Shown in pieces: positions 1 to 32,000 of a stretch of DNA of 32,000 nt. The position numbers were made by a program, and so were the translations under genes. This DNA is from a virus. The stretch's first letter is position 1, and each line of letters begins with the position of its first letter. The notes below the pieces were generated by a model. The model saw only the letters and a list, made by a program, of their open reading frames with translations. It searched no databases and had not been told where the DNA came from. The stretch covers positions 327,683-359,682 of the IMG/VR virus record IMGVR_UViG_3300017971_000185; one strand, given 5' to 3'.

Positions 1-1
1 A

Positions 2-187
2 GTCGGGGTCATGGTCTGGGCTCCCGTGATCAAGGAATTCGATCAAGTGCTCGCGTTTCTCCGTCACAAGGACATCGGTCTGTTCCGTGTGCCGGGCGAA
101 TCGATCGGTCGTGTCGATGGGATCAGGCTGAGTGGCCCTGACTTCATCGTGCTTCGCGATCTCGCAGACATCCTCGGGAAGTTGTAG
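2..187 (+). CDS. hypothetical protein, 3' end only (gene starts upstream of window)
   Basis: Frame open from window edge to TAG 185-187 with GC-rich third positions; stop abuts next start (TAGATG). Confidence 0.5.
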   Translation, partial: VGVMVWAPVIKEFDQVLAFLRHKDIGLFRVPGESIGRVDGIRLSGPDFIVLRDLADILGKL

Positions 188-796
188 ATGCCGCGTCCGA
201 CGAAACTCGTGTTCGTTGACCTGGAAACCACCGGGTTCGATGAAAGCTATCACGAGATCATCGAGGTCGCGATCGTTGCTCAGAACAAGATGCCGCTTCT
301 GCATACGAAGGTTCGGCCAAAGCATCTCGATGAAGCGATGGCGAAAGACCCGGCCGGAACCAAGCAAGCGTTGGAGCTAAACGGCTACAACGAGTTGGAG
401 TGGAAGAACGAACCGACTTGGGTCGAGATCGCTCCCCGAGTACGAAGTCTCCTGACGGATGTGGTCATCGTCGGGCACCATCCTGGTTTCGATCTTCGCT
501 TCATCAACGCGTGGCTCAAACGCACCGAGGTCGGGAATGGAGGAATCCCCTACCACGGGATAGACACGGCCACGCTCGCTCACGAGCACTTGATCCCGTG
601 TGGGGCCAAGAGTGTGAGTCTGGGGGCTACATGCGCGTTTCTCGGCATTTCCAACGTGGGAGCCCACACGGCGCTCTCTGACGCCCTACGCTGCCGGGCC
701 GTCTACTATGCCCTTCTGCGTGCAGGGCCTCTGAGGCGGCTCTGGTGGCGTCTGGCGGGGCCGTGGAGGCTACGGAGAGCCCATGCTCGACATTGA
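188..796 (+). CDS. DEDDh-type 3'-5' exonuclease (DnaQ/epsilon-like)
   Basis: ExoI FVDLETTG, ExoII GHHPGFDLRF, ExoIII HTALSDAL motifs in the 202-aa ORF. Confidence 0.8.
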   Translation: MPRPTKLVFVDLETTGFDESYHEIIEVAIVAQNKMPLLHTKVRPKHLDEAMAKDPAGTKQALELNGYNELEWKNEPTWVEIAPRVRSLLTDVVIVGHHPGFDLRFINAWLKRTEVGNGGIPYHGIDTATLAHEHLIPCGAKSVSLGATCAFLGISNVGAHTALSDALRCRAVYYALLRAGPLRRLWWRLAGPWRLRRAHARH

Positions 797-1184
797 CGCC
801 TGTTTCGACCGGTGGCGCGCGCGACAAGCGCAGATTGCCCATCTTCTGACGCGGCTGGAGGAAGAGGCCGCGGCTCAGGCGATGCTTCTGGAGGGGTTGC
901 GAACTGTTTGGGTGAAACGTGGGTATAGTTTCTCGAAGCTGCGTTTTTCTGCCTATACAACGCAGGAAAGGAGAGACGCGATGTCCAAGATCAAGGTGAT
1001 TCGCGTCAGCGCCACCGAATTCGAGACCGAAGATGGCAAGGTCTTCCCCCACCCGATCCCCTTCCAAGACGGCAAAGTCCCGTCCGTCGAAGAATTCCAG
1101 GCGATCCACGACCAGTGGCGGGAAATCTTTCAATCCCAAGGACTCCTCCCAGGAGCGCCTCCTGGGCCCGGGAAAGACCGCTGA
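783..1184 (+). CDS. hypothetical protein; an internal start at 981 is at least as likely
   Basis: Strong SD AAGGAG 8 nt before ATG 981 (MSKIKVIRVSATEFETEDGK...). Protein-like sequence and GC3 decay after about 1135, where it overlaps tnpA out of frame, so the C-terminus may have been replaced by the IS insertion. Confidence 0.4.
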   Translation: MLDIDACFDRWRARQAQIAHLLTRLEEEAAAQAMLLEGLRTVWVKRGYSFSKLRFSAYTTQERRDAMSKIKVIRVSATEFETEDGKVFPHPIPFQDGKVPSVEEFQAIHDQWREIFQSQGLLPGAPPGPGKDR

Positions 1185-1779
1185 GCTTCTCGGCGTCCAC
1201 ATCAGCACTCTCCGCCGATGGGACGAAGACGGCACCCTGGAGGCCGTCAGGACACCCGGAGGATGGCGAAAATACCGCCTCTCCGACATCGAAAGGTTCC
1301 AAGGCCGAGAATCTCCTGAACGTGAAAAACAGGAGATTCGGGCGGTCGCCTATTGCCGGGTCAGCAGCCACGACCAGAAACAAAAAGGAGACCTCGAACG
1401 CCAGTCAGATCGCGTCGTCGCCCACGTCGCCCGCCAAGGCTACAAGCTGGTGGACGCACTCGAAGAAGTCGGCTCGGGAATGTCGGATACGAGACCGAAG
1501 CTCCATCGGCTGTTCAAGCTAGTGGGCGATCACGAGGTCGATGTCGTGGTCGTCGAGCACAAGGACCGCCTGTGCCGGTTCAATTTCGGTTTCCTCCAAG
1601 CGTACTTCCAGAGCCACGGGGTCGAGGTGGAGTGGATCGAGGATGTGCTCGGTAGAAGCTACGAGGAGGAACTTGTGGAGGACATGCTGTCGTTGATGTC
1701 GAGTTTCTCGGCTCGCATCTACGGCAAGCGCAGCGCGGAGAACCGTCGCAAGAAACGAAAGAAGGAGAAAGCAGCATGA
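1033..1779 (+). CDS. tnpA: IS607-type serine recombinase transposase (MerR-like HTH plus resolvase catalytic domain)
   Basis: HTH LLGVHISTLRRWDEDG..RTPGGWRKY and catalytic-Ser motif AVAYCRVSSHDQK. Only in-frame ATG/GTG/TTG upstream of the HTH is ATG 1033, so the start is uncertain. Confidence 0.8.
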   Translation: MARSSPTRSPSKTAKSRPSKNSRRSTTSGGKSFNPKDSSQERLLGPGKTAELLGVHISTLRRWDEDGTLEAVRTPGGWRKYRLSDIERFQGRESPEREKQEIRAVAYCRVSSHDQKQKGDLERQSDRVVAHVARQGYKLVDALEEVGSGMSDTRPKLHRLFKLVGDHEVDVVVVEHKDRLCRFNFGFLQAYFQSHGVEVEWIEDVLGRSYEEELVEDMLSLMSSFSARIYGKRSAENRRKKRKKEKAA

Positions 1780-2291
1780 CTCCAGCACAGAAGATTCTGA
1801 AAGAGATCAAGGAACAAGGCGTCATCAGGAGACTCAATGTCATCGTGAAATGCGACGGCCCATGGTCTCCTGTGCGAGTGTCCGGGACCGTGCTCCAGTG
1901 GGTCACGCACGAGGTAGCTGAGGTGTGTCGTCAGGACACCGACGAATTGGGTTACGCTTTCCTCGCACCAACCCGCGATGGGGGAGGCTGGTGGTGGCGA
2001 CGGTGGGACGAGGAAACGAAGTCCAAGTTGAGGGCCGCTGCGGAACACGGGTTCCGCGTCCAGATCAACCGGGAACTGGGGTGCCTGGAATTCCGTGCTG
2101 TCGAGAAAGCTCAGGAGCAGGCCCTCCGGGATCTGAAAGACCGCAACGAACGTGAAATGCTTCTTCGCATGAGAGGTGAGAAGCTTTTCGGGAAGATCGC
2201 CGAGGAACTCAACGTGTTCTTCCCGGAGGAACGCACCAGGGAGACGTGGGTGCAGATCTGCGTTGCTCTCGCTCTCGCGGAAGGGAAATGA
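1776..2291 (+). CDS. hypothetical protein between tnpA and tnpB (possible C-terminal HTH)
   Basis: ATGA overlap with the tnpA stop; good GC3; C-terminal segment GEKLFGKIAEELNVF..ERTRETW looks HTH-like. Confidence 0.6.
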   Translation: MTPAQKILKEIKEQGVIRRLNVIVKCDGPWSPVRVSGTVLQWVTHEVAEVCRQDTDELGYAFLAPTRDGGGWWWRRWDEETKSKLRAAAEHGFRVQINRELGCLEFRAVEKAQEQALRDLKDRNEREMLLRMRGEKLFGKIAEELNVFFPEERTRETWVQICVALALAEGK

Positions 2292-2503
2292 CAATGACCA
2301 CCTTCAAAGATCTTGATGACGTGCAGCTTCTTCAGGCGCTCCAAGATGCCGAGAACGAGGCACAACGTATTCGGCAGGAGATCCGATTCCGTGGTGTTTC
2401 AAGATACGGCTCGCTGTTTGATGCTGTCGGAGACGCCACCCGTGAAGCACTTGACTGGCCATCCATGATGGAGCGGTCTCGGAAATCTGAACTGGACCGA
2501 TGA
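2288..2503 (+). CDS. small hypothetical (coiled-coil-like) protein
   Basis: ATGA overlap with the upstream stop (2288-2291) and with the tnpB start (2500-2503). Confidence 0.55.
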   Translation: MTMTTFKDLDDVQLLQALQDAENEAQRIRQEIRFRGVSRYGSLFDAVGDATREALDWPSMMERSRKSELDR

Positions 2504-3927
2504 AGAAGTCTCGTCACCTCTACCTCCACCCGGAGACCAATCCGGGCAAGATTGCCGCCCTGGAGGCCCTTCACGTCGAGTACGTCAGGTACGTGCGCAT
2601 CTGCGTGCAGATCATGCTCGACAACCAGAGGCTCTCCCTCAAACGGTCGGAGAAGCAAGTCTTCTTCCCGAAGGCCGAGAACCTCACCAGCCAGATCCAG
2701 AAGAACGCCCGAGACCACGCCATCCAAATCGTGAGTACGTGGGCCAAGGCCACCTACGAGCGTGCCGTCAAGAAGCACCTCACCCGAGCACACAGGTTCG
2801 GCCAACTTTCCCAGGACGAACGACACGCCCTCTGCACGGTTGGAAAGCACCTGATCTCAGTGCCTTGGAAGCACGTCACCCAGGAGACCATCGACGCCTA
2901 CTGGGCACTCCTGCTCGACCCAGAGGTCTCTGGTAACCAGCCACGGGTGTCCGAACGCATCCCGATGCGGATGTCGGAGAACACATGCACACTGGCCGAC
3001 ACTGACGAGGCCATCCACGCTCCCATGTGGATCAAGATTTCCACGCTGGTCAGCCGGAAAGTCGTCTGGCTTCCGCTCGCAGGGAATCCCTACGTCAAGT
3101 CGGCCAACGACGTGTCGAAGGGAGTCCACGCAAGGAAAGACAAGCGTGGGCGCTGGAGGTTCGAGGTTGTTGAACGCAAGGAGTGGATCGTTCCCGAACT
3201 TCAACCCGATGCGCCCAGGATCGGTGTCGATGTCGGCCTGAACGTCGTGGCCGCCACCTCGGATGGCCGGACGTTCGGAGCAAGTCTCAAACCCAAGTTC
3301 GACCGCCTCTACGAGCGCGTCAGGAACCTTCGTGCGAACCGTCAACGACAGGGTTTCAAGGAGAACAGCCCTCGGCTCAACCGGCTCGAAGACAAACTCA
3401 CCAGGATGGTAAAGACGATCACCGGGGAGGTGGCCAACAGGCTCATCAAGAGCGCACCCGAAGGCACGGTTTTCGTGATCGAAGACTTGGACCTGCGTGG
3501 GTGCCGTGGTCAGAAGAGGTTCGCGTACCGGGCCCTGGCCCACAGCTTGGAGACGAAAGCGCCCACCTTGAAGGTGAATCCGGCGTACACGTCTCAGACT
3601 TGCCCTTCCTGTGGTTACGTCTCTCGACGTAACCGATCAGGAACCGATTTCGTCTGCCGCTCATGTGGCAGGCGTTCTCATGCCGACGTGGTGGGAGGGA
3701 TCAACCTGCTGAGACGTTCTCAGGACGAACAGGTTGACCTCAACGATCACCATCGAGACGTGAGGGAGTTGCTGCGAAAACGATACCGGGCCCGTAGGGC
3801 CGGGGACAGTTCCGCAGGACTCTGCCGAAAGGCACCCGCGCCTGAACCGTCAGGCCGGAGGCTCACTACCGGAGTATCTCCCCCGAGGAGAGGACGGCAC
3901 AGCCTCGAATCCGATGCTTACCTTTGA
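2500..3927 (+). CDS. tnpB: TnpB (OrfB) RuvC-type RNA-guided nuclease, catalytic residues apparently intact
   Basis: RuvC-I IGVDVGLN, RuvC-II VFVIEDLDL, zinc ribbon CPSCG..CRSCG, RuvC-III HADVVGGINL; 475 aa. Confidence 0.9.
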   Translation: MKKSRHLYLHPETNPGKIAALEALHVEYVRYVRICVQIMLDNQRLSLKRSEKQVFFPKAENLTSQIQKNARDHAIQIVSTWAKATYERAVKKHLTRAHRFGQLSQDERHALCTVGKHLISVPWKHVTQETIDAYWALLLDPEVSGNQPRVSERIPMRMSENTCTLADTDEAIHAPMWIKISTLVSRKVVWLPLAGNPYVKSANDVSKGVHARKDKRGRWRFEVVERKEWIVPELQPDAPRIGVDVGLNVVAATSDGRTFGASLKPKFDRLYERVRNLRANRQRQGFKENSPRLNRLEDKLTRMVKTITGEVANRLIKSAPEGTVFVIEDLDLRGCRGQKRFAYRALAHSLETKAPTLKVNPAYTSQTCPSCGYVSRRNRSGTDFVCRSCGRRSHADVVGGINLLRRSQDEQVDLNDHHRDVRELLRKRYRARRAGDSSAGLCRKAPAPEPSGRRLTTGVSPPRRGRHSLESDAYL

Positions 3928-4003
3928 GTAGGTTTTGGAGTACGGTATAAGGTAGGACACAGAGGCACGAATGGACGTTCCCGGTTGAGTGAGGCCAAAC
4001 TAG

Positions 4004-4387
4004 ATGCCCCGCAAGATGCGTAAGAGTATCTCAGTAAAAGGACTGACCTATTTTCGACTTCAGCGCTTGGCTGAGGAAAGGGGCGTGGGTATCGGTGGTC
4101 TGGTTGAAGAGTGGGCGAGAGAGGACATGCTCAAGAAGCATCCTCCACAACCGCACATTCTCTACGAGGTTCGGACCGGCCTGAAGGCGGGCACGAGCAA
4201 AGACACGATGATCCATGTCGTTGCTCCCTCGGTAGAGAAAGCGACAATGTGGGCCGAGATGGAATTGCAGGCGGCCACGGGAAGTCTCATCGTCATGCCT
4301 TCGCAGCGTCCGTTCAACCCGGACAAGATCACCTACGCCCACATCGGCGTAGTAAACTCCAGCGAGCTAGCGGAGATCTGTCGATGA
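4004..4387 (+). CDS. hypothetical protein (possible RHH/Arc-like N-terminus)
   Basis: 127-aa ORF; N-terminus KSISVKGLTYFRLQRLAEERG resembles a ribbon-helix-helix strand plus helix. Confidence 0.55.
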   Translation: MPRKMRKSISVKGLTYFRLQRLAEERGVGIGGLVEEWAREDMLKKHPPQPHILYEVRTGLKAGTSKDTMIHVVAPSVEKATMWAEMELQAATGSLIVMPSQRPFNPDKITYAHIGVVNSSELAEICR

Positions 4388-4611
4388 CCGATCGAGTACA
4401 TGCGTTGACCGTGATCCTTGAACGCGAGTACCGGGATGATGACGTTGAGGCAATCGTCAACGCGATCAAGATGATGCGTGGTGTTCTTGATGTGAAGCCG
4501 CACATCATCGAGGACATCGATTTCTACTCGTCGCGGGAGCAGGCCAAGTTTGAGCTACGACAGGAGATGCGCGAGGTTTTGTGGCCCGGCATTGCGAAGC
4601 GGAAAGGGTAA
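4384..4611 (+). CDS. hypothetical protein
   Basis: ATG 4384 overlaps the upstream stop (ATGA); 75 aa; coding-like GC3. Confidence 0.6.
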   Translation: MTDRVHALTVILEREYRDDDVEAIVNAIKMMRGVLDVKPHIIEDIDFYSSREQAKFELRQEMREVLWPGIAKRKG

Positions 4612-4624
4612 CCATGCGCTTGGC

Positions 4625-4918
4625 GTGTTTCTGTTGGGGTGTGGCGAAAGATGGCCACACCTTGCATACGAACACCGCTGCACGACAGAAGAGGCGAAAA
4701 CCGCTCTGGCGGCTTGGGTAGCGGCGTGCATCAAGGACGCGAACCCCATGTCTGATGAAGAGCCTGAGGATTGGATCTATCAGTGCGAGAACACGGGGAA
4801 ACGTATCTTGTGTGAGGAGGTTCCCGTAGTGGTCTACATACCTAGCGGGTCGAGCAACTGGAAGAAAGTGTCCTGCGCGAAGGCTCACGAATCGATCAGG
4901 GACGTTTGTCCCAGGTAG
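4625..4918 (+). CDS. hypothetical protein (start uncertain)
   Basis: ORF 4550-4918 overlaps the previous gene by 60 nt; first start after it is GTG 4625. Confidence 0.45.
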   Translation: MFLLGCGERWPHLAYEHRCTTEEAKTALAAWVAACIKDANPMSDEEPEDWIYQCENTGKRILCEEVPVVVYIPSGSSNWKKVSCAKAHESIRDVCPR

Positions 4919-4921
4919 GCC

Positions 4922-5251
4922 ATGCGGACACGAGACGTGCTGCTGGTACTTGTCGCCGGTTTCTGCCTTGGCGTCACCTACACCGTTAGCGTGCTCTACC
5001 TATCGCGGAGCCGAGAGCGTATGCCTGGGACTAAGCCCATGATGCTGTCGTGGAATGGGTCGCCTGTAGACTGCATCCCGCTTTGTGGGTGTTTCACACC
5101 GATTCTTGACGATGGTGACGTGGCGATCGTGCATGGCTTTACCGTGGCCACAGATCTGAACGCCCCAACATCAGCCAACCCAGCTTTCTTCGCTCGCTGT
5201 ACGGTCTGCGGCCAAACCCTGAAGCGTTGGGTTGAGGTTCCTGACCGGTAG
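4922..5251 (+). CDS. hypothetical membrane-anchored protein
   Basis: N-terminal TM segment VLLVLVAGFCLGVTYTVSVLYL; 109 aa. Confidence 0.6.
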   Translation: MRTRDVLLVLVAGFCLGVTYTVSVLYLSRSRERMPGTKPMMLSWNGSPVDCIPLCGCFTPILDDGDVAIVHGFTVATDLNAPTSANPAFFARCTVCGQTLKRWVEVPDR

Positions 5252-5260
5252 AGTGACGGT

Positions 5261-5599
5261 ATGTTTGACGATGAGTCCATGATCGTCGTGCATGTGGGCT
5301 ACGCATGGGACGGTCAGGACGGCTGGACGTTTGCGCTGAGCCCTGAAACAGCGCATCGTCTTGAGGAAACGAAGACCCATCGGGCGACACGAGTTTTCGT
5401 TGGGAACGGCAACCCCGGTGATACAGACCCGAGGCAGTACGCTCACCTAGGCGATGGCGTGGGTCCTGAGAAGAAATGGAAGCGATGGAAGATCATCGCC
5501 TCGATGTTGACGGGAATTCCAGAAGCCGATCTGCCAACGTGCATGTTTCGTCGGATGCCCGAGGACACGTTGCTGGAGACGCTGGAAAAAAGCGCTTGA
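5261..5599 (+). CDS. hypothetical protein
   Basis: 112-aa ORF, coding-like composition. Confidence 0.6.
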   Translation: MFDDESMIVVHVGYAWDGQDGWTFALSPETAHRLEETKTHRATRVFVGNGNPGDTDPRQYAHLGDGVGPEKKWKRWKIIASMLTGIPEADLPTCMFRRMPEDTLLETLEKSA

Positions 5600-5624
5600 C
5601 TTTGGCTCTGTCTGTCCGTACAAC
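5596..5624 (+). promoter_or_regulatory. sigma70-like promoter TTGACT-N17-TACAAC ahead of the Pro/Arg tRNA block
   Basis: GCTTGACT at 5594-5601 and TACAAC at 5619-5624; the same CTTGAC-N17-TACAA pattern recurs before other tRNA blocks. Confidence 0.45.
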
Positions 5625-5805
5625 TGCATCTGAGGCGGAAAGCCATGACACAAATGCGGAACACACTCGGGTTGAGCACCTACCAGTCATTACTGGCGGG
5701 GAGGCTCCCCTTGCGTCCGTATTTGCGCCCGCTGCCGCCACCCCGACTTAGGGGCGCCCTCTAGGCTAGAGGGCAGGCGACAGCGGGAGAGACAGCCCGC
5801 GCACG

Positions 5806-5882
5806 CGAGGCGTAGCGCAATCTGGTAGCGCGTTCGGTTTGGGTCCGAAAGGATGCTGGTTCAAATCCAGTCGCCTCGACCA
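5806..5882 (+). tRNA. tRNA-Pro(TGG), CCA encoded
   Basis: Acceptor CGAGGCG/CGCCTCG, D stem GCGC/GCGC, anticodon loop TTTGGGT, T loop TTCAAAT. Confidence 0.9.
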
Positions 5883-5883
5883 C

Positions 5884-5962
5884 GCCCCTGTAGCTCAGTG
5901 GACTCAGAGCATCGGTCTACGGAACCGAGTTGTCGGAGGTTCGAATCCTTCCAGGGGTGCCA
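5884..5962 (+). tRNA. tRNA-Arg(ACG), CCA encoded
   Basis: Acceptor GCCCCTG/CAGGGGT, anticodon loop CTACGGA, T arm GGAGG-TTCGAAT-CCTTC. Confidence 0.9.
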
Positions 5963-5964
5963 AA

Positions 5965-6042
5965 CGAGGCGTGGCTCAGTCTGGCTAGAGCGCCGCGTTC
6001 GGGACGCGGAGAACGGTGGTTCGAATCCACTCGCCTCGACCA
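5965..6042 (+). tRNA. tRNA-Pro(CGG), CCA encoded
   Basis: Acceptor CGAGGCG/CGCCTCG, anticodon loop TTCGGGA, T arm GGTGG-TTCGAAT-CCACT. Confidence 0.9.
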
Positions 6043-6082
6043 AAGGAGTACAAAGAGGAAGAGGAACAAAGGAACAACGAAA

Positions 6083-6157
6083 CGGGATGTGGCTCAGTCT
6101 GGTTAGAGCACCGGTCTGGGGGACCGGGGATCACTGGTTCGAATCCAGTCATCCCGA
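6083..6157 (+). tRNA. tRNA-Pro(GGG)
   Basis: Acceptor CGGGATG/CATCCCG, anticodon loop CTGGGGG, T arm ACTGG-TTCGAAT-CCAGT. Confidence 0.9.
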
Positions 6158-6188
6158 CGAAGGTAGTGGTCGGGGTAGGATGTGGGTG

Positions 6189-6770
6189 ATGGCGTCCGAC
6201 CACAAACGATGTAATCGGTGTGGGACTACAAAACCCACATCTGCTTTTTCCTACAAAACAGTCTACGGAGGTCGGTATCTCCGAACAGCTTGTCGGATCT
6301 GTGAGAACAAGAAACGAAGTGAAAGGAGGAAACGTTCGCCAAGCGCGGCGGACAAAGTAAGAGAGCAAAGACAACTGGATAGAAGATCGCGTATGCGGGC
6401 CGCAGGCATCGATTTGCCAAGATGGATCCTAACGGATTCGCGAGCGTCCGATCGAAAGAAAGGGCTTTCTAACGACTTGACCAAGTCGTTTATCGCAGAA
6501 CGGATAGCGCAGGGCTGTTGCTATTGTGGCGACAAGACGATCCGTATGACCTTGGATCGGATTGACAACAACCAAGGACACACCCGAAACAATGTTGTAC
6601 CGGCCTGCATTCGATGCAACTACATCCGAAGGGACATGCCTTTCGAAGCATGGTTGCTTGTCACGGGAGCGATTCGGGAAGCTCGGAAGAGAGGGTTGTT
6701 CGGAGAATGGACTGGAAGAGCACGCAAGCCGCGGATGGCGTCAAAAGCGCGGGTGGTGAAATTCAGGTAA
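6189..6770 (+). CDS. HNH endonuclease (homing-endonuclease-like); alternative start 6180
   Basis: CCYCGDKT..LDRIDNNQGHTRNNVVPACIRCN HNH motif and an N-terminal CxxC..CxxC. The part of ORF 5853-6770 upstream of 6180 is read-through of four tRNAs. The 3' end overlaps tRNA-Leu(GAG) by 24 nt. Confidence 0.75.
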   Translation: MASDHKRCNRCGTTKPTSAFSYKTVYGGRYLRTACRICENKKRSERRKRSPSAADKVREQRQLDRRSRMRAAGIDLPRWILTDSRASDRKKGLSNDLTKSFIAERIAQGCCYCGDKTIRMTLDRIDNNQGHTRNNVVPACIRCNYIRRDMPFEAWLLVTGAIREARKRGLFGEWTGRARKPRMASKARVVKFR

Positions 6771-6832
6771 ACACGCAGCCTTGAGGTGGCTGTGCCCAAC
6801 AGGGTTTGAGGGTTCGAGTCCCTCCTCGCGCA
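6747..6832 (+). tRNA. tRNA-Leu(GAG), class II (long variable arm)
   Basis: Acceptor GCGCGGG/CTCGCGC, 3-bp D stem, anticodon loop TTGAGGT, about 15-nt variable arm, T loop TTCGAGT. Confidence 0.85.
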
Positions 6833-6844
6833 CGAGCGACATGA

Positions 6845-6920
6845 GCGCAGGTAGCCCAACTCAGGTAGAGGCGCTGGATTTAGGTTCCAGAGGTTGCGGG
6901 TTCGACTCCCGCCTTGCGCA
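6845..6920 (+). tRNA. atypical tRNA with anticodon TAG (Leu codon family) but a class I 5-nt variable loop
   Basis: Acceptor GCGCAGG/CTTGCGC, anticodon stem CTGGA/TCCAG, loop TTTAGGT, variable AGGTT, T arm GCGGG-TTCGACT-CCCGC, A73; 76 nt in total. Confidence 0.7.
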
Positions 6921-6928
6921 CGGATTCT

Positions 6929-7014
6929 TGGTCGGTATGCAAGAGGTTAAAGCAAGCAGTCTGTAAAACTGCCGCGTTCGCGCTTCGTGGGTTCAAATCC
7001 CTCCCGGCCAGCCA
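6929..7014 (+). tRNA. tRNA-Tyr(GTA), class II, CCA encoded
   Basis: Acceptor TGGTCGG/CCGGCCA, anticodon loop CTGTAAA, variable arm CGCGTTCGCGCTTC, T loop TTCAAAT (one T-stem mismatch). Confidence 0.8.
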
Positions 7015-7040
7015 GATTCGGAGTAGAAAGGAGAAGAAAC

Positions 7041-8216
7041 ATGACACAGAAGCAGCACATCAACGTAGGAACCATCGGACACGTGGACCACGGGAAGACC
7101 ACCCTCACGGCGGCCATCACGATGGTCATGGCAGCGATCAACGGAGGCGAGATCAAGACCTTCGATCAGATCGACAAGGCGCCCGAGGAGCGTGAGCGAG
7201 GAATCACAATCAACACGGCGCACGTCGAGTACGAGTCGGAGACTCGCAACTACGCGCACATCGACTGCCCAGGCCACGCCGACTACATCAAGAACATGAT
7301 CGTCGGTGCGTCCCAGATGGACGGCGCGGTACTGCTTGTGGACGCTTCTCAGGGGCCGCAGCACCAGACGCGTGAGCACGTTCTCCTGGCGAAACAGGTG
7401 GGCGTCTCGCACATGGTGGTGTTCATCAACAAGGTGGATATTGCAGATCCCGAGATGCTGGAGCTTGTAGAGATGGAGGTTCAAGATGCTCTTGCCCAGA
7501 TGGGCTTCGAGGACACTCCGTTTATTCGGGGCTCCGCGCTCAAGGCACTGGAGGCCGCGAGCGAGGGGAAGATGGACGATCCCGAGATCGAGCCAGTCAA
7601 GGCGCTCATCGCCGCGATGGACGAGCACCTTCCGGTGCCCAAGCGAGATCGGGAGAGTCCGTTTCTCATGCCCATCGAGAATGTCCACACGATTCCAGGC
7701 AGGGGCACGGTCGTGACAGGTCGTGTGGAGAGGGGCATTCTCACCAAGGGGCAGACGGTGGAGATCGTGGGTCGGACGGACGGGAAGCCCCTGGCTGCGG
7801 TCGTCACGGGAATCCAAGCGTTCCACAAGGACATCCCCGAGGCGGCGGCGGGTCTCAACATCGGCATGCTCCTACGTGGCATCGATCGGGATGAAGTCCT
7901 GCGTGGTCAGGTAGCAGTTGCTCCTGGCTCCTTGCTTCCTCACGAGAAAGGCAAGGCCGAGATCTTCACACTCACAGCCAAGGAGGGTGGTCGTCACACT
8001 TCGTTCTCTGGCGGATACAGGCCACAATTCTACTTTGGCGCCACTGACGTGACTGCGGCAGTCGTGCCGGAGGATGGGAAAGTCGTCGAGCCTGGCGATC
8101 GGGCCACGGTGGACTTTGAGCTAGTGAGTCCGGTTGCTTGCGAGCCCGGCATGAGGTTCGCCATCCGCGAGGGTGGCAAGACCGTAGGTGCTGGGATGGT
8201 CACGGAGGTAGTCTAA
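7041..8216 (+). CDS. tuf: elongation factor Tu (divergent, N-terminally shortened)
   Basis: SD AAAGGAG then ATG 7041; [18 protein letters not shown] and NKVD GTPase motifs; 391 aa. The upstream part of ORF 6987-8216 is tRNA-Tyr read-through. Confidence 0.93.
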
Positions 8217-8222
8217 CAACCT

Positions 8223-8240
8223 GGAGGGCTGAGGCCCTCC
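8223..8240 (+). terminator. GC hairpin after tuf (GGAGGGC-TGAG-GCCCTCC); no clear U tract
   Basis: Perfect 7-bp stem 7 nt after the tuf stop, directly followed by tRNA-Leu(CAG); may be a processing or attenuating hairpin rather than a full terminator. Confidence 0.35.
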
Positions 8241-8243
8241 TCT

Positions 8244-8330
8244 GCTCGAATGGCGGAATCTTCGGTAGACGCGCACGGTTCAGGTCCGTGTACCCTCACG
8301 GGTGTAGGGGTTCGAGTCCCCTTTCGAGCA
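8244..8330 (+). tRNA. tRNA-Leu(CAG), class II
   Basis: Acceptor GCTCGAA/TTCGAGC, anticodon stem CACGG/CCGTG, loop TTCAGGT, long variable arm, T arm AGGGG-TTCGAGT-CCCCT. Confidence 0.88.
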
Positions 8331-8351
8331 CTAAAGGGGTAATGGAGGCAG

Positions 8352-8621
8352 ATGACCAAAACATGCCAAACGTGTAAATTTTGGAAGCATTCGATGGTGA
8401 AGAGAAAAAGCAAGCAAAGGACCCTGTACTTCTCCATTGGTTCTCAAAGCAAAGGACCCTGTACTTCTCCATTGGTTCTCAGAGGGTACGGGCACGCCGA
8501 ACCTCCCGAGAGAGGGCTTCTCGTGGAAAATGACGAAGAGTGGGGGCATCCTCACGGGGCCTTACTTCGGCTGTGTCAACCACGAAGAGTGATTATCGAG
8601 GCCAGGTGGCGAAGTTGGTAG
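8352..8621 (+). CDS. doubtful small CxxC ORF interrupted by a 2 x 35-bp tandem repeat
   Basis: MTKTCQTCKFWKH... start; the frame only stays open through the repeat, and its 3' end runs into tRNA-Leu(CAA). Confidence 0.25.
   Translation: MTKTCQTCKFWKHSMVKRKSKQRTLYFSIGSQSKGPCTSPLVLRGYGHAEPPERGLLVENDEEWGHPHGALLRLCQPRRVIIEARWRSW
8414..8483. repeat. tandem direct repeat, 2 x 35 bp (GCAAAGGACCCTGTACTTCTCCATTGGTTCTCAAA, 1 mismatch)
   Basis: Copies at 8414-8448 and 8449-8483, read directly from the sequence. Confidence 0.9.
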
Positions 8622-8686
8622 ACGCAGCGGATTCAAAATCCGCCGCCCTCACGGGCATGAGGGTTCGACTCCCTCCCTGGCTACCA
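8600..8686 (+). tRNA. tRNA-Leu(CAA), class II, CCA encoded
   Basis: Acceptor GGCCAGG/CCTGGCT (G1:U72), anticodon stem GCGGA/TCCGC, loop TTCAAAA, long variable arm, T arm GAGGG-TTCGACT-CCCTC. Confidence 0.85.
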
Positions 8687-8693
8687 CTCTGGT

Positions 8694-8727
8694 AGAATCG
8701 AGACATCATGGCAGTCAAGATGGACCC
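8694..8727. repeat. 34-bp dispersed direct repeat, copy 1 (AGAATCGAGACATCATGGCAGTCAAGATGGACCC)
   Basis: Second copy at 8902-8935 with 1 mismatch. Copy 1 is preceded by TGGTAGAAT (extended -10-like). Both copies contain ATGGCAGTCAAG (MAVK). Confidence 0.85.
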
Positions 8728-8968
8728 ACTTGGCCGGAGGATCATGAGGTTTTTTCGTCAGCTTGGATATGAGGACGGTACGCAGGTTGCATTGCACGCG
8801 GGGTTGCTGGGCTGCCTCGTGATTTGTGCGCTGTTCATAAATTACTGCGGTGCCAAGCCAACGACCGAAAACGATCCAGCTTCGCGGGCGCGTATTCGAC
8901 GAGAATCGAGACATCATGGCAGTCAAGACGGACCCGGCAATTTTTCGTTGCAAGACTATCCTGAGTAA
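8708..8968 (+). CDS. doubtful hypothetical ORF (possible membrane segment)
   Basis: Starts inside repeat copy 1, contains LLGCLVICALFINYCG, and its 3' end overlaps the convergent FmdB-like gene. Confidence 0.3.
   Translation: MAVKMDPLGRRIMRFFRQLGYEDGTQVALHAGLLGCLVICALFINYCGAKPTTENDPASRARIRRESRHHGSQDGPGNFSLQDYPE
8902..8935. repeat. 34-bp dispersed direct repeat, copy 2
   Basis: 33/34 identity to 8694-8727, 208 bp downstream. Confidence 0.85.
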
Positions 8969-9147
8969 CCGTCTTTTCCCCATCCAACGCCGCCAGGAGC
9001 CAACATGAAGTTGCTGACTCCCATAATTTGTTCCATCGTGCCCTTTGAGTCGCACGCGGCACACTTGGCCGGAGGAGGATCGTTCATCTTCTGGATTTCC
9101 TCGACTACGTGTCCGCATTTACGGCACTTGTAGACGTAGATGGGCAA
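8956..9147 (-). CDS. FmdB-family zinc-ribbon protein
   Basis: (M)PIYVYKCRKCGHVVEEIQKMNDPPPAKCAACDS..., typical CxxC-N-CxxC FmdB-type N-terminus; TTG start. Confidence 0.7.
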   Translation of the reverse strand: MPIYVYKCRKCGHVVEEIQKMNDPPPAKCAACDSKGTMEQIMGVSNFMLAPGGVGWGKDGYSG

Positions 9148-9167
9148 CGATCACACCATACCGAGAC

Positions 9168-9240
9168 GCGCAGGTACGCCAACGGTGAGCGGGCCGACTT
9201 AAAATCGGCTGTCCTGCGGGTTCGACTCCCGCCCTGCGTA
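9168..9240 (+). tRNA. atypical tRNA with anticodon TAA (Leu codon family) but a short variable loop; paralog of 6845-6920
   Basis: Acceptor GCGCAGG/CCTGCGT, anticodon stem GCCGA/TCGGC, loop CTTAAAA, 6-nt variable, T arm GCGGG-TTCGACT-CCCGC identical to 6845-6920, A73; 73 nt. Confidence 0.65.
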
Positions 9241-9287
9241 CTCCTTGTATACTTTCACCCGGATCTGGCGTAGATTGTCATGTCCAG

Positions 9288-10586
9288 ATGAGAGCGAGGA
9301 AGAAACTACGCGCAGCGCGAGCGCGAGCGCATTGGGAGAGGGTTTCCCAGGCCCGAGCGGAGCAGCGGGAGAAGTCTCGCGTGGAAACAGCAAAACGTGA
9401 TACTGCCATTCGCAAGGCTTTCGAAACTAAGTCAGATCGCGCGAAGGAGCTTCTCCTCAAGCACGACATTCTGGGTGAGTTTGGTGCGGCGCTTCTCAAG
9501 AAGGCTCCGAAGCTGGCGGACGAGCGGTACGCTTTTGGTCTTCGGTTTCTCAAGGCGCGTCAGCAATCGTGGGAACGTCCTCTGGAGGACTGGAAGCCCA
9601 AGGGGAAGGCCGCCGACACGCAGTTCCGATCGTTGGTACGGCATCTCATCGTGAAGTACTCGGTGCCGCAGTTTCTCTACTCCGTCTTCTGGGACGACAC
9701 TGACGGGTTGCGGCATCGGGGGTCGTTTTTGTTTTACTATCTCGCTCAGGGAGGTAGCCTGCGAAAGGCAGTCAAGCCGGACTTCTCCTATGAGCTTCGG
9801 GGTGAGTGGGTCCATGCGTATCGGCCGTTGTTGCCCGTGCCGCTCACGAAGCGGATGTGTCACACGTTCACGCAAAGCACGAGCGAGCACACGTTGGTGT
9901 CGGCTGTGCGTCATGCGCAGATCGAAGCGTTCGGCGGCGGCCAGCGGGTTGCGGAGCGAGTGTGCGCGACGCACCTAGGGCGAGATCTGGCTGGGGGGTC
10001 GTTGGCAGAGGAGTTTTGGCAGTCGGTTCTCCAGTGGGTGTGTAACCAGACGATGCTGGACCCGGCGCGGATCGGGAACATCGTGGATTGGGTTCGGCAC
10101 AGGCGGATGGAGGATGCAAACACATTCTCCATGAAGGGCCGTACTGCCGTCTCTGTGCTGCGTGAAGTCGAGCGATGGCACACGGACCTGGCTGCGCAAC
10201 GAGACGCTCTGAAGGGCATCTACGAGTCCTCAGGCATCAAGCCCTATCGTGGCGTGCGCAAGGTCAGGCTGCCGACAGGAGCAGATCACAAGGAGATCTG
10301 GACCATCACCGAGATCTTGAACGGTAAGGAGTTGCGCGAAGAGGGACGAGCCCACCGCCACTGTGTGGTGAGCTATGCGCGGAGCATCGAGGATGGCGGA
10401 ACGTCGATCTGGAGTCTTCAAGTAGATGGCGTGCGCAGGGTGACGATCGAGGTCAACAATCGCACGCGACAGATCGTACAAGCAGCCGGAAAGTTCAATC
10501 GCCGTGCGACTCCGGTTGAGAAGAAAACCATCGATCAGTGGGTAGCCAAGAACGGGCTTGCCAAGAACAAATGGCTGCGGTGGTAG
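9288..10586 (+). CDS. PcfJ-like protein (function unknown)
   Basis: C-terminal EGRAHRHCVVSYARSIEDGGTSIWSL...VNNRTRQIVQAAGKFNR resembles the PcfJ-like domain signature as I recall it. Confidence 0.55.
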   Translation: MRARKKLRAARARAHWERVSQARAEQREKSRVETAKRDTAIRKAFETKSDRAKELLLKHDILGEFGAALLKKAPKLADERYAFGLRFLKARQQSWERPLEDWKPKGKAADTQFRSLVRHLIVKYSVPQFLYSVFWDDTDGLRHRGSFLFYYLAQGGSLRKAVKPDFSYELRGEWVHAYRPLLPVPLTKRMCHTFTQSTSEHTLVSAVRHAQIEAFGGGQRVAERVCATHLGRDLAGGSLAEEFWQSVLQWVCNQTMLDPARIGNIVDWVRHRRMEDANTFSMKGRTAVSVLREVERWHTDLAAQRDALKGIYESSGIKPYRGVRKVRLPTGADHKEIWTITEILNGKELREEGRAHRHCVVSYARSIEDGGTSIWSLQVDGVRRVTIEVNNRTRQIVQAAGKFNRRATPVEKKTIDQWVAKNGLAKNKWLRW

Positions 10587-10625
10587 CTTGTCTATCCTGG
10601 CGGATAAGTCAGGAGGCCCCGTGGA

Positions 10626-10970
10626 TTGCTCGGACGACACGCCATTATCGACGGCAACGGCGCAGACGCCGCGTTGCTCGATGATCCAGGGCGCCTTGAG
10701 GCGCTCCTGAAGGCTGCTGTCGAGGAGACCGGGGCGACCGTCCTGAGTTGTCACAGTCACCAATTCGAGCCCCAGGGCGTGACTGTCGCGATTATCCTGG
10801 CCGAGAGCCACGCGACCATCCACACGTATCCCGAGCACGGCTGCTACATGGCCGACGTGTTCACTTGCGGGAGCCTCGATCCGACCGCCGCTGTCGAAAT
10901 CCTGAAAACCTCATTTGGCGGGGACGCCCGTGTTCTCCAGCTATCGCGAGGAGTGACTTCCAATGATTAG
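10626..10970 (+). CDS. speH: pyruvoyl-dependent S-adenosylmethionine decarboxylase proenzyme (small class 1 type)
   Basis: LAESHATIHTYPE self-cleavage/active-site motif, GRH..IDG.G N-terminus, DVFTCG; TTG start. Confidence 0.8.
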   Translation: MLGRHAIIDGNGADAALLDDPGRLEALLKAAVEETGATVLSCHSHQFEPQGVTVAIILAESHATIHTYPEHGCYMADVFTCGSLDPTAAVEILKTSFGGDARVLQLSRGVTSND

Positions 10971-10984
10971 TGCGGGGCTCGGAT

Positions 10985-11007
10985 GTAGCTAGGGCGACTG
11001 TAGCTAC
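10985..11007. terminator. hairpin between convergent genes (GTAGCTA-N9-TAGCTAC)
   Basis: 7-bp perfect stem between the speH-like stop (10970) and the minus-strand stop (11004), followed by GTTTGCTTCTC. Confidence 0.4.
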
Positions 11008-11561
11008 GTTTGCTTCTCTGTACCATGGTTGAATTTTGATTCGTGTTCGGCGTGTTCGAATGAGAGAACAGTGTGGTCGTGCAGGAAAGCGATTTCTTCG
11101 CCTGTTAGTGGCCGGACAACGACTCGCGGGCCGTACACGGTTAGCGTATTCTTGCGGTCGGGGACATGAGCCAGGATCTCTCTAGAGCGTAGATGATTCC
11201 ACATCATGTCGTAGCCGCAAGCACTCCCGTCTGTGTTTTTGCCGAGATAGATGATGATCTCAGCGTCGGCCAGGATATCCACGATGCCGCATCTCCAGTT
11301 GACGATCCAAGACGCGAGCACTACCTTTGCTCGTTCGGTCAGGTTGTGGAAGTAGGACTGAAGACCTTGAACACGAGAGTCAGGAGAGTCGGGCAGCGGG
11401 TGTCTGTCCACCGCGATGACTCTGTGTGCGCCGAGGTCAACAAGAGTCAGGGCCATTTTCAGGTCGCCTGCGCCCAAGTCCATTACGGTCTGGCCATGGA
11501 CGAATCTTCGCACCACGCGGGCTTGGGGGCTGGATAGGGGGCTGGATAGGCGTCCGCTCAT
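11004..11561 (-). CDS. class I SAM-dependent methyltransferase
   Basis: Motif I VMDLGAGDL; start taken at ATG 11561, just after the upstream stop at 11569. Confidence 0.65.
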   Translation of the reverse strand: MSGRLSSPLSSPQARVVRRFVHGQTVMDLGAGDLKMALTLVDLGAHRVIAVDRHPLPDSPDSRVQGLQSYFHNLTERAKVVLASWIVNWRCGIVDILADAEIIIYLGKNTDGSACGYDMMWNHLRSREILAHVPDRKNTLTVYGPRVVVRPLTGEEIAFLHDHTVLSFEHAEHESKFNHGTEKQT

Positions 11562-11568
11562 GTAAGGC

Positions 11569-11931
11569 TCAGGTCCACCTGTCGTCGCCCGGCGGGAGGG
11601 ATTCGAGCCATTTCGTAGCATCGCACGGGGATACTTGTGGGAGCCCAAGCGCTTCTTTGTGGTGTACGAAGGTGCCATCCTGTCCTAGCGTGGCCTGCCC
11701 CCGCTCGACGCACCTGGCACACATCGTGCGGGCGACTTCGTGGGCTATTCGGTCTGCGAAACGTTCGGCAGCATCACAGTCTCCCTTGTTCCACACGGCT
11801 CGGTTGTTTTGCATCATGCCTCCGCGAAGGAACGCGATCACTTCGCGAATGCCGTCGAGCCTACCTGTCTTGTACACGTCGCGAAGATGCTGATCTGCGA
11901 AGGCAGCGTCTATGTCGATGTGCGGTTTCAT
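11569..11931 (-). CDS. hypothetical protein
   Basis: ATG 11931 preceded by GGGGGA; the ORF portion upstream of it has poor GC3. Confidence 0.55.
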   Translation of the reverse strand: MKPHIDIDAAFADQHLRDVYKTGRLDGIREVIAFLRGGMMQNNRAVWNKGDCDAAERFADRIAHEVARTMCARCVERGQATLGQDGTFVHHKEALGLPQVSPCDATKWLESLPPGDDRWT

Positions 11932-12137
11932 TGCATCCCCCTTTCTCGTTCGGCTGCTTCCAAAATGGAAGCCATGGCTCCCGAATACGGACCTGATATC
12001 CTGTATCTGAACATGGTGCAGTTGTTGGGATCGTTCGGTTGCCGGAAGGCTTTGCGAGCATTCGCGCACAAGTTGTTCGAAGTCGTTACGCGCTCCCGAA
12101 TCTGTAGGATATCCAGCAGCCGTCTGAGTCTGACCAA
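11928..12137 (-). CDS. small hypothetical ORF
   Basis: Stop overlaps the next start as ATGA (11928-11931); moderate GC3; start uncertain. Confidence 0.35.
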   Translation of the reverse strand: MVRLRRLLDILQIRERVTTSNNLCANARKAFRQPNDPNNCTMFRYRISGPYSGAMASILEAAERERGMQ

Positions 12138-12266
12138 AAGAAGCCAAGCCCCTCAACAGCAGCAATGTCTTCTTCGGCCATCTGTTCCTTGGCTAGTCAG
12201 GTGCGAGAGATCATGGCGAGTAGCTGCCTGTTTGTTCGTACCATTGTCTCGCATTCCCAGTTGGCC

Positions 12267-12944
12267 CTAGTACCTGTAATTCTTGTGTGGCTTGCGAACG
12301 CGCACGAGCCATTCGGAGTTGTTCTTCTCGTTCACGCCAGGCTTGAGAAGGCCGCCGGGGTCTTTGAGAACGAGACCTTCGATCTCATCCATGTCAACGA
12401 GCCGGTTGAAAAGCTCGCCTGCCTCATCGGCGTTGGCGGGAGTGAAGGTTTCAGCCAGCCAGACGTTCTGTGCGGCTACCAGAGCGACTTTCCGGCCCGT
12501 GTCCTCTTCGTACTTGGTCGGGTTCCCGAGCGTTTCTCGGAGCCGTGAGAGCCTCTCCTGGTAGGCCGTGCCCGTCAGGTAGCTCCCGTTGTGAACGAGG
12601 ATGTCCCAGAGCACGATCCGGTCTTTGAGGCTGACCGTTTTAGAGTGCAGGATTTCGCCATCGAATACCTGCCACTTTCCGCGCTCCAGGAGGTCGCTGT
12701 CAAGCAGAGACTTGAGTGCTTGATGCGTCTCCGGGTGCTCGTGAATCAGGTAGAGTTTGTGTTCCTCGCGGTGGCGGCTGCGAAGATGCACTTCGCCATC
12801 TGGATCGAGGAAGATAGTCGTGCGTGTCCCATTGAATTTGAATTGGGCCAGCCAGCCTGGAAATTTCCCCAAGTCGCGGGGGTGGACGGAGCCCTCCGGT
12901 CGTGGGGGCCACATCACAAACATCTTCTTGTATGGGATGCTCAT
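12267..12944 (-). CDS. minimal ATP-dependent polynucleotide ligase (nucleotidyltransferase domain only; DNA or RNA substrate unresolved)
   Basis: Motif I KFNGTR, III FDGEIL, IV EGLVLKD, V VRVRKPHK; only 225 aa, with no room for an OB domain. Confidence 0.7.
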   Translation of the reverse strand: MSIPYKKMFVMWPPRPEGSVHPRDLGKFPGWLAQFKFNGTRTTIFLDPDGEVHLRSRHREEHKLYLIHEHPETHQALKSLLDSDLLERGKWQVFDGEILHSKTVSLKDRIVLWDILVHNGSYLTGTAYQERLSRLRETLGNPTKYEEDTGRKVALVAAQNVWLAETFTPANADEAGELFNRLVDMDEIEGLVLKDPGGLLKPGVNEKNNSEWLVRVRKPHKNYRY

Positions 12945-13267
12945 GTGGATTGCTTGGAAGGATACCAGCCGCCGCGCGCCAGCGTCTTGAGCCGTTCCTC
13001 ACGGATGGGTTTGCAGAGCCAGTGGTCGCACTCGCGCTTTTGGTGCGAACGGCACCCGAAGATCTGGTGAAGGTGCTCCTCGATGTCGGGATACTGTCGA
13101 GTCTTGTCGCCCTCGCTCACGCGAATGGCAAGGGCAGTCTCGATGTCCCCGTCGCGGAGGCACTGGATGATGTCGGAGATGCAAGAACGCCCGCCACCGT
13201 GAAACTCATCCATTCGCTGTAGCTCAGCGATTTGCTCCTCGGAGACGGGATATCTTGGCTTGTGCAT
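12941..13267 (-). CDS. hypothetical protein
   Basis: ATG 13267; stop overlaps the ligase start (ATGA). Confidence 0.6.
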   Translation of the reverse strand: MHKPRYPVSEEQIAELQRMDEFHGGGRSCISDIIQCLRDGDIETALAIRVSEGDKTRQYPDIEEHLHQIFGCRSHQKRECDHWLCKPIREERLKTLARGGWYPSKQST

Positions 13268-13292
13268 CGTGCTTTTCAGAGAATGGAGAGCG

Positions 13293-13330
13293 CCCCGGTC
13301 CTCCCGAAAACTGAAGCGAGAGGACCGGGG
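13293..13330 (-). terminator. 11-bp perfect hairpin (CCCCGGTCCTC / GAGGACCGGGG) between two same-strand genes
   Basis: Lies 18 nt downstream of the 13348 stop on the minus strand; weak U tract, so it may be an attenuator or processing site. Confidence 0.45.
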
Positions 13331-13347
13331 CAGGAGATGACCACCCT

Positions 13348-14172
13348 CTAACCCTTGCCCTGCAACGTCGCCATCGAGGTTTCGTTGATCAGGGCGAAAC
13401 ACTCGTCGGGATCCTTGCCGCCAAGGTCCGCCTTCTTGACTTGCGGCACGGGCTTCAGAATCTCCATGATGGCCTGGATCTTCTCGGCAAGCTCACCGTC
13501 CGCCTCGCACTCCTCCGCGATGCCGGGGAGAGCCTCCATGATGCCATCCTTGGCCGTGACCTTGGGACGGAAGATCTGCCCCACGTGCTCGGAGGCTCCG
13601 TCCTTGACCTTGACCTTGGAGAGATCGGCGCCGCACTGGCTGCAAAACTTCACGTTGCCCATCTTGGTGTCGCACTTGGGGCACATCTTGTGGCCGCCAA
13701 CGAGATTCTGGATGGCTTCCTGAAGGTCATCCATGTAGCCCAGAGTCTTCACGGCGTCCATGTCGATCTCGATGCCGGAAGTCTCGATGTACTCGGAGAG
13801 ATCGGCTCCGATCATCTCCAGCGCCTCTTGCTTCTCGGCCGTGACCGTGATCCGCCGAGTCATGGTGTACTGGAAGGTGCTCTCGTTGCCGCTGCAATTG
13901 CACATGTCGGGGCGCTTGCCCGTCTCTGCAAACTGCTCGCACCACCACTGGAGCAAGTGAGCCTTGACGCGCTTCTCGGCAAGCTCACCCTTCTTCTTGA
14001 GATCGTCCTTGATCACCTTGTACGCCATCGCAATGTCAGCGACTTGGCGTAGCTCCTTGGGAAGATCAACTTCCGCGCGGACCTTGGCGCTCTTGCCCTT
14101 GGATTTGGTCTGGGCTGCCTTTCCTCCGAAGAGGCCATCGACGGCGGCAGCGGTAGCTTTCTTCTTTGCCAT
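13348..14172 (-). CDS. hypothetical protein with internal zinc ribbon
   Basis: 274 aa, Lys-rich N-terminus, CPKCDTKMGNVKFCSQCG. Confidence 0.7.
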   Translation of the reverse strand: MAKKKATAAAVDGLFGGKAAQTKSKGKSAKVRAEVDLPKELRQVADIAMAYKVIKDDLKKKGELAEKRVKAHLLQWWCEQFAETGKRPDMCNCSGNESTFQYTMTRRITVTAEKQEALEMIGADLSEYIETSGIEIDMDAVKTLGYMDDLQEAIQNLVGGHKMCPKCDTKMGNVKFCSQCGADLSKVKVKDGASEHVGQIFRPKVTAKDGIMEALPGIAEECEADGELAEKIQAIMEILKPVPQVKKADLGGKDPDECFALINETSMATLQGKG

Positions 14173-14306
14173 GTGGTCTTTTCTCCTCTAGAGGCTCTAC
14201 GCGAGAATGGCCCGATAGTATACTTTTGGGGGTAAGGTACTTGAAAAGATTGGGGTTTTTCGAGCGCTTTGCTGACGCTCGATCCTTTTGGCGTAGGATA
14301 GGACAC

Positions 14307-14561
14307 ATGGCCGGTGGAGGAATCCCAGTCCAGTATCTCATTCCCGAGCGCTACGTGGAGACCAAGGTTTGCCGCTGCGCTGACCATCCCGACGCTCGCG
14401 CTTCCTTATTTGAGATTGCCTTCCGTGTCGCGTGTCCTGTGTGCGGCAAACCAATGGAGCGGATCTCCAAGTGGATTGATGCCTGGACCTTAACTCTGGA
14501 GCCTGGTTGGACCGGAGACCCGCACCCTCCGAAGGGTGCCGTCTCTATTAAAGGAAGCTGA
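14307..14561 (+). CDS. hypothetical small Cys-containing protein
   Basis: AGGA then ATG 14307; CRC...CPVCG; divergent from the 13348-14172 gene. Confidence 0.5.
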   Translation: MAGGGIPVQYLIPERYVETKVCRCADHPDARASLFEIAFRVACPVCGKPMERISKWIDAWTLTLEPGWTGDPHPPKGAVSIKGS

Positions 14562-14723
14562 GCCCGTGGCTCGCACTACCGCCGGTAGTGTGGGGCATGT
14601 CGGCAAACAGCGATCACGTGGTGGGATTGGTACAACGCCAACCAGGCCAGCTATCGGTGGGAGGTCATCAAGGAGGCGGAGTTTCCCGCAAACATGCGCG
14701 CGCGAGCGTGATCCAATTTCTGC

Positions 14724-14752
14724 TTGACTTCCAGCAGGAAGAGGCGTACACC
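14724..14752 (+). promoter_or_regulatory. sigma70-like promoter TTGACT-N17-TACACC upstream of the Thr tRNA block
   Basis: GCTTGACT context identical to the 5594 copy; about 220-nt leader before tRNA-Thr(TGT). Confidence 0.4.
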
Positions 14753-14974
14753 CGTTCTAGTCGCTCCCCTTGGCAGGACAGCGACGGAAACATTCACGCC
14801 ATGACGAAACGCACCACAACAACAGCTATGCTCAGTGCCCGAGTGGCCCTGCATGGCTTTGTACGTCCAAATATGGACGATACGACCCCGTGTTGAGCGT
14901 TTCCCCGGCGTGAACCAAGACAAAGAGACAAAGCGCCGGGGGCCGCCGGTACGGGCAGGGCTGCCTAGCCGAAC

Positions 14975-15046
14975 GCTAGCGTAGCTCAACGGTAGAGCAG
15001 AGCACTTGTAATGCTCAGGTTGTCGGTTCAAATCCGACCGCTAGCT
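14975..15046 (+). tRNA. tRNA-Thr(TGT)
   Basis: Acceptor GCTAGCG/CGCTAGC, anticodon loop CTTGTAA, T arm GTCGG-TTCAAAT-CCGAC. Confidence 0.9.
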
Positions 15047-15059
15047 CAGAAAGGAGAAC

Positions 15060-15132
15060 GCCGCTGAAGCACAACAGGTCGTGCGTCTGATTCGTAATCA
15101 GGAGGTAGAGGGTTCGAGTCCCTCCGGCGGCT
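15060..15132 (+). tRNA. tRNA-Thr(CGT)
   Basis: Acceptor GCCGCTG/CGGCGGC, anticodon loop TTCGTAA, T arm GAGGG-TTCGAGT-CCCTC. Confidence 0.9.
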
Positions 15133-15144
15133 CAAGTTGAAATT

Positions 15145-15217
15145 GCCGATGTAGCTAAGTGGGAAGGCGCCGCCTTGGTACGGCGGAGATTCGTGGGTTC
15201 GATTCCCACCATCGGCT
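15145..15217 (+). tRNA. tRNA-Thr(GGT)
   Basis: Acceptor GCCGATG/CATCGGC, anticodon stem CCGCC/GGCGG, loop TTGGTAC, T arm GTGGG-TTCGATT-CCCAC. Confidence 0.88.
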
Positions 15218-15218
15218 C

Positions 15219-15368
15219 TGGGAGACACAGGATCTCGTTTCGAGGTCACAAGCACGGTAAGACGCAGCATTCATAACGCTGAGACTGTGGGTTCAATCCC
15301 CACCCCCGCTTTCATGGCGGGGTAGTCAAATCGCAAGAACACCTGACACACTCTCCTGTGTCCTCCCG
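15219..15368 (+). ncRNA. circularly permuted tRNA(CAU)-like module closed by a long helix with a bulged C (Y-RNA/YrlA-like candidate A)
   Basis: Order: D-3' half GGTAA-GAC, anticodon-like arm (loop TTCATAA), T arm GTGGG-TTCAATC-CCCAC, CCCCGCT, 5-nt loop, GGCGGGG, TA, D-5' half GTC-AAAT. Flanks 15220-15232 and 15354-15367 pair (13 bp plus 1 bulged C). Confidence 0.6.
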
Positions 15369-15412
15369 ACCCTTCCAGACTTCAACCCGCAACCCGAAAG
15401 GAGGACAATCTG

Positions 15413-21930: not shown

Positions 21931-22083
21931 TTGGTCAATGCCAACAGATCAACCTCACAAGCATCATGTTGGTTCGAGTCCAACCTCCCCCACCCATGGG
22001 GGAGTAGCCTAACTGGAAAAGGCACCAGACGTGTAAATCTGGCGTGTAAACGCAATCAAGGTTTCTCACTCGGCGTTGACCAA
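21931..22083 (+). ncRNA. circularly permuted tRNA-like module C (YrlA-like Y RNA candidate)
   Basis: Helix TTGGTCAATGCC (21931-42) / GGCGTTGACCAA (22072-83); T arm 21968-84; CTCCCCC-A-CCCAT-GGGGGAG (21985-22004); D arm GCC-TAACTGGAAAA-GGC; stems covary with module B. Confidence 0.65.
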
Positions 22084-22438
22084 GTTTTTCTCCCCGAGCG
22101 ACGGCGCTTTCGCCAACTCCGTCAGGACCGGAAGGTAGCAGCGGTAACGGAGGACCGGGTGCTCGGGGGAACGTTTCACCGAGCCGGGGTCGTCGGTGGG
22201 CGCTTATCGCCGCGGAGAGGCGTCTGATCCGGTTCCGGGGTTTGGAGTCGCGTCCAAACCTCGGGCCGGGGAACCCCGCATGATGATTTTCCTTGACCCT
22301 TTCTTGGAGGTTCGGCACACTCAACACATCGTAATCCCGAGGGCGGTCGCCCCATCTACGGAACCGGCCTCGAATCTCTAACCCCAACCAGAGCACGGAT
22401 CAGTGATGGACGACGACATTAGCGACATTATCCGACAT
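22084..22438 (+). ncRNA. unassigned about 355-nt GC-rich structured non-coding stretch
   Basis: No convincing ORF on either strand. Several strong local helices, e.g. TCCCCGAGC (22091-99)/GCTCGGGGGA (22161-70) and a 12-bp hairpin at 22235-22264. Lies between the tRNA-like array and tRNA-Ile. Confidence 0.3.
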
Positions 22439-22512
22439 GGGTTCGTAGCTCAGTTGGTTAGAGCGCTGCCCTGATAAGGCAGAGGTCGCTGGTTCAACTC
22501 CAGCCGAGCCTA
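22439..22512 (+). tRNA. tRNA-Ile(GAT)
   Basis: Acceptor GGGTTCG/CGAGCCT, anticodon stem CTGCC/GGCAG, loop CTGATAA, T arm GCTGG-TTCAACT-CCAGC. Confidence 0.88.
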
Positions 22513-22660
22513 CAGATTTCCGCAGCCAACAACTGCGGGCCAACACGACCGATAGCGGAAGGAATCCAGCAGCGCAGGGGACGACGATTGATATGTAGAA
22601 TCGGGCCCTGTTTGACAATCTCCGCCGAACCAAGTGCTTGGAACAGAAAGTCCCCTATGA

Positions 22661-22737
<77 letters not shown>

Positions 22738-22803
22738 AGGAGATCCATGACGCGCAAGATCACATACGATGAGCGAATGCCAAGGGCAGATCTACAGATC
22801 TGC

Positions 22804-22880
22804 ACCGGGATAGCTCAGGTGGTCAGAGCGGGGGTCTCATAATCCCCAGGTCGCCGGTTCAACTCCGGCTCCCGGTACCA
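22804..22880 (+). tRNA. tRNA(CAT), elongator Met or Ile2 (lysidine) type, CCA encoded
   Basis: Acceptor ACCGGGA/TCCCGGT, anticodon stem GGGGT/TCCCC, loop CTCATAA, T arm GCCGG-TTCAACT-CCGGC. Confidence 0.85.
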
Positions 22881-23050
22881 TGAGCGAGATTCCAGACTGT
22901 CTCAAATCGCTTCCCCCAGAGGAGCTAGCGAAAGTCAAACCGATTTCGAAGGAAGAAGTAGACGAGGCCCTGCGGCAAGGGGCCGAAGACAGACGACGGG
23001 CCGAGAAGTACGTCAACGCCGTCGTGATCCCCAACATCCCTTTCAGGTAA
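22880..23050 (+). CDS. possible 56-aa ORF between tRNA-Met and tRNA-His
   Basis: MSEIPDCLKSLPPEELAKVK...; fair GC3 but no SD; the ATG overlaps the CCA end of the tRNA. Confidence 0.3.
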   Translation: MSEIPDCLKSLPPEELAKVKPISKEEVDEALRQGAEDRRRAEKYVNAVVIPNIPFR

Positions 23051-23103
23051 GCGCCATGCTCACAACCGCACATACAGACGACGAGCCACATCACCATACT
23101 TAT

Positions 23104-23182
23104 GGTGTCCGTAGCTCAGTTGGTCTAGAGCGCCTGGTTGTGGCCCAGGAGGTCGCCGGTTCAAATCCGGTCGGACACCCCA
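23104..23182 (+). tRNA. tRNA-His(GTG) with genome-encoded G-1 and CCA
   Basis: G-1 at 23104 opposite C73, acceptor GTGTCCG/CGGACAC, anticodon loop TTGTGGC, T arm GCCGG-TTCAAAT-CCGGT. Confidence 0.9.
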
Positions 23183-23196
23183 CAGAGATTCTCGAC

Positions 23197-23432
<236 letters not shown>

Positions 23433-23500
23433 CTCCTTGAACGGGAGAGTCGTTCGATGGAATTCGTCAGTGCCGAGCTTGGCTTGGAAAGGCCCTCACC

Positions 23501-23773
23501 TTGTCATCCCGAGCAGTACGTCGTCACCATCGGGCGCGCAGACGAGCCCGTGTCATCCGCATCCTCAGCATCTGGTTTGGTTCGCTACGAGATCATCCCG
23601 ATTTCGAGGAGAACGATCCCTGGGTCTATCGCCGCATCAACGGGATCACCACGTGCTCGTGCATCCTGTGCTGCAACATCCGTCGAGCCCGAGGGTTCAA
23701 AGGCCCTGTGAGGACTCGTCAAGAGCGTCTTGCCGAGATTGCTCAGCGAGAGCAGCTAGAGGAGATTCCCTAG
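23501..23773 (+). CDS. hypothetical Cys-rich small protein; 5' end ambiguous (possible frame switch from ORF 23457)
   Basis: Good GC3 and ...TTCSCILCCNIRRARGFKGPVRTRQE... in this frame only from about 23590. The SD plus ATG 23457 lies in another frame that looks coding only for its first roughly 45 codons. Confidence 0.35.
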   Translation: MSSRAVRRHHRARRRARVIRILSIWFGSLRDHPDFEENDPWVYRRINGITTCSCILCCNIRRARGFKGPVRTRQERLAEIAQREQLEEIP

Positions 23774-23914
23774 CTTTTCAGGCCCGGTTGGCGAATGGTC
23801 GCAGGCTCGGGTTGCCTCCGCGCTGATTGCGCGTGCAACTTTCTTTGGAATTTCGCGTAGAGGTTGTCAGGTCAAGCGAGCCCATTCCGTCTAGCAGTCA
23901 AGGAGGCAGAAACC

Positions 23915-24538
23915 ATGACTACAATCGGCGTCAACAGCTTCGTGACCAGGCAGACGGCAGACAGCGAATTCACGCACTTTGAGGGTGACGGCGGTTTCGA
24001 GCGCGTCGGTGAGTTGGTCCTGGAGCATTTCTCTATGGCCAAGGCTGGCTACCGGGATGGCGTCGTGTTGGTGCCCGTGCCGCCAGATGGCTTCTACTGT
24101 GGTGTGGTCACGCTCAAGGAAGGCGACAGGCTCGTAGGTCGGTACGAGGCTCGGCGTGAGGGCGAGGAGCCTCGCCAGGAAGTCCGAGTCGTGCGTGCTC
24201 GTGTTTTTCGGCCTGGTCCCAAAGGGATGGAGCCGTCTTGGGAAATTCCGGCGGAGGGAGCAGGTAAAGAACCGTGTCTCCATGTGGACGTGGTGCTCTA
24301 CCGCCGAGACGTTCTTGAGAGCAACGGAGAGGAGTGTACGGGCTGCGACTGGGACATCGTGAGCATCAACGGGCGCACCACCGATGAAGAAGCTCCCATC
24401 GCGCCGATGACTCTCATCGCCAATCACTTCGAGCTAGACGGCGGGACGGCGACCGGCATGACGCCTGAGAAATTCGAGGCGAAGTTGCGCGAGTCGGTCC
24501 TGTATTGGAAGGACAAGGCTCTGCTGGCGAGCGAGTGA
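23915..24538 (+). CDS. hypothetical protein
   Basis: AAGGAGG then ATG 23915; 207 aa; no family recognised. Confidence 0.7.
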   Translation: MTTIGVNSFVTRQTADSEFTHFEGDGGFERVGELVLEHFSMAKAGYRDGVVLVPVPPDGFYCGVVTLKEGDRLVGRYEARREGEEPRQEVRVVRARVFRPGPKGMEPSWEIPAEGAGKEPCLHVDVVLYRRDVLESNGEECTGCDWDIVSINGRTTDEEAPIAPMTLIANHFELDGGTATGMTPEKFEAKLRESVLYWKDKALLASE

Positions 24539-24602
24539 GTTGCGCTTTTCCCGCACTTTCGGTGTGTAAACTTCTTCGCGAAACCCGCGTAGAGGGTGTG
24601 AG

Positions 24603-25424
24603 ATGGCACTCGCTCACTTCAGCAAGCTCGGTCCTGCTCCGTTCACCGTCGCTGACATGATTGGCCCGGATGACGCGATCTACGGTGGCTCGGACCCATT
24701 CGAGGGCGTCGAGGGTGCCCATGACCGTTGCGAGTGCTGCGGCAAGAAGCTGTCCTGGCGAGTGCTTCTCGTTGATGGCGCTGGCAAGCCTCATGTCGTT
24801 GGCCGATCCTGCGCCGCGCAGGCTGAGGATTTGAAGGGTGTTTCGCTACGGGACGCAGAGTTGAAGGCGAAGCGCCGGGTGCTCGACACTTGGATGACGA
24901 GCGAGCATGGTGCGGCTTTTCGCGAGTGGGCATCGAAGGTGCCTCATCCGAAGGGTTGGAGTGGTCGCTCGCTGCTCGATGACCTTCGGTACTGGACTCG
25001 ACGCAAAGGCGCGGATGCCCTTCCAAAGATCCGCAAGGCGCTCAAGGCGTTTGGTGCGGGCGATGCTGCTGAGCTACTGGAGGAGGAGCGCAAGGCCGAG
25101 GCTCACAGGGAAGCGAAGAAAAGGCGCAAGGCTGCCTACGACATTCGGTACAGGCTCCGTTCCAAGTTGGAAGAGGAGAAGAGGACGGATCCTTGGGAAG
25201 TACATGAGTGGTTCAAGGCGCGCCATCTGAATGATTTGGACGCGGACCCTGCATTCCTTGCCAAGTACAACGCACAGGAAGAGGCGAAGCTGAGGAAGCT
25301 CTATGGTGAGCCGAAGGATTGGGATGCACGGTTCGCTGCTCTTGAAGCCATGACGGACGATGAGCTTTGGACCGCGGCCGAGAAGGCTGGTTGGGTGTAT
25401 CGAGGAAGGCTCAACGGGTGCTGA
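24603..25424 (+). CDS. hypothetical protein
   Basis: 273-aa ORF, CECCG..C motif, Lys/Glu-rich middle. Confidence 0.7.
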   Translation: MALAHFSKLGPAPFTVADMIGPDDAIYGGSDPFEGVEGAHDRCECCGKKLSWRVLLVDGAGKPHVVGRSCAAQAEDLKGVSLRDAELKAKRRVLDTWMTSEHGAAFREWASKVPHPKGWSGRSLLDDLRYWTRRKGADALPKIRKALKAFGAGDAAELLEEERKAEAHREAKKRRKAAYDIRYRLRSKLEEEKRTDPWEVHEWFKARHLNDLDADPAFLAKYNAQEEAKLRKLYGEPKDWDARFAALEAMTDDELWTAAEKAGWVYRGRLNGC

Positions 25425-25441
25425 GCGAGAGGCTCGGTAAC

Positions 25442-25921
25442 ATGCCTTCTGTGGCTGAGCTATCCTTCCAGACGGCGATCTCGCGGACACGTCTCTCGGC
25501 TCCCTCGGCTTACTTGCTGGATCAGGGGTTGCTGAAGGGGCGCATCCTCGACTTCGGCTGTGGGAAAGGCGACCTAGCCAAGTTTCTGGACGGAGACATC
25601 GAGGAGTACGATCCCCACTATGCCCCGAAGCGGCCACGGGGGAAGTTTGATGTGGTCGTCTGCAACTACATCCTCAACGTTCTTCCCGAGAAAGATCAGC
25701 GCAAGGCTCTCCGAGATGCGCTTTCGTTTCTCCGCAAGGATGGTGTTCTCTACGTGACCGTTCGTCGCGATCTGGAGAAAGAGGCCACCACCACACTCGG
25801 GAAACGGCAGTTTCATGTGGACTTGCGGATGCCGTCCCTTGTGCATCGCCGTGGGCGATTCGAGATCTACGCCATCAGCGCCGAGCATGTGCGTAAATCA
25901 GCAGCCAGATGGCGGCCCTGA
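25442..25921 (+). CDS. small class I SAM-dependent methyltransferase (alternative GTG start 25418)
   Basis: Motif I ILDFGCGKGD, then DVVVCNYILNVL; layout resembles small stand-alone methyltransferases. Confidence 0.7.
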   Translation: MPSVAELSFQTAISRTRLSAPSAYLLDQGLLKGRILDFGCGKGDLAKFLDGDIEEYDPHYAPKRPRGKFDVVVCNYILNVLPEKDQRKALRDALSFLRKDGVLYVTVRRDLEKEATTTLGKRQFHVDLRMPSLVHRRGRFEIYAISAEHVRKSAARWRP

Positions 25922-25927
25922 CGATGC

Positions 25928-25956
25928 TTGACAACGGCCTGGAGACCAGCTACAAG
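25928..25956 (+). promoter_or_regulatory. sigma70-like promoter TTGACA-N17-TACAAG ahead of the Lys tRNAs
   Basis: GCTTGACA at 25926-25933, TACAAG at 25951-25956, followed by an 80-nt structured leader (10-bp hairpin 25997-26021). Confidence 0.5.
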
Positions 25957-26037
25957 GTCTTAGTCATGTCCGGTATCCGTCTGAAACGCAAGACCTAGCC
26001 CGAGGGAAGTCCCCTTGGGCTGGTAGAAGTGCGTTTT

Positions 26038-26113
26038 GGGCCGGTAGCTCAGTAGGCAGAGCGGCGGACTCTTAATCCGCAGGTCGAGGGATCGTCACCC
26101 TCCCGGCTCTCCA
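26038..26113 (+). tRNA. tRNA-Lys(CTT), CCA encoded, atypical T loop ATCGTCA
   Basis: Acceptor GGGCCGG/CCGGCTC, anticodon loop CTCTTAA, T arm GAGGG-ATCGTCA-CCCTC (A54/U58 instead of T54/A58). Confidence 0.8.
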
Positions 26114-26192
26114 ACGAGGATAGTGCCGAACCTGCATGCAGTCGGTGCCCCTCGGGTGCGGATCGAGTGCAAGGCGAAGATCCGCACCACCT

Positions 26193-26265
26193 GGGCTCGT
26201 AGCTCAATCGGTAGAGCGACGGACTTTTAATCCGTAGGTTTTCGGTTCGATTCCGAACGGGCTCG
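26193..26265 (+). tRNA. tRNA-Lys(TTT)
   Basis: Acceptor GGGCTCG/CGGGCTC (two G:U pairs), anticodon loop CTTTTAA, T arm TTCGG-TTCGATT-CCGAA. Confidence 0.85.
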
Positions 26266-26412
26266 CTGTTTTTGAAAGAGAGCTTTGAGTGCTGGAGAAG
26301 GTTCCTTCGGCGGACTGTTGAGGATCTCCAGCAGCCGTTTCATCGCGGGCTCGGGAAGCCGGATGATGGGGTCGATGACCCACTTCTCGCTCTCGTCTCG
26401 CTCACTCGACAT
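26227..26412 (-). CDS. small hypothetical protein
   Basis: 61-aa ORF (…LPEPAMKRLLEILNSPPKEPSPALKALF…); its last 13 codons are antisense to tRNA-Lys(TTT). Confidence 0.35.
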   Translation of the reverse strand: MSSERDESEKWVIDPIIRLPEPAMKRLLEILNSPPKEPSPALKALFQKQRARSESNRKPTD

Positions 26413-26423
26413 CGCTTAGAATC

Positions 26424-26699
26424 TTACCACCCATAGAGCCTGGTTTTAGCGATCTCGATCGCTCGCTGAAGCGTTAAGCCGTCTCCTTGTTCTTTGCGGC
26501 CTCCGGCGTCGGTTAGCTCGACTTGCCAATGCCCGCACTCTTGCCAGATCGTGACTTGGGTACGGCAGCTAGGTCGATAGCTCGGGTTCATCTGGCCCTT
26601 GCGCCTGGCATCCTCGCGGACCGAACGGCAGAAGAACAGATGGAGTGTGTCTTCGATGGTCGGCGTCAGCCTTCCGATTGGGTCGATGCGCATGTGCAT
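26424..26699 (-). CDS. hypothetical protein
   Basis: 91-aa ORF directly upstream of 26227-26412 on the same strand. Confidence 0.45.
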   Translation of the reverse strand: MHMRIDPIGRLTPTIEDTLHLFFCRSVREDARRKGQMNPSYRPSCRTQVTIWQECGHWQVELTDAGGRKEQGDGLTLQRAIEIAKTRLYGW

Positions 26700-26898
26700 G
26701 TCCGGTGGTGAAGCAAGTGGCGTACCGGACGTGATTTCGCGGGCTTAGGTCGCTCAGCGTCGGTTGTGGCGGGGGATTGCCGCCTGCCTGTCGGCAAATT
26801 CACCGACAGGGTAGCCAATTGGAGAGGGCTCGGGTATAGTCTGGAGCGTGGCGGTGACGCCACGTTCTCACCAACGGCCAAAGCCAAAGGGTGGGTCA

Positions 26899-28098
26899 AT
26901 GACCAAGAGCCGCAAACAGCGACAAGCTGATCAGCTTGGAATGCCGATTGGGACTGCGCGAAGCAAGCTCCAACGGAAGATCATCTGGGACCTTCTGGTT
27001 CGCCAGGGGGAAAACCAATGCGCTCGCTGCGACGATTGGATCAACTCAGCCGAGGACTTGGCCATCACCCACATCGAGCCCTGGCTCGATAACGACCCAG
27101 AGTTGTTCTGGGATCACAACAACGTCGCCTTCATGCACCCGACCTGTGCCGAGGAGTATGCATCAGAGAGGGAGGCTGCACGGCGGCAGAAAGAGCGCGA
27201 CATGGAAATCGTAAGAGTAGGAATCATCAACGAGCGAGGAGAATGGCTCCCAGGTTGCTTCCACGATGGGAAGGTCTACGTCGTCGGCAAACATGGTAGC
27301 CGGTACAGCATCCACTTGCGCAATCTCACCGGAGAGCGCATCGAGGTCGTGCTCACGGTCGATGGGCGCGATGTGATCACGGGAGAGGAAGGCTCCACGA
27401 AGAATCGTGGATACATCCTTCACGCTTTCGAGACATGCACGATCGAGGGCTGGAGAACGAGCGACGAAACCGTTGCGGCCTTCCGTTTCGGAGCAGACAA
27501 GGACAAGGCGTACTCGACACAGCTAGGAACCGGAGCCCATCTCGGGGTGATCGGTGTGGCTGTCTTTCAGGAGTACTTCAGGCCGCAGTCTTCGTTCACC
27601 ATCCTGCGGAGTTGCGGATACTCCAGCGACTCCATACCTGTCGGCGCGAGCGCGGAGAGCGTGAAGATTTCGGCTTCGACAGAGACGAGTGGCGGAGCAA
27701 CCTATTCTGTTTCGTGCAACAACGTCAGCGACGAACCGATGTTGGGGTTCTCCGACGAGTCACGCAGGGCGTCACGCAGGGAGCGAGAGGAGCGGGCTCA
27801 GGCCCCGCTCCGTCGTCGCAGTATGAGGCGGAAACGGTTGGTCGAGGAACAGGAGCCTCGCGAGGAAGTCAAGCTCGGAACCAAGTTTGGAGAGGAGCGT
27901 CGGTCGAAGGTAGGCAAGACGACTTTCACACGTCGGACTACGGAGGCTGCCTGGACGCTCACCATCGAGTACGACACGTTCAAGAACCTCAAGAGACGGG
28001 GCATTCCGATCAAGCGGACGCAGCCGAAGAAGGAAGCGCCCACACCGAGTGCCTTCCCTGCCGACAACGAGTACTGCAAGGCTCCGCCGCGGAGGTAG
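26899..28098 (+). CDS. hypothetical protein (N-terminal Cys/His DNA-binding-like region plus unknown beta-rich domain)
   Basis: ATG 26899; ...CARCDDWI...ITHIEPWLDN...NVAFMHPTC; 399 aa. Confidence 0.7.
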   Translation: MTKSRKQRQADQLGMPIGTARSKLQRKIIWDLLVRQGENQCARCDDWINSAEDLAITHIEPWLDNDPELFWDHNNVAFMHPTCAEEYASEREAARRQKERDMEIVRVGIINERGEWLPGCFHDGKVYVVGKHGSRYSIHLRNLTGERIEVVLTVDGRDVITGEEGSTKNRGYILHAFETCTIEGWRTSDETVAAFRFGADKDKAYSTQLGTGAHLGVIGVAVFQEYFRPQSSFTILRSCGYSSDSIPVGASAESVKISASTETSGGATYSVSCNNVSDEPMLGFSDESRRASRREREERAQAPLRRRSMRRKRLVEEQEPREEVKLGTKFGEERRSKVGKTTFTRRTTEAAWTLTIEYDTFKNLKRRGIPIKRTQPKKEAPTPSAFPADNEYCKAPPRR

Positions 28099-28099
28099 C

Positions 28100-28426
28100 A
28101 TGAAACGTCGAACGTGTCCCAAGTGTTTGTCTGGCTGGATCACGGTCCGATACGAGAAGACCCACATCCGTGAACGTCTCCGGTACACCTGCACGAGTTG
28201 CGGATATACGTGGACGGGGCCGTGCGCGGACGAGCGTGACTCGATCTGGCCGCCTCCATCTGGTCCGTGGCAGCCTTCCGGGCCATGGCGACCAAGGCCC
28301 AAGCGTCGGGTGGTTCGGACGAAAGCCGCTCCCGAGATACCCTGTCCTGACTGTGGGTGTACAGGAGCGCACTTCTGTACAGGCAAGCCGTTGCCCGAGG
28401 AGACCATCTACGTGCTAGAGAGGTAG
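28100..28426 (+). CDS. zinc-ribbon protein
   Basis: GAGGTAGCATG stop-restart context; CPKC...CTSCG...CPDCGC. Confidence 0.65.
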   Translation: MKRRTCPKCLSGWITVRYEKTHIRERLRYTCTSCGYTWTGPCADERDSIWPPPSGPWQPSGPWRPRPKRRVVRTKAAPEIPCPDCGCTGAHFCTGKPLPEETIYVLER

Positions 28427-28427
28427 C

Positions 28428-28721
28428 ATGAGAATCAAGGTCGATCTGAAAGTGCAAATAGACGACGGTCCCGTGAAGGAGTCCACTCTTCGCATGGGGG
28501 ACAGGGACTACCCTGCGGAGCAGATTGCTCCTCTCACGGTCGCCGCCGTTACCTACACGATCAACCAACTCCTCGACCAAGATGTCCTGGTTGTGGGACG
28601 CGAGCCTTCTTTCGAGGAGCTTCGCAACGTGTTGCACAGCAGTCTGCATCCGTCATCTGAGGAAATGCGCAAGATTCGGAAGGCCGTGGAGGAGAGCCAT
28701 GCCACAGATCGCAATCGGTGA
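28428..28721 (+). CDS. hypothetical protein
   Basis: The same GAGGTAGCATG stop-restart context as the previous gene. Confidence 0.65.
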   Translation: MRIKVDLKVQIDDGPVKESTLRMGDRDYPAEQIAPLTVAAVTYTINQLLDQDVLVVGREPSFEELRNVLHSSLHPSSEEMRKIRKAVEESHATDRNR

Positions 28722-28944
28722 TCCAGACCCGCCCGAGACGCCAGGATCAGGGAAAACGTACATTCCGTACTACCCGTATCCCTTCGTTCCGTTCCCGTAC
28801 ATTCCATTCGTGCCCGATCCGTATCCGTGGACGCCAGTGCCGAGGGAGAACAGGTGCCCCAGATGCGGGATCAAGTGGGAGGGAGTCATGGGCTATGTTT
28901 GCGGAGATCCCAACTGCCCCATGCAGCCGCGCATCACGTGGTGA
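28699..28944 (+). CDS. Pro/Tyr-rich small protein with C-terminal zinc ribbon
   Basis: GGAGGAGAG then ATG 28699; IPYYPYPFVPFPYIPFVPDPYPW then CPRCG...CGDPNC. Confidence 0.55.
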   Translation: MPQIAIGDPDPPETPGSGKTYIPYYPYPFVPFPYIPFVPDPYPWTPVPRENRCPRCGIKWEGVMGYVCGDPNCPMQPRITW

Positions 28945-28963
28945 AACGGGGTAGACTCCCCAC

Positions 28964-29158
28964 ATGCTCGATCGGAAAGAGCTACAGCACTGGCTCAGCG
29001 CGAGTATGACCTTCTACGCCGGGGCCTCCTGCGCAGCGTTTGCGTTCGGGGAACACTTTGAGGGGTTCGTGGGAGTCGCCCTGATCTTGGTGACCTTCGT
29101 GGTGTTGGTGACGATGAAAGGTTCCGACAAAGATGCCGACAAGGACGTTCAACGGTAA
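28964..29158 (+). CDS. small membrane protein (2 predicted TM segments)
   Basis: MTFYAGASCAAFAF and GVALILVTFVVLV hydrophobic segments. Confidence 0.55.
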   Translation: MLDRKELQHWLSASMTFYAGASCAAFAFGEHFEGFVGVALILVTFVVLVTMKGSDKDADKDVQR

Positions 29159-29402
29159 CGAGATCGAGTGGCTCATGCAGTCGGATCGCGTCGTCCAGAC
29201 GACGCCCGTGGAGGGGCTGGAGGGCGGTTACCAGATGAAGGAAGTGGTCGTGGATCATCCAGATGGAAAGCTCTATCGGTTCACGTACTACTACGACACC
29301 GAGCACGGCATGACCATGAGCAGCGAAGAACCTGACGGGAAATTCGAGGCTATCGAAGTCAAGGCTGTTCCTATCACGACGTATCGCTACGAGCCGGTGT
29401 AG
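29133..29402 (+). CDS. hypothetical protein
   Basis: 89-aa ORF, overlaps the previous gene by 26 nt. Confidence 0.5.
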   Translation: MPTRTFNGNEIEWLMQSDRVVQTTPVEGLEGGYQMKEVVVDHPDGKLYRFTYYYDTEHGMTMSSEEPDGKFEAIEVKAVPITTYRYEPV

Positions 29403-29404
29403 GC

Positions 29405-32000: not shown

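Follow-up and report, generated by a model that had tools for sequence, protein, structure and literature searches.

The element described here, element C, comprises a whole tRNA body in which the acceptor end is closed and the D loop is opened onto a basal module of two helices. It occupies positions 15220-15367 (+ strand) of the window, the 32,000-nt stretch of DNA that was analyzed (positions 327,683-359,682 of IMG/VR record IMGVR_UViG_3300017971_000185, from a giant phage), where it lies within a phage tRNA gene cluster and would specify an RNA of ~148 nt. We assign a probability of about one-half to the reading of element C as a gene for a stable non-coding RNA, rather than an ordinary tRNA gene, that works along the lines of the model outlined below. 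Its most likely role is that of a tRNA-shaped scaffold or decoy RNA partnered by the neighboring Ro60-like protein, with a decoding tRNA role disfavored, and the best reading of its architecture is that of a new topological variant of the YrlA-type tRNA-mimic Y RNAs. The features on which the argument depends are collected in Table 1.

Table 1. Coordinates of element C, its parts and associated features in the window
Feature	Position	Strand	Basis or remark
tRNA-Thr(GGU)	15145..15218	+	directly 5' of element C; same neighbor in all orthologs
P1 5' strand, opens terminal helix	15220..15232	+	MFE fold
Internal loop, 5' side, UCUCGUUUCGA	15233..15243	+	alignment of orthologs; without CGAA
P2 5' strand GGU (partner ACC, 15341-43)	15244..15246	+	invariant among C-type orthologs
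Single-stranded motif C-ACAAGCA, family signature	15247..15254	+	invariant in 5/5 orthologs
D loop 3' half GGUAA (G18 G19 .. A21) and D-stem 3' strand GAC	15256..15263	+	invariant
Anticodon arm CAGCA/UUCAUAA/CGCUG	15265..15281	+	fold and covariation
Variable loop AGACU, pyrimidine at position 48	15282..15286	+	A(G/A)ACU in all orthologs
T arm GUGGG-UUCAAUC-CCCAC, perfect	15287..15303	+	covariation in 3/5 pairs
Closed acceptor stem, 7 bp	15304..15322	+	3 pairs covarying
U8-A9 (UA 15323-24), D-stem GUC (15325-27), D loop 5' part AAAU (15328-31)	15323..15331	+	
3' joiner CGCAAGAAC, matches family (R)ACGCAA motif	15332..15340	+	orthologs: GACGCA or CGCAA
P2 3' strand ACC and 3' internal loop UGACACACUC, CACUC adjoining P1	15341..15353	+	
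P1 3' strand, bulged C (15362 or 15363)	15354..15367	+	MFE fold, covariation
Helical-repeat + vWA (MIDAS) protein, 630 aa, Ro60-like, candidate partner	16173..18065	+	0.8 kb downstream
Paralogous permuted tRNA-like RNA 'A', A-type	21731..21874	+	Rfam YrlA alignment, module alignment
Paralogous permuted tRNA-like RNA 'B', A-type	21933..22081	+	Rfam YrlA alignment, module alignment

The MFE fold of element C had a z value of -3.35, and 0 of 200 shuffled sequences gave an equally good one. Recovered in this fold were the terminal helix, the T arm, the acceptor hairpin, the anticodon hairpin and the GAC/GUC pairing. Sequence and fold together thus located every part that the original prediction had listed, namely a 13-bp terminal helix, a CAU anticodon arm, a variable loop, a T arm, a 7-bp closed acceptor, UA and a split D arm, where it had placed them. 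P1 starts 1-2 nt past the 3' end of tRNA-Thr(GGU). The D arm is divided such that GGUAA (15256-60) and GAC (15261-63), the latter paired with GUC (15325-27), are placed 62 nt upstream of GUC-AAAU, and the divided arm matches the D arm of modules A and B, as had been proposed. The junction is surrounded by single strands of 9 and 12 nt, the 3-bp P2, an internal loop of 10-11 nt and the 13-bp P1. The anticodon stem consists of four Watson-Crick pairs and one A.C mismatch and carries a 7-nt loop with U33 and with CAU at 15272-74, and the acceptor is built from a 3' strand CCCCGCU (15304-10), a loop UUCAU (15311-15) and a 5' strand GGCGGGG (15316-22). The loop can be written U-UCA-U, corresponding to N73, a degenerate CCA and U at -1. 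A small local hairpin may form within 15233-15243, although its structure is uncertain, with conserved pairing limited to a 3-bp YCU/AGG in the ortholog alignment; this 5' hairpin (H1) was rejected as a conserved feature on the grounds that conservation extends to just 3 bp and that P2 competes with it. Also rejected was a local GUC-N3-4-GAC mini D hairpin, whose downstream GAC belongs to the conserved (G)ACGCAA joiner and is missing in the window.

Read as it stands, the region 15219-15368 yielded no linear tRNA call from ARAGORN, and the Rfam tRNA model (RF00005) scored element C at 27.5 bits, under the gathering score of 29 and by way of a false acceptor. When position 15331 was joined to 15256 in silico, ARAGORN called a tRNA-Met(CAU), in agreement with the proposal that a full tRNA sequence has been rotated so that its break lies in the D loop. 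Modules A and B likewise bear out the claim that the window has several permuted tRNA mimics, of which element C is one.

The C-type ortholog set consists of the window copy and four distinct others (L266, L002, L239 and L035). Across these five, 98.8% of alignment cells were paired and compensatory (double) changes were observed in 13 of 32 modeled pairs; slid alignments paired at 42-51%, and 0 of 500 shuffles were as good. The structural conservation of the C-type element is far above chance. Compensatory changes affect all five pairs of the anticodon stem, of which the loop length and U33 are conserved and the anticodon is variable. The nine inner pairs of P1 comprise seven that are invariant and two that covary, and the D stem and P2 are invariant in the five known orthologs, so that neither provides a covariation signal. 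Sequence conservation of the stalk is unusually high for a helix. Further invariant positions include G53, U54, U55, C56, A58 and C61 of the T arm, U8 and GUC of the D-arm segment, and CACC and CACUC on the 3' side of the basal module. A 74-aa antisense open reading frame (15046-15270) was rejected as a sign of protein coding, since tRNA genes overlap it and the covariation in element C is of the RNA type.

Two regions of element C differ among orthologs in an informative manner. The loop at the closed acceptor, the "intervening" sequence, spans 5-9 nt: it is U-CCA-U in L266, one base from the window copy, and G-CCA-(U/C)UUAU in L002, L239 and L035, such that N73-CCA, U at -1 and G at +1 are found in four of the five. 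The second region is the bulge in P1, a C in the window and a G in L266 that is absent in L002, L239 and L035. The flanking helix that had been predicted is conserved, but its bulged C, described at the time as a hallmark of Ro binding, was discarded as a Ro signature. The window copy carries small lesions (UCA for CCA, the A.C mismatch in the stem of the anticodon arm and the loss of 2 nt from the joiner) and may as a result be under weaker constraint than its relatives.

All five orthologs, when re-joined at the D loop, were accepted by ARAGORN as complete tRNAs, and the four from outside the window were typed as Met, Glu, Lys and Asp. The syntenic anticodons are CAU, CAU, UUC, UUU and AUC (four kinds in five), with CAU found outside the window in the closest relative only. 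A mimic specific to tRNA-Met/Ile2, as first suggested, is contradicted by the UUC, UUU and AUC loops.

The order tRNA-Thr(GGU), element C, Asp-rich mini-ORF and tRNA-Asp is preserved in all orthologs, and no promoter or terminator was found between element C and the flanking tRNA genes. According to ARAGORN, ordinary tRNAs for the C-type anticodons are already present in the phage. Genes for tRNA metabolism near element C in the window encode an RNase T-like exonuclease, a ligase-like nucleotidyltransferase and a Thg1-like enzyme; EF-Tu is also encoded, and relatives have RNA ligase genes near the vWA gene. A C-type covariance model recovered the five orthologs at 148-168 bits with the next best match at 36 bits, and detected no divergent C-type copies among 95 loci. 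The vWA proteins of the ortholog loci are 67-86% identical to that of the window. No DNA match to the locus or to element C was obtained among GenBank phages, of which one, Virus Rctr197k, is a relative at the protein level; here, the vWA gene follows a tRNA cluster without a C-type element. A loose pattern scan of IMG/VR returned about 119 matches, mostly due to chance, and a strict scan recovered just L002 (the same as L179) and L035. In additional relatives found by means of the vWA protein, the C-type element was absent or the sequence ended before its place.

Judged by its sequence, element C is a paralog of the A-type family of the same huge-phage group, of which there are at least 39 permuted tRNA-like RNAs among relatives of this phage. 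A-type modules open in the variable region, whereas element C opens in the D loop, and the two types have in common a basal module made up of P1, the CACUC loop, P2, C-ACAAGCA and the CGCAA joiner. In the A-type alignment (n = 27), compensatory changes were observed in 27 of 32 pairs, the counterpart of P2 is a covarying 5-bp helix, and CUYACAMGC and CACUCGG are invariant; the signature motif is present in 39 of 39 modules, and the joiner site holds AACGCAA or AAGCAA. These modules are always located just past ThiF, in an operon headed by the vWA gene. Most of their acceptor loops encode N73-CCA. Several A-type paralogs occur per genome with differing loops, and some modules have anticodon loops of 6 or 8 nt or loops without U33. 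The 6- and 8-nt loops, taken with the four anticodons in five C-type orthologs, indicate that decoding places no constraint on the anticodon loop. The arrangement of the modules suggests that the family probably originated at the junction of tandem tRNA genes.

The candidate partner, the 630-aa protein encoded downstream, matched Pfam VWA_2; the vWA marker protein of this phage group has more than 1,800 homologs. When its full-length model was compared with the PDB by Foldseek, two Ro60 structures ranked first, that of phage phiLo (E 8e-9) and that of Xenopus, with alignments of 535-565 columns, and Ro60 hits for the full-length protein spanned E values from 8e-9 to 6e-6. A profile search of the PDB gave human RO60 as best hit (E 7.6e-7), and hhalign against Ro60 gave 92.9%, on the vWA domain, to which sequence-profile similarity to Ro60 is mainly confined. 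A narrow profile matched VWA entries only in the PDB and gave 3.7% against human Ro60 by hhalign. The helical domain alone (pLDDT 72) had no significant PDB match, with phiLo Ro60 at E 0.17 and Rsr at E 0.77. Searches of the protein with phmmer, Pfam, NCBIfam and PHROGs found nothing beyond VWA, and Pfam TROVE had no hit in 55 homologs or in the distant relatives of 500-570 aa from a search of 1.84 billion proteins. The protein appears Ro60-like by modeled structure and profile, an assignment that is indirect. As background, the Ro60 of phiLo is known to bind Y-like RNAs whose genes adjoin its own (PMC12135203).

A working model can be outlined in six steps, the first three of which are well supported by the sequence. 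Element C would be transcribed within the tRNA polycistron; its 5' end would be generated by 3' processing of tRNA-Thr(GGU) and its 3' end trimmed to P1; and the RNA would fold into an L-shaped tRNA mimic mounted on the P1/P2 stalk. The stalk may then be bound by a protein, for which the Ro60-like vWA protein is the best candidate, to give a YrlA-type ribonucleoprotein. The acceptor loops, with their 7-bp stem, U at -1, G at +1 and, for the most part, N73-CCA, suggest cleavage by RNase P in most family members, which would leave an RNA of two pieces bearing a free CCA end. A precedent is provided by YrlA of Mycobacterium smegmatis, in which the acceptor stem likewise comprises 7 bp; RNase P cleaves this RNA, and CCA is added to it (PMC4201824). 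Finally, the tRNA-shaped head could be recognized during infection by tRNA-binding factors, among them anticodon nucleases and enzymes of tRNA modification or repair, which would make the RNA a tether or a decoy within the surveillance or repair of tRNA.

A rather unlikely alternative is that element C acts as a stand-alone tRNA decoy without a Ro60-like partner, sequestering or sensing host defense nucleases that target tRNA or tRNA-modifying enzymes, its anticodon loop being tuned to whichever tRNA is attacked by host defense. Conservation of the shape of the anticodon arm while its identity switches between Met/fMet, Glu, Lys and Asp types would be expected of such a decoy, as would several paralogs per genome with different loops and a closed acceptor that would block aminoacylation while the tRNA shape is kept. 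Anticodon nucleases often attack the tRNAs for Met/fMet, Glu, Lys and Asp. However, no anticodon nuclease target is known for the host, the CCA encoded in the acceptor loop is left unexplained, and so are the P1/P2 stalk and the ACAAGCA, CACUC and CGCAA motifs, which point instead to a dedicated binding partner.

It is unlikely that element C is a functional but unconventional tRNA that is charged and used in translation, perhaps with the phage EF-Tu. For this, RNase P and 3' trimming would open the acceptor, and the pieces would be held together by the acceptor and D stems and P1/P2 or be rejoined at the D loop by an RNA ligase of the phage. The validity of all five re-joined orthologs, the N73-CCA, U -1 and G +1 of four of them, anticodon loops of genuine appearance (UUCAUAA, UUUUCAC, CUAUCAC) with an invariant U33, the slot in a tRNA operon and the EF-Tu, ligase-like and Thg1-like genes in the window are all compatible with such a role. 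Stable decoding identity among close relatives was taken as the mark of a working tRNA; by contrast, identity shifts between Met, Glu, Lys and Asp among the syntenic orthologs. In addition, U37 is present in the Lys-like loop, UCA replaces CCA in the window copy, A-type paralogs include 6- and 8-nt loops and loops lacking U33, the phage already holds ordinary tRNAs with these anticodons, and the ~60-nt stalk at the tRNA elbow (D loop) would likely clash with the ribosome. A bulge-helix-bulge (BHB) motif, defined as a 3-nt bulge, a 4-bp helix and a 3-nt bulge (PMC3978253), was not found at the junction of element C in either the fold or the ortholog alignment, and bacteria and phages have no known enzyme for splicing of this kind (PMC3978253). 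Element C is thus probably not a tRNA in need of ligation, and the option raised in the original prediction of a genuine permuted tRNA matured by cleavage and ligation lacks both a BHB junction and a stable identity among orthologs. Split tRNAs that dispense with ligation, in which the CCA-containing acceptor loop is opened by RNase P and a 3' exonuclease and two pieces held by P1/P2 are charged and delivered by the phage EF-Tu, are distinctly improbable; in this reading the stalk, leaving from the D loop (C-type) or from the variable-arm position (A-type), would resemble the long arm of a class II tRNA.

Little weight is also given to the idea that element C acts in cis on the processing or regulation of the tRNA operon, whether as a structured spacer guiding cleavage by RNase P, Z or E or as a control on the Asp-rich leader ORF and tRNA-Asp. 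The fixed place between tRNA-Thr(GGU) and the Asp-rich mini-ORF with tRNA-Asp in all orthologs and the lack of an independent promoter or terminator would be in keeping with this role, but paralogs with the basal module lie in another operon, after ThiF and without such a leader, and a full tRNA body with its tertiary-interaction nucleotides exceeds the needs of a spacer. The identification of element C as a two-piece tmRNA was rejected: ARAGORN detected no tmRNA in the window, no Rfam tmRNA model matched there at gathering score, and a tag ORF is absent. Element C is not a recombination scar; a non-functional relic of a tandem tRNA duplication, in which the 3' part of one gene copy runs into the 5' part of its neighbor, would resemble it in the order 3' half, N73CCA, short spacer and 5' half and in the small lesions of the window copy, but is highly improbable when every helix is kept through 13 compensatory pair changes in five orthologs, the flanking P1 is not obtainable from such a duplication, the divergence of the orthologs excludes recent horizontal copying and, among the relatives compared, the element is syntenic and covarying in five where a scar had been expected to be absent or degenerate.

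With element C read as a scaffold or decoy of YrlA type, the significance of the locus lies in what is retained. Known YrlA cases have a tRNA body opened at the anticodon loop and lie beside a recognizable TROVE/Ro60 gene, in bacteria and a few phages. In this widespread group of huge phages the RNAs retain an entire tRNA, including the anticodon arm and a CCA encoded in the closed acceptor loop, and a common stalk is attached at two permutation points, the variable region and, in element C, the D loop. Should the Ro60-like protein be the partner, the Ro60/Y-RNA system would reach a large, previously unannotated protein family and tRNA mimicry would be shown to be modular; RNase P cleavage, the CCA end and the variable anticodon loops would also offer a handle on the purpose of the tRNA domain of Y RNAs, a question since 2014. 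The loci furthermore constitute a natural experiment on the way in which permuted tRNA-like genes arise from tandem tRNA duplications. If the split-tRNA reading were true, they would represent a new way to encode tRNAs that work in translation, and no permuted tRNA gene would have been known before from a virus of bacteria.

Several known systems resemble element C in part. Two-piece tmRNA of α-proteobacteria and cyanobacteria likewise has a CCA-bearing 3' acceptor/T-arm piece before the 5' piece and is processed to two base-paired RNAs with a tRNA-like domain, but differs in having no anticodon arm or D stem and in its tag reading frame, pseudoknots and requirement for SmpB. Permuted tRNA genes of algae and archaea (Cyanidioschyzon merolae, other algae and Thermofilum pendens) share the order leader, 3' half, short insert, 5' half and trailer, with the acceptor closed by an insert that is removable by RNase P and a 3' nuclease, and the C. 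merolae Leu-UAA gene also has its junction within the D loop (20/21). Their precursors have a BHB at the leader/trailer junction, which is cut and ligated by the splicing machinery through a circular intermediate, and their products are normal aminoacylated tRNAs of fixed identity, whereas element C has a long conserved two-helix stalk without a BHB, a bacterial host with no known machinery of that type and an anticodon that varies. Among organisms, the amino acid and anticodon of permuted tRNA genes are not conserved (PMC3978253).

The closest parallels are with Y RNAs. In metazoan-type Y RNA the bulged-C helix is conserved, whereas in element C the helix is conserved and the bulge is not, and the helices known to bind Ro share no sequence similarity with the basal module. 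Yrl1 and Yrl2 of Thermus phage phiLo are partnered by the Ro60 (PDB 9KOP, 9L5Y) that is the best structural match of the window vWA protein; these RNAs were found through a CGAA motif, are not described as complete tRNA mimics and have no sequence similarity to element C. The 5' motif GNCGAAN0-1G of YrlA, the proposed Rsr contact (PMC4201824), is missing from element C, with no CGAA in 15220-15260; a near-match occurs only in L002 (GUUCGAAG), the other orthologs having UGAA, UGAG or ACAC. In YrlA (RF02553) the stalk exits at the anticodon stem, an anticodon loop is lacking and the D arm is uninterrupted. By contrast, element C has an intact anticodon arm and variable loop and a stalk that joins at the D loop (at the variable region in A-type modules), and lacks a contiguous D stem-loop 3' of the acceptor; its D arm aligns poorly to the Rfam model. 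C- and A-type RNAs also differ in the CCA genome-encoded in the loop and in a neighboring protein without a sequence-detectable TROVE domain. The Rfam YrlA model, with a gathering score of 69, scored element C at 17.4 bits (T arm, acceptor hairpin and GUAG) and A and B at 22.8 and 28.1 bits, respectively (T arm, acceptor hairpin, UA and D arm). A Y-RNA-like decoy is the better of the two options originally put forward. As in YrlA, a T arm with the T-loop consensus is followed by an acceptor-like hairpin and UA, the nucleotides of tRNA tertiary interactions are retained (U8, G18G19, T-loop and Y48), the 5' and 3' ends pair as a stalk with an internal loop, and the gene lies near that of a helical-repeat and vWA protein that is putatively of Ro60 type; as in YrlA of M. 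smegmatis, the acceptor stem is 7 bp with an apparent RNase P site and CCA.

Direct checks of sequence and fold placed every part of element C, a permuted tRNA-like RNA, where the original prediction had put it, and the minimum-free-energy fold returned all of the helices tabulated below, the GAC/GUC pairing included. The fold had a z-score of -3.35, and none of 200 shuffled sequences folded equally well. When position 15331 was joined to 15256 in silico, ARAGORN reported a complete tRNA-Met(CAU), which bears out the claim of a full tRNA(CAU) sequence rotated so that the break lies in the D loop. As a linear gene, the element was not called by ARAGORN, and its Rfam tRNA score of 27.5 bits fell under the gathering score of 29. 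In the window copy, CCA is short of one C, an A.C mismatch interrupts the anticodon stem, and the 3' joiner has a deletion of 2 nt.

Features of element C and of nearby loci (window positions)
Feature	Position	Description
Terminal helix	15220-15232 with 15354-15367	13 bp, one bulged C, in the minimum-free-energy fold
GGUAA-GAC	15256-63	
Anticodon-like arm	15265-81	loop UUCAUAA
Variable loop		AGACU, between anticodon-like arm and T arm
T arm	15287-15303	perfect
Acceptor stem	15304-22	7 bp, closed by UUCAU
UA + GUC-AAAU	15323-31	
Asp-rich mini-ORF	15397-15448	RBS aaaggagga (strong), ATG at 15414, start MPDDDDDDDRLP..., runs into tRNA-Asp(GUC) gene
Endonuclease VII / HNH-type ORF	15644-16183	between tRNA cluster and vWA gene
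vWA gene	16173-18065	630 aa
~300-nt tandem repeat	21164-21291, 21464-21590	low-scoring tRNA after each (21321-21394 Ala-CGC; 21621-21693 Met-CAU)
SRP RNA gene	22085-22177	bacterial small (4.5S-like), 57.7 bits against gathering 40, begins 3 nt past module B
Ile-codon short ORF	22406-22438	MDDDISDII..., ahead of tRNA-Ile(GAU) at 22439

Orthologs were located by means of the neighboring vWA protein together with DNA patterns. They lie in L266, whose vWA protein is 86% identical to that of the window, in L239 and L035 (74%), and in L002 (67%). In every case three Thr genes precede the element, the last of them tRNA-Thr(GGU), which ends 0-2 nt before it, and tRNA-Asp comes after it. On the five-sequence alignment A3, a 32-pair structure was 98.8% paired with two-sided changes in 13 pairs, values matched by none of 500 shuffles; a control in which partners were slid by 1-3 columns gave 42-51% pairing and double changes in 0-2 pairs. 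All 5 pairs of the anticodon stem covaried, as did 3 of 5 in the T stem, 3 of 7 in the acceptor stem, and 2 of 9 in stalk helix P1. The covariation support comes from these four helices, the D stem (GAC/GUC) and stalk helix P2 (GGU/ACC) being invariant in all five sequences. A covariance model built from A3 scored the five orthologs at 148-168 bits and everything else in 95 related loci at ≤36 bits. Given the covariation, the shuffle and slide controls, and the covariance-model scores, element C is, on comparative grounds, a structured RNA under selection.

The same D-loop joining applied to the four orthologs yielded Met(CAU), Glu(UUC), Lys(UUU), and Asp(AUC) in ARAGORN. Thus, CAU is not a fixed feature of the mimic, being retained among the orthologs only in L266, although the 7-nt length of the anticodon loop and U33 are kept. 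Nor did the bulged C, taken as a hallmark of Ro-binding Y RNAs, hold across the orthologs: it is a G in L266, and the other three orthologs have no bulge. The acceptor loop is U-UCA-U in the window copy, against U-CCA-U in L266 and G-CCA-(U/C)UUAU in the other orthologs; the trait of the family is thus an encoded N73-CCA with a short spacer after it that ends A-U just before G+1. Sequence thus shows element C to be a conserved, covarying RNA in which a complete tRNA, permuted at the D loop, is carried on a conserved stalk.

In the orthologs, a structured segment, GGCAGGYGACCGGCGGCCUGUGGGUCCAACCGCCGAU, is conserved 3' of the element (L002 1600-1700, L266 300-400). It is deleted at that place in the window, where similar copies at 21160-21200 and 21460-21500 sit upstream of the 21.2-kb and 21.5-kb modules. 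Asp-rich leaders equivalent to the mini-ORF of the window occur at ~1743-1790 in L002 (MNIENDDCDDVDD) and at ~421-470 in L266 (MPDDDDDDDV). Together with the similar Ile-codon ORF, these resemble leader peptides whose amino acid matches the tRNA gene downstream, and they may act via attenuation or coupling to processing.

A descriptor scan of vWA-gene loci (ACAMGC, T arm, adjoining 7-bp hairpin) matched 39 distinct modules, among them modules A (21731-21874) and B (21933-22081) of the window. These A-type RNAs occur in 2-4 tandem copies per genome, in the window and in L009, L013, L020, L027, L194, L204, L209, L216, L218, L224, L225, L227, L229, L232, L235, L245, L266, L270-L272, L275, L276, and L278. 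They always lie directly downstream of ThiF and close a conserved gene string of vWA, a ~310-aa protein, (HNH), JAB, several small genes, and ThiF. In A5, a full-length alignment of 27 of the 39 modules, the consensus runs from a 10-bp P1 through an internal loop, a 5-bp P2, invariant CUYACAMGC, and the T arm to a 7-bp acceptor hairpin (loop usually opening A/G-CCA), U-A/G, and the D arm. Next is an anticodon-like arm, its stem 5 bp and its loop 6-8 nt and variable; an (A)ACGCAA joiner then leads to the P2 3' strand, invariant CACUCGG, and the P1 3' strand. Compensatory changes were seen in 27 of 32 predicted pairs, and variable-region re-joining converted 27 of 27 modules into tRNAs by ARAGORN, with "anticodons" of all sorts and non-7-nt loops in four. 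No Rfam family matched the A-type RNAs at threshold.

Element C and the A-type RNAs have a common basal module, namely P1, a 3' loop ending CACUC, P2, C-ACAAGCA, and CGCAA; the P2 G-C pair of element C is flipped relative to the A-type. The tRNA body joins this stalk via the D loop in element C, whereas in the A-type it does so via the variable region. Module A has an intact D arm (GCC-AAAUGGUAAA-GGC) that is the counterpart of the split one in element C (GUC-AAAU ... GGUAA-GAC), and the two elements have nearly identical acceptor stems. Such correspondences identify element C as a paralog of the A-type family. Given that the layout of 3' half, N73CCA, spacer, and 5' half resembles the junction of two tandem tRNA genes, the family likely arose from one. 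The ~300-nt tandem repeat has a non-permuted, tmRNA-TLD-like layout without CCA, in which a long-range 7-bp acceptor-like helix (GCCGGAC/GUCCGGC, GGCGGAC/GUCCGCC) surrounds hairpins, an ACAAGCA motif, and a T arm; the tRNAs after the repeats use an ACA(A/C)GCAAAG motif as the 5' acceptor strand and have a mismatched acceptor stem.

The window, at 58% G+C, looks like a piece of a huge-phage genome; it contains 27 tRNA genes by ARAGORN and has no DNA match among GenBank phages. Besides the bacterial-type SRP RNA, it is packed with genes of translation and tRNA metabolism and has an IS607-type serine recombinase + TnpB element (188-796, 6987-8216, 12267-12944(-), 19568-21047, 31024-31824, 1033-3927). 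The former encode an RNase T-like exonuclease, EF-Tu, a minimal ATP-dependent ligase-like nucleotidyltransferase, the E1-like pair JAB and ThiF, which may act in tRNA thiolation, and a Thg1-like 3'-5' polymerase. A probable extra tRNA-Leu(CAG) gene at 8244-8329, directly 3' of the EF-Tu gene, was unseen by ARAGORN and by Rfam at gathering; it has a GCUCGAA/UUCGAGC acceptor, D and T arms, a long variable arm, and UUCAGGU as its anticodon loop. L266, the closest relative, has a different 211-aa gene (PDDEXK_5 Pfam match faint and unreliable) in the slot of the endonuclease VII / HNH-type ORF, and these differing genes suggest an insertion hotspot for mobile nucleases.

The vWA protein has >1,800 homologs on contigs up to 619 kb. 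Its homologs (P0001-P0120; distant P0203-P0262) form a very widespread huge-phage family without annotated function, and the gene usually adjoins tRNA clusters, as in GenBank Virus Rctr197k, where it follows a 37-tRNA cluster. In sequence alone, a vWA/MIDAS domain at ~residues 420-520 was the sole recognised feature. An AlphaFold model (55 homologs, pLDDT 82) comprised an N-terminal beta domain, helical repeats at ~100-415, and the vWA domain. Foldseek searches of the PDB with the full model placed Ro60 proteins on top, led by Thermus phage phiLo Ro60 (9KOP, E 8e-9) and 9L5Y, with Xenopus Ro60 (1YVP, 1YVR, 2I91) at E 2e-6 to 6e-6. These alignments spanned 535-565 columns against ~200 for vWA-only matches, with low TM-scores of 0.22-0.35. 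BFVD matches included a phage TROVE protein and DUF2828 proteins. A broader profile, to which distant 500-570-aa relatives were added from a search of 1.84 billion proteins, found human RO60 as its best PDB sequence match (E 7.6e-7), above all other vWA proteins, and phiLo TROVE at E 0.053 across the helical part. With hhalign, human Ro60 (sequence checked against 9NEN and 1YVP) gave 92.9% probability, confined to the vWA part. Modelled alone (pLDDT 72), the helical region had no significant structural match; phiLo Ro60 ranked second (E 0.17, probability 0.85), and Rsr gave the best TM-score (0.35, E 0.77). We put the probability that this is a Ro60-family protein at roughly 0.65.

The phiLo Ro60 protein has two Y-like RNA ligands, whose genes lie immediately upstream of its own (PMC12135203), and TROVE proteins with "a tRNA-like partner" have been noted as RNA-repair platforms in some jumbo phages (Iyer et al., PMC7824862). 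In relatives of the phage, RNA-ligase genes (RLIG1, RNA_ligase) lie near the vWA gene. The ends of the element C RNA may be made by tRNA-processing enzymes, and an RNase P cut between A-U and G in the CCA-bearing acceptor loop would give a two-piece RNA. The sequence-conserved stalk would be recognised by a protein, probably the Ro60-like vWA protein, while tRNA-binding factors could be tethered or decoyed by the tRNA-shaped head. By their anticodon loops, the C-type RNAs mimic Met/fMet, Glu, Lys, and Asp tRNAs. Given that these tRNAs are common anticodon-nuclease targets, a decoy or repair-platform role is attractive but unproven.

A decoy that acts independently of a protein partner would share this imitation, but is an unlikely reading of an RNA with so conserved a stalk. 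A working split or permuted tRNA draws on the successful re-joining. The permuted tRNA genes of algae and Thermofilum have the gene order of element C, and one of them even has a D-loop junction. What defines those genes, however, is a bulge-helix-bulge at the junction and a circular intermediate that the splicing machinery produces (PMC3978253); in element C, a long conserved stalk takes the place of these, and the anticodon identity is unstable. Such a tRNA is accordingly quite improbable: of the two options first offered, the Y-RNA-like mimic stands, and the ligation-dependent permuted tRNA, with no bulge-helix-bulge, probably does not. The place of element C in the tRNA operon is fixed, and no promoter or terminator was found between it and its operon neighbors; a cis-acting operon element is a still more doubtful account of an RNA that re-joins to a tRNA. 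A recombination scar, the reading to which absence or decay of the region in close relatives would have pointed, is very hard to credit for an element that is syntenic and covarying in its orthologs.

The preferred reading, a Y-like RNA that mimics tRNA, is best judged against YrlA, which is defined by a GNCGAAN0-1G motif, V/T/AS/D elements, and siting beside rsr; that of M. smegmatis, with a 7-bp acceptor stem, undergoes RNase P cleavage and gains CCA in vivo (Chen et al. 2014, PMC4201824). Wang et al. 2018 (bioRxiv 312249) show YrlA to be a genuine mimic of the tRNA L shape, kept in form by the tRNA's own tertiary contacts. In the Rfam YrlA model, T arm, acceptor hairpin, UA, and D arm are closed off by three stems: outer, inner, and a 4-bp "anticodon" stem. 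Modules A and B match this T / acceptor-hairpin / UA / D core (22.8 and 28.1 bits), and element C matches only T arm, acceptor hairpin, and GUAG (17.4 bits), all far under the gathering score of 69. No Rfam family reached threshold for element C, and the literature searched yielded nothing on it. It departs from YrlA in its split D arm, stalk position, motif, and score, and was rejected as a member of RF02553 on these counts. Its predicted architecture nonetheless resembles that of YrlA, with all the nucleotides for the tRNA-type contacts (U8, G18G19, T-loop, Y48, and the U-A/G connector). Element C is best read as a new topological form of tRNA-mimicking Y-like RNA; it belongs to a previously uncurated huge-phage RNA family, and its gene lies beside that of a cryptic Ro60-like protein.
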